From a phage: a stretch of DNA of 64,000 nt. The position numbers and the translations under genes were made by a program. Below, in pieces: positions 1-64,000 of the stretch. The notes beneath the pieces are model-generated. The model was not told the origin of the DNA. It saw only the letters and a program-made list of their open reading frames with translations, and did not search any database. Location of the stretch: the sequence record PX915677.1; one strand, given 5' to 3'. Numbering within the stretch: the stretch's first letter is position 1; the number at the start of each line of letters is the position of its first letter.

Positions 1-522
1 GTTGTTGACAAGACCAAGAATGGTCCTGCTGACCCGGATACTGGTGCAGTAACTGTTAAAGTTGCACAGAATGCTTCTAACCCGACCACTAACATTGGTT
101 TTGATGAAGCTGATATCTTTGATATGACCCTGCAACTGTATACCGCTGGTTCTGAAGCAGATATCATCATGATTAACCCAGCTCATGCTAAGATCTTCGC
201 TGGTCTGCAAGAAAATACTCAGGGTTCACGTAAGCGTATCTTTGAGAACACCAAGCAGTTCATCTACGAAGTTAACAGCATCACTGACCCGCTGGGCCAG
301 AGCTACAAAATCATCGTTAACCGTTGGATGCCTACCGATGCAGTTTACTTCTTCCGTAGCGCTGACTGGACTCAGATGGTTCTGCGTGCTCCGAAACGTA
401 CTGAACTGGCTAAAGACGGTTCTTACGAGAAGTGGATGATTGAAATGGAAGTTGGTCTGCGTCACCGCAACCCGTATGCTTCCGGCGTTCTGTTCACTGC
501 TGCGGGAAAGGTGGCGGCGTAA
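1..522 (+). CDS. major capsid protein, C-terminal part (5' partial)
   Basis: Frame-1 ORF open from base 1 to TAA 520-522 (...FTAAGKVAA*); lies directly upstream of tail genes, followed by a strong terminator and a -1 frameshift Ig-like extension as in T7 10A/10B-type capsid genes. Confidence 0.6.
   Translation, partial: VVDKTKNGPADPDTGAVTVKVAQNASNPTTNIGFDEADIFDMTLQLYTAGSEADIIMINPAHAKIFAGLQENTQGSRKRIFENTKQFIYEVNSITDPLGQSYKIIVNRWMPTDAVYFFRSADWTQMVLRAPKRTELAKDGSYEKWMIEMEVGLRHRNPYASGVLFTAAGKVAA
504..510 (+). other. -1 programmed ribosomal frameshift slippery heptamer GGGAAAG
   Basis: G_GGA_AAG in the capsid zero frame just before the capsid stop; -1 frame is open 444-1046; same heptamer class as the lambda G/GT shift site. 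Confidence 0.5.
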
Positions 523-1046
523 CAGTAGACAGTGTGACTGTTAGCCCTGCGTCTTTAGCAAGTCTAGAGACAGGGGCTACTCGGCAGTTCACTGCAAGCG
601 CGGAGAAAAGTGATGGTTCTACCGAAACAACTGGCTTTACTTGGTCAGTGACAGGAGGTGGTTCTATCACTCAGTCGGGTTTGTATACTGCTCCGAGTGC
701 GTCTCAATCCACTGATGTATCCATTACTGCAACTTTAGAAGGTGTTTCTGGTACAGCAACCATTTCTGAAATTGTTGCTCCTGCTCCTACTATTGTGAGT
801 CGTGGGCCAATTACAGGTAAAGTAGGTGGTACTACCACTAACTTCAACACCATGTTTACTGTAACTAATTCTATTGCTGATGATTACACACTTGTTGTAA
901 CTCCCGCAGAAGCTGGTACAATAAGCGCTAATAATTCGTTAAAATTAGATGCTGCTGCAAGTGGCGAAGTTACTGTTCAAGCTAGTTTGACAGCTGACCC
1001 GTCCATCAATGCAACATGCACTTTTACTGGTGTAACACCTGCTTAA
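510..1046 (+). CDS. Ig-like (Big_2-type) domain extension fused to capsid protein by -1 frameshift
   Basis: Post-slip reading GGGVTVDSVTVSPASLASLETGATRQFTASAEK...; Ig-like T/S/V-rich pattern; the listed GTG start at 534 has no Shine-Dalgarno. Confidence 0.5.
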   Translation, partial: GGGVTVDSVTVSPASLASLETGATRQFTASAEKSDGSTETTGFTWSVTGGGSITQSGLYTAPSASQSTDVSITATLEGVSGTATISEIVAPAPTIVSRGPITGKVGGTTTNFNTMFTVTNSIADDYTLVVTPAEAGTISANNSLKLDAAASGEVTVQASLTADPSINATCTFTGVTPA

Positions 1047-1052
1047 AATTAG

Positions 1053-1080
1053 ACCCTGCCTTCGGGCGGGGTTTTTTCGT
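1053..1080 (+). terminator. rho-independent terminator after capsid gene
   Basis: ccctgcc-ttcg-ggcgggg stem (UUCG loop) followed by TTTTTTCGTTTT. Confidence 0.7.
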
Positions 1081-1105
1081 TTTAAGACCTATACAAGCTA
1101 GTGTG

Positions 1106-1114
1106 TAATGTATA
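1106..1114 (+). promoter_or_regulatory. candidate phage-specific promoter element TAATGTATA
   Basis: 9-mer recurs 34-59 nt upstream of gene starts on the coding strand (1106+, 18161+, 29392-, 35956-). Confidence 0.4.
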
Positions 1115-1147
1115 TTCTTTGTCTACATATAACAAGGAGGACAACCT

Positions 1148-1660
1148 ATGGCAATGCCAGATTTCAGAGGGGCTTTTACATATAACCCAAATACAGGGCA
1201 TCTTTTCTGGTCTATGAGTAACGTATTCAATAAACAGAAAGGGAAACGTGCTGGATGTATTAATAATAAAGGATATCGTGTATTAACCTTCAAGAAGAAA
1301 TCATACCTAGAGCATAAGGTCATAGCTGAACTCTTTCTTCCTAAAGTAGAAGGGAAGGATTATGTCAACCATAAGAATGGAATAAAAGACGATAACAGGA
1401 TTGAGAATCTAGAGTGGTGTACTCAACAAGAAAACTGTACACATGCTTTTGAAACAGGCCTCTCAACACCTAGGAGTCTTGAGGATAACCCTAATTCCAA
1501 ACTCACTAAAGAGCAAGTTCTCTTTTGTTTGGAGAACTACAAACCGAGAGATAGAGAGTTTGGAGCTAGAGCCTTAGCTAGAAAGTTTGGGGTCTCTAAA
1601 AGCACAATATCTCTCATTACTAAAGGCGTAAACTGGAAGGAGGTTTATTATGATGCCTGA
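1148..1660 (+). CDS. HNH homing endonuclease
   Basis: HNH motif ...DYVNHKNGIKDDNRIENLEW...; C-terminal HTH-like region; SD aaggagg; overlaps next gene by 11 nt as expected for an inserted free-standing HEG. Confidence 0.75.
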   Translation: MAMPDFRGAFTYNPNTGHLFWSMSNVFNKQKGKRAGCINNKGYRVLTFKKKSYLEHKVIAELFLPKVEGKDYVNHKNGIKDDNRIENLEWCTQQENCTHAFETGLSTPRSLEDNPNSKLTKEQVLFCLENYKPRDREFGARALARKFGVSKSTISLITKGVNWKEVYYDA

Positions 1661-2399
1661 CGTCCAATACCCCATCAATACCTATGGGTGGCTAAAGAAG
1701 GCCGTGGCCCTCTGGGCAGATAGGGACGATGACGAATTTGTTAATCAAATTCCAAACTTTATTAACTTTGCAGAGAAAGAGATTTATCGTAACTTACGAA
1801 TCCCTCCTCTGGAAAAAGAAGTGTATTTAGATATCAAAGATGGAGTAGCTTATATTCCTCCTGATTACTTAGAAGCTCAATGGATGATGAGAGCCAAAGA
1901 TGGTACAATCTTCCAAGTAACCTCTCCTGAGGAGATTAGCTATCGTAGACAGCATGGAACAATTAATCCATCTCACTGGAATAACCAACCTGTTAACTTT
2001 GCTCGTTTCGGGAGTCGTTTCATTTTCTACCCTAGTATTGAAGCAGATACTCCTGTTTATCCTGATGATGGAAGCCCTTTAATTCCAGCAGAAAACTCAG
2101 TGATTCTTAGCTATTATGCAGACCCACCGGAATTCCACGAAGATACAGATACCAGTGCTATTCTTACTATCGCACCAGAACTTCTTCTGTACTTCACCCT
2201 ACGTCATGCTTGTCTCTTTGTTCAAGATGATAACGGTGTTCAGAAATGGTCAGCATTAGGAAAAGCTATCCTTGATGAAATGGTAGAGCAGAATAAGAAA
2301 CAAGAGTACTCAGGTTCACCTATCGCAATTCCGAATAACATGACTCGGCTTCAGAGCAGCTTGCCTGATATTTATGGTATTCGTACTTCTCGTGTATAA
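1650..2399 (+). CDS. virion structural protein (tail tubular/adaptor-like by position)
   Basis: 249-aa ORF with GGAGG SD immediately after capsid; function inferred only from synteny. Confidence 0.4.
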   Translation: MMPDVQYPINTYGWLKKAVALWADRDDDEFVNQIPNFINFAEKEIYRNLRIPPLEKEVYLDIKDGVAYIPPDYLEAQWMMRAKDGTIFQVTSPEEISYRRQHGTINPSHWNNQPVNFARFGSRFIFYPSIEADTPVYPDDGSPLIPAENSVILSYYADPPEFHEDTDTSAILTIAPELLLYFTLRHACLFVQDDNGVQKWSALGKAILDEMVEQNKKQEYSGSPIAIPNNMTRLQSSLPDIYGIRTSRV

Positions 2400-2408
2400 G
2401 GAGATAAT

Positions 2409-4685
2409 ATGATCGTTTATAATAACCAAGCACCTGATGCAGTGAATAACGTTGGGCAGTTTGGTGCTACTGAAGGCTCTATCGGAGCTTACAAGCAAGC
2501 AGCAGAATATGCAGCTGACTCCAAATATTGGGCACTGCTAGCAGAATCTAAGTTTGGTACAATTGATGATTTAACCGCTGAAGTAGAACGTCTATATCAA
2601 CAGGGTGTTCTGATGAAGCAGGATATTGAAGATCTTAAGCAGGATTTTAAGGATCAAGATGCTCGTTTGATGACTCTGATTGCCCAAACCAACGCAGCAG
2701 TATCGGATGCTAATAATGCCGTTGCTCTCATTAACCAAAAACTTATTGAAGTCCAGAATCAGCTTGATGTTCTGTTAGGAATGTCTGTTGATGTAACAAC
2801 TCTCCCTCCGGGAACTCCGGCTACTGGCTCTTTTAATCCTAACACTGGTGTAATCTCTTTAGGTATTCCAGAAGGTGATCCCGGAAAAGATGGTTCTGTT
2901 AAGGATTTGGATACAGCACCTACAGGTGTTCCAGAGCTAGGTGATTTAGGTTTCTATGTTGACAAAGATGACAATACCGTCCACAAAACTACTCTAGATA
3001 ACATTGCTAACTTAATCCCATCTGTCCGTTCTGTCTCTATTAACGGCGGTCCAGCTCTTGATGGAGAGGTTGCTCTAACGCTTAACAAAGAGACGGTAGG
3101 TTTAGGAAATGTTCTGAACGTTGCTCAGTACAGTCGTCAAGAGATTAATGACAAGTTTGATAAAACCACCAAGACATATCAATCTAAAGCAGAAGCTGAT
3201 GCTGACGCTCAATATCGTCAAGTTGGAGAGAAAGTCTTAGTTTGGGAAGCTACTAAGTATGAGTTCTACACTGTTGCTGCTAACAAAACATTAACTCCTG
3301 TTAAAACTGAAGGTAGAATTCTTACTGTTAATTCCCGTTCTCCAGACTCCAGTGGTAATATTGACATTACCATTCCAACAGGAAACCCTTCTCTATATCT
3401 TGGTGAGATGGTAATGTTCCCTTATGACCCAACAAAGAATATCTCCTATCCGGGCGTTCTTCCAGCCGATGGTCGTCTAGTGTCTAAAGAGTCTGCTTCA
3501 GATTTAGGCCCATCCCTTGTCAGTGGACAACTTCCTGTTGTTTCTGAAACTGAATGGCAAGCAGGGGCTAAACAATACTTCTCTTGGGGTAAATTGGCAG
3601 ATGGTATTACCGATGCAGATTCTACTAATTTTATCAACATTCGACTTCCTGATTGGACTGGAGGGGAGGCAATAAGAGCACCAGATTCTGATAAAGACTC
3701 TCAGTACAATGGGTCTGTACAGGCTCAGAAACCTTATGTTGTTACTGTAAATAACCAAGCTCCTGATGAGATTACTGGTAATGTGAACATCTCCAGATCA
3801 ATTTTAGGTGCTGCCGCTTCTGGTACAAACTCTGATATAACATCCCTCACGGGACTCACTACAGCACTGTCTGTCACACAAGGAGGCACTGGAGCTAAAA
3901 ATGCTGCTAGTGCTCGTTCTAATCTAGGGTTGGGAAGTGTTTCTACTCTGGATAATGTACCTATTGCTAATGGTGGGACAGGGGCTGGAGATGCTGCTGG
4001 TGCAAGGTTCAATATTGGAGCGCTAAGTAACACCCCAGCAAATTCAGGCGTAGGTGGTACTGGGGATCGTGTCCAACATGCCTCCGGGAACGGCCTGTTT
4101 ACTTTAGACTTGTTTAACTGCTACTGGTATATGCAGCCAGAGGATACTAACTTCTGGATTGCCCACGGTGTGTCATATGCAGGGTCTGGTGGCGAAGCCT
4201 CACAATACGGTCGCATATCTTACGCAATAAAGATTGCAGACGGAACAATAAAATATGTCCATTGTCTTACAAACAAAAACACCACTGTTGATGTAAACGG
4301 ATTTATCAAAGCGGCATCTCCGGTAGTTCATATTTACTCCGACGGTCGATATGAGACGAACGAGGAATCTGAGGGGGTTAATGTCATTCGGCAAGGTGTT
4401 GGTGAGTACTTGATTACCGGTTGCCTTGGCTTAAACGCAGATGCAAAATGGGGAGGCATTGACGGCGGCTTTGAAATCCCTACTGACCGCAACAAACAAC
4501 CTAGGGTTTGGCTGGACTATGAGATTAAAGAAGATGGTTCTATTTTAGTTAAAACCTATCACAGAACCCATCCAACCTCTCCGGTTTTTGCTAGAAATGA
4601 GATAGAAGGTTTTTCTGACGGTGATCCTATTGATATCCCGAGTGATGCTTTTATTTCAGTTCGTGTTGAAATGCCTTCTGAGTAA
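2409..4685 (+). CDS. tail fiber protein
   Basis: N-terminal coiled coil; repeated GGTGA..AAxARxNLGLG-type motifs (TQGGTGAKNAASARSNLGLGSV, ANGGTGAGDAAGARFNIGA) typical of phage tail fibers. Confidence 0.6.
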   Translation: MIVYNNQAPDAVNNVGQFGATEGSIGAYKQAAEYAADSKYWALLAESKFGTIDDLTAEVERLYQQGVLMKQDIEDLKQDFKDQDARLMTLIAQTNAAVSDANNAVALINQKLIEVQNQLDVLLGMSVDVTTLPPGTPATGSFNPNTGVISLGIPEGDPGKDGSVKDLDTAPTGVPELGDLGFYVDKDDNTVHKTTLDNIANLIPSVRSVSINGGPALDGEVALTLNKETVGLGNVLNVAQYSRQEINDKFDKTTKTYQSKAEADADAQYRQVGEKVLVWEATKYEFYTVAANKTLTPVKTEGRILTVNSRSPDSSGNIDITIPTGNPSLYLGEMVMFPYDPTKNISYPGVLPADGRLVSKESASDLGPSLVSGQLPVVSETEWQAGAKQYFSWGKLADGITDADSTNFINIRLPDWTGGEAIRAPDSDKDSQYNGSVQAQKPYVVTVNNQAPDEITGNVNISRSILGAAASGTNSDITSLTGLTTALSVTQGGTGAKNAASARSNLGLGSVSTLDNVPIANGGTGAGDAAGARFNIGALSNTPANSGVGGTGDRVQHASGNGLFTLDLFNCYWYMQPEDTNFWIAHGVSYAGSGGEASQYGRISYAIKIADGTIKYVHCLTNKNTTVDVNGFIKAASPVVHIYSDGRYETNEESEGVNVIRQGVGEYLITGCLGLNADAKWGGIDGGFEIPTDRNKQPRVWLDYEIKEDGSILVKTYHRTHPTSPVFARNEIEGFSDGDPIDIPSDAFISVRVEMPSE

Positions 4686-4694
4686 TTTAACAAT

Positions 4695-4713
4695 GCTCCC
4701 TTCGGGGGGCTTT
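4695..4713 (+). terminator. terminator-like hairpin
   Basis: gctccc-ttcg-gggggc stem with UUCG loop followed by TTT. Confidence 0.4.
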
Positions 4714-4725
4714 AAGGAGATTTAA

Positions 4726-6924
4726 ATGTCTAGAGAATTAATGCCCAAATCTGGTATAATGATGCCTCATGTGGTTGTAACCAGAGACGCGGCTGTTGTT
4801 GGGGTTTCTACTGTAGATGGACAGGCTGGAGCTATTAACCTCACCGGAAAATATTTACAGAAAACCGACGCAGCTGCTACCTATCAAACTAAAACAGAGG
4901 GTGCATCTAAAGATTTTGTGCTGGATTCGATTCAACCTATTATGTCTGGTGCGCTGTTCCGAGAAGACCCTTGGGTTGTTAATGATACCCCATTCCGTTC
5001 TACTGGAGCTAATGGTGTAGAATCAGTTGATATGATGAAAGTTACTACTGATAACTCAATCAAGATTGGTAGTTATGCCTCTTCAGTTCAAGGTGTAGAG
5101 ATTCATTCTGCTGGTCGTCTTCAGGTTGTTGACCAGAATGACTCTGGGGTAGAAACTAAGTATCCAGTTTATTCTAAACGTTACCGTCCTGAGATTGAGG
5201 ATTTGCCTTTTGCTGCAATTGGTTCTTATGTTAAAGACTCTAAAGGTCGTACGGTAGGTGTTACTCGTACAGGGATTAACTCTGATATCAAACAGCTCAC
5301 ACAGAAAGTTACTTTCACTCAACCAGTAACTGTCCCTGATGCAGTTGGTGATCATGATGCGGTTACTTTGAGACAGCTTCGAAACAGTGGTGGTGGCTCT
5401 GGTGGTCCTACGATGAGCGGTATCTCTAACTTTGGTATTGGTGATTTCCATTTACGTGACAGTCGAGCTTTTATTCCAGCTTTTGAGGTAACGTCAGACG
5501 GTCAGCTTCTTAATCGTTCAGAGTACCCAGATCTCTGGGCTTATGCACAGCTGTTATCCCCTATCTCAGATTCTGAATGGCTTAGTGATGCCCAAAAACG
5601 TGGACAGTACTCTACTGGTGATGGTTCTACTACTTTCCGCGTTCCAGACCGCAACGGGGTTCAGGTCGGTTCTATTAGGGAGCTATTTGGTCGCGGTGAT
5701 GGTGGTACATCATCCAACGATGGTGTTATCTATGATTCTGCTGCACCTAATATCAAAGGTAAGGTCGCTGGTGTATCAGCCGGGACTTATGCAGGGATAT
5801 TCGGGACGTCTGTGCAAGATTCATTCTATACGGATAACAGTTTGTATCCGGCTGGTGGAGGGGACACTATACCTCCGGGGTCCGGTGCAGTTGATGGACG
5901 TAATAATACTCTAGTCTTCGACGCAAGCCAGTCCAACCCAGTTTATGGTCGTTATAGTATCTCTGACAACATTATACCGAGAAACTTTGTGGGGGTTTGG
6001 ACTATTCGTGCTCATGGTGGATTTGTTGCTGCTAATACTTCTTGGTCTGTTATTAATAGTGACACCACACGACCTTCCAACGGAACGAAAGTTTCTAGTG
6101 GGTCAGTTGTCTCTGAGTATAAAATCGGTTCAGAAGTAGAAGCTTCTACTACTCTCAAAACTGATGCCTACATCAACGGAGCTTACTATGGAATCATTGA
6201 CGTCTACAATAAAACTAAAGGAGTTACCAAGCAGTTAGCTTTCGACGATTCTGGTACACTGAATTCTGATAGGTATGTTTCTAGATTTGGCACTTTGATG
6301 TCTTGGAGTGAAACAGGAGCTAGGAAAGGAACATTCTCCATGGACAACCAAGGGCTAGGGTCTAACTTCTCCTTCAATTCCATACTAAGTGCTTCTCAAT
6401 CATCTAGTGGGGGATACAAGACCACCACTCATGTTGGCATGATTCACAACGACGCCGGAACTTTTGCCGATTCTTGCTGGCACGTTGCAGGTGATGAAGA
6501 CAACAAATACGGTTGCCGTCTAACACTTCGACCAAACAGGAATGAGATTTTATATTATACTTGGCAACCCGGCTCTACTGGAACATACACTCTTGCTCTG
6601 AATCCCGTGTCAGATGAAAGATTAAAACATGATATCCAAGATATTTCCCCTGAGAAAGCTATCAAAGCTATTAAAGGTTTGGATTTCAAATCATTTGTGT
6701 ATAACAATGATGAGCAAGGAAGAACTCGTCGTGGTATTATTGCACAGCAAGCAGAAAAGGTAGAACCTCTTTATGTTAAGACTCGTAGGTTCCACGACAA
6801 TGATGGTGTAGAGCAAGAACAGAAAGAGCTAGACTCAGCTCCTATGCTCCTTGATACTATGCAGGTTGTTCAAGACCTTCTGAAGCGTATTGAAGTTCTA
6901 GAAGCAAAACTAGCAGAGAGGTAA
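4726..6924 (+). CDS. tail fiber/tailspike with C-terminal intramolecular chaperone (peptidase S74-like) domain
   Basis: C-terminus ...NPVSDERLKHDIQDISPEKAIKAIKGLDFKSFVYNND...GIIAQQ... matches the autoproteolytic chaperone domain of phage fibers and endosialidases; SD aaggag. Confidence 0.65.
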   Translation: MSRELMPKSGIMMPHVVVTRDAAVVGVSTVDGQAGAINLTGKYLQKTDAAATYQTKTEGASKDFVLDSIQPIMSGALFREDPWVVNDTPFRSTGANGVESVDMMKVTTDNSIKIGSYASSVQGVEIHSAGRLQVVDQNDSGVETKYPVYSKRYRPEIEDLPFAAIGSYVKDSKGRTVGVTRTGINSDIKQLTQKVTFTQPVTVPDAVGDHDAVTLRQLRNSGGGSGGPTMSGISNFGIGDFHLRDSRAFIPAFEVTSDGQLLNRSEYPDLWAYAQLLSPISDSEWLSDAQKRGQYSTGDGSTTFRVPDRNGVQVGSIRELFGRGDGGTSSNDGVIYDSAAPNIKGKVAGVSAGTYAGIFGTSVQDSFYTDNSLYPAGGGDTIPPGSGAVDGRNNTLVFDASQSNPVYGRYSISDNIIPRNFVGVWTIRAHGGFVAANTSWSVINSDTTRPSNGTKVSSGSVVSEYKIGSEVEASTTLKTDAYINGAYYGIIDVYNKTKGVTKQLAFDDSGTLNSDRYVSRFGTLMSWSETGARKGTFSMDNQGLGSNFSFNSILSASQSSSGGYKTTTHVGMIHNDAGTFADSCWHVAGDEDNKYGCRLTLRPNRNEILYYTWQPGSTGTYTLALNPVSDERLKHDIQDISPEKAIKAIKGLDFKSFVYNNDEQGRTRRGIIAQQAEKVEPLYVKTRRFHDNDGVEQEQKELDSAPMLLDTMQVVQDLLKRIEVLEAKLAER

Positions 6925-6928
6925 TATA

Positions 6929-6946
6929 AGCCCCTTCGGGGGCTTT
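6929..6946 (+). terminator. terminator-like hairpin
   Basis: agcccc-ttcg-ggggct stem with UUCG loop, then TT. Confidence 0.45.
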
Positions 6947-7016
6947 AGTAGTGAGTACCCTTAGTAAGTAATGAAACTAATATATCCCAAGAGGTTAATA
7001 TATAGGAGACACTCAA

Positions 7017-7235
7017 ATGAAAATGATGAAACAAGCTGCATATGGTTTAATATGTTTAGGCGCAGGTGTTGTGGTATCCACCGCAGTTCCTGTAGGCGCA
7101 GTTCATCCATTAGTAACTGTCCCTGCTCCAGTAGAGAAGCTTAGCTCTCAATGCAAGCAGAGAACAATTCAAAATAACTTAGTTGTTATTTGCCCTGATG
7201 CTGAATCTAACGCTCTGAGAAAGATACTACCTTAA
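7017..7235 (+). CDS. small membrane/secreted protein adjacent to endolysin (holin or lysis accessory candidate)
   Basis: 72 aa, N-terminal hydrophobic segment AAYGLICLGAGVVVSTAVPVGAV; SD taggag; directly upstream of the lysozyme gene. Confidence 0.35.
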   Translation: MKMMKQAAYGLICLGAGVVVSTAVPVGAVHPLVTVPAPVEKLSSQCKQRTIQNNLVVICPDAESNALRKILP

Positions 7236-7264
7236 TTTAAAGGGACTACAAAAGGAGGTTAGAA

Positions 7265-7756
7265 ATGGATAACGTCGCATTGCCACCTGTACAACTAAAC
7301 TTAAGCCCAGCTGGAATGGAATTCATCATGAAGCATGAGGGTATGAGAACAAAGGCTTATAAAGATTCCGCAGGTATCTGGACTATATGTGTAGGGGCTA
7401 CGCGCGATATGAATGGTTATCCGGTTAGACAAGGATTAACGTATTCTATAGAGGATTGTCTAGCTCTGCTAGATAGAGACACACAAGACTCTGTTCGTGC
7501 TACTCAGAAGAACATAAAGGTTCCTTTACTGGTTCATGAGTTTGATGCACTCACTTCTTTCAACTTCAATGTTGGCAGTGGGGCTTTAAGCACATCTAAG
7601 TTAAGGAAGGTAATCAATGGAGATGTTAAGGGGGATGTTTATTCCGAATTTCTTCGTTGGGATAAAATAACGGTCAAGGGAGAGAAGCAGAGAAGTCAGG
7701 GTCTTCATAATAGAAGAGTTGCAGAAGCTAATCTTTACACCGAAGGTAAATATTAA
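7265..7756 (+). CDS. endolysin, phage lysozyme (GH24-like)
   Basis: ...FIMKHEGMRTKAYKDSAGIWTICVGAT... with the Glu/Asp/Thr catalytic pattern of T4/P22-type lysozymes; SD aaaggagg. Confidence 0.8.
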   Translation: MDNVALPPVQLNLSPAGMEFIMKHEGMRTKAYKDSAGIWTICVGATRDMNGYPVRQGLTYSIEDCLALLDRDTQDSVRATQKNIKVPLLVHEFDALTSFNFNVGSGALSTSKLRKVINGDVKGDVYSEFLRWDKITVKGEKQRSQGLHNRRVAEANLYTEGKY

Positions 7757-7768
7757 TGGAGGTGCCTT

Positions 7769-8572
7769 TTGGCTATCGAAACTAATGCGGTAGTTATTAC
7801 CGACTTAAACCCACTCTATCCTAGAGACAGGGATTACATCTACGAAGGGGCGGCTCAAATCCGCCTCATTAAACAAACGTTACAGAACACATTCCCCAAT
7901 GTTACAGAGCCAGTTGATATAGATTCTGACACCTTTAAGATCATGTCAGAGAAGCTCAAATTTACTGGTGATGCAATGGATGTTGGTGGTCTTATGATCA
8001 AGAACGTTACTCCGGGAACTGGTGACAAGGACGTTGTTACTAAAGGCCAGATGGAAGCGTTCATGAAGAACTGGATGGAGAATAAAGTATTCCGTATTGG
8101 TGCTTACTATATCACTGAAGAAGACATTAACCCCGGTGATTCTATCTCCTTAGGGTTTGGTTCTTGGGCTAAAGTGACTGGTGTCATTATGGGTACTGGT
8201 GTAGTAAACCCTGATGGTTCTGTCCCTAATGCTCAGAGAGTTGAGTTCCAAGCAGGTGGTACTGGTGGTCGTGTCTTCAATACCATTCGAACAGAGAACG
8301 TACCTTTGATGACAGTTAATGGCTCCAGCTTCTCTCTGTCCAGTAATACTCATAGTCACAATATGGTGTTTGGTCGTGGAGATGCTAGTGGTCATAACAG
8401 CTCGCCAAACTGGTATAGTCCGGGTGGTGGATATAGTCAGAGAACTGATAATGACACACATACTCATACAATCTCTGGTAGTGTAAGTCTTGGTCGTGAT
8501 GATATTTCTCGTCAACCTATTAACACTTTGCCACCATTCAGAGCAGCTCACATTTGGAGACGTATTAGCTAA
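7769..8572 (+). CDS. tail fiber/collar-like structural protein
   Basis: 267 aa; TTG start 6 nt after GGAGG; Gly/Ser/Thr/His-rich C-terminus (HTHTISGSVSLG...INTLPPF) resembling fiber collar domains. Confidence 0.4.
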   Translation: MAIETNAVVITDLNPLYPRDRDYIYEGAAQIRLIKQTLQNTFPNVTEPVDIDSDTFKIMSEKLKFTGDAMDVGGLMIKNVTPGTGDKDVVTKGQMEAFMKNWMENKVFRIGAYYITEEDINPGDSISLGFGSWAKVTGVIMGTGVVNPDGSVPNAQRVEFQAGGTGGRVFNTIRTENVPLMTVNGSSFSLSSNTHSHNMVFGRGDASGHNSSPNWYSPGGGYSQRTDNDTHTHTISGSVSLGRDDISRQPINTLPPFRAAHIWRRIS

Positions 8573-8581
8573 GGAGGAATT

Positions 8582-11500
8582 ATGGCGCTGTATCCAATAA
8601 AGTCACTAGGTGCTGTAGGCGTTATCGCTGACCAAGCTCCGACAGACTTAGCTCCTAATGCTTTCACTAATGCTATAAATGCTCGATTTGTTGAGCAGAG
8701 AGTATTTAAGACGGGGGGCAATGCCCCTCTTTCTTATGTAGATGAAGATAAGGATTTAACCCCTCTGTCTTTCGTTTCTATGCCTTTCGATTATTATAGC
8801 GCAGGTAATAGCTTTCTTGTTGTAGGTACTAATAAGAAGTTATATAAACTGACAGATGAAAGCTTGACTGATATTAGCCGTAAGGTTGCTACAGTCACTA
8901 AGAAGGCTTCTGCCTCAATTAAGATTTATCCAGTTGTTTCTCAGATCGTTCCTAAAGAATCAACTATCTCAATGAACTTCAATCAGACCAAGAATCTAGA
9001 GGTTTCTCTTCTCCCTGCTGATGCTAACAATACCGATCTTATTTGGGAGGTTAGTAACTCATCCTATGGAAGTATTACGGTAGACCCTAGTGACTCTAAA
9101 CTTGCTACTCTAACATCTTTTGAGAAAGAGGGTAATCTTGTAGTAACTATCTCTACTGCCAATGAATCCGTAGTGGCTCAGATTGCTGTTAATATCATCG
9201 ATGGTGATTCAGGCATCTTCTTGAGTCAAGATACTGTTACAATTCGTAAAGGAGGGACTACTACTCTCACGGCTGTTACTGGTAAAACTCCTGTAACTTG
9301 GTCCAGCAATAATGCTTCTATTGTATCCGTAACCCCTAACGCCAACTCTTTAACTGCTGTCATCACAGCGAACGGAGAAGGTAATGTAACAATCACTGCT
9401 GATAACGGGACTAAGACTGCTTCTTGTGAGATTGTTTCTATCCCTCAGATTGATAGTATCTCTTTAAGCCAGTCAGATGTTACTGTGAGTAGAGGTTCTC
9501 AGTATATCTTAACTGCTACCCTTTCTCCTGCTAACGCCCCTAATCAAAATATTACTTGGACCTCTTCTAACCCAAATATTGCAACAGTATCAGGGACTAG
9601 CACACAAGGGACGATCAACGCTCTGCTTGCTGGTTTTACTGAGATTACAGCTACCACTGAAGAAGGTAACAGAGTTGCTGTCTGTACTGTACGTGTGGAT
9701 TTAGCTGGAAGGACAATGAGAACAAGTGCTATGGCATTTGCCGCTCCTGTGTCAGAGTCAGTAGAAACTCAAGAGGAAGAAGTAGTAACTCCTCCTGAAA
9801 GTGAAGAGACGGTTTATTTTGCTGAGCCTACATCCGGTATTGATACGTCAGGGATGTATGAAGGTAACAACTTCTATGACTACTCTAACGTGAATGATAT
9901 TGAAGGTTTTGCAAGAGCTTCTTTACTGGCAACCCCTTTGTCATCTGTAACCTTAGATATTGTCAGCGCTTCTCTTGATGTTGGTGAAGAGATTGTCATT
10001 ACAGCCACAGCTTCTCCAGAAGGTGAGTACTCTTATCAGTGGTCTGTTGATAAAACTGGTTATGTTTCTACAACTTCAGTTACTGGTAAATCTATCAAAC
10101 TGGTTGCTCTTCGTAAAGGAGAGATTAACGTAACATGTACTGTCAGTCAGATGACTCAGAAAGATTACGATGCTTTTGATGACTATCCTTGGTATCACGC
10201 TGTTATCTCTAACTGTGCAGTTGCTACAACTCACTATGAAACTCCTCAGGTAAAAGAATTCGAATCAGAATACTTTGTAGATCTTCCGGGATGGGGTGAG
10301 CAAACAGTTGTTGATAATGACGGAAACCCTTCAGTCAAGAAGTTTAACTGGAAATGTGAGAGAGTAAGATCTTTTAACAACCGTCTTTTTGCTCTGAATA
10401 TGAGAGAGGCTAATGCTTCTGGTGTTACCACTAACTACCCGCTTCGTCTTCGTTGGTCTAACTTTGCCAATGAGAACAAGGCTCCTACACTGTGGGATGA
10501 CTTTGCCTATGATCGAGTTGTGTCTTCGGACTTAGCTTCTAACATCGTAGGGCAGACTCAGGCTCTAGAGAATGGGTATGCTGGTTACATTGACTTAGCA
10601 GATTCTAATGGTAGCTTGATTGATATCCTACCTCTTAAGGATTACTTGTTCGTTTATACAGAGTTTGAAACGTATATTGGTTCTCCGACTAATAACACGT
10701 ACCAACCTCTAATGTTCAAGAAGCTCTTTAACGACTCTGGTATCCTTGCTCCCGAGTGTGTGGTTGAAGTAGAAGGTAGTCACTTCGTAGTTACTCAGAA
10801 CGATGTAATCTTACACAACGGTGCAACTAAGAAGTCAATTGCATCTAACCGTGTCAAGAACATGCTGATTAACGAGGTGTGTCTGGTTAATCCTTTAGCA
10901 ACTCGAGTACACTTGCATCAGGATAAGAAAGAAGTTTGGGTTCTCTATGTAGGACCGGGGGAGCCAAAAGAAAGCTTCGCTTGTACTAAAGCTGCTGTAT
11001 GGAATTACGAGTTTGATACTTGGTCTTTCCGTACTATCCCATATGCTCAGTGTATTGGTCTGGTTGATCCTCCTGTTTTAGAAAGAGGTCCAATCTGGTC
11101 TGACTTCCAAGAAATCACTTGGGATGACCCATCTATTAAAGAACTCGTTTGGAGAAAGGATGCAACAAACTTTAGACAGAGGGTTACGATAGTAGGTTCA
11201 TTCTTGAAGGGATTCTATCAGGTGGATGTAGGCGCTCTTGATTATTTCTATGACAGGCTAAATGATGTTGTTATAGAGAAGCCTCTGGAAATGAGGTTGG
11301 AGAGGACTGGTATAGATTTTGATAATGTGACGAATGAGTGGAATCAGAAGCATATTAATAGATTCCGACCTCAGACAACTGGTTCAGGTACTTACATATT
11401 TGAAGCTGGTGGTAGTCAATTCTCAAATGAATATGGACACCCACACACATCTAAGACATATACGATCGGTGTTGACAGGCATGTCTCGGTGAGACTGAAC

Positions 11501-11599
11501 CATCCATACCTTTTCTATAATGTTATAGATAATGATGTTAACAGTAATGCTGCTATCAATGGTTTAACGATAGAGTTTGCTGTTGGCGGGCGGAGATAA
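8582..11599 (+). CDS. large tail fiber/spike-like protein with multiple Ig-like (Big_2) repeats
   Basis: 1005 aa; at least four repeats of the pattern ...SxxxVtVxxGxtxxLTAtxxPxxAxNxxxxWxSSNxxxAtV...; SD aaggagg. Confidence 0.55.
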   Translation: MALYPIKSLGAVGVIADQAPTDLAPNAFTNAINARFVEQRVFKTGGNAPLSYVDEDKDLTPLSFVSMPFDYYSAGNSFLVVGTNKKLYKLTDESLTDISRKVATVTKKASASIKIYPVVSQIVPKESTISMNFNQTKNLEVSLLPADANNTDLIWEVSNSSYGSITVDPSDSKLATLTSFEKEGNLVVTISTANESVVAQIAVNIIDGDSGIFLSQDTVTIRKGGTTTLTAVTGKTPVTWSSNNASIVSVTPNANSLTAVITANGEGNVTITADNGTKTASCEIVSIPQIDSISLSQSDVTVSRGSQYILTATLSPANAPNQNITWTSSNPNIATVSGTSTQGTINALLAGFTEITATTEEGNRVAVCTVRVDLAGRTMRTSAMAFAAPVSESVETQEEEVVTPPESEETVYFAEPTSGIDTSGMYEGNNFYDYSNVNDIEGFARASLLATPLSSVTLDIVSASLDVGEEIVITATASPEGEYSYQWSVDKTGYVSTTSVTGKSIKLVALRKGEINVTCTVSQMTQKDYDAFDDYPWYHAVISNCAVATTHYETPQVKEFESEYFVDLPGWGEQTVVDNDGNPSVKKFNWKCERVRSFNNRLFALNMREANASGVTTNYPLRLRWSNFANENKAPTLWDDFAYDRVVSSDLASNIVGQTQALENGYAGYIDLADSNGSLIDILPLKDYLFVYTEFETYIGSPTNNTYQPLMFKKLFNDSGILAPECVVEVEGSHFVVTQNDVILHNGATKKSIASNRVKNMLINEVCLVNPLATRVHLHQDKKEVWVLYVGPGEPKESFACTKAAVWNYEFDTWSFRTIPYAQCIGLVDPPVLERGPIWSDFQEITWDDPSIKELVWRKDATNFRQRVTIVGSFLKGFYQVDVGALDYFYDRLNDVVIEKPLEMRLERTGIDFDNVTNEWNQKHINRFRPQTTGSGTYIFEAGGSQFSNEYGHPHTSKTYTIGVDRHVSVRLNHPYLFYNVIDNDVNSNAAINGLTIEFAVGGRR

Positions 11600-11605
11600 C
11601 AACAA

Positions 11606-11632
11606 GGGGCTTCGTGCCCCTTTTATTGTTTT
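11606..11632 (+). terminator. rho-independent terminator
   Basis: ggggc-ttcgt-gcccc stem followed by TTTTATTGTTTT. Confidence 0.7.
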
Positions 11633-11642
11633 GGAGGAACTT

Positions 11643-12611
11643 ATGGGTGCAGGTGGTTTTCGTAAGAACACTGGTCGCAACAACACCACACTCCCGTACA
11701 ACGTTGGGTTTCTCAATAATGTACAGGACACAGAAACATATAACGTAGCCGTATATGATGAGCTACAAAAAGTCAGTACAGCTACTAACCAAATGTTCCA
11801 AGCTATTGATGAGATTCACGATGAGATTGATGTTCGTATCAAAGCTCTCCATGCGATGAACTTACAATTTGATGAGCTTGAGAATAGAATTACTACAGAG
11901 ATAGAGACAGCTATTGCCGATATCCAAACACAGATGGGGAATCTCTCCACTGAAGATATTTGGGATAATTCTGTTCAACCTCCTGTGAAATTAGAAAGCA
12001 CTGTATCTGGTTTTAAAACAAGTATTGAAGGTAACACAACCAAGATTCAAACGGTAGAAGGTATTGTCAACGATCAAGGTCAAGAGATTGCTTTTGTTCA
12101 GACAGAGATTCAAAATATTAATGGAAGCCTATCTCAGTATATGAAGCTCTCTGAGTATGAAGCTACGTGGGGTGTTAACTCTACAGTCAACGGAAGATAT
12201 GCTGGGGTCAAGTTAACTAACAACGGAACAAACAGCCAATTCCAAGTAACAGCTAACAAATTTATTGTTGGTGATGGCAACTCTGGTAATACTCCCTTCG
12301 TGTTTGAAGGTGGGCGAGCTAGGATGGAATTCGCTGATATAAAGAACGTCAATATCACAACAGCTCAGATTGCTAACGCTAGAATCCAATGGGCACAGAT
12401 TGATAACGTATCCATCTCCAACGCCCAGATTCAGAACTTATCAGCGGATAAAATCACTGCTGGTTCTATGTGGGGTTCTAACTGGAGACTAACTGTTGGT
12501 GGTGACTTTGTTATGGGTGGTACAGGTGGGGCGCAGTTGTGGATGAATGGTAACAGAATCGACTTCTACGATGGAAGTGGTGCTCTGAGAATTAGAATAG
12601 GGAGTTGGTAA
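11643..12611 (+). CDS. virion structural protein (coiled-coil, fiber-like)
   Basis: ATG 11643 with GGAGG SD preferred over the listed 11577 start, which overlaps the terminator; coiled-coil N-half, NISNAQIQN-type repeats. Confidence 0.5.
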   Translation: MGAGGFRKNTGRNNTTLPYNVGFLNNVQDTETYNVAVYDELQKVSTATNQMFQAIDEIHDEIDVRIKALHAMNLQFDELENRITTEIETAIADIQTQMGNLSTEDIWDNSVQPPVKLESTVSGFKTSIEGNTTKIQTVEGIVNDQGQEIAFVQTEIQNINGSLSQYMKLSEYEATWGVNSTVNGRYAGVKLTNNGTNSQFQVTANKFIVGDGNSGNTPFVFEGGRARMEFADIKNVNITTAQIANARIQWAQIDNVSISNAQIQNLSADKITAGSMWGSNWRLTVGGDFVMGGTGGAQLWMNGNRIDFYDGSGALRIRIGSW

Positions 12612-12612
12612 T

Positions 12613-13632
12613 ATGGCATATGGAATATGGTGTCAACCTGTAGGTCCGGGGCCAGCTGCCCCTGCCCCTCTTTTTATTGACAGTAATCTAACATTTCCAC
12701 AATACCTAGGGGCATACAGCATATCCCCTTCGTGGAGTGCTAGAAACGCTTCATTTAATGTCGGCTCTTTTGATGGTCAAGGAGAGTTATTAATTGTCCC
12801 AACTAGTAGACTTATTCAAGACTATTACGTAGGGACGGATTTAATGCCTAGTTTTAGCTATGTAACAGGTATAGGGACTTCTGGACAAACAGTAAATATT
12901 AACATAGAGCCTGCTGGAGCTAGCGGTAATAACAATAGAAGCTTCCCAATGTCTTTCCAAGCATATAAACTATGGCCTAGAGGTAATAGAAGTTATGGAA
13001 TAACTTTCTCCAACTCAGCAGATTTCTTCTCTATCTCTGATAGTGGGGTTGTTGGTCAATGTGTTTGGGCGTACAGAGGGGCTGTAGGAGATGGTTTTAC
13101 TGTTCCTAATGCTGGTCCTAACGCTCTTGTGTTTGCTAATTGGAATCAGGGTGGGGTGTGTGCTTCTTACAATGCAAGCAATGGTCAAATGATCATAACC
13201 CACAACAGATCAAACCAGTCCGGAAGTAACAGGGGTGCAGTAATAAATGATATGAGGATCGCTGTTTTTGCCAGTGGAGTGGGTGTGCCAGAACATAATG
13301 GGGGTTTGAATATTTATTCTCCCGGAACTACTGCTTGCGTATTCTCTACTTACAGGACTCCTTTTGCTATTAGCAGGTTCTTCCCATCTAGTGGGGGTGA
13401 TACAGGTCTAGGTATTCCTATGATGTGTATGAACGTTACCAATGGAGCTATAACAGCGCAAGGGGGTGGGTGGATGTGGGTTCATGAAAGATCCCATACA
13501 ATGAGTGGTACATCGGTAGGAACAGGATTTGGACCACTTGTGGCTAACTGGACTGATCAATACCCAATCAATGTTAACATAAACCTAGGATTCAATTACC
13601 CAATGTTGGAAGGTTCTTTAATTTATGCATAA
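12613..13632 (+). CDS. virion structural protein
   Basis: 339-aa ORF, SD ggag, inside the structural operon. Confidence 0.4.
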   Translation: MAYGIWCQPVGPGPAAPAPLFIDSNLTFPQYLGAYSISPSWSARNASFNVGSFDGQGELLIVPTSRLIQDYYVGTDLMPSFSYVTGIGTSGQTVNINIEPAGASGNNNRSFPMSFQAYKLWPRGNRSYGITFSNSADFFSISDSGVVGQCVWAYRGAVGDGFTVPNAGPNALVFANWNQGGVCASYNASNGQMIITHNRSNQSGSNRGAVINDMRIAVFASGVGVPEHNGGLNIYSPGTTACVFSTYRTPFAISRFFPSSGGDTGLGIPMMCMNVTNGAITAQGGGWMWVHERSHTMSGTSVGTGFGPLVANWTDQYPINVNINLGFNYPMLEGSLIYA

Positions 13633-13641
13633 GGAGATATT

Positions 13642-14424
13642 ATGGCAATCAGAATGGGTATCGAAGAACTAGACCCAATGGTTCAACAGGCTTCAAAGAA
13701 GTATGGGATTCCTGCTGCTTTAATTCATGCTGTCATCCAAAGAGAGTCCAGTGGTCGTCCTACAGTGGCCTCTGGAACTGGTCCTGTAGGTTTAATGCAG
13801 ATCAGTAAAGGGTTGGCTAAAGATTACGGTTACAAACTAGAAGATAGACTTGACCCAGCAAAGAATATTGATATGGGCGCTCGTTACATAAGAGATAACT
13901 TAAAAGCTTTTAATGGTGATGTTAAGAAAGCAATGGTTGGTTATTCAGAAGGTATCGGTGGAGCTAAGCAAATGTTCGCTGGTAAAAAGGGGTTTACTCC
14001 ACAAGCTCTTGACTCCATGAACAATAAACACTTTCTTCCTTTCTATGGTGATGCAGCCTCTCAGATTGCTAACCCTGTTGGAGCTTTGCAAGCTGTTCAA
14101 CCAGTCAATCAGTTTAGTCCTGACTTGTTAGATAGAGAGAAGGCCGCACAAGCTCCAACTCAGGCAGAGATTGCTGCTTCTAAGACAGGTGCTTTAGGTG
14201 GAAATCCAGTAGAGTTTTACTCTGATGAAGTGCAGGAAGGCGAAAATCAGAAACCTCAACAGAACTTTGGTAATGCAGTATTAGGGGTAGCTGCTATGCT
14301 TGCTGGTAAACCTCCCACTTCTCAAACAGTTCAGAGGGCAAGTGCACCACATGCAGCAGGTTCTCAGTACAGTCCACAAACACAAGCAGTGCTCAGACGT
14401 CTGGCTAGCATTGGTGTAAAGTAA
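13642..14424 (+). CDS. virion-associated lytic transglycosylase (SLT domain protein)
   Basis: ...ALIHAVIQRESSGRPTVASGTGPVGLMQISKGLAKDYGY... matches the SLT catalytic core (E-S ... GLMQ); SD taaggag. Confidence 0.7.
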   Translation: MAIRMGIEELDPMVQQASKKYGIPAALIHAVIQRESSGRPTVASGTGPVGLMQISKGLAKDYGYKLEDRLDPAKNIDMGARYIRDNLKAFNGDVKKAMVGYSEGIGGAKQMFAGKKGFTPQALDSMNNKHFLPFYGDAASQIANPVGALQAVQPVNQFSPDLLDREKAAQAPTQAEIAASKTGALGGNPVEFYSDEVQEGENQKPQQNFGNAVLGVAAMLAGKPPTSQTVQRASAPHAAGSQYSPQTQAVLRRLASIGVK

Positions 14425-14443
14425 TAATCTTTAAGGAGGACTT

Positions 14444-15496
14444 ATGTCTTTATTTGGAAAATCAGCTTCTAGCAAAACCACAGTGGCCCCTTCCTCTCAG
14501 GTTGATGCCCTGCTGAAGCAGATTGTTGCTAATGCTCAGAATATGCAGAACAACGATCCGGGATTCATCTCCCAACAACTGGCTGGGTTTAATGGCAACC
14601 AACAGGGTGCTCTGAACAACTTAGCAGCTTCTACTACTCAGAAGAAACTAGCTGATATGTATACACCACGTACACAGCAAGGGTTGGACCAATTAAACTC
14701 TCTTGCACAGCAGTATCAGAATATTGTCAATGGTGGTGGTCTAACTGCTGATGGTGTTAATAACTTCAGTAAAGGACTAAACAGCTCAGCTCTTGCTCAA
14801 GCGACTAGTAAGGCAGCTTCCAATGTATCTCTCGGAAATGGTTCTGATTCAGGTTCTCTCCGTAGAGCTGCTGCTCAAGGTGCTGCTCTGAACAGTGCTA
14901 ATACAAACTTAGCTCGTACTATCAGTGGCAAGAATATGGGAATCAGTGCTCTTCAACAAGACCAAAACTTCCAGAGGGGGTTACTTGGTGCTCAGTCAGG
15001 ATTGGCTGGACAGAATCTCAATCTTGGTGCTCAAGGTGTTCAGGCAACTCAACAAGCTATCCAGAATCAACTCATGGCTGGTAATCTACAACAGCAACAA
15101 GCCCAAGCTCAAGCTGATATTAATTGGCAGAACGCTATTGGCTCTCAACAGTATGGGTGGAATCAGCTTAACAACCAACTTAATGTATTAAATAGTGTAA
15201 GCCCAATGGCTGGGTACACGATTAAGAATGCTGCTCCGGGGGTTAATACTGGACAACAGCTCCTAGGTGCTGGTATCACTGGATTAGGTATTGCAGGTCG
15301 TATGGGTGCTTTCTCTCCTAATCAACAGACTCAGAATGCTTGGAGTTCCTATAACAACTCAGGTGGGCAATCTGGAATGGCTGGTCCTATGATTGGTGGT
15401 TCTAATCTTTCTCAACAGAAAGGTCAGTCTAACTGGTTATCCACAGCAGGTAGTAATATCTTAGGTGGTGTCTTAGGGGCATTTGGAGCAAACTAA
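14444..15496 (+). CDS. Gln/Asn/Gly-rich internal virion (ejection) protein, paralog A
   Basis: 350 aa low-complexity Q/N-rich with C-terminal Gly-zipper hydrophobic segment; shares FNxNQxxALNNLA with 15509..16477. Confidence 0.4.
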   Translation: MSLFGKSASSKTTVAPSSQVDALLKQIVANAQNMQNNDPGFISQQLAGFNGNQQGALNNLAASTTQKKLADMYTPRTQQGLDQLNSLAQQYQNIVNGGGLTADGVNNFSKGLNSSALAQATSKAASNVSLGNGSDSGSLRRAAAQGAALNSANTNLARTISGKNMGISALQQDQNFQRGLLGAQSGLAGQNLNLGAQGVQATQQAIQNQLMAGNLQQQQAQAQADINWQNAIGSQQYGWNQLNNQLNVLNSVSPMAGYTIKNAAPGVNTGQQLLGAGITGLGIAGRMGAFSPNQQTQNAWSSYNNSGGQSGMAGPMIGGSNLSQQKGQSNWLSTAGSNILGGVLGAFGAN

Positions 15497-15508
15497 AGGA
15501 GATTTGAT

Positions 15509-16477
15509 ATGGGACTTTTCGGAGGCGGGGGTAGTAAAACTACTTCCCAAATGATTCGCCCTGAATACATTCAACAGTATATTGACCAGCTTAACCAACA
15601 GATTGGTAATACTAGTTCAGGGGATTATGTTTATCGTGACAGTGTAGGGTTTAATAACAATCAGACAGAGGCACTTAACAACCTAGCACAATCTGGCGCT
15701 CTAGGTACTCTCTCACAGCAGTATATGGATGCAGCAGGTCAAGGCTTGGGTTATCTAGATAATGCCTATAAAGGTTATCAGAGCCTCTCTGGACAAGGTG
15801 GGATTACTGGAGAGCAGATTGGTGCTCTCGCTGGTCAACTGTATGATGATGACGCTGTGCAAGCAGCCATTACAGCTAATAATGAACAGGTTCAACAGAA
15901 CTTGGCACGTAATGCTCTTCCTCAGTTGGCTCAACAGTTTGCCGGTCAACAAGGTTCAGGTGCTCGTATGGCTAAGTCTTTTGCCCAAGGTGATGCTCTG
16001 AATCAGATGCAAGGGCAAGCAACAGATATTACCAATAGTGCATATAACTCGGCTATCAGCCAAGCTGAAAGCATCCTCTCTGGTAATAGACAGAATCAGG
16101 CAGCTGCTCTCTCTGGTCTTTCTAATATTGGTTCTAACCTTTCTAACCTAGGTCAGCAGGGTGCTAATTTGTCTCAACAGCAAATAATGAATCAATGGAA
16201 TGCAGGGTTGCAGCAACAACAGCAACAACAGAATGAATATGATAATGCCTACCAGAATGCTCAGAACGCAGCTAATTGGGGATGGCAAGATATCAATAAC
16301 CAACTCGGTGCAGCAGGTGTACTTAACGGTGCTCTCGGACAAACTACAACTACTAAAACATCTGGTGGCAAAGGTGGTTTCCTTGGTGGAGCTATGAGTG
16401 GTGCAGCAGCTGGCTCTTCCTTTGGACCTTGGGGTGCATTAGCTGGGGGTGTAATCGGTGGGTTGGCTAGTACTTAA
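15509..16477 (+). CDS. Gln/Asn/Gly-rich internal virion (ejection) protein, paralog B
   Basis: 322 aa; same architecture as 14444..15496; C-terminal GGFLGGAMSGAAAGSSFGPWGALAGGVIGGLAST. Confidence 0.4.
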   Translation: MGLFGGGGSKTTSQMIRPEYIQQYIDQLNQQIGNTSSGDYVYRDSVGFNNNQTEALNNLAQSGALGTLSQQYMDAAGQGLGYLDNAYKGYQSLSGQGGITGEQIGALAGQLYDDDAVQAAITANNEQVQQNLARNALPQLAQQFAGQQGSGARMAKSFAQGDALNQMQGQATDITNSAYNSAISQAESILSGNRQNQAAALSGLSNIGSNLSNLGQQGANLSQQQIMNQWNAGLQQQQQQQNEYDNAYQNAQNAANWGWQDINNQLGAAGVLNGALGQTTTTKTSGGKGGFLGGAMSGAAAGSSFGPWGALAGGVIGGLAST

Positions 16478-16490
16478 TTAGGAGATAAAT

Positions 16491-18140
16491 ATGCAACAGA
16501 CAACTTACGCTCAGGTCAGAAGTCGTGACCCGAGAAATACTTTCTATGGTGTTAATCCGGGAGCGGCTTCGGCCTCTCCTTATATGGCTAGACCAACTCA
16601 GACAGCAGATATTTCTATGTATCAACGTCCTGCTATACCTGCTGGGCTTTCCTCTCTTGTAGGTCAAACTTCAGTAGATTATCAGAATATGTTGAATCCT
16701 GTTCAGAGTAATGGTCTTCCTTCTGATATCCCAAATGATGTACAACCTCAAGCACAACAGGCTGTAACTCTTCCTGAGTTTGAGAATCAAGAAACCATGC
16801 AAACTGCTGGACTTTCCCCTTCTTCTATTCCTCCAGAATCAGAACCTCTTCCGGTAACACCTCCTACTAAACCGTTAGAAGCTGGTCCTATGGAGTTTAC
16901 TCCTTCTCAGGTGGAACAGGCACAAGGTGTGATTAATACTCTTGCTCAAGGACAAGACGCTGGTGATGGAATGACTGCTGCTACTCGTGCTAAAGATCAG
17001 GAACGTGTTAACAACGATATCTTGCAAGTTGCGAAAGCTAAAGACCCTTCGGAAGCTTGGAACAAACTACAGAAAGAACCATTCTATCAGAACTCTAGTT
17101 TCTACACAGGTTTGATGGGTGTAGGTCTTTCCATTATGTCAGGTAAGTCTCCTATTGAAGCTTTCCAGATTGGTCAGGGAATGGCTAATCAAGATGAGAC
17201 TAAGAAGCAACTGGAAGCTAACCGTGATGCTCTGATTGAACAAGGCTTCTCTCAAGACTCGATCGCAGCTGCTATTGCTAACGGAGATCCATCTCTACTG
17301 AAGATGAGAGCTGTAGACCCTGCTCAGAAAGAAGCGCTGTATGCTGCTCGTGAAGAACGACAAAATGCTGAATGGGATAGACGTCAACAGATTCAAGAGC
17401 AAACTATGCGTGAGCGTGCTGATGAAACTCGTCGTGCCGCTGAAGAAAGGGCTAACATGAACTTTGAACGTCAGAAAGAGTTGATTGGTTATCGTGATAA
17501 GGTTAAGGCTGAACGTGCTGAACAAGCTGCTCAGAGTTTTAACTTTAACCCGAAAGAAGTTCGTCTTGCTCAGAATACAGCTGAAGGTACGGTTGCTAAG
17601 CAGTGGGCAGAGAAAGGTGGCCTGTTTAACCAGTCTAACAAAGACTTGGATTTGGCTGATAAGGCTGTTAAGGATAAAGACTATCAGACAGCTCGTTCTG
17701 CTTACATGCAGGCTATCATGAACTCCGCAAGGGCTGAAATCGGTGCTACTCGTTCTCTTACCGAAGAAGACTTGGGGCACTTTGCAGAAGACCCATCAAT
17801 CTTCGTTCGTGTTGGCAACAAGTTTGCACTGAAATCTGGATGGCGTCCTACTGATTCTGCTCTTGCTTATGCTCGTAAGCAAGCTAACGTTGGTCACACC
17901 TCTGCAATGAAAGGTGTTGCTGATGCTAAGAGAGCTACGATTGAAGCTTACATCGGTTCTGGTATGGATAAGAAGAGAGCTACTGCATTGGTTAACCGTG
18001 CAATCCCTTCTGGTGGTTTCTATGACCCTCTAGGTGTTTTCTCTGAACAAGCAGAAGAAGCAGTTGGTGGTGCAGCAACCAATCCTAAGCTTAATGGTGC
18101 TTTATCAGCTGTCGAAGACACTAGCTGGTTTACTCAATAA
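16491..18140 (+). CDS. internal virion protein (putative)
   Basis: 549-aa ORF with SD, Pro/Gln-rich N-part and charged coiled-coil centre; structural operon context. Confidence 0.4.
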   Translation: MQQTTYAQVRSRDPRNTFYGVNPGAASASPYMARPTQTADISMYQRPAIPAGLSSLVGQTSVDYQNMLNPVQSNGLPSDIPNDVQPQAQQAVTLPEFENQETMQTAGLSPSSIPPESEPLPVTPPTKPLEAGPMEFTPSQVEQAQGVINTLAQGQDAGDGMTAATRAKDQERVNNDILQVAKAKDPSEAWNKLQKEPFYQNSSFYTGLMGVGLSIMSGKSPIEAFQIGQGMANQDETKKQLEANRDALIEQGFSQDSIAAAIANGDPSLLKMRAVDPAQKEALYAAREERQNAEWDRRQQIQEQTMRERADETRRAAEERANMNFERQKELIGYRDKVKAERAEQAAQSFNFNPKEVRLAQNTAEGTVAKQWAEKGGLFNQSNKDLDLADKAVKDKDYQTARSAYMQAIMNSARAEIGATRSLTEEDLGHFAEDPSIFVRVGNKFALKSGWRPTDSALAYARKQANVGHTSAMKGVADAKRATIEAYIGSGMDKKRATALVNRAIPSGGFYDPLGVFSEQAEEAVGGAATNPKLNGALSAVEDTSWFTQ

Positions 18141-18160
18141 GACCTAAGTCCTGCCTTCTA

Positions 18161-18169
18161 TAATGTATA
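18161..18169 (+). promoter_or_regulatory. candidate phage-specific promoter element TAATGTATA
   Basis: ctaTAATGTATAtag 39 nt upstream of ATG 18208. Confidence 0.4.
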
Positions 18170-18207
18170 TAGGGGGTAGGACATTTTTATTTATAAAAGG
18201 AGACGTT

Positions 18208-21200
18208 ATGGCTAACATTAAACCGTGGGAAGAAGCTTCCAAAGCTCCTGCGTATCTGAATGCCTCTCCGGAGCAACAAGCTCAAATGAGAGAACAATAT
18301 AAGGCAGCAGGTGGCTCTATTCCTGAGGAACAACCAGTAGCACAACCACAACAAGAAGAACGTGGTGCTATAGGTGAGTTTGCTCAAGGTGTGTCAAATG
18401 CTCTTCAATCTGGTGGTGCAAATATTGCAGCTAGTGCTGCTAAAGGTATTGGTGGTTTAGTTGAGATTGGTGAGAATCTAGCTGGAGCACAAACTAGTTA
18501 TGGTAAGCGTATCCAAGAGAACTCTCAGAACCTTCTGAAAGAACGTATGGATAAGATTGAGGATGGGATTGGTAAAACTGTCGGTCAGTATGCTGGCGTT
18601 GCTGGTGATATCGGTTTGACAGTTGCTAACCCATTGGCTGCTGCTGCTATCATCGCAGGTCGTGAGACAGGTCGTGCATATGCAGACCAAACCCCTGAAG
18701 AGGGAGAGGATAAGTCTATTCTAGATGCAGCCTTAGTTGGTGGTGCTAACTATGCAGCTCAGAGAATCCTTCCGGGTGCTGTTGGTACAGCTGAGTCCAC
18801 ACTTGGACGTATTGGTCAGAACGTTGCTAGTAACGCAGTGGCTGGTGCTAAAGGTGGTGCTCTTGTGGGTGCTGCTGAAGTTCAGAACAAGTATGGCGAC
18901 GACAACGATCTAGCTAAGACATTGGAAGGTGTTATCGAAGAAGGGGCTATGGGTGCTGCATTTGGTGGCGCAGTTGGTGGGGTTCATGGTTTGATTAGCC
19001 GTCCAGATTCTGCTGTCTTCAAGAACACTCCAGAGTATGCGAAGACTGATATTGCTGCTGATGATGAACTGATTCGTAGTGCTAAGAATATTGATGAACT
19101 GAAAGAAGCTTATTCTAAAGCTGAAACTGCTAATGCTGCTTCTGCTCTGAACCTTCTGGATGAGAATGGATTCCGTATTACAGATGCTGTTGCTGTAGAC
19201 TCCCCTGCTGCTCAGCGTATTCTTAATACTGACCAAGCTCGTGCTGAGAAAGCTGCTTCCGTTCAGAAAGAACATTCCAACATTCCGGGCCTCAACCCTT
19301 TAGCTTCTCCTGCTAAGACTCGTGGTAAAGCATTCGCTGACAACGAGCACAACCAGAAGCAGGCTGTTGCTATGAAGGATGCAATGGCTGATTACACCAA
19401 AGACAATACGAAAGCTCTTACAGATGTTCTAGATAACCTAGACCGTGAATTAACTTCTCTCCGAGCTTCTGGTGATTTTACTGGTAGTCCGATTGATATT
19501 AAGAACCGTACACAAGCCGACCGTGATTTCATTGATGCTTACAAGACTTTCTACAATGAAGCAAATCGATTCAAAGCTCGTGATGGTGAAGACTTTAATA
19601 ACTTTGTAGAGAAAGCTGCTGAACTACAGAAGATGGCTGATAATGTTTCTCCAGAGATGAAGAAAGCTATCGGTGGGTTGAAGAAACTGAAAGGTATGCC
19701 TGAAGGTTTTAATCCTATCCAAGATGCTTACACTCTGAACAATACAGCTAAGTTCATGAGCAATCAAGACCGTGGTTGGACTTCCCTGACTGATGATGGA
19801 TTCCGTGAGGCTTCTTCACCTAGTCTGGTAATGAACACTCTCGGTGCTGCTAAGTATGCTCTGAATCGCTTCTCTTCTCAGCGTGCTCGCTCTCAACGTG
19901 TTAAGCAACAAGAATCTAACAGTGAAGCTATCCGCTCTCTAGCTCGCGGTGATTTGGAAGTTGCTCGTGCTAAGTCTACTGCTGATGAAGCTCGTGCTAA
20001 AATGGAAGAAGAACCAGTTGTTGATGACATTAAATTTAAGACGCAAAATGACGTGGAAACCGAACCGGTTCGGGAGTCTTCTTCTAGTACTGTGACGGAA
20101 GAAAATCTTCCTTCTTCTGCTCCTCAAGAAGCCCCTCTTACAGCTCGTGATTTAGTTGCGCAAAGACGTGCTATCCGTCAGGCTGAACAGCGTCGCGCTG
20201 AAGAAGAGGCATTGGCTGCTCAAGAAGCTCCGGTCGAACAAGCTCCACAGGCTGAACCTCTCCCTGCTCGTAACCCTTTAGAGGAACGTCGTGCAATGGA
20301 ACAGCAACGTGCTCAAGAAGAGGCCGCACAGGCTCCAGAACCAACCGTAGAGGAACCAACAGTCAAAGCTGAGCCATTACCTGCCCGTGCTCCTAAAGCT
20401 CCTAAGGAAGCTGTACAGGACGTTAAACCGGCAAGTGGTGTAGAACGTTTAGCTGCTATGTCTAGTGCTGCTCGTCAGGCTACTAAAGATCGTGCAGAAC
20501 GTTTTGCTCGTTCTCTGTACTCTAAGGCTGCTAAAGCTAAAGCTACTGCTGAAAACTTCTTGGCCTATAAAGGTGATCCTAAGGAACTGATGCGTCGTAT
20601 TCGTCAGGAAGATAATGCTATCAACACTGAACGTCATGAAGAAATGGCTCGTAACCAGCTGGCCTCTCAGCAAGGTATTGCTACTGCTAAGAACAACACT
20701 GTACGAACTAATTTTGCTGAATGGGTTAAAGAACGTGGTCTGCCAGAAGACATTGCTACTAAGGCATTACGTGCTGAAGAGAAAGGTTTAGGTGGGAACG
20801 TAACTAACTTGGATAGTCTGAAACGTCGTGCTGAAAGGTTGTATCAGAAGCAGCGTGAGGATGAGTTTGATAGGCTGTACCAACAGGCTCTAGAAGAGAA
20901 CAAAGCTTTCGATAATAAGAATGCTCCTAAACTGGTTGACCAGAAGAAAGAGCTTCAGTCTGAGATTGATGCTTTGATTGATTCAGAACCTTTACGTCCT
21001 GCTCAGAAAGATGCTATGCGTAAGCTGATGAATGACTTTGTAGATGGGAAGTTTAAATCTTCAGAGAAGGCTGGTAGGGAAGAGGCTTTGGAAGTTGGTC
21101 AGATGAAGGATATTTGGGATGGGTTTATTAACACCTATAACAGAGAAGTGAATGCCTTCAACAAAGCTAACAAGAACTCTCAGTACGAAGCTGCTGCTAA

Positions 21201-22629
21201 GCATTTACAGGCTCGTGAAGAACGTCTTGCTACACTCAGGAAAAAGGCTCAGGCTCGTTCGGATGCTAAAGCTGCTGTTGAGAATGAACGTAAAACTCTA
21301 GAGGCTATTGCAGCTCAGAAGAGTGAGATTGAGAAGATGATGGAAGGTTTACCTAAACCTGTTCGTGAGGCTCAGGAATCTCGTACATTGAAACAGTTGG
21401 CTGCTCACCACGATAAGAACTCTCCAGTTCCTCCAGAGAAGTTCCGTAGTTACATTGAACGTATCCATAACGCCGAGTCAGACTACCTTGATCGTCAGCG
21501 TCGTTTAACTGATGCAGAGGAAGATGCTCGTCAGGCTAAGTGGAACAAGATGTATGAGCAAGCGGAAGAGATGAACCGTAAGTTTGATGTGGACAAGAGA
21601 GTTAAGCGCAGTGAAGAGCTTAAAGCGGCCCAAGAGCGTGAGAATGACCTTATGGCAGTACAACGTCAACGTGATGACATTCATCGCCGCCTGATGCGTA
21701 CTATGGAAGATAAGGGCATATCTAGAGAGGATGCTGAAGCATTTGCTGGTTCCTATATGGATAACCGTTATGCACTTCTTGAGAAGCCTATGACTCCTAC
21801 TGAACATCAGAATGCTCGTTCTCGTATCGAAGCTGATGTTGAGAAGTTTGCTAAGAAGTACGAATCAATGACTCCTATCGAGAAAGAGATTGTTAAGGTT
21901 ACTGGAGATACTGAAGGTAAGCTTGATAACTTGGATGCGGATACTAGGAAGGCTATTGAGGAGGCTCAGAAGGTTGACTCTGATATTAAGAAACTGCAAG
22001 AGGAAGAGTTGGAGATGGAGAAGATTCGTTCTGCTCTGCCTGATGATGAAAGATCTCAAGCAAATTCTGATATCTTGGAAAGCATTAAACAACAGGAAGA
22101 GGTCTTTGCTGATAAAGTAGAGAAAGCTTTCTTGAGTGGGAAGAGCTTGGATGAGTTGGCTAGTGTGGCTGAAGTTTTAGACAGGGTTCATGGTGCAGAT
22201 AAGGCTGGTAACAACCGTCGCTTTGTACGTGCATTGCAGACTGCTGCTAAAAACAAGAAGAAGTATGGTGATAATCCAGTAGCTTGGTTTAGTGCTGATG
22301 ATTACTCTGCCATTGCTAAACTTGGTGCTTCTTCCGCAGGTGGTAACAAATCCAGAGCACTGGAGAAGATCTTTGGTTCTACAGCTGAACAGGCTAAGAG
22401 TAAGTTGCTTGGTAGGGATGATGTAGCGAAGATGAGACGTGTGATTGAAGAGAACCCTGATATCAAGATTCCTTCTTACAAGACAACAAATCGTACTGAG
22501 TACTTGCAGTTCTTGGAGAAGTTTAATGACGAAGGGAAGCCTAAGATTAAACGTGGCTCATTGTCAGAGAAGCTTGAACGCAGTAAGCGTCAATCGAGAC
22601 TCCGTGTAAGAGTTCGACCTAAGGAGTGA
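18208..22629 (+). CDS. large internal virion/ejection protein (1474 aa)
   Basis: ATG 18208 with SD aaaggag (in frame with the listed 18163 start); highly charged Ala/Glu/Lys/Arg-rich coiled-coil; last gene of the structural operon. Confidence 0.5.
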   Translation: MANIKPWEEASKAPAYLNASPEQQAQMREQYKAAGGSIPEEQPVAQPQQEERGAIGEFAQGVSNALQSGGANIAASAAKGIGGLVEIGENLAGAQTSYGKRIQENSQNLLKERMDKIEDGIGKTVGQYAGVAGDIGLTVANPLAAAAIIAGRETGRAYADQTPEEGEDKSILDAALVGGANYAAQRILPGAVGTAESTLGRIGQNVASNAVAGAKGGALVGAAEVQNKYGDDNDLAKTLEGVIEEGAMGAAFGGAVGGVHGLISRPDSAVFKNTPEYAKTDIAADDELIRSAKNIDELKEAYSKAETANAASALNLLDENGFRITDAVAVDSPAAQRILNTDQARAEKAASVQKEHSNIPGLNPLASPAKTRGKAFADNEHNQKQAVAMKDAMADYTKDNTKALTDVLDNLDRELTSLRASGDFTGSPIDIKNRTQADRDFIDAYKTFYNEANRFKARDGEDFNNFVEKAAELQKMADNVSPEMKKAIGGLKKLKGMPEGFNPIQDAYTLNNTAKFMSNQDRGWTSLTDDGFREASSPSLVMNTLGAAKYALNRFSSQRARSQRVKQQESNSEAIRSLARGDLEVARAKSTADEARAKMEEEPVVDDIKFKTQNDVETEPVRESSSSTVTEENLPSSAPQEAPLTARDLVAQRRAIRQAEQRRAEEEALAAQEAPVEQAPQAEPLPARNPLEERRAMEQQRAQEEAAQAPEPTVEEPTVKAEPLPARAPKAPKEAVQDVKPASGVERLAAMSSAARQATKDRAERFARSLYSKAAKAKATAENFLAYKGDPKELMRRIRQEDNAINTERHEEMARNQLASQQGIATAKNNTVRTNFAEWVKERGLPEDIATKALRAEEKGLGGNVTNLDSLKRRAERLYQKQREDEFDRLYQQALEENKAFDNKNAPKLVDQKKELQSEIDALIDSEPLRPAQKDAMRKLMNDFVDGKFKSSEKAGREEALEVGQMKDIWDGFINTYNREVNAFNKANKNSQYEAAAKHLQAREERLATLRKKAQARSDAKAAVENERKTLEAIAAQKSEIEKMMEGLPKPVREAQESRTLKQLAAHHDKNSPVPPEKFRSYIERIHNAESDYLDRQRRLTDAEEDARQAKWNKMYEQAEEMNRKFDVDKRVKRSEELKAAQERENDLMAVQRQRDDIHRRLMRTMEDKGISREDAEAFAGSYMDNRYALLEKPMTPTEHQNARSRIEADVEKFAKKYESMTPIEKEIVKVTGDTEGKLDNLDADTRKAIEEAQKVDSDIKKLQEEELEMEKIRSALPDDERSQANSDILESIKQQEEVFADKVEKAFLSGKSLDELASVAEVLDRVHGADKAGNNRRFVRALQTAAKNKKKYGDNPVAWFSADDYSAIAKLGASSAGGNKSRALEKIFGSTAEQAKSKLLGRDDVAKMRRVIEENPDIKIPSYKTTNRTEYLQFLEKFNDEGKPKIKRGSLSEKLERSKRQSRLRVRVRPKE

Positions 22630-22638
22630 TAAAAGAAA

Positions 22639-22677
22639 AGCCCTCAAGGAGAAATCCAAGAGGGCTTTATTTGTTTC
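22639..22677. terminator. bidirectional terminator-like hairpin at convergence of the two strand blocks
   Basis: agccctc/gagggct 7-bp stem flanked by T-rich runs on both strands (ttatttgtttc on +, cttttctttt on -). Confidence 0.4.
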
Positions 22678-22721
22678 TAAGTTTTAAAAACCATCAAATT
22701 CGTCATACATCCCAATTCTCT

Positions 22722-22814
22722 TCAGAAGTCTGGATGTTCATCTTCAAAGCATCCTGAGATGCCTCCATAGAACCAATCCGATTTACTTCCAAGGATAACA
22801 ACTTCTTCATTCAT
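22722..22814 (-). CDS. hypothetical small protein (30 aa)
   Basis: MNEEVVILGSKSDWFYGG...; strong SD aggaggg 3 nt upstream; not in ORF track (under 60 aa). Confidence 0.25.
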   Translation of the reverse strand: MNEEVVILGSKSDWFYGGISGCFEDEHPDF

Positions 22815-22822
22815 ATACCCTC

Positions 22823-22984
22823 CTAGATTGTGTTTATAAAATTAGTAAGTTTCTCTTCACTTTCATCAAAAGCTTTTCCAGCTGCTTCCATCTCCCAAGT
22901 ATCGGCATTATCAATAAAGCTCTGAGCTTCTAGTAGGTCATGGATTAAGTCGAAGAGCTTGTTTTTATCTGCTTGTGTGATCAT
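22823..22984 (-). CDS. hypothetical small acidic protein (53 aa)
   Basis: MITQADKNKLFDLIHDLLEAQSFIDNADTWEMEAAGKAFDESEEKLTNFINTI; SD aggaa; hand-derived coordinates. Confidence 0.3.
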   Translation of the reverse strand: MITQADKNKLFDLIHDLLEAQSFIDNADTWEMEAAGKAFDESEEKLTNFINTI

Positions 22985-22992
22985 GTCAGTTC

Positions 22993-23220
22993 CTAGATTA
23001 AATCGTAATACTGAATAATGTCAGAGAGTTTGAACTCTCGAATCTCATCTTTCTCTACATCTATCGCTGTCATAATCCAACAAGGTTTGCCACCGTTATG
23101 AAAACGGGAGCTAGCAACGGAGGTTCGGAGTGGAATAACGGACCGGTCAGCAACCTCGCCTCTCCAATTGCGATAGCGAAAGCGAAGCACTTGTTGCGTA
23201 GATTTTTGATCATCACTCAT
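22993..23220 (-). CDS. small WYL-like domain protein
   Basis: FRYRNWRGEVADRSVIPL...GKPCWIMTAIDVEKDEIREFKLSDI resembles WYL-domain signature; start set at internal ATG abutting the HNH stop. Confidence 0.35.
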   Translation of the reverse strand: MSDDQKSTQQVLRFRYRNWRGEVADRSVIPLRTSVASSRFHNGGKPCWIMTAIDVEKDEIREFKLSDIIQYYDLI

Positions 23221-23614
23221 TTCCTTTTTTGAATTGTTTTCTTGCATCATTCTCTTCTTTTGTTTTAATCTTATGACAAGGGTCTTTACACAGAACTTGA
23301 AATCCCTCTTTCTCACACAGAGCACGAGAGATGATTTCATCCCAAGTTGCTTCATGATCTAAGGGAACTATAGGTTCTATGTGGTCAATAGCCATATCCT
23401 TTACAGGGTGGTCAGAACCACACATGGCACACTTAAAGTGCATTGCCAATCTACCTGTCTTTGGATTAATCTTCTGCTCTGTCTTGGCGTCTGCTAGTGC
23501 ATCGAACATGGGCTTCCACTTTCTAGTCAGAGAACGAATCCCTGACTTGATGAAAGAGTTATAACGAGCTTCAGTCCACATTCCACTACAGCGTATCTTC
23601 TCAGACTTCGCCAT
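23213..23614 (-). CDS. HNH endonuclease
   Basis: HFKCAMCGSDHPVKDMAIDHIEPIVPLDHEATWDE...LCKDPCH HNH zinc-finger nuclease motif. Confidence 0.7.
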   Translation of the reverse strand: MAKSEKIRCSGMWTEARYNSFIKSGIRSLTRKWKPMFDALADAKTEQKINPKTGRLAMHFKCAMCGSDHPVKDMAIDHIEPIVPLDHEATWDEIISRALCEKEGFQVLCKDPCHKIKTKEENDARKQFKKGNE

Positions 23615-23780
23615 AATCAGCTTCTTCCCAAACTCGTTTGTTTACACGATGACTTACTTTGCCCTCACGAGGAATACGACCAGTCCGCTGATCAAACAGT
23701 TGGTGCTTAATCTTTTGGTCTTTACGAGATTCACGATTAGAGGAGTTTTCATCATATGAACGATAATCAAATTTACCCAT
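23601..23780 (-). CDS. hypothetical protein (59 aa)
   Basis: MGKFDYRSYDENSSNRESRKDQ...; SD aagga; stop overlaps HNH start; not in ORF track. Confidence 0.35.
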   Translation of the reverse strand: MGKFDYRSYDENSSNRESRKDQKIKHQLFDQRTGRIPREGKVSHRVNKRVWEEADYGEV

Positions 23781-23790
23781 TATAATATCC

Positions 23791-24303
23791 TTATTTTATC
23801 CAGTCTCTTTCTATATAGGAGGTTGTGAGCTTACGTCTCTCTGCTTCAGTGGAGAAGATGACTACTACACTTCCTTTAGTGTTACCACTAACACTTTGCT
23901 GTGTATCTGCTCTTGTGAAACTCACACGACCACCTGTTATGAAAACAATCTCATCAGCATGGTTTATACACTTAGTAAACCACTTAACAGAAGTATCAGC
24001 TGGTAGCAATAAAACTGTACCAACTTTAAGTTTCTTGTTTTTGATTGCCAAGTCAACCCAAGGAGTTATGTCTGAATATGGAGGATTACACCAAGTGTAA
24101 GTGTTTCTGAACTCAGAGAAATCATAGGTTAGAGAATCCATTTCCTCTGTTATATATTTTTCTAGTAGATGATTCTTGTCACTAGATGCTATATCACAGG
24201 AGAATTCAAACCTTGTGTTAAAGAAATCAAACAGCCATTTAGGGGTTTGCCATAAATCTCTAATGTCTTCTGGGGTATTACTAGATCTATAATCTGTTAC
24301 CAT
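23791..24303 (-). CDS. DNA N6-adenine methyltransferase (phage Dam-like)
   Basis: WQTPKWLFDFFNTRFEFSCDIAS and catalytic NPPY motif (TWCNPPYSDITPW). Confidence 0.75.
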   Translation of the reverse strand: MVTDYRSSNTPEDIRDLWQTPKWLFDFFNTRFEFSCDIASSDKNHLLEKYITEEMDSLTYDFSEFRNTYTWCNPPYSDITPWVDLAIKNKKLKVGTVLLLPADTSVKWFTKCINHADEIVFITGGRVSFTRADTQQSVSGNTKGSVVVIFSTEAERRKLTTSYIERDWIK

Positions 24304-25115
24304 TCTCTATCCAACCATGTCCAATCAAATAAATCTTCCGGAGTTTGACCAACAAAGAGCAGCCGAGCATTCTCAAGCATCTTCTCTTCATCTTCAGTAT
24401 CGAACTTCTTATAATATTCCATTCGTACTATATGATACATGGTCCACTTATCTGTAACATCAGCTAGTAATTTAGCTGCTGCCTTCTTCCCTATACCTTG
24501 ACGTCGAAGCTGAAGCTTACCACCCCACATAACCTCTTTACGTTCCCCACATCCGGGGATATTATCCGTACCGTCTCCAATCAACATTTGATAGAAGAAG
24601 TTTTGCCATGAGATTAAATCAGATACGTAGTGAGGGGGAACCTCTTTCTGCCTTTCTCCACAAGCCCAGCGATAATGCCATCCGGGAGTTATCAACAAAT
24701 CCTTGTCTCTAGTACAGATGATAGTATTCTTATCCCTACGTTGTCTTTCAGCTAGTGCATCATCAGCTTCTCTCCCAAAGACCTCAATGTATTCGTACTT
24801 GGCTTTAATGTAATCACCAACGTTTTGCCAGTGAAAAGGTCTTTCTCCGGGAGGTCTGTTTGCCTTGTAATCTTGCTGCTTAGCAACATCAAAACGGAAG
24901 TTACCACCTTCGCTGAAGTAGAACACAACCTTACTGCAACCTGAGCGAGCAATGATTGTATCTATCTTGTACTGAAGTCGTTCAATCATGAAATTGTAAT
25001 CAACTGGAACACGTCCTGTGTCAAGAAAGGGATGCTCCTGAGTAAGAGCACCCACTTCATATCGAAGAACGTCAGCATCCACTATAGCAACTTCAGGGAG
25101 CTTAACTTCTTCCAT
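24297..25115 (-). CDS. 5'-3' exonuclease / flap endonuclease
   Basis: GREADDALA and IGDGTDNIPG motifs of the FEN/Pol I 5' nuclease family; start at MEEVKL with SD aggatga. Confidence 0.7.
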   Translation of the reverse strand: MEEVKLPEVAIVDADVLRYEVGALTQEHPFLDTGRVPVDYNFMIERLQYKIDTIIARSGCSKVVFYFSEGGNFRFDVAKQQDYKANRPPGERPFHWQNVGDYIKAKYEYIEVFGREADDALAERQRRDKNTIICTRDKDLLITPGWHYRWACGERQKEVPPHYVSDLISWQNFFYQMLIGDGTDNIPGCGERKEVMWGGKLQLRRQGIGKKAAAKLLADVTDKWTMYHIVRMEYYKKFDTEDEEKMLENARLLFVGQTPEDLFDWTWLDREW

Positions 25116-25991
25116 AAATATCATCCTGAGCTTGAGCAATAATCCAATCTAGATCTGAGACTGCTGATTCGATGGTTGAGTCATTAAACAGTAGATATGT
25201 TTTTCTCTGTTCGCCTTCAATATATGAACGAGAGTCTCCATCAAAAGAGCAACCATCTCTAAGAACTTGGACAACTTGGACATGGAAATTCTTTTCTAGT
25301 TCTCGTACCTCTGCATCAAAACCTCCGTCAGTAAACACGACAATATCATCCTGACCTAGCCCTTCTTGTTTGATACTTTTTACAGCAAGATTCCCCATAT
25401 GATTGTTGCCAAACATAGGTTTTAAGAAGTCTTCACTTGTAGAAATCATCAAATCTCTTACAGACTTCCCTCCCCATTCTGGTCTAGGTTTTTCTTTCCA
25501 TTCACGATCTTCATAGCGTGCTAGAAAATTTTCTAGAGGTATTCCTAGTGCAGCAGCAGCTACTCTGTACATTGGCTCCTTGAAGGATTTGGTTGAATAT
25601 CCGTGGTGGTATGAATGGGCATTGACCCAAGCATTGGCTATCGTATCTTTACCACAACCCGGAGGCCCATTAAGAATTACTACTAAAGGCTTATAGTGGG
25701 AATCTCCCACCATATTGGTCAGTGTTGGATTGCCTTGAGATTCCATTTCTAATTGCTCCGTGTGGTCATGTGAGTAATCTACTGGAGAAGTTTTGTTACC
25801 AGTAACTTTAGGTAAAATCGCTCTAGTTGTTTCTACGTACCTACCGCCATCAACATTGATTTGAAACTCTACAAGTTCATTCTGTAATTCATACCCTGAT
25901 AAGTTGGATAGCTCCTCCAACTCATCTCTGACGAAATTTAAATGTTTGATTTTAATTGCAAGAGCTTTCTTTAAAGCTTTTACCTCTTCAT

Positions 25992-25995
<4 letters not shown>
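25102..25995 (-). CDS. P-loop kinase (putative dNMP or polynucleotide kinase)
   Basis: Walker A LNGPPGCGKDT; ATG overlaps upstream stop (ATGA coupling). Confidence 0.4.
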
Positions 25996-27487
<1,492 letters not shown>

Positions 27488-27488
<1 letters not shown>

Positions 27489-27787
27489 TATTCTATTCCA
27501 CGCTCTTTAAGAGCTTCTAACAATCCGTTGTGATTAGCAGCACATTCTGTGTACTGGTCCTGATACCACTCCAACGTAGTGGCTAGTGCTTTTCCTTGAG
27601 CACTCTCTAAAAGAGGTAGGTCAACCCTACATTCAGCTTTTAGGTTTGTTGGTAAGGGCATTGATTGCCTGCTGTTGTCGCTCGTTGAACAAGCTGATAA
27701 ACTAAAAGCTAGCAAAATCCCCGTACAACTCAATAGCTTTTTCTTTATATGCACACCTAGCTCCTTCCAGTGTATCATGAAAACCAA
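27488..27787 (-). CDS. lipoprotein (o-spanin candidate)
   Basis: Signal peptide KKKLLSCTGILLAFSLSAC with lipobox LSAC; short Cys/Pro-containing mature part. Confidence 0.4.
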
Positions 27788-28160
27788 GCCAAATAACCTT
27801 ATCCTCGAATCCTATTCGAGCAGTCCATTTGTTAACATCCTTCCTATACCCGACACCTTTTATGCCTGTTATAGAATTCTTCTGAGCAGATGTATTCATC
27901 TGATTCTGCGCATTGGTTGCTTTTCTTAGGTTAGTCCAAGAGTTGTTAGATTTAATCTGATCTTTGTGGTCAATATCAGTATCAGGGATTTCCCCTGTTT
28001 TTAAATACCAAGCCACTCTGTGCGCTTTATGCGCTTTTCCATTAAATCTAATAATAATGTATCCAGCATCTATCAAACAACCGGCTTCTTTTCCAGCAAA
28101 CCTAGAGTTCCATTGATTGCTCTTCTTTTCAGAGCTTCTCCATGTTAGCTTTCCTGACAC
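27702..28160 (-). CDS. HNH homing endonuclease with AP2-type DNA-binding domain
   Basis: HRVAWYLKTGEIPDTDIDHKDQIKSNNSWTNLR HNH_3-like motif plus GVGYRKDVNKWTARIGFEDKVIWLGFHDTLEGARCAYKEKA AP2-like domain. Confidence 0.7.
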   Translation of the reverse strand: MSGKLTWRSSEKKSNQWNSRFAGKEAGCLIDAGYIIIRFNGKAHKAHRVAWYLKTGEIPDTDIDHKDQIKSNNSWTNLRKATNAQNQMNTSAQKNSITGIKGVGYRKDVNKWTARIGFEDKVIWLGFHDTLEGARCAYKEKAIELYGDFASF

Positions 28161-28183
28161 TTCATCATAGGATAAAAACTCTT

Positions 28184-28528
28184 CTATTCCTTCGATTTTA
28201 AAACCCTCTCAGCTTCTTTCTGTCTCTGGTTAAATAGAGAGACATACTCATCACTAGCGCAGACATTATAAAAAACTGGTTTAGTTTTCTCATAATGCAT
28301 CTCTTTATAAATGGTTTCCGTGTTCTTCTTCCAGTTAGATAAACCGGTAAGAACCCTCTGAGCAACTTCATCAGCTGCTCTATTTCTTTCAATCTCTAAC
28401 TCTTGTTGATGTTTCTCTTTGTCCAGATTACTGCTGTCTGTTTGATATTCGTTAAACTTCATACCACCAAAGAATACAAGAGCTGAGAAAACGATAAACC
28501 CTAAGTTATCACTTAATGTGTTTTGCAT
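28184..28528 (-). CDS. membrane-anchored coiled-coil protein (i-spanin candidate)
   Basis: N-terminal TM LGFIVFSALVFFGG then charged helical domain; start moved to ATG 28528 because the listed start lies inside the upstream terminator. Confidence 0.35.
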   Translation of the reverse strand: MQNTLSDNLGFIVFSALVFFGGMKFNEYQTDSSNLDKEKHQQELEIERNRAADEVAQRVLTGLSNWKKNTETIYKEMHYEKTKPVFYNVCASDEYVSLFNQRQKEAERVLKSKE

Positions 28529-28540
28529 GTTGTCTCCAAC

Positions 28541-28564
28541 GAAAAAAGCCACCCGGAGGTGGCT
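28541..28564 (-). terminator. rho-independent terminator (minus strand)
   Basis: agccacc-loop-ggtggct stem with U-tract on the minus strand (A6 on plus 28541-46). Confidence 0.6.
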
Positions 28565-28585
28565 AAGCTATAACAAGGAGAGTTA

Positions 28586-29332
28586 TTAGAATGGGCTATC
28601 GTTGTCGTCTTCGTAAGTAGAAGCAGGCTCTTTATCAATCGTAGGGATTGAAGGAGTAGCTTCTTTCTGCTCTGTTTCAGAAGCACGAGTAATTTCACGA
28701 CCAGCCAGAGGCATGTTCTTAGCGTCATTAGCTTGAGTAAGCAGGTTGCGCTGGAACGGGAACATCAGTTGATAGGATGCTACGTTCTCATCGGTTTCCG
28801 CATACGGTTCGAAGAATACCAGAGGACTACGAGCTTCACCAACTGCTGCACGATATTTGGTTGGGATTGGAGAAATGGTCTTGATGGAGTTTTTAACTTC
28901 ACCAGCTTTGTTAGTGTAAGAGTTAACCAGAATGTTAACAGGCTGACCTAACAGAACATCCTTGAACCAAGACAGATCACCTTTCAGTGCTTGAATGCTT
29001 GGGTCAATCATCTTGCAAAGATCAAGAATACCAGAGTTCTTAGCTCGTGGGTTTACATCATAGCTCTTGAACTGGCAAGCCGGACGTGGTTCTAATGCCT
29101 TACCATCGGAATCTTTACCAGTAGCATCAACACCAATCAGCTCGAAAGCCAAATCCATACGGAAAGCCGGATTCTTAGGAGTTACTGCTTTGGTCTTCGG
29201 GTCAATCCAAGGGTCACGATTGTGAACACCCAAACCTACTACACGAACGATACGAGCTTCGTATTCACCATCAGGGATTACATCGTAGTTGGATTTACGA
29301 GAAGAAGTTGCGATAGTTGGAATCATAGACAT
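28586..29332 (-). CDS. putative ssDNA-binding protein
   Basis: 248 aa with acidic C-terminal tail ...YEDDNDSPF ending in Phe as in SSB/gp2.5-type proteins; promoter motif upstream and terminator downstream. Confidence 0.45.
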   Translation of the reverse strand: MSMIPTIATSSRKSNYDVIPDGEYEARIVRVVGLGVHNRDPWIDPKTKAVTPKNPAFRMDLAFELIGVDATGKDSDGKALEPRPACQFKSYDVNPRAKNSGILDLCKMIDPSIQALKGDLSWFKDVLLGQPVNILVNSYTNKAGEVKNSIKTISPIPTKYRAAVGEARSPLVFFEPYAETDENVASYQLMFPFQRNLLTQANDAKNMPLAGREITRASETEQKEATPSIPTIDKEPASTYEDDNDSPF

Positions 29333-29391
29333 ATTTTAATTTCCTTATTTAATTTGAAAGATTGTTGCTCTCTTTGAGCGGTTATGTATAG

Positions 29392-29400
29392 TATACATTA
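29392..29400 (-). promoter_or_regulatory. candidate phage-specific promoter element TAATGTATA (minus strand)
   Basis: 59 nt upstream of SSB-like gene start 29332. Confidence 0.4.
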
Positions 29401-29463
29401 CGCTTATACCGATAAGAGTACTATATAATATAAGTATCTTTGGTAGTAGATATAACACACTAA

Positions 29464-29472
29464 TAATGTATA
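29464..29472 (+). promoter_or_regulatory. candidate promoter element TAATGTATA (plus strand, orphan)
   Basis: Same 9-mer on the opposite strand inside the 415-bp ORF-free region 29333-29748. Confidence 0.25.
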
Positions 29473-29748
29473 TATTGTATAGCTGATAAAGTTATTGCAG
29501 GCTTGTATATTGGGCAATTCACAGAATCCCTTGCAAGTACCGAAGGGCAGGAGCCACCTGCGAGATAAAAATAGAGAATTAAGGAATCCTTGATTTAGGT
29601 TGTAGGGACTCCTAGGGACTTTGATTCTCTATTTAAAAGAATATTAATTACTTATTACCTAAATAATTAACTAACTTACTTAAACCAAATTCAAGAATAA
29701 TAGATAAAAAGATTATTCCTAAGAAAGCTAAAAAGTAAAGGATATAAG

Positions 29749-29913
29749 TTACCATTCAAGTAAACCTTTAAAGTTAGATTGTTCTACTATCCTCTGATAA
29801 CGAAGATTAGAGTCAGCTTGTTTCTTTAACATCTCATTATATTTATCTCTGATAGAGTCTTTATATACTACAGGTTCTTTAAATAACGAGATCTTGTTCT
29901 TTTCTTCTTTCAT
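29749..29913 (-). CDS. hypothetical small protein
   Basis: Internal ATG of listed ORF 29749..29997, chosen to limit overlap with the phosphoesterase gene. Confidence 0.2.
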   Translation of the reverse strand: MKEEKNKISLFKEPVVYKDSIRDKYNEMLKKQADSNLRYQRIVEQSNFKGLLEW

Positions 29914-30382
29914 CGAAAACCTTCCTAATCTCTTGCAGAGAAACAGCTTTATAATTAATTTGCTCCATTGATGTACAGAAATATCTCCAATCATCAATTA
30001 CATGATTATGGGTATGAGCATAAATATTAAACCTTCCTCTCATTTCATCAGCGTGGATAGGAATATGAGTTACCCAAAACTCTTTATATTTATAATCACC
30101 AGAGATTCTACGGAAGACTTTCATCATATCAGGGAGAAGTTCTAACCTGTCATGGTTTCCTAAGACTAGATGCTTCTCTCCTTTTACTTCAGCGATGATA
30201 TCAAGGGCATACTTTTCAAACACCCAATCACCGGTAAAGAAGATTTTATCTCGCTTAGTTACATGATCAAATGCAGCTAGGATTGCTTTGTCATGTTCTT
30301 CGATGGTTTTAAATTGCTTACGAAAACTACAGATGTTGCGATGACCTAAGTGACCATCTCCTGCAAAATAAACTTCAGCCAT
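29879..30382 (-). CDS. calcineurin-like metallophosphoesterase
   Basis: GDGHLGH, GDWVF, GNHD and HTHNH motifs. Confidence 0.6.
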   Translation of the reverse strand: MAEVYFAGDGHLGHRNICSFRKQFKTIEEHDKAILAAFDHVTKRDKIFFTGDWVFEKYALDIIAEVKGEKHLVLGNHDRLELLPDMMKVFRRISGDYKYKEFWVTHIPIHADEMRGRFNIYAHTHNHVIDDWRYFCTSMEQINYKAVSLQEIRKVFDERRKEQDLVI

Positions 30383-30391
30383 AAAGACCTC

Positions 30392-30607
30392 TTAGATAGT
30401 GCACCCATCGCAAGTTAAATCACCTAGAAGGGATAGAGAAAGTAATCTGGATTGCTCATCACTATATAATTGATCAATCTCTTCTTTAAGTTTTGCCAAC
30501 TCTATGAAATTGATAAGTTGACCATGTTCAAGACAGTCTGTTTTTAGTATAAATAAAACTTCAGCGTCTGTTGAATCTTCACTTGAATATTTATCAATGT
30601 ATTCCAT
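30392..30607 (-). CDS. hypothetical small acidic protein
   Basis: 71 aa, about 22 percent Asp/Glu. Confidence 0.35.
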   Translation of the reverse strand: MEYIDKYSSEDSTDAEVLFILKTDCLEHGQLINFIELAKLKEEIDQLYSDEQSRLLSLSLLGDLTCDGCTI

Positions 30608-30609
30608 TT

Positions 30610-30831
30610 TTATGCCACATCTCCTTGTTTGTTGTTAATAACATCCAGTGCTGTATAAGCTTTACCTGTTCCTAAGTATTCCAAAACTGGAGGACTCTTC
30701 TTTTCTTCAGCGACTACATAAGGTGTGATCTTCCCTTTCAGTACAGCCTGAGATGCTTTAGCACTGTCTTCAGAGGTATGAATAGTGGTAAGCTCTTTCT
30801 TTCCAATCTTATAAGTGTGAATCCAAATCAT
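30610..30831 (-). CDS. hypothetical protein
   Basis: 73-aa ORF in tightly packed operon. Confidence 0.35.
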   Translation of the reverse strand: MIWIHTYKIGKKELTTIHTSEDSAKASQAVLKGKITPYVVAEEKKSPPVLEYLGTGKAYTALDVINNKQGDVA

Positions 30832-30995
30832 ACTTCTTCCTTATATTCCCAATTTCTTTCATAATACCCAGAGTTGTAGTTTAGGGCGCACTTCTCGGCC
30901 TCTTCTATATCATCAGTGTTTAGAATATTCACCCATCCTCCGGCTTCATCAAAACCTTCTTCTTCCTCATTAATCCATACACTATATTTCTTCAT
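30828..30995 (-). CDS. hypothetical small acidic protein
   Basis: Start at MKKYSVW (ATGA overlap with upstream stop). Confidence 0.3.
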   Translation of the reverse strand: MKKYSVWINEEEEGFDEAGGWVNILNTDDIEEAEKCALNYNSGYYERNWEYKEEV

Positions 30996-31168
30996 CGAGA
31001 AGTTCTTCCCCAATCTTTTACATAGCATCGACCGTTAACCCACTTTGTCTCTGACTTAAATTCCTGAGACAATCTCACCTCACAGTCTTCTCTACTGGCA
31101 TCTCCTCCGATATCAATCAGATACAGGAATAGAGCTATACCTAAAGCCCAAAGAATTATCTTCTTCAT
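30992..31168 (-). CDS. small membrane protein (58 aa)
   Basis: MKKIILWALGIALFLYLIDIGG... N-terminal TM; ATGA coupling to upstream gene; not in ORF track. Confidence 0.35.
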   Translation of the reverse strand: MKKIILWALGIALFLYLIDIGGDASREDCEVRLSQEFKSETKWVNGRCYVKDWGRTSR

Positions 31169-31557
31169 CGAATCACCAAAGGCTCTTCAGAGTACACAGG
31201 AGCGGCTATTTCTACAGGAGGTGCTGCCCTAAGGTCATTAAGTCTTACGCCCTTCAGCATGCCGTCTAGGTGGTCCTTTTTGGGGATTCCAACAGGGAAG
31301 TCGTCAATCCAGATATCGACGAAGAAACCTAGCTGTCGACAGACCTCATCCTTCTGCACACCATTACAAAAGATAATAGGAATCTGCAAACACTCTGCAT
31401 CAATCTTAATGTCGTGGTTATCGTACCCATTAGGCTCTGCAAAGCGATAAGTTACAAAGCGTACATCGTAGCCCTTTTCTTGCATTAATGCCACCACAGA
31501 GCGCCACAGCTTTTTATCTGAGGTGTAAGTGTCATCGTAATCTAAACCAATATTCAT
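31165..31557 (-). CDS. HAD-superfamily phosphatase (5'-nucleotidase-like)
   Basis: N-terminal DxDxT motif in MNIGLDYDDTYT; start at ATG 31557 with SD aagga. Confidence 0.4.
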   Translation of the reverse strand: MNIGLDYDDTYTSDKKLWRSVVALMQEKGYDVRFVTYRFAEPNGYDNHDIKIDAECLQIPIIFCNGVQKDEVCRQLGFFVDIWIDDFPVGIPKKDHLDGMLKGVRLNDLRAAPPVEIAAPVYSEEPLVIR

Positions 31558-31573
31558 GTCAAATCCTTTAGAC

Positions 31574-31596
31574 AAGAAAAGCCGCCCGAAGGCAGC
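31574..31596 (-). terminator. rho-independent terminator (minus strand)
   Basis: gctgcc-uucg-ggcggc stem (G-U pair valid only on minus strand) followed by UUUUCUUGU. Confidence 0.55.
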
Positions 31597-31603
31597 TTCT
31601 TAT

Positions 31604-31780
31604 TTAACTGTTCACTTTAGCTTCAAGTGTTTCGTTTTCAATACTCAAGTCAATCACTACACCAGTAAGCTCAACGACTGCTTGGCGAAGGGCATCTTTA
31701 CCCATAGAGTGTACTTGAGATAAGAAGAAAGCTTTACCTTCTTCAGTGGATAGGGTTTCTTTTAATTCAGAAGCAGTCAT
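31604..31780 (-). CDS. hypothetical small protein (58 aa)
   Basis: MTASELKETLSTEEGKAFFLSQVHSMGKDALRQAVVELTG...; SD aggaa; terminator immediately downstream. Confidence 0.4.
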   Translation of the reverse strand: MTASELKETLSTEEGKAFFLSQVHSMGKDALRQAVVELTGVVIDLSIENETLEAKVNS

Positions 31781-31789
31781 TGATATTCC

Positions 31790-31957
31790 TTATGTTATGT
31801 TATAAATTCGCATGATTGTACCACCATTGGCTTCAATAGCAGCAACCATTTGGTTTCGTTCTTCATCCGTGTAAACTAACACACTTCTAAACTCGCCTGT
31901 TGCATCAGTATAAAGGATGTTATATTTTGGAGGCGGTTTACGGTAAATACCTTCCAT
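31790..31957 (-). CDS. hypothetical protein
   Basis: Start at MEGIYRKPP, overlapping upstream stop (TGATG). Confidence 0.3.
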   Translation of the reverse strand: MEGIYRKPPPKYNILYTDATGEFRSVLVYTDEERNQMVAAIEANGGTIMRIYNIT

Positions 31958-32085
31958 CACTCTTTCTCCTCTCGTTCTTTCCACAGTTCGGCTAGCTCTA
32001 GATAGAACTCAGCCTCATCAAGACGACCTTGTTCATTACAGATGGCGCTCTGACGATAACACCAATCCGATGGCATCTCTTCCAC
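31957..32085 (-). CDS. hypothetical small protein (42 aa, GTG start)
   Basis: SD aaggag 6 nt before GTG; MEEMPSDWCYRQSAICNEQG... Confidence 0.25.
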   Translation of the reverse strand: MEEMPSDWCYRQSAICNEQGRLDEAEFYLELAELWKEREEKE

Positions 32086-32140
32086 TTCAATCTCCTTGTT
32101 ACGAACCAATCAATAAGAATAGTTCATTCGTCTTATTTAT

Positions 32141-32335
32141 TCACTCTACCAATGCAGGTACTTCTATCCTTTTAACTGTGAATGTCTTGTTTGGAAACTT
32201 TCGAACTAGCTCTGCTGCTTTGGTTATTGCTAAGTTCTCTGTCTCAAAGATACACAGTTGACCATTTAATGCTACGAGAGTGGAGCCACCACTGAAGACG
32301 GCCCAAGATTCATAATAACCACGAACACTCATCAC
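32141..32335 (-). CDS. hypothetical protein
   Basis: 64-aa ORF abutting downstream of 32332..32700. Confidence 0.35.
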   Translation of the reverse strand: MMSVRGYYESWAVFSGGSTLVALNGQLCIFETENLAITKAAELVRKFPNKTFTVKRIEVPALVE

Positions 32336-32700
32336 TCAACCTCAATATTATATAGAGTTTTCAGTGTATCTTTAATCCAAGCACGTCGTTTTGGATTCTT
32401 ATGATGTGCCCCGTTTTCCCTATCTCTAAAATATTGATCACATCCGAATGGGTATGTTGGGTCAAAAAACTTTTCTTGATTAAACATATTCTTCATGTCG
32501 TCAATATCTAAATGCTTTGTGAAATAGTAATACCTCTTATAACAGCGAAAGTTGAAGCATAATCCTTGATCTTCACTAAACCATTTTGGATAAATTCCAG
32601 TCTTAGCTATTTCATAATATTGGAGGAGGAAATCCTCCATCCCCCTCTCTTTAGCTAAACATCTCAATGTTCTGTAGATGATATTGGTTTCTTTCATCAC
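32332..32700 (-). CDS. hypothetical protein
   Basis: 122-aa ORF immediately downstream of the polymerase gene. Confidence 0.4.
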   Translation of the reverse strand: MMKETNIIYRTLRCLAKERGMEDFLLQYYEIAKTGIYPKWFSEDQGLCFNFRCYKRYYYFTKHLDIDDMKNMFNQEKFFDPTYPFGCDQYFRDRENGAHHKNPKRRAWIKDTLKTLYNIEVE

Positions 32701-32705
32701 TCACC

Positions 32706-34550
32706 TTAGTGTGTATGCATCCAGTTAAGTCCAATCTGACAATCAGATGCCAGAGGACATTCCATATTCAGATACTCGCCAGCTTTCTTAACACAAAGCT
32801 CGGTGTGCTCTTTGAGTTTCTGTACATCATTACGGTTTACTGAGAATTGACCTTCATCGTGCATATCAATTACCTTAGCACAACGAACCTTATCTTTCTC
32901 AATCCACTTGTTAAGGAACATCATAGCATATTTCATAACAACAGCACCAGCACATTGCAGGAGTGTGTTAAGGGCTTTATGAACCATAACCTTACCAGTG
33001 GCATCCCGTCTCATTGTAATCTTACGACCATCAACTCCAATCAAGTATCCTTGAGCAGCTTTCTCTGTCATACGATCAATGAGGATTGCAATACATGGGT
33101 TCTCTGCTAAGAAACGTGCTCGCATCACTGAACCTTCGTCAGCCCCACCACCTACAATTGAACCAAGCTTAGCATCACCAGCACCATAGTTGAATGCGTA
33201 GATAAACGTCTTAGCGTTGTCACGAGTAGGAAGACCAGCAAGTTTCTGGTTGTGGGAGTGGATATCACCTTCAAGGAGAATATCACGATACATAATAGCA
33301 GAAGCTAAACCACGTTCTGCCAGAGCTTTCTTAGCTGGGTTGTTCTCTTCAATTGCCTCAGCAAGCATATCCCTACACTCTTTAATGAGGTAGTGAGCGA
33401 GCATACGAAGTTCAAGTCCAGAACCATCATACCCTAAGAATACTTCTTTACCAGCGGGTATGTAATATTTGTAAGCACCTATAGGTTTATCTTTCTTCCC
33501 CGGCTTACCTTTCTCGTAAATTACGTTAGTACCTTTTCGTATATAACAACCATCAGGAACAACGTTAGTAATAACGAAAGGACGAGAGTGATCACTGTCT
33601 GAGTTATAGTCAGACTCAAACAAACTGCGACACTCGTGACCAAACAGACCACGGGAGGGAATATTAACCACGATACGATGTTTGAATCGAAAAGTCGGCG
33701 TAGCGCAGCTGTTAGCTTCTGCCGAAAGTTTACCATCTTCGCGTTCCTTTGCTATGAGTCCACTGATAAGACCTAGCCTGTGAGCCGCTACAACGCGTCT
33801 CTTAAGCAAACTTCCGACACTCCCTAGCTCACCCCCTAACCCTTCTTCAAGAGTCTCCTCGAGGTTTGTAGGAGCTGTAGGCCACTTGTTTGATGTGGCT
33901 AGTGCTTTCTTAATCTCATCAAACGTTACAGGATTACGGCGATTAGGGTTCAACCCCAAACCAAATACGTAAGCCTTCATGTAATTCTTAGTCTTAAACC
34001 TGAAATGCTTTTCTAAGAACTTCTTAATATCAGCGTCAACCATCTCGGCTGTCTGCTTCTGCTTAGCATTGCCTCGCATCCAAGCAGTATACCATGCTTG
34101 GTATGTTCCATACTTTCTCATATCTTTCTTAATTTCGAAAGTATTCCAAGGCTTCTTAGATACGTTAAACTCTGGAGGAAGGAAGCCCTCATCCATAAGA
34201 GCTTCTTTAACTCGTGCATCTTTAGATGGGTCAAAGTCTACATATTCGACACAGGTGAAAGCTCCACCAATATCTTCTCTCTTCAGCCCAACCCTATCAC
34301 AATAGGCTTGAGGCCACTTCTGTAAAGCTCCAGACTTCTTAAACGGCTTCATATAAGTAGAGCCATCTAATCTCATCTTAGGTAAGAGAGGAATCAACTC
34401 TCTGTCAATATTAACAATAATCTCTTTAAGGAGGTGAACATACCACCGAGCATTTCTTCGGTTGAAACTCACTCCGTGCTTTGCTTGCTTAGAGATTATA
34501 TCAGCGACAGTCATCTCTGTCAAAAATGGAAGAGCGTCCGGGTTGCTCAC
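32706..34550 (-). CDS. DNA polymerase, family A, polymerase domain only (no 3'-5' exonuclease domain)
   Basis: Motif A DGSGLELRMLAHY, motif B RDNAKTFIYAFNYGAG, motif C VIDMHDEGQF. Confidence 0.85.
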   Translation of the reverse strand: MSNPDALPFLTEMTVADIISKQAKHGVSFNRRNARWYVHLLKEIIVNIDRELIPLLPKMRLDGSTYMKPFKKSGALQKWPQAYCDRVGLKREDIGGAFTCVEYVDFDPSKDARVKEALMDEGFLPPEFNVSKKPWNTFEIKKDMRKYGTYQAWYTAWMRGNAKQKQTAEMVDADIKKFLEKHFRFKTKNYMKAYVFGLGLNPNRRNPVTFDEIKKALATSNKWPTAPTNLEETLEEGLGGELGSVGSLLKRRVVAAHRLGLISGLIAKEREDGKLSAEANSCATPTFRFKHRIVVNIPSRGLFGHECRSLFESDYNSDSDHSRPFVITNVVPDGCYIRKGTNVIYEKGKPGKKDKPIGAYKYYIPAGKEVFLGYDGSGLELRMLAHYLIKECRDMLAEAIEENNPAKKALAERGLASAIMYRDILLEGDIHSHNQKLAGLPTRDNAKTFIYAFNYGAGDAKLGSIVGGGADEGSVMRARFLAENPCIAILIDRMTEKAAQGYLIGVDGRKITMRRDATGKVMVHKALNTLLQCAGAVVMKYAMMFLNKWIEKDKVRCAKVIDMHDEGQFSVNRNDVQKLKEHTELCVKKAGEYLNMECPLASDCQIGLNWMHTH

Positions 34551-34566
34551 TTTATACTCCTTTAAA

Positions 34567-34989
34567 TTATTGGTAAAGTAAATCTGTAAATGCTTGATTA
34601 TCTTCTACTACATTCAGCATAGTTGCTTCATCACTATAAGCCCTAACCGTCCCATTGACAACTGTCCAAGGAGGGGGCGGAGGGGGTGTATGTGTAGCTC
34701 TGGCTTCACGAGGTTGTTCTCGTACCAGATGAGCCACTACTCTCTGATTAGCAACCTCTTCCCTTTCTCGAATAGCTCTTTGAATGTAAGCCAGCTTCAT
34801 ACCCCAAGCTTCTTCAAACTCCTGAGGGTGCTTATCACTGATAACCACATACTGACGTTCAGGAATACCAGAGCGAATCTCTGATAATAATTCATGAAAC
34901 AAATCCAGTTCATGCTCAGTGAGATTCATTTCAATATCATCCCACTTTAGAACTAGGAAACGGTTTTGGTGTCTAGCTGGTAATGGCAT
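34567..34989 (-). CDS. hypothetical protein (Pro-rich segment)
   Basis: 140 aa, contains a PPPPPP stretch. Confidence 0.4.
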   Translation of the reverse strand: MPLPARHQNRFLVLKWDDIEMNLTEHELDLFHELLSEIRSGIPERQYVVISDKHPQEFEEAWGMKLAYIQRAIREREEVANQRVVAHLVREQPREARATHTPPPPPPWTVVNGTVRAYSDEATMLNVVEDNQAFTDLLYQ

Positions 34990-34992
34990 AAC

Positions 34993-35277
34993 TCAACCTC
35001 TTGGGAATGGCATCAAAAATTCCACAGCAGATTTAATTTCATTATTGATTCTTGAATCACGATAAGAGATAAACTTACCTTTACTATCACGTAACATTAC
35101 ATGGGTTCTGGCTGTTTTGTGAGGGAGCAATGTGATACTAGTTGGAATGGCATCAATCCCTACAGCGTATTTGTCAATAGTCTTACTTTCAGCCAACAGA
35201 TAAGACCAAGTACGCGGTTTCTGCTCCGGGCGGTTAGGGTATGTGTCCCGAATCTGAACCATAGCTAATTTATTCAT
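34993..35277 (-). CDS. hypothetical protein, tandem paralog 1
   Basis: Shares KTARTxVxLR..GKFISY...A.E.L.PFP.G with 35279..35533. Confidence 0.45.
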   Translation of the reverse strand: MNKLAMVQIRDTYPNRPEQKPRTWSYLLAESKTIDKYAVGIDAIPTSITLLPHKTARTHVMLRDSKGKFISYRDSRINNEIKSAVEFLMPFPRG

Positions 35278-35278
35278 A

Positions 35279-35533
35279 TTAAACTCCTTTAGGGAATGGG
35301 ATGAGATTTTCTACTGCAACACGGAAAGATTTTTCTACGTTCTTATTCTTATAAGAAATGAATTTACCATCAGCACCACGAAGGATTACATTAGTGCGAG
35401 CTGTTTTTGGGTTAATCCCAATCATCCGTTCGATGATCTTGTTTGATTTGTTGTGGTGGTTAGTGAAAGTCCACTTAACAATCTTGCCATCTCTGGTTAC
35501 ATCAAAAATATTTACGATTTTTACAATAGACAT
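35279..35533 (-). CDS. hypothetical protein, tandem paralog 2
   Basis: See 34993..35277. Confidence 0.45.
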   Translation of the reverse strand: MSIVKIVNIFDVTRDGKIVKWTFTNHHNKSNKIIERMIGINPKTARTNVILRGADGKFISYKNKNVEKSFRVAVENLIPFPKGV

Positions 35534-35567
35534 ATTTATTACCTAAGAAGTTTATTTTGGTTTATAT

Positions 35568-35596
35568 AAAAGAAAAGGCCACCCATTTGGGTAGCC
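35568..35596 (-). terminator. rho-independent terminator (minus strand)
   Basis: ggcuaccc-aaau-gggugguc-type stem perfect only with G-U on minus-strand RNA, followed by UUUUCUUUU. Confidence 0.6.
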
Positions 35597-35601
35597 TCAT
35601 A

Positions 35602-35919
35602 TTACGATGAGCTTAAAGCTCCTTTGCGTGCTCCAGCTGCTTTTCCAGCTCGATCACCACTTTTGCCGCCGTTTGAACGGTTTGAGCTGACTGATTCAAC
35701 ACGTAAGTTGCTTGACGCATTAGAGCCTCCAGACTTGACAGCTCGTTTGTGTCCAACGTCTTTACCTCTGACAGCAGCTTTTCCATCGCGCTTTTCAACG
35801 ATGCGACGTGCACGGTGGCGCTGAGCATCTCCGCTCTTGCTCCCAACGCCTGTTTCACCACGGGCAATTGCGGTACGTCTTTCTTGTGCATAATCTCTCT
35901 TTCCTACATGATCTGCCAT
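35602..35919 (-). CDS. basic Lys/Arg/Gly/Ser-rich low-complexity protein
   Basis: SD aaggag; TAATGTATA element 36 nt upstream and terminator downstream; A/T-rich third codon positions match the genome, unlike the overlapping frame 35613..35891. Confidence 0.5.
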   Translation of the reverse strand: MADHVGKRDYAQERRTAIARGETGVGSKSGDAQRHRARRIVEKRDGKAAVRGKDVGHKRAVKSGGSNASSNLRVESVSSNRSNGGKSGDRAGKAAGARKGALSSS

Positions 35920-35955
35920 TTAAAACTCCTTAATATATCAGTGTACACTAAGGAG

Positions 35956-35964
35956 TATACATTA
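35956..35964 (-). promoter_or_regulatory. candidate phage-specific promoter element TAATGTATA (minus strand)
   Basis: 36 nt upstream of ATG 35919. Confidence 0.4.
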
Positions 35965-35975
35965 TAAGTTACTGT

Positions 35976-36713
35976 TTAAGCTTTCTTTTCCATTGCTTTA
36001 ACAATCGCCTTACAGAAACCAGAACGAACAATATCATCTGATTCACCATCTACAATCTCAGCAAACTCATACAGATCGTGTTCATCAATAAAGTTAGTAG
36101 CCCAAGTTAGACCACTCTCGCGACCACGCATATCATGCTGGTTTGTATCACCCATACAGAACAATTGAGAGGTTTCTCCCAATCGAGTCATGATGGAGAA
36201 GGCTTCATCCTTAGTTGTGTTCTGGAACTCATCAACAATAACAATAGCATCATTGAAAGAACGACCACGGAGATATTCCAGAGGTACAAACTCAATGTTA
36301 CCATTTCCGATTTGGCATTCATAGAATCCCTTACCATATCGCTGAGTAATAACATCAATGATAGGCATCAGGTAAGGCTCAAACTTCTCACGCATTCCTC
36401 CCGGAAGTAACCCAAGAGAGTTTCCCATGCCAACCGAAGGGCGACTCAGAATGATCTTCTGAATCTTACCACTCTTCAGTGCATCGATAACCGTGGAAGT
36501 GATTACAAAGGTCTTACCACAGCCCGCAGGAGCGTCTGTGAACACAACTTGTTTAGTCTTAATAGCATTGAGTAGCTCAGACTGAAACTGGTTCTGAGGG
36601 ACTACAGGCTTTGCTAAAACCACCTCTTCATACTCTCGCTTACCTTTACGAGTAACAAGTGCTTCCCGACGAAGGTCTTTCCGTGATTCTTTCCGTGATT
36701 GACGACGACTCAT
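35976..36713 (-). CDS. PhoH-like ATPase
   Basis: Walker A VFTDAPAGCGKTF, Walker B-like IVIVDEFQN; PhoH family size. Confidence 0.7.
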   Translation of the reverse strand: MSRRQSRKESRKDLRREALVTRKGKREYEEVVLAKPVVPQNQFQSELLNAIKTKQVVFTDAPAGCGKTFVITSTVIDALKSGKIQKIILSRPSVGMGNSLGLLPGGMREKFEPYLMPIIDVITQRYGKGFYECQIGNGNIEFVPLEYLRGRSFNDAIVIVDEFQNTTKDEAFSIMTRLGETSQLFCMGDTNQHDMRGRESGLTWATNFIDEHDLYEFAEIVDGESDDIVRSGFCKAIVKAMEKKA

Positions 36714-36895
36714 TTACGCTCTCCAATTTCTTCGTAATGACACTCAGTAGTTAAGCAGTCTTTACAGATTGCTGTATAAACCCTGACGTTAGTAAATCGT
36801 TTGTTCTTCCCTTTGGTTGGAGAGCCTTTGGCAAGCTCTCTGATAACCTTGTTACTTAAGTGAAGGTTTGTTCCTTCACATTTAGAGCACTTCAT
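36710..36895 (-). CDS. small zinc-ribbon protein
   Basis: CSKC ... CKDC cysteine pairs in 61 aa. Confidence 0.4.
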   Translation of the reverse strand: MKCSKCEGTNLHLSNKVIRELAKGSPTKGKNKRFTNVRVYTAICKDCLTTECHYEEIGERK

Positions 36896-37211
36896 GGTTC
36901 ATATCTTTATGAATCCTGTAAACAGCTGTCGCCATACAAGCAACAGCCTCGTTGTGTGGGAGGTGCATCCCTGTAGAACCATCCCAATCTTTGAACTCAT
37001 TGTCAAAGACTCCGGTAGGCTCTGGATATAGAGCTTGCAGCTCCACTAGATCATTAGCAACTTGTTGCCATTTATCATCAGACCAGATAGGGTCATCCAA
37101 CCAGTAATACAAATAGGAATGGATGATCAATTGCCTTCTATGCCGATTTATTACTTCAGCGGGACTTATCTCACTTCCATTTGAAGTCCTAAATGTATTA
37201 CTGTCAATCAT
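36882..37211 (-). CDS. hypothetical protein
   Basis: 109-aa ORF; HSYLYYWLDDPIWSDD segment of unclear affinity. Confidence 0.35.
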   Translation of the reverse strand: MIDSNTFRTSNGSEISPAEVINRHRRQLIIHSYLYYWLDDPIWSDDKWQQVANDLVELQALYPEPTGVFDNEFKDWDGSTGMHLPHNEAVACMATAVYRIHKDMNHEVL

Positions 37212-37393
37212 TTTACAACCTTAAATTTGAATGTTGTTGGGTGGTAATAGTGCAATCTATTGATAGTGTGCTTTGTTTCAAGGTATATCCTGCAAGAGTG
37301 GCACATGACATGGGTCAGACCAGTTACAGGGTTAGGTTTGAAGTTGGCGACAGGCTTCTCTTTCTTACAGAAGCTACAGACTTTCTTTTCCAT
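37208..37393 (-). CDS. small zinc-ribbon protein
   Basis: Start at MEKKVCSFCKK with SD ggag; CxxC...CxxC. Confidence 0.35.
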   Translation of the reverse strand: MEKKVCSFCKKEKPVANFKPNPVTGLTHVMCHSCRIYLETKHTINRLHYYHPTTFKFKVVK

Positions 37394-37607
37394 CTTTTCT
37401 CCAGTGGTCAACGAATTGCTGAAACACTTTATGGTCGAATGTGAAACCGCGAGCAATCCCACATTCTACGAAAGTAGAAGGCATATAGTCTACATCATCT
37501 TTAGATGTATGACCATAAACTTGAATAAGCTTTTTAATCTTATCCTTCTCTCTTCGAGGAAGCATCCTAAATGCCTCCTGAATATCTGTAATATGTTTGA
37601 TTTTCAT
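37374..37607 (-). CDS. hypothetical protein
   Basis: 77-aa ORF. Confidence 0.35.
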   Translation of the reverse strand: MKIKHITDIQEAFRMLPRREKDKIKKLIQVYGHTSKDDVDYMPSTFVECGIARGFTFDHKVFQQFVDHWRKDGKESL

Positions 37608-37619
37608 CAGAAATTCCTG

Positions 37620-37754
37620 CTAATCCTCTGGATTATGAGAACAGCAATACTCACATACCCCGCAACATGGACAAATTTCTACACTTGGGTCATATGCATC
37701 ATCCACTGTCATTCCGCACTTGGTACAGAACACGTCGTCATCTTCTTCCAACAT
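37620..37754 (-). CDS. small Cys-rich protein (44 aa)
   Basis: MLEEDDDVFCTKCGMTVDDAYDPSVEICPCCGVCEYCCSHNPED; SD ggag; TAATG coupling; not in ORF track. Confidence 0.35.
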   Translation of the reverse strand: MLEEDDDVFCTKCGMTVDDAYDPSVEICPCCGVCEYCCSHNPED

Positions 37755-38002
37755 TAATTCTCCAAACAAGAATCATTCATCAGTAGCTCCAAACTATCAA
37801 GTGTGTAGTAATAACCAAAGAATGGGGCTGTTGACTTGGAAACCTTTTTATCAAAAAGAGATTGAGAAAGATTTATTTCTACTCCAGCATCTTCAAGCTG
37901 TTGTTTTGTAGGGTAGTCAGTGAAAGAGCAAAGTACTTCTCTGTCCTCCCCTCTGTCCGTTTCTTCGACACGACTCAGAATCCAAATACTTTTACTAGCC
38001 AT
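37754..38002 (-). CDS. hypothetical protein
   Basis: Start at MASKSIWIL with SD ggag immediately after the ThyX stop. Confidence 0.35.
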   Translation of the reverse strand: MASKSIWILSRVEETDRGEDREVLCSFTDYPTKQQLEDAGVEINLSQSLFDKKVSKSTAPFFGYYYTLDSLELLMNDSCLEN

Positions 38003-38004
38003 TT

Positions 38005-38661
38005 TTAACTCTCCACAGTTTTCTTCAGAGCTGCCCATGAGATTGGGTAGAGTTTAGCCATCTCTTCATCCAGAGATTTAGCAAACACTCGAACTTCATA
38101 TTGAGCGTGAGATGAGAGTCGCTGACGACACAACTCAAACCAGCCATACAAAGAACCAGTCCACACCCACTCAGTGATCATCCCCTGAGGAAGAACAAAT
38201 CGAGCTTGCTCTGGTGCAATAAATTCAATCAACTTGTCATATGCTGCTAGAGAAGCTTCATATGCATCGTTAATCAGCATTAATGCTTCAGCTCGCTCTC
38301 CGTTGATGAGTTGAATCCCTGAACCTGCATGGAGGTCCGAAGGTCTCGCAAAAATCTCTTTAGGGATGAAGACTTCAACTGCTCCATCTTTATACCGCCG
38401 GGACATTTCGTTCCACGAGAATCCAACCTGATGCTTCTGTAGTTGACGAGCGATTGCAATTGGAGCCTTACAACGAAAGGACACTTGTGGGTGACGGAAC
38501 GGAGTGCAGTGTTTCTCTCTAGCCAAGAAGTTAATCAGCCTAGTATCACGATCATTCAAATCACCCTCTCGTACAACACCAAAAGAAACTCTTGCAGCAT
38601 TAACAACAGTTTTATCACTGCCCATAGCTTCAATCAATGTTGCTTGCAATTGTTCATTCAT
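38005..38661 (-). CDS. thyX: flavin-dependent thymidylate synthase (ThyX-like), variant signature
   Basis: ThyX-like ...KHQVGFSWNEMSRRY tail (canonical RHR appears as KHQ) and overall size. Confidence 0.55.
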   Translation of the reverse strand: MNEQLQATLIEAMGSDKTVVNAARVSFGVVREGDLNDRDTRLINFLAREKHCTPFRHPQVSFRCKAPIAIARQLQKHQVGFSWNEMSRRYKDGAVEVFIPKEIFARPSDLHAGSGIQLINGERAEALMLINDAYEASLAAYDKLIEFIAPEQARFVLPQGMITEWVWTGSLYGWFELCRQRLSSHAQYEVRVFAKSLDEEMAKLYPISWAALKKTVES

Positions 38662-39133
38662 ACTTCAACTTCTCCTTGTTATAAGCAATCTCTGCTTCCT
38701 CTGGAGTATGGAAAGTTCCTAAATGCTTAGTCTTTCCGTTAACTCCGATTATAGCTCTGAATTTTGTACCACTAGCCGTCTCTCTGATGTAAACACCCAT
38801 TGGAAGTTTTCCAGCTTTTCCGGCTCTATTGTATTGTTTTCTGTTATGACAGTTTGTAGATGGGTCAACATCTCTTAGGTTTTTAAGAGAGTCATCCAGT
38901 TTAATCTGGTTGATGTGATCAATCTCAAACTCAGGCATCTTTCCATAAGAGAAAAACCAAGCTAATCGACATGCTCTGTAAGATTTCCCTTCATAATAGA
39001 TGTACCTGTAACCTAATGTTGAGACACACCCAGCAATGTTCCCTGATACTCTCCTACCTTTGGTATTCTTCCACCTAAAGATTCCAGTATCAGGGTCATA
39101 TGCTAAGTCTTCTTTTATCTTATCAGTTAACAC
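38654..39133 (-). CDS. HNH homing endonuclease with AP2-type DNA-binding domain
   Basis: YRACRLAWFFSYGKMPEFEIDHINQIKLDDSLKNLR plus AP2-like GVYIRETASGTKFRAIIGVNGKTKHLGTFHTPEEAEIAY. Confidence 0.7.
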   Translation of the reverse strand: MLTDKIKEDLAYDPDTGIFRWKNTKGRRVSGNIAGCVSTLGYRYIYYEGKSYRACRLAWFFSYGKMPEFEIDHINQIKLDDSLKNLRDVDPSTNCHNRKQYNRAGKAGKLPMGVYIRETASGTKFRAIIGVNGKTKHLGTFHTPEEAEIAYNKEKLKYE

Positions 39134-39398
39134 CTAAAGCTGTATCCAAAAATGCTTTCAGGTTTGCTTCAGTCTGCATACCAGAGAGGCTGTAATGTGT
39201 TCCACTGTTACGGTCAGGTACAACAAAAGCAGGGATGCTTCGTACACCATACTTAACAGCTTGTTCACGACCATCACCTTCAAGGATGTTAATCTCTTCC
39301 ACTTCTACATCAAACTCCTTAACAACCTTCTCAAAGGTAGGAGCCATTGCTTTACATGGAGCACACTGATCACTATAAAACTTAATTACTTTAGGCAT
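39123..39398 (-). CDS. thioredoxin-like protein
   Basis: CxxC active site in FYSDQCAPCKAMAP, about 90 aa, SD aagga. Confidence 0.65.
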   Translation of the reverse strand: MPKVIKFYSDQCAPCKAMAPTFEKVVKEFDVEVEEINILEGDGREQAVKYGVRSIPAFVVPDRNSGTHYSLSGMQTEANLKAFLDTALGVN

Positions 39399-39407
39399 GT
39401 AAATCCT

Positions 39408-39586
39408 TATGCAGTCAGGAGGTGAAGCAGGAATGGGATAACAACAGCTACGATAACCATGATAGTTGATGCTGTTTGAATCTCACCTTTCTTATCAGGA
39501 GTTTCTTCAATAAGCTTACCAGAAGCCCAATAAATACCACCACCAATAAAGATAGCCCAAATACCCCATACGATTGCTGATAACAT
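39408..39586 (-). CDS. small two-TM membrane protein (59 aa)
   Basis: MLSAIVWGIWAIFIGGGIYWASGKLIEETPDKKGEIQTASTIMVIVAVVIPFLLHLLTA; SD aagga; preferred over listed ORF 39448..39720. Confidence 0.4.
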
Positions 39587-39646
39587 ATATCTATATCCTT
39601 ATAAATAAGTTCGCCCCACCTCGGGTTAGGAGACAGGGCGGAGGTT

Positions 39647-40210
39647 TTAGTAAGACACGTCACCACTTGAATGGGACATGTTGCTCTTGACGAAGTAGCA
39701 ATACTTGCCAAGACCTTCATTAATTTCTTGAAGCATACTCTGATCGACAGGGTAAGTGGCTAAATCGCCATCAAACTCATCCATCTTCTCAATAATACAC
39801 ATCAAGGTCATGCACATATCAGAGAGCATACCGTCCATGTCTAGATCAGCATTACCCTCTGAGAACCAAGCGTGGGATAGGTAGTTAGCTGCTGTAGCAT
39901 CCACTTTAACACAGTGGTATCGCATACGTTCAGCAATACGATCTCCTACTTGTCGTGCGTAATCTTCCAGCTCATCAAACATACCATGAACACCCTGAAA
40001 TCCTGCACCAGAAACGTTCCAGTGGTAGTTCTTAGCTTTGATATGCAAGAGTTCCATGTTAGCTTGTAAGCAGCTCAGGATGTGTTCTAGGCTGTTTGCA
40101 CTAATCATGCCTTGCATTGTTTCAAGGCGAGAGATTGAAAGCTCAGACCGGTCTAACATACTATAACTGTCACGACCAATCTCAGGTAAATCAAAGACAT
40201 TCTTATGCAT
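39647..40210 (-). CDS. Dps/ferritin-like protein
   Basis: NYHWNVSGAGFQGVHGMFDELEDYARQVGDRIAERM matches the Dps ferroxidase-centre region; start at MHKNVFD with SD ggag. Confidence 0.55.
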   Translation of the reverse strand: MHKNVFDLPEIGRDSYSMLDRSELSISRLETMQGMISANSLEHILSCLQANMELLHIKAKNYHWNVSGAGFQGVHGMFDELEDYARQVGDRIAERMRYHCVKVDATAANYLSHAWFSEGNADLDMDGMLSDMCMTLMCIIEKMDEFDGDLATYPVDQSMLQEINEGLGKYCYFVKSNMSHSSGDVSY

Positions 40211-40532
40211 TTGGGTTTTCTCCATCAAGTTCAACTGAGTTAGCAACATTACGTGCAATATTATCCATTACCTGCTGGGTAATTACGATGCAGTTCTGTG
40301 GGTCTACTGACTTAGAACGCCCCATTTCAGGGTCATACACCTTAACTCGCTTAGCAGTTGAACCTGTGACCTGAAGAACCTTCAACAGATATCCCTGATT
40401 ACCAATAGACCAAGCAACAACATCACGATTCTTGATAAAGCGACCAAGCATATCACGATGATAAAACTGTTGCATCACCTTGGATTTTGTAATCTCTTCA
40501 GTGGGCGGGGCCACTTTACTCAAATCTAACAT
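40203..40532 (-). CDS. hypothetical protein
   Basis: 109-aa ORF. Confidence 0.4.
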   Translation of the reverse strand: MLDLSKVAPPTEEITKSKVMQQFYHRDMLGRFIKNRDVVAWSIGNQGYLLKVLQVTGSTAKRVKVYDPEMGRSKSVDPQNCIVITQQVMDNIARNVANSVELDGENPNA

Positions 40533-40604
40533 AACTCTCTCCTGTAAAATACAAATTCTTATTGTACTCTATATACATTTGAGAGTTATCATATCTACTA
40601 CCAA

Positions 40605-40814
40605 TCAGTAGTAAATTACTTTAGACATAAAAGAACCAGTGTTAGGGTCTTCATACCAGCGATGTATGTCAGCGCTTTTTACTATTGTGCCCAGAGTCTT
40701 CAACTGTTTCTTAGCAATACGAGCCTCTTTGCGAGTGTCAAACAATTTGATGTTATCTTTTCTCATGTGTTGCTCAAGATTCCAAACAACATGAATAGCC
40801 CACATCTTTTTCAT
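40605..40814 (-). CDS. small protein, tandem triplet family member 1
   Basis: 69 aa ending ...VIYY; family shares W...R.EAR..KKQ...YY. Confidence 0.4.
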   Translation of the reverse strand: MKKMWAIHVVWNLEQHMRKDNIKLFDTRKEARIAKKQLKTLGTIVKSADIHRWYEDPNTGSFMSKVIYY

Positions 40815-41023
40815 TAGTAATGTACCTTTCCGCTAATATAAACACGACCAGAGGAATACTCTCTGGCCTTATGAATACTGATGCTCTTGATCATATCCAT
40901 ATTAAACATAGATTTTTTAAAATCTCGAGCTTGTTGGCGAGTGGGTAGTGCAGTCATAGTCATGCCACCTGATGCCCACTTAATCTTTGCTAACCAAAAT
41001 TGTCTCATGGTGATTGGTCTCAT
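40814..41023 (-). CDS. small protein, tandem triplet family member 2
   Basis: 69 aa ending ...KVHY. Confidence 0.4.
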   Translation of the reverse strand: MRPITMRQFWLAKIKWASGGMTMTALPTRQQARDFKKSMFNMDMIKSISIHKAREYSSGRVYISGKVHY

Positions 41024-41220
41024 TAATAATAAACCTTACTGTTAACACAAAAAGCACCTTCACTATTCACGATAGCTTTTCCTAGTGTAACCTTATTAAG
41101 TCTAAAAGTAGATTTGTATTGATTTTTGACCCTACGTGCGTGCTCTCGAGTCTTAACAAAATCTACAGCTACTAACTCTCCAGTCGTGTTGTCATGTACA
41201 CGAACAATCCACTTTTTCAT
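41023..41220 (-). CDS. small protein, tandem triplet family member 3
   Basis: 65 aa ending ...KVYY. Confidence 0.4.
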   Translation of the reverse strand: MKKWIVRVHDNTTGELVAVDFVKTREHARRVKNQYKSTFRLNKVTLGKAIVNSEGAFCVNSKVYY

Positions 41221-41754
41221 TTACACACCTTTAGATGCAACCACACCTTCAGAGTTATTATAACGACCCTTCACTGCGTAGGAATGTTCCCCTGCATGAG
41301 AGTGCTCAAACATAACCATTTGACCAACACGCATACCAGCACGAACTCGTAAGCTGTGGTGCTTGGTTACGTTATGGAATTCAAATGTCAGCTTACTGCT
41401 ATTAAATCCTGCATCTGCCCAACCGGCGTGAAGGTGGTTCAAACCACAACGAGCCATAGACGAACGCAAAACAAACAGGCTTGAGATGTTATCTGGAAGG
41501 TTAAACTCCTCCATAGAGTGAGCCAAGAAGAACTGACCCGGAGTGATAACCAAACCCTCTTCAGGAATCTTTACTTCCTTCCACTGAAGATTCTCTTTCG
41601 CATCAATATCAACGATGCCATCAGCCTGTTCTTCAACAAGGATAGTATCACCAATACGGATATCCACACTAGCAGCGTTAACATATTTATGCTCCGCATC
41701 CAGATAACCATTGTCAATTACATCGTGCAGTTCAATACTTCCTAGTAAACCCAT
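41221..41754 (-). CDS. dCTP deaminase (dUTPase-fold)
   Basis: LHAGWADAGFNSSKLTFEFHN...RVGQMVMFE pattern of the Dcd/dUTPase family. Confidence 0.55.
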   Translation of the reverse strand: MGLLGSIELHDVIDNGYLDAEHKYVNAASVDIRIGDTILVEEQADGIVDIDAKENLQWKEVKIPEEGLVITPGQFFLAHSMEEFNLPDNISSLFVLRSSMARCGLNHLHAGWADAGFNSSKLTFEFHNVTKHHSLRVRAGMRVGQMVMFEHSHAGEHSYAVKGRYNNSEGVVASKGV

Positions 41755-41763
41755 TCTTATTCC

Positions 41764-43077
41764 TTAGTTATTTTCGTCTATTTCAAAAGAGATTCCACGA
41801 CCCGCTTCATCGGCAAACCGAACTGTACGGGTTTGAGGCTGCAACACTTCAGGGTTGTTGGCAACAAATTGATCAGCGAGACTATCTCCCAAATCCTGTT
41901 CCATATCTTCATCAGTCCACACAGCCCTAACAGGTGCGTTGATATCACCAACAGCGAAACCCTGACCAGAGAACTGACGTGCGCTAACAGTTAAGCCGTT
42001 TGGTCGACCACGAGAGGGTCTAGCCATCCATCGCTCCATAGAATCACTTGTAATACCAAGAGCTTCTTCAAAAGATGTTCTACGAGTAGGGCTTTCTCTT
42101 CGTGACTCTTGTGCTCGACGCATTGCAGGGGCTACAAACACCCCTTCAATTGCATTGTGTCGGTTAGGTTCCTCTTCTCGACCAAGCAGATCACCACCCG
42201 TGTTAGTCGTTAAATTTGTCAACCCCTCAGACCAATACGCATGAATCTGACCAGAACCGTGAAGACTAGACATAATCTGAATCTCTTCATAAGGGATTCC
42301 AAAGAATCGACTCATGTCTCGGTTAACACAATATAGAGCACTTGTTGTATCTTCAATAAGAGAAACCTGACCTAATCCATTGACTAGATGACTAACTGGC
42401 TGAGGTGTGGGAAGATATCGAGTTTGGGCCATGTATTGATGCGCAACTGCTGGAGAGGAAAATCTCAACACTTGTGAGTTAGGCCACTTCTTGTGAACAT
42501 ACCTGATTTCACGACTAGAAACAACCACTGGACAAGGGGAAGTCATAGCCAAATATCCGTGAGAAGTCATGAATAAGTTGTCAAGAGTCATCGCACCACG
42601 GCACATCATAGGAAAATTATCCAATACCTCTTCAATAGAAGTAGGATAATTAAACATGAATTGGATACGAACCCCATTCCACTGAAACTCAATAATATCA
42701 GTGAATGTTAATTGAGAACCCCCAGCATAGGATTCGTTTGTAGCTTCAGCAAGAAGTGATGCATATTCAATATCTTGTGACTCTAGCCATTCCTTCACAT
42801 TACTTTCAATCTCCCGTCCAAGCTCTTGCCAACGATCAGTTGGGATGAAAGTGTTTTGAGTTCTTGGTGTTTGTCCTCTGACAATAAAGATATCAATGTC
42901 ATGTGGAGCTATGTTATTAAGGACAGCATCACGAACAGCCCCACCAGTAATGATGGGACAGATACCATCTGGAATCAAGTTGTTGTTAATCAACTGTTCA
43001 ATGAAGTGACGACCAACAGTGATATCAGGTTGTTGAGCAACCTTATCTTCAATTTGGTTAATCGGGATAACAATCAT
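41764..43077 (-). CDS. nucleotidyltransferase with CCA-adding/poly(A) polymerase-type head domain
   Basis: PIITGGAVRDAVLNNIAPHDIDIFIV closely matches the GGxVRD...DxD class-II tRNA nucleotidyltransferase motif; start at MIVIPINQ one nt after the exonuclease stop. Confidence 0.55.
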   Translation of the reverse strand: MIVIPINQIEDKVAQQPDITVGRHFIEQLINNNLIPDGICPIITGGAVRDAVLNNIAPHDIDIFIVRGQTPRTQNTFIPTDRWQELGREIESNVKEWLESQDIEYASLLAEATNESYAGGSQLTFTDIIEFQWNGVRIQFMFNYPTSIEEVLDNFPMMCRGAMTLDNLFMTSHGYLAMTSPCPVVVSSREIRYVHKKWPNSQVLRFSSPAVAHQYMAQTRYLPTPQPVSHLVNGLGQVSLIEDTTSALYCVNRDMSRFFGIPYEEIQIMSSLHGSGQIHAYWSEGLTNLTTNTGGDLLGREEEPNRHNAIEGVFVAPAMRRAQESRRESPTRRTSFEEALGITSDSMERWMARPSRGRPNGLTVSARQFSGQGFAVGDINAPVRAVWTDEDMEQDLGDSLADQFVANNPEVLQPQTRTVRFADEAGRGISFEIDENN

Positions 43078-43078
43078 T

Positions 43079-43636
43079 TTACATTTTCCAATATAATGAA
43101 GGTGGGTCGTAAGGGTCAAATCCCGTGAGTTCACACAAGAAAAGATAAACCTTAACAGTCAAGTTAACGTCCTGTTCACAATAAGTAAACATATCTTCAG
43201 TGAAAGCATCCCATGCTTCCTCTTGCTCACCGTAGTCACCTTTAAGTTCCTCTAAGAACTCACCCCATTGCTTCAAGCCGTGACCTCTTGGGCCACGTCT
43301 AGGGTCGCCTTTCGGATACTCAGGACTGTCGCCAATACGGTCAGGTTTAAGATATCGACTAAGACATAAAGTGTCAAAGACGTTAAAATTATATTTAATC
43401 AAAGAGGGATACATCTTCTTCAGAGCAGGTAAGTCGAAGTCAATAATATTATGACCCACTAGTACATCTGCTTCTGTCAGTTTACGAATCCCGTCTTCAA
43501 TTTGGTGAGGCCGATAGCCCCACCTTTCACCAGTTTCAACATCGAAGATATAAATACACCATACTTTAGTTATGTCATCGTACAGTGCATTACTCTCGAT
43601 ATCGAATGCAAACACTTTCTTCTTTTTCTTTACCAC
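43079..43636 (-). CDS. DnaQ-like 3'-5' exonuclease (stand-alone proofreading domain)
   Basis: Exo I FAFDIES, Exo [13 protein letters not shown], Exo III YCEQDV. Confidence 0.7.
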
Positions 43637-45420
43637 GGTGAAGCTCCATCTGCTTGGTTGACGAGAGAAGCTGCATCCTCTCCGTTAGTTAAAACGAATG
43701 GATTATCTTCATCAACTTCAAAGTCTTCCCTTTCTACAAGTCTACCGGTTTCGCTGATATACTTAGTATAACAGACACCTGTCTGACCGTAGTTACGTTC
43801 TTTCAGTAATCGAATGACTGAGAGGTTCTTAGCTAAGCCGTCAGCTTGCTTATCACGCTCAAAGCCAATGATACACTGACACCAACGCATAAGAGAACGA
43901 GAGCCAGTGAACTGTACTTCACGTACCTGTCCACCTTCTTCATGAGGAGCACCACCTGCCGGAGCATTAAGGTGAGATAACACGAAAGCGGTAAAGTCTA
44001 ATTCTTTACACATACCAGCAAGCTCGGAAGCAATCTTACTGATTTCAGTGTTAATCTCTGAAGGTGTTAAATGAGATACCAGAGCGGTAATGTTATCAAG
44101 GATGATGAACTTACACTGGTTTTCAACTACCCAGAAACGGATACACTGTTTAATGTCTTCCCATTCATTCTGTCCGAAGTTGTCATACAAGAAGAATTTG
44201 TCTGCATAACGAAGTGCTTCATTACGCAAATCTTCCTCGTCATATTCAACATCAGGTCGGTGGAAAGGAATTGATGCTGACTTACCAGCAATGTTCTTAA
44301 CAGACATGCCTACCTTCTCTTCCAAGAAGAAGCCACCTCCATTAAAACCATGCTCTAAGCACAGATGAGCAACCAGCTCGTGAGCAATGAGTGTTTTACC
44401 ACTCCCTACTCCACCACCAATTGCTACCACCTCTCCCCATCGAATACCGAAGGTCATCTCATTCAGAGTCTTCCACGGATACGGGATACCCCACTCCGCT
44501 TTCTTCAGAGCATCATCAAGACAATCAAAGATTGTTACAGCACCAGCAGGAGATTCCCGCTTTGCTGAATACTTGAGAATGTTGAATAACTCTTGACCAC
44601 GACCAGACAGAAGCATGTCATTCGCATCCTTAATCTCTTTCTCCACACCGTTGTATGGGAAGGTTCCTTTAGGAATACGAGCAAACTTGACATGAGGGAA
44701 TAAAGAACGACCTTTTGTTAAAGCTATCTCACCTGCATCATCGTTGTCCATGCAGAGCACAACCTCCTCAAAACCATTTACGAAGTCTCGGTTACGAGAC
44801 AACACAGAAGAGATTGAACCTGCACCGAACGGTAAAGAAACACATGCTGGTTTAATGTTTGTTGCATTTGTAAAAGCTGTAAGGACATGGAAACCTGACA
44901 TACAGGATAGCGGGTCTTCAAAAATGAAGAGCTTCTTGTTGTACACATCTCCACGTTGAGCTTGTGCCATACCAAACAAATCTGCTTCTTTCACACTGCC
45001 GACGTAATAGAACTTCTTACTATCTAGCAGCTTAACCTCGTACCCGACAATGTTTCCATCACGTTCACGAGGAAAGAAGTAACTGTCTGGTGTCTGACCA
45101 TCAGTTTGACTCAGACCAATGCGACACTCAAACCGCTCTGATACAGCTTTAGGGATTAAACGGCGAGTGAGTTCACCCTGAGGAAGCTCTAAGCAATCAT
45201 CTAAGACTTCTCTCAACTCTTCAGGGGATAACTCTTTCTTCTCGTTTGGAGTAGGTGTAGTGCCCTTTTCGAACACTTCGTAATTCCCACAACGGTTACA
45301 ACTTCCCCACTCCTCACCAGTCTCTTCGTTACGGAAGAGAATCATGTGGTTGTGGGTTTTATCACGACCATGAGAGATACATTCCTTACAACCTGTGTCT
45401 CCCAAAATGATCTTTGACAT
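43630..45420 (-). CDS. DNA primase/helicase (T7 gp4-like)
   Basis: N-terminal Cys4 zinc-binding domain, TOPRIM (LCMDNDDAG), DnaB-type Walker [10 protein letters not shown] and Walker B FIILDN. Confidence 0.85.
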
Positions 45421-45446
45421 GCTCTTCCTCCTTGGAATCCTTGAGC

Positions 45447-45650
45447 TTAGTAGAACGAACGAATTTCATCCCACACTTGTTCCTGTTCTTTCCTATAAAA
45501 AGAAAGTTGGGTCTTGAACATCTCCACTGATGATTCAAAGTTTTTGGTTTGTGCAGCTTCAACGAAACGTTCATGTCGGTTGATTTTGCACCGTAGCATT
45601 AAATACTTGGCTTCAAGTCTCCGAAGAGCCTGCCTTTTCTCAAGATTCAC
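45447..45650 (-). CDS. hypothetical protein
   Basis: 67-aa ORF. Confidence 0.35.
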   Translation of the reverse strand: MNLEKRQALRRLEAKYLMLRCKINRHERFVEAAQTKNFESSVEMFKTQLSFYRKEQEQVWDEIRSFY

Positions 45651-46059
45651 TTTTCAGATACTCTGACCAGTCGCCAGATTCAACCAGAACATCTTGTTCT
45701 TCGTCGATGTGATAAATCCAAGCGATAACAGTTTCACCTGAGTCCATCTTAACAGCAATCTGAGTACGCTGATAGAAGCTGTCTTCAGGGCTACGTTTGT
45801 TGTAACCTTCCAGACGGTCATACGGACCTTCCAGACCTGCTTTGTCAGTAGCAAACACTTCTACACGAACAGGCTTATTGTTATTGCTGTGTGCGAGAGA
45901 GATGCTCGGGAAGTAGGAACCACCATAACGGAACAGATCAAAGTTGTCTTCAGTCCAACCTTCACCAATCGACTTAGCACCAGCTCGGTCATTAACTAAA
46001 TAGTTAGCTTGACCACGACGAAGAGAACCATAAGTTGCTACGTAAATTACTTCTGACAT
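45640..46059 (-). CDS. gamma-glutamyl cyclotransferase-like (AIG2/GGCT fold) protein
   Basis: N-terminal YVATYGSLRRG motif. Confidence 0.5.
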   Translation of the reverse strand: MSEVIYVATYGSLRRGQANYLVNDRAGAKSIGEGWTEDNFDLFRYGGSYFPSISLAHSNNNKPVRVEVFATDKAGLEGPYDRLEGYNKRSPEDSFYQRTQIAVKMDSGETVIAWIYHIDEEQDVLVESGDWSEYLKSES

Positions 46060-46060
46060 T

Positions 46061-46270
46061 TTAAATACCTTTCCAGTCTTTCATGATGTTTTCAATGTAA
46101 GCACACTGCTGATCAGTGGCTCCTGTTACAAACACTTCTAACCCCAACTGCTCACAGAAGGGATTAAGAATCAATATTCTGGTTTGCCCATACGAGTGAT
46201 GCTCTCGGTAGATAACACACCCAGCATCCCATACAGAATCAATGGCTTTACTCAATCTTTCATGTTTCAT
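46061..46270 (-). CDS. hypothetical protein
   Basis: 69-aa ORF in ligase operon. Confidence 0.35.
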   Translation of the reverse strand: MKHERLSKAIDSVWDAGCVIYREHHSYGQTRILILNPFCEQLGLEVFVTGATDQQCAYIENIMKDWKGI

Positions 46271-46323
46271 AAAACCTCCAGCTTATCCGAACTAGCCTCC
46301 TCTTTCGAAGAGGCTAAAGCAGA

Positions 46324-46509
46324 TTACTCTGTAATAAAGATTTTGATTACACCACAGATTGCTGCACTCTCAAATACTGCAACAGCTTCACTCCCCTGAA
46401 AGAAGGCCACTTTGCCGTCAGAGAAGTTAAACATGTCAGCATCTAGGTCCATAGCTCGCATATCACCAGCGTCGTTAGTATCTTTAAACAGAACTTTATA
46501 CTTATTCAC
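46324..46509 (-). CDS. hypothetical protein
   Basis: 61-aa ORF in ligase operon. Confidence 0.3.
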   Translation of the reverse strand: MNKYKVLFKDTNDAGDMRAMDLDADMFNFSDGKVAFFQGSEAVAVFESAAICGVIKIFITE

Positions 46510-46754
46510 AGATAGGTCACTCCTTTGTCTTGTTGTGCTTCAGAGATGATACGTTCTACACATTCCATAGAATACTTATCACCACGTTTCAGGAAAGTTA
46601 CAATTGCAGAGAATTGATTACCAATCATTCGCTGATTAGTAATACCCCACTCCTCACACAACTTACGCAACTCTTTACGAGAGCCTACAATCAGAGGCTC
46701 TTTTTGTTCCATCATTCCATTTTGTACTAGATCTTCCAATGAAAACATATCCAT
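46506..46754 (-). CDS. hypothetical protein
   Basis: 82-aa ORF in ligase operon. Confidence 0.35.
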   Translation of the reverse strand: MDMFSLEDLVQNGMMEQKEPLIVGSRKELRKLCEEWGITNQRMIGNQFSAIVTFLKRGDKYSMECVERIISEAQQDKGVTYL

Positions 46755-46760
46755 ATATCC

Positions 46761-47963
46761 TTAGTAGTTTACAACAGTGCCATCGTTCAGGGTAAGGCTA
46801 TTAATCTGCAACACACGACCAAGCTGACGATCACTAATTGGTGCGTTCCATCCAGAGCGGTAGAAGTTACGACCACAGAAGAACAAGATCACATTACTTG
46901 CTACAGTCGAACCGTTTTCAGGATGCTTGATGTTAGCGATATAATAACCACGACGCAGATTACGACGGGTTACTGGGTTGATCTCTAACCCTTGCTCTTC
47001 AACTTGCATTGTTTCAGGAACAGGTTCCGAAGATTCTTCAGCAACTGGCTCGGAGCTTTCCCCTGATAGTGCGTAATCCTCATCACCTGCTGGTGAAAAT
47101 GTTTCTTCTACTTCTTCCACAGGAAGTTCGTATGCAACACGATAGTCAGGCTCAACACCAGAGAAGCTCTTAACAAACTCAACGATGTTGTGAGTGTAAG
47201 TTTCCAGAGTTGTTCCAGTCAGTCCCGGAGCTGTGTTAACTTCCAGAACCCAAGCGTTAGTATTTTTACTAATCAGGTCAACAGCACCAAAGTTCAAACC
47301 CAGAGCAGATACAGCTTTGTGAGCTTGAATCAGAACTTGATCAGGAGGCGCGTCAGTGAAGGCGTTAGAATAAACCCAACCAGTATGATGGTTACGAATA
47401 TCTTCACGATAGGTTGACAGATCGCGGTAACCGTTACGACGAATCTTCTTCTGAACGTAAGTGATAACACCTTCGAACACATGAACACGCCATTCACGAC
47501 GTGGGCCTTGGATGCCTTTGGTGTACAGAGGAGCATCCGCAACACCTTCTCGCGCAAGACGAACAGTAATACCTTCTCCAGAGTGACCAGTTAAGGTTCC
47601 ACGTTCATAAACAATTTCATTCCGGTTCCAGTTCTGAGCTACTTCACGATCGACGGTGTATTCAACAGTTTTGACTTCAGCTAAACGCAGTGCGTTAAAT
47701 GCTGCAACTTTGTTAGCCGCTCGGTTCAAGGCAACCACAGAGTTCAACACAGTTGCGCCACCGAAGAAAGCATCATTGTATCGACGGTTTCCGTAGTTGA
47801 CAACAATATCACCAACACGAGAACGGTAACGAGAACCCTCTGATACCAGAGACATTACGTTAGCATTTAAGCGAAGTTCCTGAATCTTAGTGTTAATTGC
47901 AGAAGTAAGTTCACGAACTGAATCAGAAGGGCCATAAGGAAGAACACGGATACGAGTAGTCAT
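46761..47963 (-). CDS. ATP-grasp family ligase
   Basis: C-terminal AVDLISKNTNAWVLEVNTAPGL typical of ATP-grasp (RimK-like) enzymes; acidic Glu/Ser-rich C-terminal tail. Confidence 0.6.
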   Translation of the reverse strand: MTTRIRVLPYGPSDSVRELTSAINTKIQELRLNANVMSLVSEGSRYRSRVGDIVVNYGNRRYNDAFFGGATVLNSVVALNRAANKVAAFNALRLAEVKTVEYTVDREVAQNWNRNEIVYERGTLTGHSGEGITVRLAREGVADAPLYTKGIQGPRREWRVHVFEGVITYVQKKIRRNGYRDLSTYREDIRNHHTGWVYSNAFTDAPPDQVLIQAHKAVSALGLNFGAVDLISKNTNAWVLEVNTAPGLTGTTLETYTHNIVEFVKSFSGVEPDYRVAYELPVEEVEETFSPAGDEDYALSGESSEPVAEESSEPVPETMQVEEQGLEINPVTRRNLRRGYYIANIKHPENGSTVASNVILFFCGRNFYRSGWNAPISDRQLGRVLQINSLTLNDGTVVNY

Positions 47964-47965
47964 TG

Positions 47966-48190
47966 TTAGATACCTTTAAGTTTAAGAATTTCGTTACGAG
48001 TTTTTTGAATCTGAGCTTCAATTTCGAAGTAGTCATTGAACGCATCGTTCTCTACTTCATCGGATGGTGCATCAATCAGACCGAAAGCGAACGGATACAG
48101 CTTTCGCTGCTCCGTTACTAATTCGATATGAACTCCTATGTAATACTGTAGGAGAGTAATCTTCGGTTTCTTAGGAACCAGATTTGACAT
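47966..48190 (-). CDS. hypothetical protein
   Basis: 74-aa ORF. Confidence 0.3.
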   Translation of the reverse strand: MSNLVPKKPKITLLQYYIGVHIELVTEQRKLYPFAFGLIDAPSDEVENDAFNDYFEIEAQIQKTRNEILKLKGI

Positions 48191-48404
48191 GAGGTTCTAC
48201 CTTAATGCCTTTGATTTTTACATAATCAGCAAGCACGTTGTTGATCACTGTTGGGAAAGGAACCTCAACCTGTGTTTCAAGTACTTGACCAATACCAGCT
48301 TGCATCCACTTTTGGATTGCACGAAGGTTATCACATCCTGTGCTCGTCATCGGGATACGTCGAGTAGTTACAACGTTATCCAGCATCATCTTACGAATTT
48401 CCAT
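48171..48404 (-). CDS. hypothetical protein
   Basis: 77-aa ORF. Confidence 0.3.
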   Translation of the reverse strand: MEIRKMMLDNVVTTRRIPMTSTGCDNLRAIQKWMQAGIGQVLETQVEVPFPTVINNVLADYVKIKGIKVEPHVKSGS

Positions 48405-48406
48405 AC

Positions 48407-50437
48407 TTAACCTCTATTCAATGAACATTTAGGAGAATTACAATAAACTTGATTCATAGAACCAAGCGTACAACTTTCAGCATCGCGCCACGGAATCTGC
48501 TTAAAACACTCTGAGCAGTATCCGAGGGTTGACCACATGGCTTTGGTGAAGTCAGTGCTTCGGTTTCCGTCGAAGCTGACAACAGTTTTTCGGAGAGCTG
48601 TTCGTGATTCAGGAAACACACCTGCTTTCTCAGCAGGTTCCTCCTTTTTTGGCTTAGTTGAGATTGCAAAAATACTGTTGCTACGTTTCTCAACATAAGC
48701 ATCAACAACATCCTCCAGAGTGATGCCTGTCTGTTTCGCTGATGAAGGTAATATAGTCATACGACCAATCATTTCTTCAGTTACACGTAAAGCAAACTCG
48801 GGACGACGGGCGTTTGTTGTATCTGTTGCTTTAATCCATACATAACCATCTTTGATCGTAGCATTAGATACTTTCTTCTTTACTTCTACAGCGCAGACTT
48901 TACAGATATCTTCACCACGAAGACGACTAAGTTCATCATCGAACTCATTCTCTGTTTTAACTTCACCACAGATTTCACAAACACCAATAGGAGTTTCCTC
49001 CTCTTCTTCCTCTTTAGGTTTAGTCAAACCTTCCAGACATTCAGGATGCCAATAGCACTGATATGCGAAGACTGCTTTAGGTGCATCCTTCCAATCAATG
49101 TGTTTGTCACAACCACCACAATCACCATGAGAGTGTGCTTCCCAGAATTTACGAGTGATAGTAACGCCGTTCTTGTTGACGAAACTATCATTCATATCAA
49201 AAGGGATATCATCATCGAAGTCAGCAGTAGTTGACTCAGGCTCCTTTTTCTCCAGAGATGGGTCAACAAAACGACCTGCTGTGATCACTAAGCGAACCAT
49301 AGCATTAACTTCGGAGATGCAGGATACTGTCCCACGGTAAACAATTTTAGGGTCTTTCAGGGCATCCTGATAAGCCTTAATGTCTACGTTATGAACATCA
49401 CCTTCGATGTACTCTTGAGACTTCTCATCGTAGATATAACCAATCATCTTACCACGAGAAGGAACAGCACCAGCAGTTGCATAAGGAACAAACTCATGTG
49501 GTGTGATTTCCACAGTCATATCGCGGCGAATATCAATGTTTCGATCGCTTGCGATTTTGTTTTGACTTACCACTGCGTTTCTTCGACGAACGTCTGCCGC
49601 TGTCACTCCTGGCTTCGTGTCGTAAGGATTGCTTGTACTGCTTTTTGAGGAACTTTGATAGTTGCTTTGGCTGTAGTTGTTCGAGTAGTAACTGGCCCAA
49701 CGATTGACTACCGTAAAAACCGGAAGCTCGTGGGCGACCTCTTCAACCAGAGTCATACTGTTGTTTGACATATCAAAGATATATTCTGTACCAACTTTAC
49801 ATTCAAAATGCTCGTCAATACGATTCTTATGAGACTTAGAACGCTTCAGAATCCACATCAACATATCTTCTTCAGAAGCACCAAACCAATCTCTGTTACA
49901 ACGTGCGAGGTGGAATGGACGCTCTTCGTTACGGATGATATGAAGACGGTTATCAGAAGCATCATGCCAGATTAAAGTGAAAGCACCATCCAGCTTTTGA
50001 ATAGTCTCTGCTGCACCAATAGTGTTAATAGAGTGGCAGATGTTCTCACTGTCTACCTCGAAGTTTTTGCTGTCAGGTAACAGATCTTGGTCCATCAAGG
50101 TTCCGTTATGAACCAGAGTGATGTTACCATGTTGGAAAGGATGGGCGTTCTTGGCGTTAACTGCACCTTTCGTTGCATGACGGCTGTGACCAACAATCCA
50201 TGAAGGTGCTACAGTGTAAGCTGTTTCACCAGTGGTGTGCTTCTTGTACTCATCTTGTAGGATGAATGCGAAAGAAGGAAGAGCTTCTTTATAAGTGAAG
50301 ACTTCCTTAGTGCTTTTACGCTGACCAAAGATACCGGAGGAATGTTGTCCTCGGAATACTCCAGCATAAAAGAGTTGGTTAAATACGTCTAAATCAGTGC
50401 TTGACAGATTACCGCCAGCTAATACGATGCCACAAAT
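48407..50437 (-). CDS. class-II (Ntn) glutamine amidotransferase domain protein with Cys-rich C-terminal region; apparent ATT start
   Basis: Frame open from stop 50441-43; N-terminus ?CGIVLAGG, HSRHATKG and LVHNGTL motifs; no ATG/GTG/TTG before codon 114; SD aggtgg 8 nt upstream of ATT-TGT; multiple CxxC pairs C-terminally. Confidence 0.6.
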   Translation of the reverse strand: MCGIVLAGGNLSSTDLDVFNQLFYAGVFRGQHSSGIFGQRKSTKEVFTYKEALPSFAFILQDEYKKHTTGETAYTVAPSWIVGHSRHATKGAVNAKNAHPFQHGNITLVHNGTLMDQDLLPDSKNFEVDSENICHSINTIGAAETIQKLDGAFTLIWHDASDNRLHIIRNEERPFHLARCNRDWFGASEEDMLMWILKRSKSHKNRIDEHFECKVGTEYIFDMSNNSMTLVEEVAHELPVFTVVNRWASYYSNNYSQSNYQSSSKSSTSNPYDTKPGVTAADVRRRNAVVSQNKIASDRNIDIRRDMTVEITPHEFVPYATAGAVPSRGKMIGYIYDEKSQEYIEGDVHNVDIKAYQDALKDPKIVYRGTVSCISEVNAMVRLVITAGRFVDPSLEKKEPESTTADFDDDIPFDMNDSFVNKNGVTITRKFWEAHSHGDCGGCDKHIDWKDAPKAVFAYQCYWHPECLEGLTKPKEEEEEETPIGVCEICGEVKTENEFDDELSRLRGEDICKVCAVEVKKKVSNATIKDGYVWIKATDTTNARRPEFALRVTEEMIGRMTILPSSAKQTGITLEDVVDAYVEKRSNSIFAISTKPKKEEPAEKAGVFPESRTALRKTVVSFDGNRSTDFTKAMWSTLGYCSECFKQIPWRDAESCTLGSMNQVYCNSPKCSLNRG

Positions 50438-50516
50438 TTTCTAATCCACCTGAAGGGTAAACCCTTTCATCTAATTAACCTTTAAATTGTGCCCCTTTAT
50501 CAGAGGCACCCATTGA

Positions 50517-51620
50517 TTACAGCGCTTGCTCTAACTGATTTTCCAGATGGTCTGGAATGTACCCTGTGATATTGCTATCACTGTGACCTGACTCACGTAG
50601 TAAGTCAAAAATAGCACGGATACGCTGTTCTGGAGCGTGTCTTACTTGAGATAGGTCTGCTGTACGAAGCATAACCAGAATCTCTTGGTACAAATTGTTA
50701 GCGTTCCCTCGGACATATCCAAGGAATCCGTAGAAGTCTGACATATGACGTAAGTCAACAAGAACATCTCCGTTGGAGTTAGTTCTACGTAAACGAATAC
50801 GACCAGACTGTTCTACTTCATGAGAACGGCAATACAAAACATCACGGGCCATACAATACCCTGAATGCAAATCAGATTCATCCAGATTGTAATCCAGAGG
50901 AAGATAAGGAAGCATTGGGGCGAATCGTACAGTATTTAAATGCTCAACAAACTGATCGTTGCTCATATCTGCGTTATCTAAAGCCAGCTTCTTCAACATC
51001 AAGAAGCGGTTAACCAGATTGAGAAGTTGACCACGTTTCCACTTAGGCTCGCTGATACGGAACTCAATCGAACCGTATTGGGCAAGTGGCAGAAGGTTCA
51101 GGGATGTATACTTATCCCATGAACGAACCAGACGGTTGAAGAACTCTTCACCATCGTAGTTAAATGCGTCAGAGGCATTCATTACCTGTGCTTGTACCAC
51201 TGCAAACGCAGGGCAGAAATTGCTACGGTAACGATGGTAGCCTGAGCACTTGAACAACATCTTTTCGTAGAAGGTCCAAGCGAGAATGGTTTTCTTGAGG
51301 ATATTACTATCAGCATCCCTCATATCCATATGAACGTGAGTAGAGCAACGCCAAGTCCCCTCGGCGTGCGATTCAGCTACTGCTTCACTCAGGTTGTTGA
51401 TAGCGTCTAACAACTCCTGTCCGTTGTAAGGTCGTGAACATACCATTTCACAACCGTTACGCAGGGAACCATCCTCTGTACAATCCCACATATCTGCTTC
51501 GATATGATCGGAACCTTCGAGTTCAAGTTCAATACCGACACCGCACTGAAGTGCAATTGAACTATGCGCCTCAGTTAAACGACCTTCTCGATATCCAAAA
51601 GTTTGCGCTACAGTTGTCAT
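50517..51620 (-). CDS. glutamine-synthetase-like amidoligase (carboxylate-amine ligase)
   Basis: GIELELEG, GSLRNG and GSIEFR motifs. Confidence 0.5.
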   Translation of the reverse strand: MTTVAQTFGYREGRLTEAHSSIALQCGVGIELELEGSDHIEADMWDCTEDGSLRNGCEMVCSRPYNGQELLDAINNLSEAVAESHAEGTWRCSTHVHMDMRDADSNILKKTILAWTFYEKMLFKCSGYHRYRSNFCPAFAVVQAQVMNASDAFNYDGEEFFNRLVRSWDKYTSLNLLPLAQYGSIEFRISEPKWKRGQLLNLVNRFLMLKKLALDNADMSNDQFVEHLNTVRFAPMLPYLPLDYNLDESDLHSGYCMARDVLYCRSHEVEQSGRIRLRRTNSNGDVLVDLRHMSDFYGFLGYVRGNANNLYQEILVMLRTADLSQVRHAPEQRIRAIFDLLRESGHSDSNITGYIPDHLENQLEQAL

Positions 51621-52234
51621 AACGAATCCACCAACGTAATATTATAATTGCTAAGGTTTTCAGAGATGTGATGAAAATGCTCCAGAAGTCGCATCGGTTG
51701 TTGACCGTAAGAGTCACGAGGTGCTTCCAGATCTACTTGTCCCACCAGTGCACCTTTATAATGCACTTTACCATCTGTAGGATTGATGTAAATATAACGA
51801 GTAACCAATCCATCAAATTCAGGATTGAACAGACTGTAAACCATTTCACCAGAGATCGAACGACCAATTCCCGGAGCGTTTCGAATCTTGTTACCCATCA
51901 AACCCTTCGCTCTCTGACGAACAGGGTTGATATGAGTCCAGCTTACAGTGTTACCGTTATGGAACAGATAACCAACATCAGGTGATTCGAGAATCAAGGT
52001 TGGGTCGAACACTGGAATATTCATCGTAGTGTTTCGGAGATTCCCATGCTCGTTCTTGTACCACTGCTCTACAACAAAATACAGAGCCTGTTCTGCTTCA
52101 TGCGAGAAGTCATCGCTGCGGAAGTTACCGCTCTGCTCAACACCAATCACAAAACACGGAAGGTTGATATTGCCTGCTCGTTTAGCAATCCATGTACCAT
52201 TATAGTAATGAGAAAAATCAGCTACTAAGCTCAC
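51617..52234 (-). CDS. hypothetical protein (ligase operon)
   Basis: 205-aa ORF coupled to flanking genes. Confidence 0.4.
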   Translation of the reverse strand: MSLVADFSHYYNGTWIAKRAGNINLPCFVIGVEQSGNFRSDDFSHEAEQALYFVVEQWYKNEHGNLRNTTMNIPVFDPTLILESPDVGYLFHNGNTVSWTHINPVRQRAKGLMGNKIRNAPGIGRSISGEMVYSLFNPEFDGLVTRYIYINPTDGKVHYKGALVGQVDLEAPRDSYGQQPMRLLEHFHHISENLSNYNITLVDSL

Positions 52235-52243
52235 GATAACCTC

Positions 52244-53050
52244 TTATGCTACCTGAAGGAGTTTGATCTGCTGGTCAGCTTCTTTAACGTTGTTCCCGTT
52301 AATGATTTCATGAAGCTTCTCAATCGGAAGGCGAGAGTGCAATGCCATCAGGGTGGACATATCACACTGCTGAACAACCTTGTCAACCTGATCGTAAACA
52401 AACTTACGGTTTTCACGATCACTAATCCAGAAGTTAGACAGAGAACGGTATTCAATACCATAGTCTTTATAACGGATTGCAGATGCTTTACCGTAGAGTT
52501 CTTTACGGCGAGTATCTTTGTCCATAATTACTGCTGGGAGAGACAGGAAGTAGTCACACAACACACCCAGCATCATCTGAGTTTGCAGAGTGATATCCAA
52601 AGCACCAACTACGCCAAGATGTACGTGACCACCGGCAGTACGAAGTCCCTTATTCTGAGAAGTCGGGGATGGGTTTTTCTGACCAGTGAAGGCGTTGAAA
52701 TCAGGAGTGCACCCGAAGATGAACGCTGATTCGTTAAAGGTCTTCATCTCTTCTTCAGTGAAGATGTGAGAGCTAACACCCGGAGCTGTTTCCATGTCCA
52801 GTTTGTTCAGGACATTATTGGTGAGATCAATACCACGTTGCATGTTATCGTTAAACGCTTCAAAACCGCTCTGTGGGTCAATATCAAACTCAGCCAGTAC
52901 GTTGTCCTCTTGGAGACGAACATCCTTAGCCAGAGCGATCTTATCGTCCTTAGAGCAGCCTAATAAACCGGCTACAGAAGTGATGATACCATTGCTAGTA
53001 CGAACGAACATTTCAGGGTCAGAGCCGATGAGGAATTTGCGCTTAGTCAT
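52244..53050 (-). CDS. amidoligase-like protein, paralog
   Basis: IGSDPE, GGHVHLG and GIEYR motifs parallel to 50517..51620. Confidence 0.4.
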   Translation of the reverse strand: MTKRKFLIGSDPEMFVRTSNGIITSVAGLLGCSKDDKIALAKDVRLQEDNVLAEFDIDPQSGFEAFNDNMQRGIDLTNNVLNKLDMETAPGVSSHIFTEEEMKTFNESAFIFGCTPDFNAFTGQKNPSPTSQNKGLRTAGGHVHLGVVGALDITLQTQMMLGVLCDYFLSLPAVIMDKDTRRKELYGKASAIRYKDYGIEYRSLSNFWISDRENRKFVYDQVDKVVQQCDMSTLMALHSRLPIEKLHEIINGNNVKEADQQIKLLQVA

Positions 53051-54014
53051 TGTAATACTCCACTAGTTCAGAAAAGAGAGATGAGATTGTGTTACCAACT
53101 TCTTCAAGAGTAAGACCGGAATCTGCTCCAGTTCTTTGAATCAGTCGGGATGTAAAGTTTTGTACTGTAATGTTTCCCAACTTGTCGTCTATTGATTCAC
53201 GTTTGTGACCATAGCAGTTGGACCAGAGTCTTAACCACTCTGACATTGTTTCATACTCGTCCGGGTCTTGATCTTTAGCACGAGCAAATCTTCGTAAGGC
53301 ATCTTGGTTATGGTTACGAACATAACCATTCTCGTTGTCGCCAACACCGAAGGGGTTTTGAACCCATACTTGCTTCGTATATTCATCAGAGTCTACAACC
53401 AAAGGAAGGAAAGCTGCTGCTGACATATTGTTGTTAATAACAATAGAGGTGCTCTCGCTACTCCCATTGGCTCTTCCTCGTTGAGACCACCCACCGAAGA
53501 AGTCACGACCCAACCCAGCTAACACTAGAGCGATGCCGATGCGTTTACGCTTCAGCCACTCTTCCCTGTCTTCAATTCCTTCTGCTAGGAAATCCATTCC
53601 ACGATATTGCCCTTCCAGAATACTACGGAAGAGCATAAGTCCTGTGAAGATCTGATCTGCTGGATGCTCACGAAGATTGACAGCAACACTGTTCGCTGAA
53701 GTGATAGTAAATACATCACGATAGCAAGACATAGAATTCATAATGTCTGCTGTTTCAATCAAGTTCTTTTCAATATCAGATGGAACATGACCATGAAAAG
53801 AGTGGGTCCAGTAATTCAACATCTCCAATTGCAAGTTAATGTCACGGTTGAAGCGTTTATGGCGCCCATCTTCCATTACACATTCGTCATTAACATCATA
53901 TACGACTTGACCTTGCATGTAGTTGTGGATACCGAAGCACCCACGACCTAAGAACTTCTGTTCCCCTAAATCCTGTTGAAGATTAAGAGGTACGATCGTT
54001 GTGGAGATTGACAT
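53043..54014 (-). CDS. hypothetical protein (ligase operon)
   Basis: 323-aa ORF. Confidence 0.4.
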   Translation of the reverse strand: MSISTTIVPLNLQQDLGEQKFLGRGCFGIHNYMQGQVVYDVNDECVMEDGRHKRFNRDINLQLEMLNYWTHSFHGHVPSDIEKNLIETADIMNSMSCYRDVFTITSANSVAVNLREHPADQIFTGLMLFRSILEGQYRGMDFLAEGIEDREEWLKRKRIGIALVLAGLGRDFFGGWSQRGRANGSSESTSIVINNNMSAAAFLPLVVDSDEYTKQVWVQNPFGVGDNENGYVRNHNQDALRRFARAKDQDPDEYETMSEWLRLWSNCYGHKRESIDDKLGNITVQNFTSRLIQRTGADSGLTLEEVGNTISSLFSELVEYYND

Positions 54015-54024
54015 AACTAACCTT

Positions 54025-55224
54025 TTATTTTCCTAAAAATAATCCGCTCATAATACCATCCCACTCAGAGGACGGAATCACTGAATACTCCGAACTTTGG
54101 TCCAGAGTTCCACTACTAAATCGCTGAATGATGTTGTAGATGTTGAACAGGTCTTTAGCCTCGGCACGAATGCCGTAGATTAACCTGTTAGCTGTTTTCT
54201 CATTTTTAGACACGCGACGGGTAAAGTTAACCAAAAGATTATCACCTTTAAGTGTCTCTGACCCGTCTTTTACTAGATCGGGGTGCATCACTGGCAAGAA
54301 CATTGAGTTGTTAACTCGCAATTCTGCTGTTTCGTCGTTCTCATAATGAATCCACTTAAAGTCTTCATCACGGAAGTGACCGCATCCATCTCTGTATGAC
54401 TGTTGACGCCAAGGAACTTGAAATGCTTCAGCGTATTTATCAGCCATGCCGACTGTAAACAACGACGCTGGGAAGATACAAGCATCCCAATCATTACCAA
54501 CCAGAGTTGCTTTCGTTTCACCTAAGAGGTTAGTGTAAGTGCTAACCATTCGGGAATAAACGTAAGCCTGAAGGATTGTCCAGCCTTCAACCAACCATTT
54601 ATGGAGGAAGGTTTCAACTTGACTCTCTTCATCTTCACAATAGAAGGTTCGGTCTAACATCAAATAGAACAGACAACGATCAGCAGGGATGTTCTCAGTT
54701 GCTACCCCCATAAAACCTTTATCGTGCCAGCGTAAACAGGAGGGACGATCTTTGTCCACAAATGCTTCCATAGCTTCCAGTACAGCACGAGGTGTGGTTC
54801 GATGTTCAGGGTTTTTGTCGTTCCAACGTTCGATGTTATTCTTGGGAGGTGTGTCTTCATCTTCATACGAACACCAACTTAAAGCTTCAGCTACATGCTT
54901 TTCATCACGCCAACGTCTAAAACCTAACATCTTCATATGAGTTCCAGAGTTCCAGATATGCTTGATTTTACACATATCCATCTCTCGGCTTAACAAGAAC
55001 TCTTCTCCGTCAGCGCTACGAACGTTGGCTTCTTCATGCCACACTCGAACGTGCATATTCCATCCATGAGTTGCCTCATACATGTTAGGGTCGAAGTAGT
55101 CATCATCTTCGTCATCGTTTTCATCAACGCCACCATTATAGTTGCGAAGTTGAAGGAATCCATAACAAGGAGGACTAACCGTTAAAACATTACCTTCAGT
55201 ATCTTCTAATGTTACTGGAAACAT
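54025..55224 (-). CDS. hypothetical protein (ligase operon)
   Basis: 399-aa ORF, acidic DENDDEDDD segment. Confidence 0.4.
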   Translation of the reverse strand: MFPVTLEDTEGNVLTVSPPCYGFLQLRNYNGGVDENDDEDDDYFDPNMYEATHGWNMHVRVWHEEANVRSADGEEFLLSREMDMCKIKHIWNSGTHMKMLGFRRWRDEKHVAEALSWCSYEDEDTPPKNNIERWNDKNPEHRTTPRAVLEAMEAFVDKDRPSCLRWHDKGFMGVATENIPADRCLFYLMLDRTFYCEDEESQVETFLHKWLVEGWTILQAYVYSRMVSTYTNLLGETKATLVGNDWDACIFPASLFTVGMADKYAEAFQVPWRQQSYRDGCGHFRDEDFKWIHYENDETAELRVNNSMFLPVMHPDLVKDGSETLKGDNLLVNFTRRVSKNEKTANRLIYGIRAEAKDLFNIYNIIQRFSSGTLDQSSEYSVIPSSEWDGIMSGLFLGK

Positions 55225-55235
55225 TATACCAACCT

Positions 55236-55598
55236 CTATTGGTTTTTAATCAACTCGATCGATTTACGGATATAAAGAATATCTCGGAAGTTTCGATAGT
55301 TGTTCATAAATTGATGCTTCTGGAAAGTAGCTTCTTCCAGAGCTTTCTTTGCGTCTGCGTAGCTTTTACGGGCAAGATGTACAACCCGTTCTGGTAACAT
55401 GTTTGCATGACGGATGACATACTTGTGAGCTTTCATGTTGCTTTGCTCACGAGCAATCTTACTTTTAGCAACTTTGATACCATTTGCAATCCAAGCAAGT
55501 TCTTGCTCAAGCTCATCGTTGGACATTCCACCGAGGTTTGATGCAACCTTGTTCAGAGTTTCAATATTAACGTTGCCCTTGATGGGACGTGTATTCAT
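55236..55598 (-). CDS. hypothetical protein
   Basis: 120-aa ORF. Confidence 0.4.
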   Translation of the reverse strand: MNTRPIKGNVNIETLNKVASNLGGMSNDELEQELAWIANGIKVAKSKIAREQSNMKAHKYVIRHANMLPERVVHLARKSYADAKKALEEATFQKHQFMNNYRNFRDILYIRKSIELIKNQ

Positions 55599-55600
55599 AC

Positions 55601-55753
55601 TTACTCCTGTTGTTTACACTCGTCAATAACCCACTGATAAGTGGATTGCCCAGAAAAGAAACACTGAATAAATCCAGATGTTCTCTGCGTTACCAGTGCT
55701 AGTGCACAAATCACTACCGCTGCTGCTAGCAGTTTTAAATCTAATTTAGACAT
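55601..55753 (-). CDS. small membrane protein (50 aa)
   Basis: MSKLDLKLLAAAVVICALALV...; SD gagg; not in ORF track. Confidence 0.3.
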   Translation of the reverse strand: MSKLDLKLLAAAVVICALALVTQRTSGFIQCFFSGQSTYQWVIDECKQQE

Positions 55754-55772
55754 ATTTCCTCTCGTTGAATTT

Positions 55773-55797
55773 AAAAAAGGACTCTCCGAAAAGAGTC
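55773..55797 (-). terminator. terminator-like hairpin (minus strand)
   Basis: gactct/agagtc stem followed by U6 on minus strand. Confidence 0.3.
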
Positions 55798-55952
55798 AAG
55801 CTTTAAATACAAAAAGATATTACCCAATATCTGTGGATAACCTGCTCTTAAAATATCTATCCGACGGATGTTCGAGGAATGTTCCTCTCCCTAGCATCGG
55901 CCCCATACGGGAAATATATTAAGATTAGGTTAGTTGAGTCAGAATAACTCAC

Positions 55953-55974
55953 ATAGCCCTCCGAAGAAGGCTAT
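55953..55974 (-). other. conserved stable hairpin element (copy 1)
   Basis: Minus-strand RNA AUAGCCUUC-UUCG-GAGGGCUAU just after a stop codon; shares the 13-mer CTCACATAGCCCT (plus) with 61132-61144. Confidence 0.4.
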
Positions 55975-55988
55975 AGGCGTTACTACAA

Positions 55989-56204
55989 CTAAAAGTCACT
56001 TGATTCTACAAAAGCATCACTAAGGATTTCGTCAATTTCTTTGTTAGTCAAATCTTTCCTGAACCAACAACAAGGTACATCCACCCATTGACCAGAGTTG
56101 TTTTCTACAGAGCATCTATTGCCTGTCTTACTCTTGCACTTATAGGTTTTACCTTTGTCTAGACGATAATGTATTCTGTGAACGATCGACACAAGCGTTA
56201 TCAT
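55989..56204 (-). CDS. hypothetical protein
   Basis: 71-aa ORF. Confidence 0.35.
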   Translation of the reverse strand: MITLVSIVHRIHYRLDKGKTYKCKSKTGNRCSVENNSGQWVDVPCCWFRKDLTNKEIDEILSDAFVESSDF

Positions 56205-56437
56205 TACTCGCCTTTCTTAGCACGATCTTTGGCAGTTTTGCCAGTGCGGATGCGATGAGAAACGTTAACCAGAGTGCCACCATCAACTACGGTAACGCTC
56301 TTGTTTTTAGCCAGATCGAACACAGTTTTCTCTGTGCCACCCAAGCGAATTTGCTTAGGCTCACTGAAGGTTTGGGTTGATTTGGATTGGAACTGGAACG
56401 GTTGACGGATTGCATCGATTGCGCTTACTTTAGACAT
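56204..56437 (-). CDS. hypothetical protein
   Basis: 77-aa ORF. Confidence 0.35.
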   Translation of the reverse strand: MSKVSAIDAIRQPFQFQSKSTQTFSEPKQIRLGGTEKTVFDLAKNKSVTVVDGGTLVNVSHRIRTGKTAKDRAKKGE

Positions 56438-56669
56438 AGGGGAAATTCCTTAAAAAGTCATGGCTGCGTAGAGGGAATTCCCTACGCAAATTGGGCCGCC
56501 CACAGAGAGGCGTCATAGTACTAAAAGGAGGAGAGAAGAGGGCTTATTTAGCTACCTTTTTCTGTCCGTTTACGAACCAGATAATCGAACCATCAGGCTG
56601 TCGTTGACCGAAGCCTTTCTGGTTAATCATATCGTCATAAGAATATGCTTTACGTCTCATTTGTTTTAC

Positions 56670-56918
56670 CTACGAAGTTAAGATGATTTCAGCCTTAACA
56701 TATTTCTCACCAACAACCATATCACCAGAGATGACACGTAGTTCTCCAGTGCCTAGGTTAACAGCTCCAGCAGGTTGGCAACCTCTGCTCTTAGCTGTCA
56801 GCATATAAATCTTTTGAAGATGGCACTCTTGGAGAGTGAACACATCTGACATGTTTAGATCTTTAACACGGAGGACTGTTTCCTCTTTGCTCTTAACTTT
56901 AATATGTATTGTGCTCAT
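56670..56918 (-). CDS. small protein, expanded paralog family
   Basis: Family pattern L..L..G.vF...Y.....NL..G. Confidence 0.4.
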   Translation of the reverse strand: MSTIHIKVKSKEETVLRVKDLNMSDVFTLQECHLQKIYMLTAKSRGCQPAGAVNLGTGELRVISGDMVVGEKYVKAEIILTS

Positions 56919-56920
56919 GC

Positions 56921-57166
56921 CTACTCCTGAACCACTGACATACGAATCATTTCTACCTGATCATCAAGACCTTTAACAGATAGCACACCTGTGGAAAGGT
57001 TTACCACAGGAACCCAACCACTGGCTATACGGATGTTACCAGAAGCATTTTCAACCCTCATATAATATTGAGGAGAAGCACTTCCGTTCTGAACTACGAA
57101 TGGGTTTCCGGGAATGATTGTTTCCAATCGAACCGTATTATCCTTTTTCTTTGGGATGATTTTCAT
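56921..57166 (-). CDS. small protein, expanded paralog family
   Basis: MKIIPKKKDNTVRLETIIPGNPFVV... Confidence 0.4.
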   Translation of the reverse strand: MKIIPKKKDNTVRLETIIPGNPFVVQNGSASPQYYMRVENASGNIRIASGWVPVVNLSTGVLSVKGLDDQVEMIRMSVVQE

Positions 57167-57414
57167 TATGTATTATCCACCAAAAGTTCTGCCGATACAG
57201 GGACAACTCGGCACCAGATAGAAGGGGCTGTTACGTTACCATCAGATAGACGAAGAGTGATTGCTCGATCGGAGTTAACGGTTACATTAGGACTTTCAGA
57301 CACAGACCCTTTGACATAGAGAGTAGAACTCTCAGGGAATTTAAATACTGCTCCACTAGGAAGAGAGTTGATATCAACCGTGGACACTTCTTCTTTCTTG
57401 TGAGTAATCTTCAT
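57166..57414 (-). CDS. small protein, expanded paralog family
   Basis: MKITHKKEEVSTVDINSLPSGAVFKF... Confidence 0.4.
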   Translation of the reverse strand: MKITHKKEEVSTVDINSLPSGAVFKFPESSTLYVKGSVSESPNVTVNSDRAITLRLSDGNVTAPSIWCRVVPVSAELLVDNT

Positions 57415-57422
57415 ATTGATTC

Positions 57423-57734
57423 CTATTTAAGTTTGAGGCTAATATTAAGGTGCATACATGCCCTGTTCTGTACAGCAGCATAACTTCTACCAAGCATGTC
57501 AGCCATTCTCTGAATAGACATAAACCCGGCATTACGGATAAGGAACTGATCTTCTTCTTTAGACCACTTGACTCGGATTGAAGCTCTTGATATTCCGAAT
57601 TTAGTGCAAGCTGTGTTAACAGCATTCTCCGTTACATTCATAATCTGAGCAACTTCTTGAACCGAGTACTCTTTGATCAGTCTCCGAAGATTTTCAATCT
57701 GCATCGGAGTCCATATAGTTCTTCGTGCTTTCAT
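57423..57734 (-). CDS. HTH DNA-binding protein (putative transcription regulator)
   Basis: Two helix-turn-helix-like repeats (QIENLRRLIKEYSVQEVAQIMNVTENAV / EEDQFLIRNAGFMSIQRMADMLGRSYAAV). Confidence 0.4.
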   Translation of the reverse strand: MKARRTIWTPMQIENLRRLIKEYSVQEVAQIMNVTENAVNTACTKFGISRASIRVKWSKEEDQFLIRNAGFMSIQRMADMLGRSYAAVQNRACMHLNISLKLK

Positions 57735-58024
57735 ACATCCTCCAATTAAACGTTTATATAAGACTTGCTTAGATAAAGATTCAATAAAATAGGGGGAGGG
57801 GACGAATCCTCCCTTATCCTATTAGTTAATATTGCATGTAAGATCTAACAATCGGTTGCCTTTGTAGGAATAAGCGTTATGCTAATCCAGCACTAAACTC
57901 CCGCCCCCTTAGTGGGCTGGGTTATTAAAGGGTAACGCCCTTATGGGCTAGTTACATGAATGTTAGTTTGATAGGAGATCTGAAGTCCTATCTCAAAGGA
58001 CTCTCGTAAGAATCCTTCACGATA

Positions 58025-58282
58025 TTACTTAAAGATAAAATGAATAACTGCATCATATGCTTTAAACAGAAGCCAACCTATTGGATAAAAAACTCCTGAC
58101 AGTATTGAGATAGGCCACAACACAATTAAGAGAACAACCATCATCTCATCAGGTTCAGAGCTGGTAGACCCTGTTGTAATGACCCCTTTTAGTAGACCTT
58201 TCTTGTATAGCAGTTTCATCACTAAGACAGAAAGGAATACTCCAATAAAGTAAACTGAGATAAAAATATCAAGTAAACCCAT
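58025..58282 (-). CDS. small multi-TM membrane protein
   Basis: 85 aa with hydrophobic segments FISVYFIGVFLSVLV and VVLLIVLWPISILSGVF. Confidence 0.4.
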   Translation of the reverse strand: MGLLDIFISVYFIGVFLSVLVMKLLYKKGLLKGVITTGSTSSEPDEMMVVLLIVLWPISILSGVFYPIGWLLFKAYDAVIHFIFK

Positions 58283-58434
58283 TTAATCGTCTCTTACTTG
58301 TTCAACTTTCGTCGGCTATCTCTCCAAGCCAACCAAGTGTAGGTTTTCAGTTCTTCAAAGTCTTCTGGAGAGAATAGATAATCTTTGAAGGTGTTCCCAA
58401 ACCACTCTAAAAATTCTTCAGTCATAAGATTCTC

Positions 58435-58608
58435 TTAACAAGATTGGTCACACGGCTGATCACCACATGTTTTACAGATCACTGGTGAGTAACTACAGGC
58501 AGGATAAACAGACACCCCATCAAACGTCTCACATCCACAATCAGGACATGTACCGTTGGATTCCATGTCATCATCGTCATCTACTTCACCGCCACCAAAA
58601 CAACTCAT
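58435..58608 (-). CDS. small Cys-rich protein (57 aa)
   Basis: MSCFGGGEVDDDDDMESNGTCPDCGCETFDG...CKTCGDQPCDQSC; SD aaggag; not in ORF track. Confidence 0.35.
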   Translation of the reverse strand: MSCFGGGEVDDDDDMESNGTCPDCGCETFDGVSVYPACSYSPVICKTCGDQPCDQSC

Positions 58609-58617
58609 ACAGGCTCC

Positions 58618-58839
58618 TTAGTAAACTAAACCTGTAGCCTTTGCATCAGGCTGAGGGACTACTTTTGCACTAGGGCGATAGCCATCCACTGAGCCGTTCC
58701 AAAGATTGACACAGGTGATATATCCATCGTCTATGATGTCTGTTTTAATCCAGAAGTGTTTATCATGACCAAAAATACTTCCGTTTGGCAGCGTGGACAA
58801 TTCAACAGTTTTAAGTGACTGCTTAGAGTCTAGTTTCAT
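58618..58839 (-). CDS. small protein, expanded paralog family
   Basis: LKTVELSTLPNGSIFGHDKHFWIKTD...CVNLWNGSV. Confidence 0.4.
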   Translation of the reverse strand: MKLDSKQSLKTVELSTLPNGSIFGHDKHFWIKTDIIDDGYITCVNLWNGSVDGYRPSAKVVPQPDAKATGLVY

Positions 58840-58848
58840 ATAAGTTCC

Positions 58849-59046
58849 TTAATATACCAAACCATGTAAAAGAAACATCCTCTTTGTAAGCTCTGCTTTA
58901 GCTCTGTAATAAGCCTTAGAACCTAACAGGCGGCTCTTAACAAAGAACTTAATGTCATTGCTAACATCTTGTATTAAACGCTCCTGTACAGTTTCTGAGG
59001 AGTTATTAATCGAATCAATTAACACCTTTGTAGATGTGTAATTCAT
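58849..59046 (-). CDS. hypothetical small protein
   Basis: Start at MNYTSTK, 1 nt after lipoprotein stop. Confidence 0.3.
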   Translation of the reverse strand: MNYTSTKVLIDSINNSSETVQERLIQDVSNDIKFFVKSRLLGSKAYYRAKAELTKRMFLLHGLVY

Positions 59047-59047
59047 A

Positions 59048-59347
59048 TCACCACTCCTTACCGGTTGTAATCGTAGAGCCACCACACCACAATGCTGTAT
59101 CAATAACAACATTATCCGGTGTAGACTTCTCTTCGTTGATAGAAGGGTTAGCATTAGAACAGGTTGCTCCGTTCCATCGCATATCAATTTCACCAGAAGG
59201 AATCTTCTCACCCTTATGCCAGCGAGAAACACAAACACCTTCCACTGCTACTGCACACCATCCATCAGGACGGCTCTGTACGCAGCCTGTAAGGGCTATG
59301 CAGACAAGGAAGATACAGATTAAGGATATTACACCACCCCAACTCAT
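59048..59347 (-). CDS. lipoprotein (Cys-rich)
   Basis: Signal peptide ISLICIFLVCIALTGC with lipobox LTGC. Confidence 0.5.
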   Translation of the reverse strand: MSWGGVISLICIFLVCIALTGCVQSRPDGWCAVAVEGVCVSRWHKGEKIPSGEIDMRWNGATCSNANPSINEEKSTPDNVVIDTALWCGGSTITTGKEW

Positions 59348-59366
59348 AATTACCTCCTATTAGATT

Positions 59367-59400
59367 TGGTGGACTATCTGGAATCGAACCAGAAGCTCAC
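59367..59400 (-). other. tRNA-like 3' fragment (T-arm plus acceptor-CCA), degenerate
   Basis: Minus-strand ...TCTGG-TTCGATT-CCAGA-TAGTCC-ACCA; no pairing 5' acceptor strand found by eye. Confidence 0.3.
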
Positions 59401-59487
59401 TAAGAAAGTAATTCCCACTGTTATAAAAGCACTTGCCTCAACAGGGATACACTAACTCTGGTGCCGCACCCATACTAGCCCTAAATG

Positions 59488-59563
59488 TGGTGCGCCCTAC
59501 AGGACTCGAACCTGTAACCAATAGCTTAGAAGGCTACTGCTCTATCCATTGAGCTAAGAGCGC
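59488..59563 (-). tRNA. tRNA-Arg (anticodon TCT)
   Basis: Hand-folded cloverleaf: acceptor GCGCTCT/AGGGCGC, D-arm GCTC-AATGGAT-AGAGC, anticodon loop CTTCTAA, T-arm ACAGG-TTCGAGT-CCTGT, encoded CCA. Confidence 0.8.
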
Positions 59564-59571
59564 AGAATTAT

Positions 59572-59736
59572 TTAGATCATATCTCGCTTGGTGATATGAC
59601 CACATGTTTTACATCGAAGTATATAACGAGTACCTGTGTCTTCTATTTGACCAATCTCATTATATATGTGTAAACGAATTTCTTTTATTGTCTCCCAATC
59701 ATGGAGATGGAAGAAACGTTTAAACCACTTGAACAT
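59572..59736 (-). CDS. hypothetical small CxxC protein
   Basis: Internal start MFKWFKRFFHLHDWE...; ends ..RCKTCGHITKRDMI. Confidence 0.25.
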   Translation of the reverse strand: MFKWFKRFFHLHDWETIKEIRLHIYNEIGQIEDTGTRYILRCKTCGHITKRDMI

Positions 59737-59743
59737 AATAACC

Positions 59744-59995
59744 TCAAGCACAAGCAGGGAGAGTGATGATTTTATGCTTACCGTCAAACTCTCCAAACAA
59801 ACCCAAGAATGTAGGACTGTAAGTTCCAGTGCAAACAAACTCATCAAACAATGCGTTATAGCTAGGCTTAATCTTCCAAGCCCATACATAACCCATCTTA
59901 TCGATTGCAATGTAACGAGTGTTCAGAGGAACAGTCATCATCACATCGTCAACTTCGATCACTTTAGTTATTGGTGCAGCTTGAAAGTTTTTCAT
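59744..59995 (-). CDS. hypothetical protein
   Basis: 83-aa ORF. Confidence 0.35.
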   Translation of the reverse strand: MKNFQAAPITKVIEVDDVMMTVPLNTRYIAIDKMGYVWAWKIKPSYNALFDEFVCTGTYSPTFLGLFGEFDGKHKIITLPACA

Positions 59996-60225
59996 TACAT
60001 TTCCTCTAATTTAAGAGTTGCTTTATACTCTGTAACTGGAACGTGCCCAGCGAATGAAAGCTTATGGGCAGGATGTGATAAATTTACAGAAAAACCTCCC
60101 CCAATCTTCATGTAGAACTTCTTTTTGTCCCAAGATGGGCACTCATCAAGTGAGAAGATTGATCCAACGCTCAAACCTCGGAAAGTCTTTTGGTCTGTTT
60201 TAGTTGAGCCTAGAATGATATTCAT
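59995..60225 (-). CDS. small protein, expanded paralog family
   Basis: FRGLSVGSIFSLDE...FSVNLSH; ATGA coupling with upstream small ORF. Confidence 0.4.
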   Translation of the reverse strand: MNIILGSTKTDQKTFRGLSVGSIFSLDECPSWDKKKFYMKIGGGFSVNLSHPAHKLSFAGHVPVTEYKATLKLEEM

Positions 60226-60398
60226 ACTTTACCTTTAATGAAAATGTCATTACCACAGACACAGCATGAACGAACAACAGTAGCGCCACGCTGAACGATA
60301 CGAACCTCTTCCTTAACCAGATTGACACGAGCGCCGCAGCAAGGAGAGTTGACATAAGAGTAACCAGCTTGAGTATTCTTGATTGTTTGATTAGACAT
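60222..60398 (-). CDS. small Cys-rich zinc-ribbon protein (58 aa)
   Basis: MSNQTIKNTQAGYSYVNSPCCGARVNLV...RSCCVCGNDIF; SD gaggaag; not in ORF track. Confidence 0.35.
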   Translation of the reverse strand: MSNQTIKNTQAGYSYVNSPCCGARVNLVKEEVRIVQRGATVVRSCCVCGNDIFIKGKV

Positions 60399-60442
60399 TT
60401 TAGCTTCCTCTTGTTAGTTTAAGTAAGAGTTGTCCCTTAATT

Positions 60443-60471
60443 AAAACAACAAAGGCCGCCTTCGGGCAGCC
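60443..60471 (-). terminator. rho-independent terminator (minus strand)
   Basis: ggcugcc-cgaa-ggcggcc stem (G-U pair valid on minus strand only) followed by UUUGUUGUUUU. Confidence 0.6.
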
Positions 60472-60476
60472 TCTCT

Positions 60477-60728
60477 TTATTGACTCACACCACGAATCAG
60501 ATGATTCTGTAGCGTCCCGTCTTCTGCATTATACAGGAATGCAAACATCAATTCTTTAGCCACATCTCTTGAACAATTAAGACACTTAGAGATTTGCGTT
60601 AGTTGCATGTTGCGTTCTGTGTGTTCCATCAAGGCAATGCGAATGATTTCTCGCATACCTATTACATGAACTGTTTTAACCGGCATAGGTCCAATTGCCT
60701 TGCTTGTTACGAATGGCTGACATTGCAT
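60477..60728 (-). CDS. hypothetical protein
   Basis: 83-aa ORF; start ambiguous (alternative ATG at 60686); overlapping 45-aa ORF 60676..60816 also possible. Confidence 0.3.
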   Translation of the reverse strand: MQCQPFVTSKAIGPMPVKTVHVIGMREIIRIALMEHTERNMQLTQISKCLNCSRDVAKELMFAFLYNAEDGTLQNHLIRGVSQ

Positions 60729-61136
60729 GAATCCAGAAGCCTTCCAGTTTCAGAGCACCATTAGCTACTGCATCCATACGTTCAGGGCGGTTCATACGTT
60801 TGGTTGATACTTTCATACCTATCTCTCTTTGTTAGTGGAGGCATTATTGCCAGTTGATATAAGGGATAGCCCTAGTCAGTAGACTAATCCTGACCGCGTA
60901 CTCATTGCCGACCTTCTCTGCCTAAGAGTTCAGGTTCTAGAGCTATCTCTTATCCCAACTGGTGAAGACTCCCTACCCCTAGGAAGTCTCCTGAATCCCA
61001 AACCAATACGTACCCCTACATATCAGAAAGTCTTTCGAAAATTAACAGGTTTTAGTCTAACACCGGATGTTCGAGCAAGCTCTCCCTAGCGGTGTGGCAT
61101 ATGCCTGAATTAATAAGTTAATGAGGAACACCCTCA

Positions 61137-61164
61137 CATAGCCCTCTGATAAACACAAGGGCTA
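61137..61164 (-). other. conserved stable hairpin element (copy 2)
   Basis: atagccct/agggctat 8-bp perfect stem with 12-nt loop just after stop of 61175..61393; preceded by the shared 13-mer. Confidence 0.4.
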
Positions 61165-61174
61165 TAAGTCGGTG

Positions 61175-61393
61175 TTACTTTTGGGATAAACACAGATCAG
61201 GTCGTGGCATAACAGTGGTTGATAGACCGAAGACTTCAACAGAACCACTGCTCAAGTTAGCAGCCTTACACAAACCATCAGGGGTTTTATCTTCTAGCAT
61301 CAGCCAGAAACGTTTATCATAAGAGAAAACATCACCACCTTTAACGTCCTCTGCATTTGCATATTTAGGATAATCAACTACTTTAATTTCCAT
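61175..61393 (-). CDS. small protein, expanded paralog family
   Basis: KGGDVFSYDKRFWLMLED...ANLSSGSV. Confidence 0.4.
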   Translation of the reverse strand: MEIKVVDYPKYANAEDVKGGDVFSYDKRFWLMLEDKTPDGLCKAANLSSGSVEVFGLSTTVMPRPDLCLSQK

Positions 61394-61403
61394 CTAATTG
61401 CCC

Positions 61404-61622
61404 TTATTGATATATAGAAAGGTGGATAAGTTTATTAACATGAGCGAAGTTAGGAAGGATTTGCATCTCATTGTTGAAGATATTAAAACAACGAACCCCG
61501 CCCTCTACAGCATAAGCAGATTTCTGAAACAGACTGCCTCCCCACACAAATACATCATGTGTTTCAAGAGATCGTAACTGAACAGCTTCGTCAACAATCT
61601 TCTTTTCAATGTTCATATTCAC
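61404..61622 (-). CDS. small protein, expanded paralog family (divergent)
   Basis: LRSLETHDVFVWGG... Confidence 0.35.
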   Translation of the reverse strand: MNMNIEKKIVDEAVQLRSLETHDVFVWGGSLFQKSAYAVEGGVRCFNIFNNEMQILPNFAHVNKLIHLSIYQ

Positions 61623-61870
61623 TTCCGATTGGTAATTACTGCATCATGGATAACTGAAACAGGTAAGTTTGAATCTAGCTTCATTACTTGATTGGTGCTT
61701 AAACTGAGCACTACACAACCATTCCGAAGATCAGTCTCTGACACATGTGGTGTATATAACTGAACGATCATGTAATAATCAATACATGTTGCCTTAACTT
61801 GGAATACATCACCAAGTTTCAAATCACCCACACACAATTCTTTAGCTTTCATCTCAAGATCAATCTTCAT
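61619..61870 (-). CDS. small protein, expanded paralog family
   Basis: LCVGDLKLGDVFQVKATCIDYYMI. Confidence 0.4.
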   Translation of the reverse strand: MKIDLEMKAKELCVGDLKLGDVFQVKATCIDYYMIVQLYTPHVSETDLRNGCVVLSLSTNQVMKLDSNLPVSVIHDAVITNRK

Positions 61871-62096
61871 CTTTAGCCTCTATGTTGGTTATGTGAAGAT
61901 CACTACGTACTTGGCAGACTTCATCCCGTTTAAAAGGCATGAGCTTTCCAGTTACCACATCAACACAGTTCACATAGTTATCTGCGTATAGTGTGTCGGT
62001 TCTAATATAAAGAGAGTCTTTACGCTCAAACAGAACCCCCGGCTTCATGTTATTTAAGCGAAGCATTGTACGATCGGATTTAATATTAACTTTCAT
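61860..62096 (-). CDS. small protein, expanded paralog family
   Basis: LRLNNMKPGVLFERKDSLYIRTD...CVDVVTGKL. Confidence 0.4.
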   Translation of the reverse strand: MKVNIKSDRTMLRLNNMKPGVLFERKDSLYIRTDTLYADNYVNCVDVVTGKLMPFKRDEVCQVRSDLHITNIEAKDED

Positions 62097-62098
62097 CT

Positions 62099-62356
62099 TT
62101 AATCCACCTTATTGGTAAGTCGAGCATTATCAACTACCTGAACAACAGTATCTTTTCTCAACATTGTTATTCTATCCGAAGTGAGATCTACTACTACTCT
62201 TTCGTCAGGCTTCCAACTAGCTGAATAAACGGTTGAGGAATCTAGCTTTACTGTAAGATATATTTTATTTTTAGGTGGAACAGTTTCAAAAACACTCCCC
62301 ACCTTCAGGTCTTTCAGTTGCTTGACTACAGGGGCTGTATTAATATCATGCTTCAT
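62099..62356 (-). CDS. small protein, expanded paralog family
   Basis: Start at MKHDINTAPVV with SD aggag; VKQLKDLKVGSVFETV... Confidence 0.4.
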   Translation of the reverse strand: MKHDINTAPVVKQLKDLKVGSVFETVPPKNKIYLTVKLDSSTVYSASWKPDERVVVDLTSDRITMLRKDTVVQVVDNARLTNKVD

Positions 62357-62642
62357 TGTTAATCTCCTGCTGCTTAGCAATAGCCACTCGTAAGTCTTCA
62401 TTAGCACGAGCAAGGCGCAACACTTCATGATTGAGGTTCTGAAGACGTTTGTTTCTGTCTTCAACTTGCATAATAAGATCGTTGAGTGTTACTTTAACTT
62501 TCTCGTTATACATCTCATCCACTCGAACTAGTGATTTATACATTCTCTCCCAGCTTGCTGCTTTGTTTCTGAGAACAATAAACCCTATAACGCTGATAGT
62601 TAAACAGCTTACAAAAAGGAATTTATATACTTCTAAAGTCAT
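62346..62642 (-). CDS. membrane-anchored coiled-coil protein
   Basis: N-terminal TM FLFVSCLTISVIGFIVL followed by heptad-rich helical region. Confidence 0.4.
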   Translation of the reverse strand: MTLEVYKFLFVSCLTISVIGFIVLRNKAASWERMYKSLVRVDEMYNEKVKVTLNDLIMQVEDRNKRLQNLNHEVLRLARANEDLRVAIAKQQEINNEA

Positions 62643-62841
62643 ATCATTTACCCTTTATCAGAGATTAAAAGTAATATTATTTAAGTAAGTTATATTTAGT
62701 AAACTTATTTTCTAAGAAATTTTCAAAGGGTCTATATACAGAGCATTACCCATAGTCCCAGAATACTGCCATCTTTTTCAATAAATTTACTAAGTGGTTG
62801 GTTTATAAAGGAATTTAGTTTGTCAAATCTGGCACTAGTGA

Positions 62842-63231
62842 TTATTCCCTAGAGCTATTATCGAACACTAAATCACCACAATACATAGGATTGGCATACC
62901 ATTTTGGCACCCCTTCGCTCTTACTCTGAAAGTAAGTCCCACTGTACAGCGGAACATAATTCTTCTTAAGGGCACGTTTAGCAAGTCGCTCGCTTTCTCC
63001 AATGGCTTGCTTAGTCATCGGATTTTTATCACGAATCAGCTTTACATAACGTTTATAAGGTTTCTCCTGTTTTAATAGTACCGGAATCCACTCAAACTGG
63101 TTCTTCTGTCTTATCACCTGTTCAGCGGTCAGTTTTCGTTGGGCCATTCTATTTATCACGGTATCCGCAACTAAAGCCTTACATGCGGTTGGCTGATTCC
63201 CTGCCTCATAATAAATAGTCAATGTCAACAT
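62842..63231 (-). CDS. SleB/CwlJ-like cell wall hydrolase domain protein
   Basis: TIYYEAGNQPTACKALVADTVINRM...EQVIRQKNQFEWI matches Hydrolase_2 (SleB) core pattern. Confidence 0.5.
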   Translation of the reverse strand: MLTLTIYYEAGNQPTACKALVADTVINRMAQRKLTAEQVIRQKNQFEWIPVLLKQEKPYKRYVKLIRDKNPMTKQAIGESERLAKRALKKNYVPLYSGTYFQSKSEGVPKWYANPMYCGDLVFDNSSRE

Positions 63232-63304
63232 TAGCTGTGCCGTTGTTATCAGAACTTGCTACCTCCTGTTTTGTTGTTTCAATAAACACCCTCGAAAAGA
63301 TGCT

Positions 63305-63334
63305 TATAGAAACACCCCTCCCTTTCGGGAGAGG
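63305..63334 (-). terminator. rho-independent terminator (minus strand)
   Basis: ccucuccc-gaaa-gggagggg stem (GNRA loop, one G-U) followed by U-rich GUGUUUCUAU. Confidence 0.55.
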
Positions 63335-63341
63335 CACTATC

Positions 63342-64000
63342 TTACCACTCGTAACTTACACCAGCGCCCAGAACAGCGTCACTCTCTGAAGTCATTGCCA
63401 CTGATGCTTTAGTTACTACGTTTTCATTGAAACGAGCACTAACACCAATAGCAAGAGCAGATTCACCATCGTAAGCACCTACCCCAGCACCAACAGAGAA
63501 AGCAGATCCTTGACTTACTTGCGGGATGTTAGCCATTGCAGCCACGCCAGAAATACCAGCAGAGGCATGATCACGGTTACGGTCTACTTGTTTTTGCAAA
63601 GAAGCAAAACGTTTATTGGTGGATTGTTCCAGAGCTTTGATGGATTTGGCGTTAGCATTAACGGCAGACATATCTGCATCTTTACCATTTTTGCCATTTA
63701 ATCCGTCAACGCCATTCAAACCTGCTGCACCAGTTAGGCCAGTTTCGCCTCTCTTACCATCTGCACCAGAATCACCTTTTTCACCTTGAGCGCCTTGTTC
63801 TCCATCAATGCCATCTTTACCATCAATGCCATCTTTACCATCAATGCCATCTTTACCATCAATGCCATCTTTACCATCAATGCCATCTTTACCATCAATG
63901 CCATCTTTACCATCAATGCCATCTTTACCATCAATGCCATCTTTACCATCAATGCCATCTTTACCATCAATGCCATCTTTACCATCAATGCCATCTTTAC
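63342..64000 (-). CDS. collagen-like repeat protein with YadA-anchor-like C-terminal domain (5' partial, continues beyond window)
   Basis: Frame of listed ORF 63342..63719 stays open upstream through uninterrupted Gly-X-Y triplets (GET GLT GAA ... then (GKDGID)n); C-terminus GVAAMANIPQ...GAGVSYEW resembles trimeric autotransporter anchor. Confidence 0.55.
   Translation of the reverse strand, partial: KDGIDGKDGIDGKDGIDGKDGIDGKDGIDGKDGIDGKDGIDGKDGIDGKDGIDGKDGIDGKDGIDGEQGAQGEKGDSGADGKRGETGLTGAAGLNGVDGLNGKNGKDADMSAVNANAKSIKALEQSTNKRFASLQKQVDRNRDHASAGISGVAAMANIPQVSQGSAFSVGAGVGAYDGESALAIGVSARFNENVVTKASVAMTSESDAVLGAGVSYEW
63802..64000. repeat. perfect 18-bp tandem repeat array, at least 10 copies, truncated by window end
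   Basis: Unit ccatctttaccatcaatg repeated head-to-tail from 63811; encodes (GKDGID)n on the minus strand. Confidence 0.9.

What the first reader, a model, noticed from the sequence alone, without database searches (positions are those of the whole stretch)
56670..62356. Expanded family of at least 10 paralogous 70-85-aa proteins in the early region
ORFs 56670..56918, 56921..57166, 57166..57414, 58618..58839, 59995..60225, 61175..61393, 61404..61622, 61619..61870, 61860..62096 and 62099..62356 share a recognisable but divergent pattern (MK...L..L..G.vF....Y.....NL..G...). They are mostly in tandem, often translationally coupled, and separated by small Cys-rich ORFs. Such expansion in an early region fits a rapidly diversifying host-takeover or anti-defence family.
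Basis: seen in the sequence. Interest (0 to 1): 0.55.

Follow-up and report, generated by a model that had tools for sequence, protein, structure and literature searches.

The report
Ten-copy small beta-barrel early-protein family
A phiEco32-like E. coli phage carries ten diverged copies of one tiny beta-barrel protein among its early genes; the family is real, widespread in phages (it includes N4 gp21), shares its domain with bacterial SprT-like proteases, and has no known function.

Summary
The window is a Kuravirus (phiEco32-like) genome, and the ten ORFs lie on the minus strand in its early gene cluster. Pairwise identity is only 14-35%. Even so, leave-one-group-out profiles recover every member (E 6e-10 to 0.034; best non-family or decoy 0.09-3). 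Profile-profile comparison mostly ranks family groups above all other early ORFs. A six-frame scan of the 64 kb finds exactly these ten.

The family has no Pfam model and is split over at least nine PHROGs of unknown function. It has about 1,500 50%-identity clusters in metagenomes. It includes N4 gp21, and is multi-copy in Grimontviridae. Its domain is homologous to C-terminal repeats of Bacteroidota SprT-like proteases.

Copy number varies from 7 to 10 among nine kuraviruses. Orthologues are unusually diverged but under purifying selection (dN/dS 0.05-0.25), so "rapidly diversifying" is only partly right.

Function is untested. The best inference is a conserved scaffold with variable surfaces that binds different host or defence targets.

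The parts
62099..62356 (-). m10, 85 aa, first gene of the five-gene tandem array. Overlaps the upstream gene 62346-62642 by 11 nt. Among the nine kuraviruses compared, a full-length counterpart was found only here and in NJ01.
   Evidence: (leave-one-out E 5e-7)
61860..62096 (-). m9, 78 aa, orthologue of phiEco32 gp115. This is the member whose structure was modelled.
   Evidence: phrog_16423; E 1e-7; pLDDT 85, six strands
61619..61870 (-). m8, 83 aa, orthologue of phiEco32 gp114. Overlaps m9 by 11 nt.
   Evidence: phrog_9955; E 3e-7
Statistically the weakest member. Present in only 3 of the 9 kuraviruses compared.
   Evidence: phrog_33163, weak hit to phrog_6570; hhalign 82% to the m4/m6 group; E 0.034 versus 1.2 for the best non-family hit; strand pattern matches that of m9
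61175..61393 (-). m6, 72 aa, orthologue of phiEco32 gp113. Last gene of the five-gene array and closest paralogue of m4 (35% identity).
   Evidence: m4-m6 BLASTP 2.5e-10; phrog_6570
59995..60225 (-). m5, 76 aa, solitary. Overlaps the upstream Cys-rich ORF 60222-60398 by 4 nt. Diverged counterpart of phiEco32 gp109.
   Evidence: phrog_10911 only; 94% to the gp109-like group, which links to other family groups; E 1.1e-3; its group's best 3.4e-5
58618..58839 (-). m4, 73 aa, solitary, orthologue of phiEco32 gp104. Followed 9 nt downstream by the Cys-rich ORF 58435-58608.
   Evidence: phrog_6570; E 1.8e-8
57166..57414 (-). m3, 82 aa, orthologue of phiEco32 gp97. First gene of the three-gene array, 8 nt downstream of the HTH gene 57423-57734.
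   Evidence: phrog_7832; E 9.5e-5
56921..57166 (-). m2, 81 aa, orthologue of phiEco32 gp96. Its start overlaps the m3 stop codon by 1 nt. The most conserved member among kuraviruses.
   Evidence: phrog_7431; E 6e-10; 86% mean identity
56670..56918 (-). m1, 82 aa, orthologue of phiEco32 gp95. Last gene of the three-gene array.
   Evidence: phrog_12612; E 6.5e-7

Best explanation
The ten ORFs are true paralogues of one family of 70-85-aa single-domain proteins with an SH3-like small beta-barrel fold (the 'N4 gp21-like' family).

Shown:
- They sit in the early, leftward-transcribed operons of a Kuravirus. Each has its own ATG and Shine-Dalgarno-like motif and is tightly packed against its neighbours.
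- Only about a dozen positions are conserved: the N-terminal M-K-I, L..L..G.vF, Y.K, vNL.tG, and a C-terminal V...L. These are mostly hydrophobic or glycine.
- The remaining positions vary freely, and the segment between the Y.K and vNL motifs also varies in length. pI ranges from 4.9 to 9.3.
- The genes evolve under purifying selection, but as an exchangeable, copy-number-variable cassette (7-10 copies).

Inferred:
- The arrays arose by old tandem duplications, with occasional newer ones.
- The family is a stable scaffold presenting diversified binding surfaces.
- Each paralogue binds stoichiometrically to a different host or host-defence macromolecule early in infection, for host takeover or counter-defence.
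- The homologous, strongly basic domain repeats at the C-terminus of Bacteroidota SprT-like proteases suggest the ancestral domain was a targeting or binding module, possibly for nucleic acid.
For: - Paralogy.
- Expression context: synteny with phiEco32 early genes and published early-class assignment (PMC8948821, PMC9965538, PMC4281155).
- Scaffold pattern: the column-information profile shows about 12 conserved, mostly hydrophobic or glycine positions, and charge is variable.
- Real, functional genes: dN/dS 0.05-0.25.
- Accessory behaviour: copy number 7-10, extra members elsewhere, and a 56%-identical adjacent duplicate in KBNP1711. Orthologue identity is low compared with neighbours.
- Breadth: 1,536 hits in 1.84 billion representatives, mostly full-length proteins of 65-90 aa. 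N4 gp21 scores E 9e-13 with a kuravirus-only HMM. Copies per stretch examined: 6 in Salmonella phage PKM.Hi.22.6, 3-5 in Proteus phage Privateer, 4 on a metagenomic contig.
- Cellular homologue: SprT repeats by hhalign at 95-97%, controls at most 1.5%, in a chromosomal context.
- Context: Gordonclarkvirinae are reported as remarkably resistant to restriction-modification systems, with no known inhibitor (PMC11990801).
Against: - There is no functional evidence of any kind for any member.
- No similarity was found to Pfam, NCBIfam or PADLOC families. No dedicated anti-defence library was available.
- No homologues were found on plasmids.
- There is no gene-wide signature of positive selection.
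- N4 gp21 lies downstream of the N4 RNAP II genes, outside the leftmost gene block, so the family may not be restricted to early genes.
- Small beta-barrels also commonly bind nucleic acids or oligomerise, and the fold alone cannot discriminate.
- The model of m9 used an alignment that mixes paralogues.
- The nine kuraviruses were chosen for divergence at m9, which may inflate the apparent divergence of linked genes.
Confidence: 0.55

Rival explanations
1. The domain is a KOW/EF-P/L2-type translation or transcription module. On this reading the paralogues bind RNA, DNA, the ribosome or RNA polymerase and modulate host gene expression, rather than binding diverse proteins.
For: - The family consensus gives a sub-threshold hit to Pfam EFP_N (E 0.018, 15.5 bits against a cut-off of 23).
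- The domain is fused to a SprT-like protease, where its hairpin loop is strongly basic. That enzyme class is DNA-dependent (established knowledge).
- It is also fused to a C-terminal helix-turn-helix in P0227.
Against: - No Pfam match reaches threshold.
- 70% of 131 metagenomic single-domain members have pI below 6 (median 5.1). Window members range from 4.9 to 9.3 with no conserved basic positions.
- The segment corresponding to the EF-P loop is the most variable part of the family.
Confidence: 0.2
2. The paralogues work together. They would assemble into a homo- or hetero-oligomer, such as an Sm/Hfq-like ring or an array. This would explain why many copies are kept and why natural 2-5-domain fusions exist.
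For: - Small beta-barrels often oligomerise (established knowledge).
- Tandem 2-4-domain proteins and 1-5-repeat SprT fusions occur.
- The low-confidence m7 model has an N-terminal helix followed by five strands, which is Sm-like in outline.
Against: - Copy number varies from 7 to 10 and individual members come and go between close relatives. N4 shows a single copy in the 16 kb examined. A fixed hetero-oligomer would not tolerate this.
- The m7 model is of low confidence (pLDDT 66).
Confidence: 0.08
3. The proteins act on the phage's own products. For example, they could be partners, antidotes or chaperones of the adjacent Cys-rich or other early proteins, in the manner of an antitoxin.
For: - The two solitary members sit immediately next to small Cys-rich ORFs, with a 4-nt overlap in one case and a 9-nt gap in the other.
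Against: - Eight of the ten members have no such neighbour.
- The Cys-rich ORFs are highly conserved (94-96% identity) while the family members are not, so there is no sign of co-variation.
- The VapX score is no better than those of unrelated SH3-like domains.
Confidence: 0.1
4. The shared pattern is an artefact of composition and short length, and the ORFs are unrelated.
For: Most pairwise BLASTP comparisons are insignificant, at 14-27% identity.
Against: - Leave-one-group-out profiles, profile-profile comparisons, reversed-sequence decoys and the whole-window six-frame scan all separate the ten from everything else.
- Distant metagenomic members hit five or six of the kuravirus PHROGs at once.
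Confidence: 0.02

Closest known systems
PHROG families 6570, 7832, 7431, 16423, 9955, 12612, 33163, 10911 (and 8365), all 'unknown function'
   Same: Each window member matches one of these families at E 5e-8 to 2e-54, so the individual proteins are already catalogued.
   Different: PHROGs treats them as separate families. Cross-hits and profile analyses show they form one superfamily. No Pfam or NCBIfam model covers it.
Bacteriophage N4 gp21 (74 aa, uncharacterised)
   Same: It is a member at the sequence level: a kuravirus-only HMM gives E 9e-13 (42 bits). Its predicted structure matches m9 with TM 0.79-0.83.
   Different: Only one copy was found in the first 16 kb of N4, and it lies downstream of the RNAP II genes rather than in a tandem array. 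No function is reported in the papers searched.
C-terminal repeats of Bacteroidota SprT-like metalloproteases (e.g. Tenacibaculum MFV0249145.1)
   Same: The domains are homologous: hhalign 95-97% over about 60 columns, with controls at most 1.5%. The same G..F, Y.K and hydrophobic pattern is present.
   Different: These are cellular, chromosomal proteins. The domain is fused to a protease in 1-5 copies. The hairpin loop is conserved and very basic (K-R-R-T-R-Y-x-C), unlike the variable loops of the phage proteins.
Translation-protein SH3-like, KOW and Tudor small beta-barrels (L2 C-domain, EF-P/eIF5A domain I, Spt5 KOW, SMN Tudor)
   Different: There is no significant sequence relationship: the best is EFP_N at E 0.018, below the cut-off. 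There is no conserved functional loop. This is a similarity of fold class only.
Variable accessory or anti-defence gene islands in phage early regions (e.g. anti-CRISPR loci, T4 and T7 early host-takeover genes)
   Same: They share the location in early operons, very small proteins, presence/absence variation between close relatives, and unknown or host-directed roles.
   Different: Those islands usually hold unrelated genes. Here about 8% of the phage's genes (10 of roughly 125) are paralogues of one fold. No anti-defence activity has been shown.

Membership tests
N4 gp21-like small beta-barrel family (defined here; unites nine PHROGs) | Single domain of about 65-90 aa with a collinear signature: MKI ... 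L..L..G.vF ... Y.K ... vNL.tG ... V...L | tested here: met
   The alignments show all ten members collinear. m5 and m7 deviate at some signature positions.
N4 gp21-like small beta-barrel family (defined here; unites nine PHROGs) | Significant match to a family profile built without the member's own orthologue group | tested here: met
   Nine members score E 6e-10 to 1.1e-3. m7 scores 0.034, against 1.2 for the best non-family hit, so it is marginal.
N4 gp21-like small beta-barrel family (defined here; unites nine PHROGs) | Predicted six-stranded SH3-like barrel | tested here: inconclusive
   Met for m9 (pLDDT 85). The m7 model has the same strand pattern but pLDDT 66. The other eight members were not modelled.
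KOW / EF-P domain I (Pfam PF00467, PF08207) | Sequence match above the Pfam gathering threshold | tested here: not met
   None of the ten gives a hit at E <= 1. The family consensus scores 15.5 bits against EFP_N, whose cut-off is 23.
KOW / EF-P domain I (Pfam PF00467, PF08207) | Conserved functional hairpin loop (the modified lysine in the PGKG loop of EF-P; the Gly-Lys motif of KOW) | tested here: not met
   The corresponding segment is the most variable part of the family in both length and sequence.
KOW / EF-P domain I (Pfam PF00467, PF08207) | SH3-like barrel fold | tested here: met
Sm / Hfq-like ring-forming barrels | Structural match to Sm or Hfq, and ring oligomerisation | tested here: not met
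Known phage anti-defence proteins (Ocr, ArdA, Tad1/2, Gad1, Acb, Acr families) | Sequence or profile match to a characterised anti-defence family | not testable with these tools
   No dedicated anti-defence HMM library was available. Pfam, NCBIfam and PDB sequences gave nothing. PADLOC, which holds defence systems, gave nothing.
Phage early (host-takeover) gene class | Transcribed early from host sigma70 promoters | not tested
   Inferred from synteny with phiEco32 gp95-97, 104, 109 and 113-115 and from published class assignments (PMC8948821, PMC9965538, PMC4281155). There are no expression data for this phage. The simple promoter scan was uninformative: 10 sites found against 20 expected.

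The most novel reading that the evidence does not exclude
The family would be a phage-encoded repertoire of diversified binders on one minimal beta-barrel scaffold. Each paralogue would neutralise a different host defence or takeover target, and the cassette would be reshuffled between phages. On this reading it would help explain the unusual resistance of Gordonclarkvirinae to restriction and other defences. It would also define a new, very widespread class of anti-defence or host-takeover proteins that includes N4 gp21 and derives from a cellular SprT-associated targeting domain.
Probability: 0.15. Interest if true: 0.75.

Novelty: new member of a known kind. Interest (0 to 1): 0.45.

Why it matters
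About 8% of this phage's genes belong to one uncharacterised family. That family also occurs in N4, Grimontviridae, Vibrio phages and roughly 1,500 metagenomic sequence clusters. Uniting nine "unknown" PHROGs and N4 gp21 into one SH3-like-barrel family turns many orphan early genes into a single tractable target: one structure and a handful of interaction screens would annotate a large block of phage dark matter. The link to a domain of bacterial SprT-like proteases adds a cellular starting point. Nearly identical phages (BASEL Bas90 SkaterBoy, about 97% identical in this region) infect a laboratory K-12 strain with restored O-antigen, and kuraviruses resist restriction by unknown means, so the family is a reasonable candidate set for counter-defence or host-takeover screens. 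Nothing here shows such a function yet.

Tried and rejected
- Pairwise BLASTP among the ten was mostly insignificant, so profiles were needed.
- Pfam, NCBIfam, PADLOC and PDB-sequence searches gave no usable match.
- The first word-indexed homologue search found only kuravirus proteins. A search with a single SprT repeat found no candidates at all.
- The NHL-repeat protein P0111, and probably the 1,723-aa P0187, are repeat-driven false positives in the large search, so the total of 1,536 is an upper estimate.
- PaP3 gp70.1, a known RpoS-binding early protein, is 131 aa and is not the PaP3 ORF.65 that matches structurally. It is therefore not relevant.
- Papers on N4 gp21, kuravirus anti-defence and phage transposon mutagenesis gave no functional data.
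- The two primary phiEco32 papers (PMC2587145, PMC3275717) are not held, so I could not check whether paralogy was noted there. The kuravirus papers that are held do not mention it.
- The AFDB50 fold library was unavailable.
- A consensus tblastn against plasmids found nothing.
- The promoter scan was below the shuffled expectation and gave no operon boundaries.
- Rfam found only the tRNA.


Full report
**Identity of the window.** The region 56000-63000 is 92-98% identical to phiEco32-like coliphages of the genus Kuravirus (Gordonclarkvirinae). The best matches are phage Ec3-ASingh, MN03 and BASEL phage Bas90 SkaterBoy. All ten ORFs are on the minus strand, and a tRNA-Arg(TCT) lies among them. 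By synteny they correspond to phiEco32 gp95, 96, 97 (m1-m3), gp104 (m4), gp109 (m5), gp113 (m6), gp114 (m8) and gp115 (m9). phiEco32 lacks counterparts of m7 and m10. Published work places this part of the genome in the early class. It is transcribed leftward from sigma70 promoters near the right end and consists almost entirely of proteins of unknown function (PMC8948821, PMC9965538, PMC4281155). I found no mention of paralogy in the kuravirus papers held. The two primary phiEco32 papers were not available.

**Is the similarity real?** Pairwise BLASTP is weak for most pairs, at 14-35% identity. Only m4-m6, m4-m9, m10-m8 and m10-m9 stand out. Four independent tests show the family is real.

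- PHROG scans put each member in its own family of unknown function. Secondary hits connect nine of the ten into one network.
- I extracted all ORFs of 40-160 aa on the coding strand from the early regions of this window and eight other kuraviruses, clustered them into orthologue groups, and compared group profiles with hhalign. For the m4/m6 group the nine best hits are all family groups (96% down to 7% probability), and the best unrelated group scores 1%. The other groups give the same picture, apart from a few unrelated groups at 3-7% among the weakest links.
- In leave-one-group-out tests, a profile trained on all other groups recovers every window member (E 6e-10 to 0.034). The best non-family ORF or reversed decoy scores 0.09-3. 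m7 (0.034) and m5 (0.0011) are the weakest.
- A six-frame scan of the whole 64-kb window with a broad family HMM finds exactly these ten ORFs, and no decoy scores below 0.96.

Metagenomic intermediates hit three to six of the kuravirus PHROGs at once, which confirms that those PHROGs belong together.

**Gene anatomy.** All ten have ATG starts preceded by Shine-Dalgarno-like motifs. Spacing to the upstream gene is -11 to +10 nt. Eight lie in two tandem arrays, m10-m9-m8-m7-m6 and m3-m2-m1. m4 and m5 are solitary, and each is adjacent to a small, highly conserved Cys-rich ORF. m7 should start at ATG 61616, as its 70-aa orthologues do.

**Conservation pattern.** In 203 aligned members only about a dozen positions carry information: the N-terminal M-K-I, two Leu, G..F, Y.K, V-N-L, a Gly, a Val and a Leu. 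These are mostly hydrophobic or glycine residues. The segment between Y.K and V-N-L varies in both length and sequence. Net charge is not conserved. The window members have pI 4.9-9.3, and 70% of 131 metagenomic members have pI below 6.

**Distribution.** An exhaustive HMMER search of 1.84 billion representative proteins gives 1,536 hits at E <= 1e-3. Of the best 150, 137 show a single matched stretch; nearly all of these are 65-90 aa and matched over almost their full length. At least one hit (an NHL-repeat protein), and probably a second, is a repeat artefact. Other findings on distribution:

- Genuine multi-domain forms exist. These include two- to four-domain proteins and a fusion to a C-terminal helix-turn-helix.
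- N4 gp21 is a clear member: a kuravirus-only HMM gives E 9e-13.
- Members are multi-copy in Salmonella phage PKM.Hi.22.6 (6 copies), Proteus phage Privateer (3-5) and a metagenomic contig (4). They are also present in a Vibrio phage.
- A consensus tblastn finds them in 99 phage records and in no plasmid.
- Chromosomal SprT-like metalloproteases of Bacteroidota carry one to five C-terminal copies of a homologous domain with a strongly basic hairpin loop. hhalign gives 95-97% over about 60 columns, with controls at most 1.5%, and the neighbouring genes are housekeeping genes.

**Evolution.** Copy number in nine kuraviruses is 7-10. Extra members absent from this window include phi32_98, ECBP3_0095 and an SR02 gene. 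KBNP1711 has a second, adjacent m4-like gene at 56% identity, which indicates duplication or acquisition after the main radiation. Family orthologue groups are among the least conserved early genes, at 51-73% mean identity (m2: 86%), while most neighbours are at 80-98%. However, dN/dS is 0.05-0.25, the same as for neighbouring genes. The excess divergence also appears at synonymous sites, with dS 0.35-1.2 against 0.1-0.3 for most neighbours. The genes are therefore functional and constrained. Their diversity looks like old alleles exchanged among phages rather than fast adaptive change. One caveat is that the comparison phages were chosen for divergence at m9, which may inflate values for linked genes.

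**Interpretation.** Four things are shown:

- The ten ORFs form a real ten-member paralogous family.
- The fold is an SH3-like small barrel.
- The genes are constrained, variable in copy number, and located in the early cluster.
- The family is widespread in phages and related to a cellular SprT-associated domain.

The mechanism is inferred. The family combines a minimal conserved core with surfaces free to vary in sequence, loop length and charge, and has many co-expressed copies. This pattern is what one expects of a binding scaffold whose paralogues recognise different targets. In an early operon those targets are most plausibly host or host-defence components. Gordonclarkvirinae are reported to be remarkably resistant to restriction systems without any known inhibitor (PMC11990801), which makes the counter-defence version worth testing.

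The main rival is a nucleic-acid- or ribosome-directed role, suggested by the KOW/L2/EF-P-like fold and by the SprT and HTH fusions. The mostly acidic, non-conserved surfaces weaken it. A cooperative hetero-oligomer is unlikely given the copy-number variation. A role as partners of neighbouring phage proteins has little support. Chance similarity is excluded.

**Novelty and score.** The individual proteins are already in databases as hypothetical proteins and as separate PHROGs. The following appear not to have been described in the literature I could search:

- the unification into one family;
- its fold class;
- its size;
- the inclusion of N4 gp21;
- the SprT link;
- the 7-10-copy expansion in kuraviruses.

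This is a new family of a familiar kind, namely small phage early proteins of unknown function. It is interesting as a tractable block of phage dark matter, but it is not surprising in principle.

Noticed in passing
window 58435-58608 and 60222-60398 (minus strand): Two Cys-rich ORFs of about 57 aa, possibly zinc-ribbon-like, with no Pfam match. They are 94-96% identical across kuraviruses, far more conserved than the family members they adjoin (m4 and m5).
   Followed up: partly
loci L014 and L015 (Tenacibaculum contigs), proteins P0110 and P0262-P0274: Chromosomal Bacteroidota SprT-like metalloproteases carry 1-5 C-terminal repeats homologous to the phage family (hhalign 95-97%). The repeats have a conserved, very basic loop (RRTRY.C). 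No Pfam model covers this domain.
   Followed up: partly
window 63342-63719 and 63734-63994 (minus strand): An early-region protein with a YadA-like membrane anchor (PF03895, E 5e-20). Immediately upstream of it, and running towards the window edge, is a perfectly periodic 18-nt coding repeat that reads MALMVK in one frame. phiEco32 annotates the homologue as 'agglutinating adhesin'.
   Followed up: no
window 62842-63231 (minus strand): A cell-wall hydrolase (PF07486) encoded among the early genes, far from the late lysis module.
   Followed up: no
window 57423-57734 (minus strand): A 103-aa protein resembling sigma70 region 4 (HTH; annotated 'D5-like transcriptional regulator' in relatives). 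It lies 8 nt upstream of the m3-m2-m1 array and follows a 290-nt ORF-free gap containing a terminator-like hairpin at 57813-57794.
   Followed up: no
window 60817-61174: A 358-nt stretch without a conserved ORF lies between m6 and the next gene. A strong terminator-like hairpin sits further downstream at 60474-60451. These are possible internal regulatory regions of the early cluster. Rfam finds nothing there.
   Followed up: partly
window 59488-59563 (minus strand): A tRNA-Arg (anticodon TCT) is embedded in the early operon. It is conserved in most relatives.
   Followed up: partly
public records MN715356.1, NC_070993.1, NC_018835.1 and others: Several family members are mis-annotated in public records as 'endolysin' (EcoN5, IMEP8: m9 orthologue) or 'putative two-domain glycosyltransferase' (NJ01_132: m7 orthologue). 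The neighbouring 98-aa gene (window 62346-62642) is called 'DNA helicase'. None of these names is supported by any domain match.
   Followed up: partly
locus L003 10383-10835 (phage KBNP1711): Two adjacent m4-like genes are only 56% identical to each other. One of them is 95% identical to the window's m4. This indicates lineage-specific duplication or acquisition within the family.
   Followed up: yes

Follow-up and report, generated by a model that had tools for sequence, protein, structure and literature searches.

Why does a phage genome that is otherwise tightly packed leave 290 nucleotides directly upstream of a regulator gene without an open reading frame, and what is carried there? The question is raised by positions 57735-58024 (gap 1) of the 64,000-nucleotide stretch of phage DNA analysed here (sequence record PX915677.1), which we call the window. 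A reading made from the sequence alone had proposed that this stretch and a second one in the same region may hold early promoters or small RNAs. In this study, we report that the RNA part of that proposal is supported at the level of comparative sequence analysis, both gaps carrying what appear to be conserved, covarying folds on the transcribed (minus) strand, and that the fold in gap 1, which we name module A, recurs as a unit in phages of several groups.

RESULTS

Setting of the gaps in the early region

Sequence comparison identifies the window as that of a Kuravirus (phiEco32-like podophage, Gordonclarkvirinae), a coliphage. The 900 bases around gap 1 are 99.9% identical in phages EK5, phiEc_1 and Ec3-ASingh, and 96-97% identical in NJ01, KBNP1711 and the SU10-type and BASEL Kuraviruses. 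From about 54 to 63 kb every ORF, those flanking the gaps included, is on the minus strand, and this region is, as judged by comparison with SU10, the early gene cluster; the SU10 counterparts of gaps 1 and 2 lie between CDS99 and CDS100 and between CDS110 and CDS111, respectively. Promoters far upstream are reported to drive the early genes of Salmonella phage 7-11 as long polycistronic transcripts, for which a strategy of read-through or antitermination is yet to be defined (7-11 paper). Our scan places three terminator-like hairpins within one operon of the window (60474-60451, 57813-57794 and 55797-55780), and an operon broken in this way is consistent with that paper's call for a read-through strategy on long early transcripts.

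Gap 1 is indeed empty of genes: no ORF of at least 20 aa lies within 57793-57987, and the three listed ORFs that touch the gap merely clip its edges. A small conserved gene was ruled out on this ground together with the homologues of gap 1, in which indel lengths are not multiples of three and the substitutions in stems are compensatory. The second ORF-free stretch also exists, but it had been placed at 60841-61136 and its true extent is 60817-61174 (gap 2), with a single 33-aa TTG ORF in the interior (61057-61158). Likewise, the inverted repeat GATAGGA/TCCTATC is exact but sits at 57970-57976 and 57986-57992, 1-3 nt off the limits first given for it (57971-57995). A third gap, which was not among the stretches picked out by the sequence-only reading, lies at 55754-55988.

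Compared with shuffled sequences, the minus strand folds with z-scores of -3.05 for gap 1, -3.30 for gap 2 and -3.98 for gap 3. The strand of gap 1 cannot be chosen by z-score alone, because its plus strand folds equally well (z = -3.28), and conservation and covariation are stronger evidence than these scores. Searches with the Rfam 15 covariance models brought none of the gaps to the gathering threshold, and a relaxed Rfam search of all three returned chance-level matches only (DdR16, CssrA and EF0605, with E of at least 0.6). The sole Rfam or tRNA match in the window is a tRNA-Arg at 59488-59563 (or 59491-59563), and a tRNA or tmRNA identity was rejected for the gaps, as no match was obtained in any of them. 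The features of the region are collected in Table 1.

Table 1. Positions in the window of the features of gaps 1, 2 and 3 and of the genes next to gap 1
Feature	Position	Strand	Description
85-aa ORF bounding gap 1	58025-58282	minus	
Module A	57781-58024	minus	Whole structured RNA of gap 1, ~245 nt; limits from homology edges
H1 hairpin	57996-58017	minus	AAGGAUUCU - UACG - AGAGUCCUU; 9 bp
H2 hairpin	57970-57992	minus	GAUAGGA - CUUCAGAUC - UCCUAUC; the inverted repeat of the sequence-only reading
P1, 5' strand	57962-57966	minus	CUAAC; invariant in 37/37; pairs with GUUAG (57849-57845)
Variable multibranch domain	57850-57961	minus	Closed by P1; 80-122 nt; 2-4 hairpins differing by phage group
Conserved 15-mer	57835-57849	minus	GUUAGAUCUUACAUG; nt 1-5 form the 3' strand of P1, remainder predicted single-stranded
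H6, 3' hairpin	57789-57822	minus	AUAGG-AUAA-GGGAGG-AUUCGUCC-CCUCCC-C-CCUAU; terminator-like site 57813-57794; inverted repeats I1 and I6
U-rich tract	57781-57788	minus	UUUAUUGA; directly 3' of H6
Sigma-70-like string	57756-57784	minus	TTGAAT-N17-TTATAT; weak, 7/12
Shine-Dalgarno of HTH gene	57739-57743	minus	GGAGG; ATG at 57734-57732
HTH gene, 103 aa	57423-57734	minus	Pfam Sigma70_r4_2, E 1.6e-7; PHROG 323 'D5-like regulator', E 1e-28
Gap 2	60817-61174	minus	Composite non-coding RNA region; 89 predicted pairs
5' hairpin of module B copy in gap 2	61137-61166	minus	UAUAGCCC...GGGCUAUG
Module-B core	61060-61105	minus	GGC-AUAU-GCC hairpin; helix ACACCG/CGGUGU around GCUAGGG-hairpin-AACAUC
Hairpin with conserved loop	60964-60992	minus	AGGAGACUUCC-UAGGGGUA-GGGAGUCUUC; compensatory changes in ECBP2 and phiEco32
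Long irregular hairpin	60851-60961	minus	~22 bp; CAGUUGGGAUAAGAGAUAGCUCUAG / CUAGGGCUAUCCCUUAUAUCAACUG; candidate RNase III-type site
Apical insert of long hairpin	60873-60939	minus	~65 nt; indel
Gap 3	55754-55988	minus	Full module B; ends in strong terminator-like hairpin 55780-55797, then CUUUUUU

Architecture of module A and evidence for its fold

Module A runs from just past the stop codon of the ORF at 58025-58282 to the U-tract. The hairpins enclosed by P1 are of different kinds, for example GUAAC..GUUAC in the window, GCUCAA/UUGAGC in the TH34-type phages and Gamaleyavirus, and GUCACC-GAAA-GGUGAC in 7-11, and the 7-11 copy as a whole keeps the same architecture with different stems. The columns of the 15-mer are invariant except for position 6, which is A or G, and the motif is kept even in 7-11. 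At the 3' end, the scan found at 57813-57794, with the tail CCTATTTTAT, a site with the sequence features of an intrinsic terminator, and when the outer stem AUAGG/CCUAU is counted the U-tract adjoins the H6 stem directly. This tract is good in the window/phiEco32-type phages, PKM.Hi.22.6 and 7-11; it is degenerate where an RNA module or a tRNA comes next, and in the SU10-type Kuraviruses and Gamaleyavirus.

A hand-defined structure was scored on an alignment of 37 distinct sequences, because RNAalifold, when run on the full mixed alignment, predicted a long-range helix that was in part spurious, the variable hairpins being impossible to align by sequence. In the named structure 94.2% of the cells are paired across the 37 sequences, compared with 45-63% when the 3' partners are slid, and none of 500 shuffles reached the observed values of pairing and covariation. 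Covariance analysis, which the sequence-only reading had named as a way to look for structured RNA, found nine pairs of gap 1 changed on both sides (three or fewer in the slid controls), although the independent events are few because most of these double changes separate just three or four clades; in gap 2, 13 of the 89 predicted pairs were changed on both sides among six Kuravirus variants.

The changes are instructive about the strand as well as the fold. In H1, one position has A-U, G.U or G-C as alternatives; 17 sequences have A-U at pair 8-21 and three (PKM.Hi.22.6 and the two 7-11-type sequences) have G-C there, and pair 9-20 is a U.G wobble in 19 sequences. On the other strand this wobble would be an A.C mismatch, which indicates that the folded strand is the transcribed minus strand. 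H2 is paired in 99.2% of cells, has a largely conserved loop, and occurs with three versions of the stem (GAUAGGA/UCCUAUC, GAUAAGG/CCUUAUC and GUUGAGG/CCUUGAC). In the inner stem of H6 an A-U pair is replaced by C-G in PKM.Hi.22.6, and the 7-11-type sequences have, by eye, GGCGG/CCGCC in place of GGGAGG/CCUCCC. P1 shows no covariation because it never varies; unconstrained minimum free energy folding recovered it in 11 of 12 representatives. A candidate pseudoknot between AGAU of the H2 loop and RUCU after P1 is pairable in 95.9% of cells, a score that cannot be told from that of shuffles because the columns barely vary.

Distribution and edges of module A

A sensitive BLAST search with the 290 bases of gap 1 matched 133 phage records, nearly all Kuraviruses among them, and pattern scans added metagenomic copies and the far more diverged copy in Salmonella phage 7-11. 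The 37 distinct homologues come from Kuravirus, Suseptimavirus, phage 7-11 and, unexpectedly, the N4-like Gamaleyavirus. The Gamaleyavirus matches (G7C, PhAPEC5/7, Bp4, pSb-1 and others) share three blocks with gap 1 at 75-84% identity. They are found between gp47-like and gp48-like genes, within 1.2-1.7 kb of non-coding DNA that also carries tRNAs, and relative to the genes they point the same way as in the window. Scans of metagenomes and GTDB genomes with the 15-mer or a 16-mer gave only chance matches beyond known phages, and so did a scan of IMG/VR with a degenerate H6 pattern. Module A is present once in the 64 kb of the window.

The homology has sharp limits. For most Kuravirus records the 5' edge falls at 58024-58031, which is the start of module A, and the 85-aa ORF upstream of it is covered in full in just 9 of 108 records (cf. 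EcoN5). The 3' edge for SU10-type Kuraviruses and Gamaleyaviruses is at 57788, just past H6, and what comes next depends on the phage: the U-tract, the weak promoter-like string and the Shine-Dalgarno sequence in the window and phiEco32; another RNA module in the SU10-type Kuraviruses and NC-B; the start of a gene after 14-20 nt in 7-11 and Salmonella phage PKM.Hi.22.6; another RNA module or a tRNA in Gamaleyavirus; and a tRNA after about 9 nt in ShWW44, Bp4 and pSb-1. These differing sequences 3' of H6 argue that the conserved unit is the RNA fold and not a promoter. Moreover, the degenerate U-tracts and the genes that start 14-20 nt past H6 rule out efficient termination as a conserved, universal function.

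Module B and the composite structure of gap 2

Gap 3 aligns with the opening ~165 nt of gap 2 at a score of 83, against 31 +/- 5 for shuffles, and the two share a 17-mer that in gap 2 belongs to the 5' hairpin; by sequence the two are paralogues, which we name module B and which give the window two copies. A homology between modules A and B was rejected, as their score of 38 is not above that of shuffles (30 +/- 5). A copy of module B makes up the 5' portion of the element in Gamaleyavirus, and 7-11 has one too, whose end carries a terminator annotation. Its core has the general form of a GCC-GUAU-GGC-type hairpin and a 6-bp helix around an invariant GCUAGGG...CAUCC; 96.6% of the core cells are paired, compared with 28-42% in slid controls, and four of the six pairs of the 6-bp helix are changed on both sides.

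Farther along gap 2, the hairpin at 60964-60992 has the conserved loop CUAGGGGUAG, and the long hairpin that follows occurs in three stem versions with seven pairs changed on both sides. Of the gaps, gap 2 alone offers, in this long hairpin, the ~20 bp of double-stranded RNA that marks RNase III sites; the helices of gap 1 reach at most 9 bp. The apical insert is missing from the NJ01 and ECBP2 types and from two metagenomic variants, and it shares ~80% identity with the leader that P22-like phages (BTP1, ST104, L and ST64T) have between nutL and N, where its counterpart also caps a long stem. The homology starts downstream of boxB in those phages. A nut site in the gaps was excluded, since no match like boxA (YGCTCTTTA) was found in 60817-61174 or 57735-58024, and no boxB lies beside the insert. 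An N-like antiterminator encoded downstream of gap 2 was likewise rejected; the 46-aa product there has no similarity to N of BTP1 and no Pfam match.

Promoter elements in and around the gaps

The string TTGAAT-N17-TTATAT, which had been read as sigma-70-like, does exist on the minus strand (57784-57779 and 57761-57756). Of the 12 consensus positions it matches 7, and the conserved A is missing from position 2 of its -10 hexamer. With a threshold of 9/12, the consensus scan did not call it and found no site in gap 1 or gap 2, and promoter-like sites are fewer than expected between 55 and 64 kb (10, against 22.1 +/- 5.6 in shuffles). Within the family, the string is conserved just in the window/phiEco32 subgroup and is missing from most homologues.

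The early promoters of related phages are of another type and lie elsewhere. The four early sigma-70 promoters tabulated for SU10 all have a perfect TTGACA, one of them upstream of CDS125 and three in the 1.8-kb spacer between CDS120 and CDS121, and phiEco32 is said to be arranged in the same way (SU10 paper); four early promoters are likewise placed at the beginning of the phiEco32 early cluster (7-11 paper). Our positions for phiEco32 are second-hand, from PMC8948821 and PMC4281155. The gaps of the window lie several kilobases downstream of the positions that match the SU10 early promoters. The gaps as phiEco32-like early promoters were therefore rejected, on hexamers that fail and positions that are not those of the SU10 sites, and this part of the sequence-only reading is not supported. 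Middle or late promoters of the gp36 type were also rejected: the phiEco32 gp36 motif tAATGTAtA (TAATGTATA) is absent from both gaps even when one mismatch is allowed, and its exact copies in the window are at 1106, 18161, 29392, 29464 and 35956. The string upstream of the HTH gene is possibly a weak restart promoter for that gene in this phage.

DISCUSSION

In its working parts, module A is most like a terminator-containing intercistronic module, and it is outside every catalogued RNA family. It shares with intrinsic terminators a G+C-rich hairpin, H6, followed by a U-rich tract, and the end of gap 3 (55780-55797, CUUUUUU) has the predicted form of a textbook example. In contrast to a plain intrinsic terminator, however, the terminator of module A takes up just the final ~45 nt of a conserved fold of 245 nt, and many homologues have a degenerate U-tract with a gene or tRNA immediately after it. 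Hairpins cut by RNase III are present in the early transcripts of other phages, as in the early R sites of T7 and the N-leader of lambda. The gaps are similar to these in that they are structured intercistronic or leader RNA in a long early transcript of the host polymerase, and gap 2 has a hairpin of ~22 bp; the gap-1 helices, of 5-9 bp, are on the other hand too short for RNase III. Gap 2 also differs from the P22-like N leader, as its copy of the insert has no adjoining boxA or boxB and the downstream protein is unrelated to N.

The analysis shows that module A is a conserved fold on the transcribed strand, that it is spread horizontally between phages as a module and that Rfam has no counterpart of it; its roles in termination, RNA stability, processing and recombination are inferred. 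Its most likely function, to which we give about an even chance on the sequence evidence at hand, would be that of cis-acting transcript punctuation, including RNA stabilisation or processing and service as a recombination junction. Under this mechanism, module A would be transcribed on the minus strand within a long sigma-70-driven early transcript, as the 3' UTR of the gene that ends at 58025 or as the intercistronic spacer after it. H6 and the U-tract would stop or attenuate part of early transcription, as would the hairpin at 55797-55780, and would leave behind a nuclease-resistant structured 3' end, possibly a stable RNA of ~245 nt. The genes downstream would be expressed by read-through, perhaps with some help in this phage from a weak restart promoter, and the conserved sequence of the module would offer a junction at which small early genes can be swapped between phages. 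Gap 2 is built on the same plan with other modules, namely the covarying module B and a ~22-bp hairpin of the kind cut by RNase III.

It is very improbable that the gaps are internal early promoter regions whose hairpins are incidental or operator-like for the HTH regulator. The string does lie 22 nt upstream of the ATG of the HTH gene, ahead of its Shine-Dalgarno sequence, and the SU7 record has a predicted promoter at the corresponding place; against this stand the poor match, the missing -10 A and the silence of the scan in a region where such sites are under-represented, the strong TTGACA promoters that SU10, with its phiEco32-like arrangement, has elsewhere, and the scan's failure to find any promoter-like site in gap 2. 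Moreover, the conserved part of gap 1 is the 240 nt upstream of the string, and most homologues do without the string. A parallel is found in the PeSL (promoter-early stem-loop) cassettes of T4-type phages, small composite sequences of a terminator stem-loop and a promoter that mediate gene shuffling (PMC4122927, PMC2839356). Module A is like them in that it sets a terminator stem-loop and a sigma-70-like string between small variable ORFs, with breakpoints at the cassette: homology breaks off at the module edges, the flanking ORFs vary, the window/phiEco32 subgroup conserves the block of terminator, promoter-like string and Shine-Dalgarno sequence ahead of a next gene that differs, and the ~65-nt indel of gap 2 is common to the P22-like phages. 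Nevertheless, we hold it to be highly unlikely that the locus is mainly a DNA-level terminator/promoter cassette, a PeSL-like recombination hotspot in which RNA structure matters just through the terminator. PeSLs are small and many per genome, whereas module A has ~245 nt with five conserved helices and is present once (module B twice), and its promoter half is weak, confined to a subgroup, dispensable, and not conserved across the family. Far from the terminator, H1, H2 and the helices of module B carry compensatory changes, which show selection on folding itself.

Neither a terminator nor a stabiliser needs anything like a multi-helix fold of 240 nt that includes an invariant 15-mer. This suggests a specific partner, and the size of the fold and the single-stranded 15-mer keep a trans-acting RNA and a regulated attenuator as live rivals. 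We regard as unlikely, though serious, a trans-acting non-coding RNA with a partner in the host or the phage. It would pair with its target through the 15-mer GUUAGAUCUUACAUG or serve as a protein decoy or sponge, and it would be released by termination at H6 in the Kuraviruses or by RNase P at the downstream tRNA in some Gamaleyaviruses. The 15-mer is single-stranded in the predicted fold and, apart from A or G at position 6, the same even in 7-11, where most stems have changed, and phages whose transcription machinery is unrelated have retained the module. Enterobacterial sRNAs derived from 3' UTRs have a conserved single-stranded region beside a terminator hairpin, and by analogy module A would be laid out in the same way. 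The tRNA gene cluster of T4 also yields the stable RNAs C and D (species 1 and 2), which are structured and of unknown function. The module recalls these in Gamaleyavirus, where its RNA island of 1.2-1.7 kb also holds tRNAs, with which it is presumably co-transcribed and one of which sometimes follows ~9 nt downstream, but no sequence similarity to T4-like phages was detected. Sites complementary to the 15-mer are no more frequent in the window than by chance, bacterial genomes and metagenomes gave no informative exact matches to it, and no promoter belonging to the module itself is conserved; what lies upstream of it varies with the phage. Decidedly more doubtful is a regulated attenuator, riboswitch-like or protein-responsive, with the P1 domain as sensor and H6 as expression platform. 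The order of parts is that of riboswitch attenuators, with a P1-closed junction and its conserved unpaired nucleotides, a short linker and then a terminator hairpin; the core of module B has its invariant unpaired GCUAGGG/CAUCC between strongly covarying helices; several terminator-like hairpins stand in one operon (60474-60451, 57813-57794 and 55797-55780); and the 7-11 paper leaves a read-through or antitermination strategy to be defined. However, the would-be sensor is the least conserved part of the module, varying from 80 to 122 nt with whole hairpins gained or lost, and the genes downstream share no common function (the HTH regulator, unknown ORFs, RNA modules or a tRNA). No conserved antiterminator pairing was found, the linker candidate CUAAU being missing in Gamaleyavirus and 7-11, and no riboswitch in Rfam matched. 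A riboswitch class was rejected for its variable aptamer domain and unrelated downstream genes, which do not agree with a conserved core. Finally, we would entertain tentatively, as rather unlikely, that the gaps are drawn from an undescribed pool of horizontally mobile, aptamer-like RNA domains joined to terminator hairpins. These would work either as regulated attenuators that adjust read-through of long early transcripts, thereby supplying the antitermination strategy left undefined for 7-11, or as released RNAs that bind a host factor through the 15-mer GUUAGAUCUUACAUG; such a pool would range over unrelated enterobacterial phages, namely Kuravirus, the 7-11-like phages, the N4-like Gamaleyavirus and the N and late leaders of P22-like phages.

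Whichever of these applies, the RNA modules of the gaps appear to be undescribed, as they are absent from Rfam, the papers that we read do not mention them, and the phage records that we inspected annotate no RNA at these stretches and go no further than a short hypothetical ORF here and there. Both groups, the Kuraviruses and the Gamaleyaviruses, are common among phages of E. coli and are present in model collections such as BASEL, and they share these folds across differing machinery, host polymerase with a phage sigma factor in the one and phage-encoded polymerases in the other. In terms of the punctuation that we favour, the modules are concrete candidates for elements that would punctuate, stabilise or allow read-through of long early transcripts, and they point to a layer of non-coding modules that moves between phages independently of genes. 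These RNAs, short and with clear limits, lend themselves to testing. Should regulation or action in trans be demonstrated, phage RNAs would gain a new class; otherwise the modules would still be worth annotating and would serve to mark recombination junctions in these phages.

Additional ORF-free modules and internal terminator-like hairpins

Beyond the two ORF-free stretches pointed out in the sequence-only reading, we observed an additional one, gap 3, which contains a full copy of module B, the second covarying RNA module (see table). The folding z-score of gap 3 on the minus strand was -3.98, and its module B copy is closed on the 3' side by a strong terminator-like hairpin, GACUCUUUUCGGAGAGUC (55797-55780, minus strand), with CUUUUUU after it. 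Conservation of this module B copy reaches as far as Salmonella phage 7-11, and part of the Gamaleyavirus RNA island, the non-coding tRNA-bearing region of N4-like phages, is homologous to gap 3. Including this hairpin (at 55797) and the one at 57813, there are three internal terminator-like sites in total; the remaining one lies inside the early operon, where a short gap separates ORFs 60477-60728 and 60222-60398.

In both Gamaleyavirus and the SU10/NC-B-type Kuraviruses, the conserved structured RNA module A is followed immediately on its 3' side by another non-coding module, module C, which is not present in the window. Matches to module C were found in Ackermannviridae, Klebsiella and T1-like siphophages, 7-11, and the P22-like phage HK620, where it is located between pR'/qut and the late terminator. 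Rfam searches with module C gave weak tmRNA-like hits (E 0.003-0.2). Pieces of the RNA island of the Gamaleyavirus PhAPEC7 are common to 516 phage records.

Coordinates of the features described in this part (positions in the comparison phages are local to the locus named in brackets)
Feature	Source	Position	Strand	Remark
Module C	PhAPEC7 (L004)	2235-2476		
Module C	SU10 (L014)	~1384-1500		
Module C	HK620 (L401)	1201-1318		
Module C	phage C1 (L402)	1201-1293		
Gap 3, ORF-free	window	55754-55988	minus	full module B copy
Terminator-like hairpin	window	60451-60474	minus	10-bp G+C-rich stem AGAGGCUGCC-CGAA-GGCGGCCUUU, then GUUGUUUUAA
phiEco32 gp36 promoter motif TAATGTATA	window	1106, 18161, 29464	plus	exact copies
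phiEco32 gp36 promoter motif TAATGTATA	window	29392, 35956	minus	exact copies
85-aa hydrophobic ORF	window	58025-58282	minus	inserted at module A 5' edge
tRNA-Arg	window	59488-59563	minus	anticodon TCT; Rfam score 72.4 bits
Collagen-like triplet repeat	window	63342-63994	minus	

Promoter motifs

Some of the exact copies of the motif for gp36, the phiEco32 phage sigma, may correspond to middle or late promoters already reported in phiEco32 and SU10; with one mismatch allowed, the motif total in the window was not above chance. Outside the window, the SU10 CDS120|CDS121 spacer (L023 10562-12507) has 1.8 kb, ORF-free, with three early promoters and a terminator.

Small early ORFs and the tRNA-Arg locus

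The collagen-like repeat, which read out of frame gives 'MALMVK' repeats, and the ensuing ORF beginning NGVDGLNGKNGKD are unusual for an otherwise early region. The 85-aa ORF had no match in Pfam or PHROG, and the query containing it (57400-58300) was covered to at least 80% in only 9 of the 108 records from related phages. Bas91, a related phage, carries a homing endonuclease gene directly adjoining tRNA-Arg, a place occupied in the window by ORF 59572-59910 instead. This ORF and ORF 58435-58608, both small and cysteine-rich, have in common a CKTCG motif encoded on the coding strand by an 18-nt direct repeat, AT(C/G)ACCACATGTTTTACA, whose copies fall at 59596-59613 and 58459-58476, respectively; the two may be paralogous zinc-ribbon-like early proteins.

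Follow-up and report, generated by a model that had tools for sequence, protein, structure and literature searches.

Is the tRNA-like sequence beside the tRNA-Arg gene of this phage a decayed remnant, or is it a gene in its own right? We analyzed a stretch of 64,000 nucleotides from the phage record PX915677.1, hereafter the window, in which a reading of the sequence alone had placed a 34-nt piece (59367..59400, minus strand) next to tRNA-Arg(UCU). The canonical T-arm, the 6-nt 3′ acceptor strand, and the ACCA end ascribed to this piece are borne out by the sequence, but the accompanying claim that it has no pairing 5′ strand is not: GGGCUA at 59481..59476 pairs with UAGUCC through five Watson-Crick pairs and one G·U pair, and RNAfold pairs the six acceptor positions with a probability of 0.97 to 1.0. 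Because this 5′ acceptor strand was found, the feature is 115 to 116 nt long (59367..59482) rather than 34 nt, and the presumed fragment is the 3′ end of a complete-ended tRNA-like gene. A second complete tRNA had been proposed as the finding that would explain the piece away; what was found instead has complete ends and is not a canonical tRNA.

Anatomy of the element

The boundaries of the element were derived from alignments across phages and from the exact presence or absence of 122 nt in comparison with phage MN03; element position n corresponds to window position 59482 − n. The features of the locus are as follows.

59488..59563, minus strand: tRNA-Arg, anticodon UCU, reading AGA; 76-nt canonical cloverleaf with encoded CCA
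59488..59492, minus strand: terminal CACCA of tRNA-Arg, present again as a direct repeat at 59367..59371
59483..59487, minus strand: 5-nt spacer CAUUU from the tRNA-Arg CCA to the element (sequence, alignments)
59367..59482, minus strand: whole tRNA-like element, 116 nt with the conserved A59482, 115 nt from G59481
59476..59481, minus strand: 5′ acceptor strand GGGCUA (positions 1-6), followed by G7, U8, and A9; pairs with 59371..59376; invariant
59459..59472, minus strand: D-like arm with stem UGG/CCA (positions 10-12/21-23) and 8-nt loop GU(G/A)CGGCA (from sequence)
59394..59458, minus strand: non-canonical middle domain, positions 24-88, 65 nt (from constrained folds)
59377..59393, minus strand: canonical T-arm UCUGG-UUCGAUU-CCAGA, positions 89-105
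59371..59376, minus strand: 3′ acceptor strand UAGUCC, positions 106-111 (from sequence)
59367..59370, minus strand: ACCA end, consisting of A at the discriminator position and encoded CCA (from sequence)
59048..59358, minus strand: downstream gene for a 99-aa putative lipoprotein (lipobox LTGC), ATG at 59347 (ORF, annotation in relatives)

The start of the block conserved across phages coincides with the 5′ acceptor strand, and the spacer CAUUU gives way to AUUUUAAACA in phages with another tRNA-Arg allele upstream. Like a tRNA, the element has a T-arm with a UUCRANY loop and a GG dinucleotide in the D-loop for the elbow; the same loop carries the polymorphic position 15. The D-like arm is used by relaxed ARAGORN models and is not predicted by RNAfold alone. 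The T-loop string GGTTCGANTCC occurs in two exact copies in the 64 kb, one in tRNA-Arg and one in the element, compared with 0.05 copies expected from shuffles, so the match is not due to chance. The middle domain, which stands in place of a 17-nt anticodon arm and variable loop, is predicted to form an irregular long hairpin with a tip hairpin GAGGC-AAGU-GCUUU (pair probability 0.58 to 0.99), and it includes a weak anticodon-arm look-alike, UUAC-UUUCUUA-GUGA (positions 71-85), which would present UCU.

The adjacent tRNA-Arg(UCU), as proposed by the sequence-only reading, is a real gene, known before in this phage group and routine: ARAGORN, the check suggested for it, calls it at 59488..59563 (minus strand) with anticodon tct, the Rfam tRNA model RF00005 matches it with 72.4 bits (E 7e-14), and it is annotated as tRNA-Arg in the records of relatives. 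The argument that AGA is rare in the host also holds, with AGA making up 22% of the Arg codons in the ORFs of the window and 20.2% in phage YF01 versus 3.6% in Escherichia coli K-12 (PMC9965538). The gene fits the heavy use of AGA by the phage.

Relationship to tRNAs and other RNA classes

No canonical tRNA was detected at the element by ARAGORN in its default, -ps (95%), and -i modes, all of which call tRNA-Arg only, and RF00005 gives no match on 59367..59482 at E≤10. Consistently, tRNAscan-SE and ARAGORN found a single tRNA in YF01, a carrier of the element (PMC9965538). The element does not have a 7-bp acceptor with discriminator and CCA in register: its acceptor helix comprises 6 pairs rather than 7, and a 7-bp register would require an A·A mismatch at 1:72, with C-CAA as the 3′ terminus. 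Because the acceptor has either 6 pairs, or 7 with a mismatch and no in-register CCA, recognition by RNase P and of the CCA end is not guaranteed. Likewise, there is no 5-bp anticodon stem with a 7-nt loop at standard spacing, 65 nt separating the D-like arm from the T-arm, and the sole stem-loop that presents UCU has 4 bp including a G·U pair, U37, and a variable loop of 2-3 nt. A tRNA disrupted by one clean insertion or intron was rejected as well: no single internal deletion restores a tRNA, with just 1 of 1,953 internal-deletion variants called at the default ARAGORN threshold and with inconsistent anticodons among the sub-threshold calls.

Other classes fared no better. A tmRNA is not called by ARAGORN (including -m -ps, 0 genes in the window) or matched by any Rfam tmRNA family at E≤10, and neither YrlA nor any other Rfam family has a credible match on the element. 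A protein-coding role finds no minus-strand ORF of at least 30 aa over the element, and by inspection stops are present in all three sense frames. A trans-antisense RNA was also rejected, the longest antisense complementarity to the window (11 nt) being at chance level; a 17/18 match on the same strand at 62945..62928, within a 129-aa CDS, is likewise attributable to chance. No match to the element was found on either strand of 5,426 complete E. coli genomes (blastn, word size 11, E≤1).

Distribution and conservation

The element is present in 30 GenBank records spanning three genera of Gordonclarkvirinae, at 97.4% identity or more, and is annotated in none of the 30; about three quarters of the relatives do not carry it. 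Among the 18 copies examined (97.4 to 100% identity), variation is confined to four transition sites (positions 15, 24, 48, and 73), with the other 112 sites fixed. Changes at these sites recur across lineages, all four allele combinations of positions 15 and 73 occur, and the middle domain is as invariant as the acceptor and T-arm.

To gauge this conservation, background divergence was taken from the virion/ejection gene block, leaving out the hypervariable tail-fiber genes. In comparison with phage EP335, the element has 3 differences in 116 nt, whereas the lipoprotein CDS has 74 in 282 and the virion genes are 79.3% identical; in comparison with SU10, the corresponding values are 0 in 116, 56 in 282, and 94.8%. 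Where non-homologous replacements make up the flanks, Fisher tests of flank versus element are inflated, and we rely on the lipoprotein CDS and the virion block instead. The limits of the conserved block are sharp, its 5′ limit being A59482 whatever tRNA-Arg allele lies upstream and its 3′ limit the CCA whatever gene comes next; in EP335, for instance, the 18 nt after the CCA carry 7 changes compared with 3 in the 116 nt of the element. Homing endonucleases visit this locus, and recombination or gene conversion there, as opposed to selection, could account for part of the near-identity across genera.

Turnover at the tRNA-Arg slot

Phage MN03 shares the tRNA-Arg allele of the window and 99.2% identity in its virion genes but lacks exactly these 122 nt, and the element is therefore accessory; it is absent from phiEco32 too. 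The two CACCA repeats bound this indel, with GGGCGCACCA joined to AATCTAATAGGAGG at the MN03 junction in comparison with the window. At least seven unrelated alleles have replaced one another in the adjoining tRNA-Arg slot, frequently together with HNH endonuclease genes, which are found immediately upstream of tRNA-Arg in Bas91, YF01, Bas92, Ptacy1532/1479, and TH38. In TH38, the 3′ half of the old tRNA-Arg is kept, an HNH gene and a new tRNA-Arg having been inserted at the anticodon loop, and HC-25922 and TH42 contain a D-arm-less tRNA-Arg-like piece with a 3′ fragment of another allele. These other tRNA fragments occur in one or two genomes each, and the breakpoints that could be mapped fall within tRNA-Arg or upstream of it, none of them in the element. 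A canonical tRNA-Arg(UCU) adjoins the element in most carriers, and every other tRNA-type sequence at the locus carries a UCU loop. By sequence comparison, then, the locus is a hot spot of tRNA cassette exchange. Because tRNA debris accumulates at this same locus, a relic origin of the element is likely; its continued function is what we infer.

Operon context

All ORFs neighboring the element are on its strand, and no σ70 promoter or intrinsic terminator was found in 58800-60200. The ribosome-binding site AGGAGG (59358..59353) lies 8 nt past the CCA of the element, followed by the gene that is annotated as a putative (phage) lipoprotein in phiEco32, SU10, and FS2B. In phages without the element, the CCA of tRNA-Arg itself abuts the same AATC(A/T)AATAGGAGG...ATG; a different gene follows the element in 101114BS3, TH42, HC-25922, and SR02. 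The block was counted among the early genes in the SU10 paper. A promoter for the gp36 sigma factor inside the element was considered and rejected: TAGTGTATC has two mismatches, core included, to the phiEco32-type consensus tAATGTAtA (PMC8948821) and is not among the 18 sites of the window within one mismatch of it, the exact motif occurring at five other sites.

Support for the fold

The four polymorphisms are all neutral in the tRNA-like fold, and G24A breaks a G-C pair in the rod-like alternative of RNAfold. The RNAfold ensemble, in turn, gives the T-stem and D-stem a probability of ~0 and prefers the pairing of CCAGA (positions 21-25) with UCUGG (positions 89-93). Since no compensatory base change was observed in any helix among the copies compared, the tRNA-like fold and structural selection lack statistical proof, and the fold of the middle domain is not resolvable from these copies, covariation being absent. 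Neither IMG/VR (scanned with three patterns) nor the JGI metagenomes or GTDB genomes yielded the element in exact-pattern scans, which returned nothing or four chance 20-mers, and contigs that share the 3′ end of tRNA-Arg (L007-L009) are unrelated and without the element. As no divergent homologs were found, covariation analysis is impossible.

Similarity to known RNAs

The closest precedent is provided by RNAs C and D of phage T4 (also named species 1 and 2 RNAs), which are expressed and whose function is not known (PMC3014915, PMC9697503). In T4, the gene order is segB, tRNA-Arg, rnaD, rnaC, with both RNAs directly downstream of tRNA-Arg(UCU) in the same orientation and segB, just upstream of that tRNA, encoding a homing endonuclease; here, the element directly follows tRNA-Arg(UCU) on the same strand, and Bas91, YF01, and TH38 have an HNH gene upstream. 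The sizes are comparable (139 nt for rnaC, 119 nt for rnaD, and 115 nt for the element), and neither T4 RNA has an Rfam family of its own. With its canonical T-arm, closing acceptor-like stem, and expanded internal arms, rnaC is weakly tRNA-like (17.5 bits with the tRNA-Sec model; 12.7 bits, E 0.22, with the covariance model of the element, R1), whereas rnaD, unlike the element, is without a T-arm. The annotated end of rnaC is ...UUUCGUA, followed by genomic CAA, compared with the encoded ACCA that follows the 6-bp helix of the element. Furthermore, late transcription is reported for the T4 RNAs, whereas the element lies in an early block and is known from its sequence. Homology was rejected: MAFFT identity is limited to the T-loop, and R1 ranks rnaC below ordinary tRNAs and does not match rnaD. 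The best reading of these similarities is that the element is analogous, not homologous, to RNAs C and D.

The best non-self match of R1 is to tRNA-Gln(UUG) of T4-like Klebsiella and Enterobacter phages such as Roth01 (21.6 bits, E ~5e-4, end to end); the BLAST match to phage tRNA-Gln is borderline by itself (E 9e-3 over 31 nt). Compared with the tRNA-Gln of Klebsiella phage Roth01, the T-stem and the 3′ acceptor UAGUCCA are identical, and the T-loop has one difference. However, the element is without the discriminator G and the UUG anticodon arm, and has an extra nucleotide before U8, another D-arm, and ~48 extra nucleotides in the middle. A phage tRNA-Gln is plausibly the kind of gene from which the scaffold of the element descends, judging from this comparison. 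The acceptor end also resembles that of E. coli tRNA-Ala, GGGCUA/UAGUCC-A-CCA being the same as GGGGCUA/UAGCUCC-A-CCA minus pair 4:69. The helix of the element ends in G-C, G-C, and G·U, the third pair counted from its end, followed on the 3′ side by the unpaired A and CCA; the register of the G·U pair depends on the RNase P site, and if RNase P leaves A59482, the pair would be 4:69, not 3:70.

Among other tRNA-derived RNAs, tmRNA likewise keeps the top half of a tRNA with the anticodon domain replaced; unlike tmRNA, the element has no tag reading frame and has a normal D-like arm. The bacterial Y-RNA-like YrlA embodies the same concept, a T-arm/acceptor module fused to another domain, but its Rfam match here (14.1 bits versus a gathering score of 69, E 5.9) spans tRNA-Arg, not the element, and to our knowledge E. 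coli is without the Rsr/Ro partner of YrlA. Finally, the tRNA pseudogenes and fragments of prokaryotes and phages (e.g., PMC9897764) are similarly tRNA-derived, uncalled by tRNA finders, and found near tRNA fragments. Typical fragments, however, are drifting 3′ or 5′ pieces left by integration or recombination, whereas the element has kept both ends, mutually paired, and is conserved above its flanking genes in three genera.

Possible function of the element

On balance, we consider the element probably to be the gene for a small tRNA-like RNA that derives from a tRNA, does not decode, and is under constraint, as suggested by the comparison of its copies. Such an RNA would keep the top half of a tRNA, that is, the acceptor helix with a free ACCA, the T-arm, and the D-like arm with the elbow GG, with a structured insert of ~64 nt replacing the anticodon domain. 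The element would be co-transcribed with tRNA-Arg in a σ70 early operon and cut at its 5′ end by RNase P, and the usual 3′ trimming of tRNAs would stop at the encoded CCA; the processed RNA may then accumulate as a stable small RNA, as do T4 RNAs C and D. More speculatively, it might act in trans, as a tRNA mimic occupying a host tRNA-binding factor, with a tRNA-targeting defense nuclease, a processing or modification enzyme, and a synthetase as candidates. Given that its whole length is constrained and that the element is dispensable, a trans-acting mimic appears to be the most likely role, and mere punctuation for the downstream mRNA would be less likely. A more specific proposal, that of an early-expressed tRNA mimic charged by the host AlaRS (through G·U/A73/CCA) or engaging a host tRNA-binding protein and serving as a decoy or sink in a conflict involving tRNA-Arg(UCU), is in our estimate improbable. 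A tRNA-directed defense nuclease would be an example of the opponent of such a decoy.

The main contender is a non-functional relic, a tRNA pseudogene or chimera left by repeated replacement of tRNA-Arg cassettes and at most passively processed, its seeming conservation reflecting hitch-hiking beside a selected tRNA and homogenization by recombination among co-infecting kuraviruses. The debris in TH38, HC-25922, and TH42, the turnover of alleles in the slot, the resemblance of the T-arm and acceptor (discriminator base aside) to phage tRNA-Gln, the 6-bp acceptor without a usable anticodon arm, and the dispensability of the element in MN03 and phiEco32 all speak for this explanation. We nevertheless regard it as rather unlikely: the other fragments are confined to one or two genomes, whereas the element recurs in 30 records and three genera; it differs at 3 of 116 positions where virion genes are 21% divergent; its conservation ends abruptly at both tRNA-type ends, as the EP335 counts illustrate, rather than decaying with distance; four sites toggle across lineages while 112 are fixed; and the acceptor strands still pair perfectly. 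Less likely again is a module acting in cis, in which the tRNA-like fold is kept only as RNase P/RNase E punctuation, setting the maturation of tRNA-Arg apart from the lipoprotein mRNA, or as a protective 5′ end for that mRNA. RNase P is reported to cleave some intercistronic operon mRNAs and the tRNA-like precursors of phage RNAs such as the C4 RNA of P1/P7, and the exact position of the element, the abutment of the tRNA-Arg CCA on the same leader in element-less phages, and the co-orientation with the operon without a promoter or terminator of its own would suit such a role. Yet tRNA-Arg alone does the same job in those phages, with no new need apparent, the downstream gene varies, and punctuation would constrain the acceptor and T-arm, not the whole 64-nt middle domain, which is equally invariant.

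It appears highly improbable that the element is a decoding tRNA of unusual build, for instance a tRNA-Arg(UCU) in which an additional arm separates the D arm from the anticodon arm, or an intron-containing tRNA resembling class II. The stem-loop at positions 71-85 presents UCU at 34-36 with U33 (ARAGORN, 80% of threshold), in line with the UCU loops of the other tRNA-type sequences at the locus, and an intron model over the whole element reaches 85% of the ARAGORN threshold. However, whether introns are allowed or not, no call is obtained at the default threshold or at 95% of it, so that tRNA finders weakly refute this reading; the sub-threshold models disagree (Asn-GUU, Val-UAC, Ile-UAU, "stop"-UUA, and Arg-UCU); the U37, short variable loop, 4-bp anticodon stem with G·U, and 6-bp acceptor are all aberrant; a canonical tRNA-Arg(UCU) is next door in most carriers; and E. 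coli and its phages are not known to have short tRNA introns of the spliceosome or endonuclease type. Equally far-fetched is an element acting as DNA, be it a recognition site or landing pad for a homing endonuclease or a tRNA-derived attachment site. The HNH genes upstream of tRNA-Arg and the CACCA repeat bounding the indel are compatible with it, whereas U8, the D-loop GG, the UUCGAUU T-loop, the paired acceptor strands, and ACCA make sense only as RNA, and the breakpoints avoid the element, which cannot be an att core because it has no similarity to any sequence in the E. coli genomes searched. Of the identities offered by the sequence-only reading, then, a non-canonical or tRNA-derived RNA stands; a decayed tRNA is a poor fit for one of the most conserved stretches of the region, and the lack of E. 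coli matches and the lytic lifestyle described for kuraviruses give no support to an attP-like recombination site.

Implications

The element is a gene-sized feature missing from all 30 GenBank annotations and from published descriptions that state "a single tRNA," and it belongs to the best conserved parts of an otherwise highly mosaic early region. Together with T4 RNAs C and D, there are now two independent cases of virulent coliphages in which a tRNA-like small RNA is encoded just behind tRNA-Arg(UCU). The adjoining slot, with its alleles, HNH genes, and debris, is a clear case of homing-endonuclease-associated turnover of tRNA genes. Among kuraviruses, isogenic-like pairs that differ in carrying the element occur naturally, such as this phage and MN03, and kuraviruses are now part of the BASEL collection for E. 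coli K-12, which makes the expression, processing, charging, and host-range effects of the element directly testable. If the decoy reading were true, the combination of tRNA-Arg, a tRNA-like RNA, and a homing endonuclease would be a recurrent functional module, a design shared with T4 RNAs C and D, and the kuravirus locus would provide a simple system for working out the role of these RNAs.

tRNA-Arg(UCU) and an adjacent, complete-ended tRNA-like element

The locus comprises three minus-strand features:

59488..59563, minus strand: tRNA-Arg, anticodon tct, called by ARAGORN as the sole tRNA in 64 kb
59367..59482, minus strand: tRNA-like element, 115 nt from G59481 or 116 nt counting the conserved A59482
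59048..59347, minus strand: gene for a putative lipoprotein of 99 aa with the lipobox LTGC, just downstream of the element

The tRNA-Arg gene, recognized in the sequence-only reading, scores 72.4 bits with the Rfam tRNA model and is annotated in many related records; it is confirmed as a real and ordinary gene already known in this phage group. In window ORFs of at least 100 aa, AGA has a frequency of 11.9 per 1000 and makes up 22% of the Arg codons; for the related phage YF01, 20.2% is reported, compared with 3.6% in E. coli K-12 (PMC9965538).

The same reading had described, at 59367..59400, a T-arm and ACCA end without a pairing 5' strand. The T-arm UCUGG-UUCGAUU-CCAGA, the 6-nt strand UAGUCC and ACCA are all present, but the 5' strand had been overlooked: GGGCUA (59481..59476), five nt past the CCA of tRNA-Arg, forms five Watson-Crick pairs and a G.U with UAGUCC, at RNAfold probabilities of 0.97-1.0. 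The complete element, of which the 34-nt "fragment" forms the 3' end, is organized as follows (position 1 = G59481; position n = window 59482 - n):

1-6 / 106-111: acceptor stem
7-9: G7, U8, A9
10-12 / 21-23: D-like stem, with an 8-nt loop containing GG
24-88: middle domain, 65 nt
89-105: T-arm
112-115: A, then CCA

The string GGTTCGANTCC occurs twice in the window, in tRNA-Arg and in the element, against 0.05 expected. The ribosome-binding site of the lipoprotein gene lies 8 nt 3' of the element's CCA.

Phage group and gene neighborhood

Over 1.4 kb around tRNA-Arg and the element, phage Ec3-ASingh (PQ561398) is 100% identical to the window, and many 75-78 kb E. coli podophages of the Gordonclarkvirinae (genera Kuravirus, Suseptimavirus and Nieuwekanaalvirus; the phiEco32/SU10 group) are 90-98% identical. 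In the tail-fibre and virion-gene blocks 2409..6924 and 14444..18140, however, identity to Ec3-ASingh is only 99.5% and 98.2% (94% coverage, 2 pieces), so the sequenced phage may be another assembly of Ec3-ASingh or one of its very close relatives. The ORFs neighboring tRNA-Arg and the element are all on the minus strand; neither a sigma-70-like promoter nor a terminator was found in 58800-60200, and the sigma-70-transcribed early genes of SU10 include the corresponding block (PMC4281155). Among phages with identical tRNA-Arg and element, the lipoprotein gene diverges by 18-26% at the DNA level, which suggests that this putative early membrane protein evolves rapidly or is often exchanged. Elsewhere, the phiEco32 gp36-sigma promoter element TAATGTATA has five exact matches, likely middle/late promoters of this phage:

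1106..1114 (+), 18161..18169 (+), 29392..29400 (-), 29464..29472 (+), 35956..35964 (-)

Only these exact sites are suggestive, because the 18 sites with at most one mismatch are not above chance.

The element is not a canonical tRNA

ARAGORN made no call on the element (default settings, 95% of threshold, introns allowed or tmRNA mode), no Rfam family matched it even at E<=10, and in YF01, which carries it, a single tRNA was reported with tRNAscan-SE and ARAGORN (PMC9965538). At 80-85% of the ARAGORN threshold, models share the acceptor, D and T arms and conflict in the middle; examples are a 66-nt 'tRNA-Arg(tct)' with UUAC-UUUCUUA-GUGA and a 'tRNA-Asn(gtt)' whose variable arm is long and whose intron measures 22 nt. 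When every possible internal segment was removed and the resulting 1,953 variants scored, just one was called at the default threshold, so that a tRNA carrying one simple insertion was rejected; many variants just under threshold had mutually incompatible anticodons. Thus, the outer scaffold is tRNA-like, whereas the middle is not an anticodon arm with a simple insertion. Reading a UCU loop in the middle is attractive, because all else at the locus derives from tRNA-Arg(UCU), but is weak. By any tool, the element is not a decoding tRNA, nor is it coding.

A tRNA-like fold with a long irregular middle hairpin accommodates all seven haplotypes, every cell (100%) being paired, although zero compensatory changes leave it without statistical support. 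By thermodynamics alone, RNAfold prefers a rod-like fold (-37.9 vs -31.4 kcal/mol), in which CCAGA (21-25) pairs with UCUGG (89-93) and displaces the T-stem. CCAGA is present twice, at 21-25 (59461..59457) and 101-105 (59381..59377), so UCUGG can form either the local T-stem or the D-arm-side rod; this dual pairing may be fortuitous or may reflect two alternative conformations. All four natural variants leave the tRNA-like fold unaffected, while in the rod G24A breaks a G-C pair and the EP335 haplotype costs 6 kcal/mol, weak evidence (n=4) that nonetheless favors the tRNA-like fold. A 17/18 match to positions 61-78 within a 129-aa ORF (62842..63231, minus strand) was attributed to chance, given its location within a coding sequence.

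A sharply bounded, conserved and accessory unit

The element was found in 30 records of a 50,697-record phage collection, all E. coli/Shigella Gordonclarkvirinae; identity is 97.4% or higher throughout, and no record annotates it. Searches of IMG/VR (three patterns) and of 5,426 E. coli genomes did not find it, and those of JGI metagenomes and GTDB genomes yielded only four chance 20-mers. A comparison of 18 copies drawn from three genera showed variation at just four sites, every change being a transition:

15: D-like loop
24: junction, equivalent to tRNA position 26
48: tip tetraloop
73: A-U to G.U switch

All four allele combinations of sites 15 and 73 occur among these copies. The surroundings are far more variable: upstream lie at least seven unrelated tRNA-Arg(UCU) alleles, and the downstream gene differs in 101114BS3, TH42, HC-25922 and SR02.

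Table. Differences of related phages from the window (lipoprotein differences counted on homologous CDS)
Phage; element; lipoprotein CDS; virion/ejection genes
SU10; 0/116; 56/282 (20%); 94.8% identity
EP335; 3/116; 74/282 (26%); 79.3% identity
TH43; 2/116; not relied on; 78.8% identity
101114BS3; 2/116; different downstream gene; 79.3% identity

The conserved block starts exactly at A59482 and ends at CCA, and EP335 differs at 7/18 nt beyond. Such sharp-edged conservation between divergent flanks indicates purifying selection across all 116 nt, possibly aided by inter-phage exchange.

In phiEco32 and three IMG/VR relatives, the CCA of tRNA-Arg(UCU) directly abuts AATCAAATAGGAGG...ATG, where the lipoprotein gene begins; in the window, this junction is taken by the element's CCA, with tRNA-Arg one slot upstream. 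MN03, with 99.2% identical virion genes and the same tRNA-Arg allele, has GGGCGCACCA joined to AATCTAATAGGAGG, lacking exactly 122 nt bounded by a CACCA direct repeat that corresponds to the two tRNA-type 3' ends. In 4E8 (OQ689734, 446..715), a 270-nt ORF (g104c) replaces the element between tRNA-Arg and the lipoprotein gene, pointing to a general insertion hot spot. On these comparisons, the element is accessory, gained or lost as a unit.

Origin of the element and turnover of tRNA genes

The best non-self match of the element's covariance model was tRNA-Gln(UUG) of the T4-like Klebsiella phage Roth01, in an end-to-end alignment that deletes the middle (21.6 bits; E ~5e-4), compared with 13-15 bits for ordinary tRNA-Arg genes. 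The T-stem and UAGUCCA strand are identical, although the tRNA-Gln ends in G-CCA and the element in CCA. A phage tRNA gene of this type is thus the probable ancestor of the scaffold, with one 3'-end base probably having been lost and the anticodon domain replaced.

The locus clearly turns over tRNA genes. In TH38 (MT446410, 435..866), an HNH ORF and a new tRNA-Arg lie inside an old window-type tRNA-Arg; the breakpoint is at CTTCTAAG, a string that both genes have in their anticodon loops, and the 3' half of the old gene remains. HC-25922 (OQ555404, ~525..446, minus strand) and TH42 have no ARAGORN-callable tRNA at the locus; both contain an 80-nt piece that comprises a 7-nt acceptor, a T-arm, a perfect UCU anticodon arm (CCCGU-CUUCUAA-ACGGG) and a long variable region but lacks a D-arm, followed by a 3' fragment of a TH43-type tRNA-Arg and then the element. 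HNH genes adjoin the tRNA in Bas91, YF01, Bas92 and Ptacy phages; HNH/homing endonuclease genes lie directly upstream of, or overlap, alternative tRNA-Arg alleles in Bas91 (1..224) and YF01 (392..841). The alleles, compared between the window slot and its homologs in locus sequences L003-L006, L010-L015 and L021-L034, include window-type, IME267/MLP3, TH43/Bas91/YF01-type, phiEco32, T4-like GTCCC..., L004/4E8 type and TH38. That seven or more unrelated alleles with one anticodon (UCU) occupy a single slot in otherwise close relatives resembles the outcome of cassette exchange more than that of point divergence.

Relationship to known RNAs and possible function

The closest known situation is in T4, where segB (a homing endonuclease gene, paralleling the HNH genes beside kuravirus-group tRNA-Arg alleles) is followed by tRNA-Arg, rnaD (119 nt) and rnaC (139 nt), the last with a canonical T-arm and closing stem. 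Both T4 RNAs, C and D, are expressed; neither yet has a known role (PMC3014915, PMC9697503). The likeness is one of position and architecture only; neither sequence nor profile comparison found homology to rnaC/rnaD, and the element is therefore not assigned to that family. Its helix end (G-C, G-C, G.U, A-CCA) equals the acceptor of E. coli tRNA-Ala, in a verified sequence, minus pair 4:69. AlaRS recognizes G3.U70 and A73, which suffice even in minihelices, raising the speculative possibility of alanylation, with the caveat that the G.U register is set by the RNase P cut site and one G.U there is not improbable by chance.

The element is discrete, complete-ended, tRNA-derived, strongly conserved and accessory, and sits in the early operon directly after tRNA-Arg. 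Our main explanation, which we consider somewhat probable, is a functional tRNA-like small RNA. It would be co-transcribed with tRNA-Arg, excised by RNase P and 3' trimming, and accumulate as a stable tRNA-like RNA; most speculatively, it might work in trans, mimicking tRNA toward a host factor that binds tRNAs. A hitch-hiking relic homogenized by recombination is unlikely, the conservation of the 116 nt being unlike that of a drifting pseudogene. A cis-acting processing or stability module appears somewhat less likely still: the entire middle domain varies no more than the tRNA-like ends do, and phages lacking the element get by with tRNA-Arg at that position, which is why we favor a mimic acting in trans over a pure processing signal. 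An unusual decoding tRNA, called by none of the tools, is highly improbable, and we give equally little credence to a DNA-level site.

The sequence-only interpretation, a decayed or non-canonical tRNA or a tRNA-derived recombination site, is partly supported. The element is an undescribed example of a kind already known, a phage tRNA-like small RNA or pseudo-tRNA beside a tRNA gene, and its interest is moderate, stemming mainly from its striking conservation, from how it parallels RNAs C and D of T4, and from its amenability to experiment.
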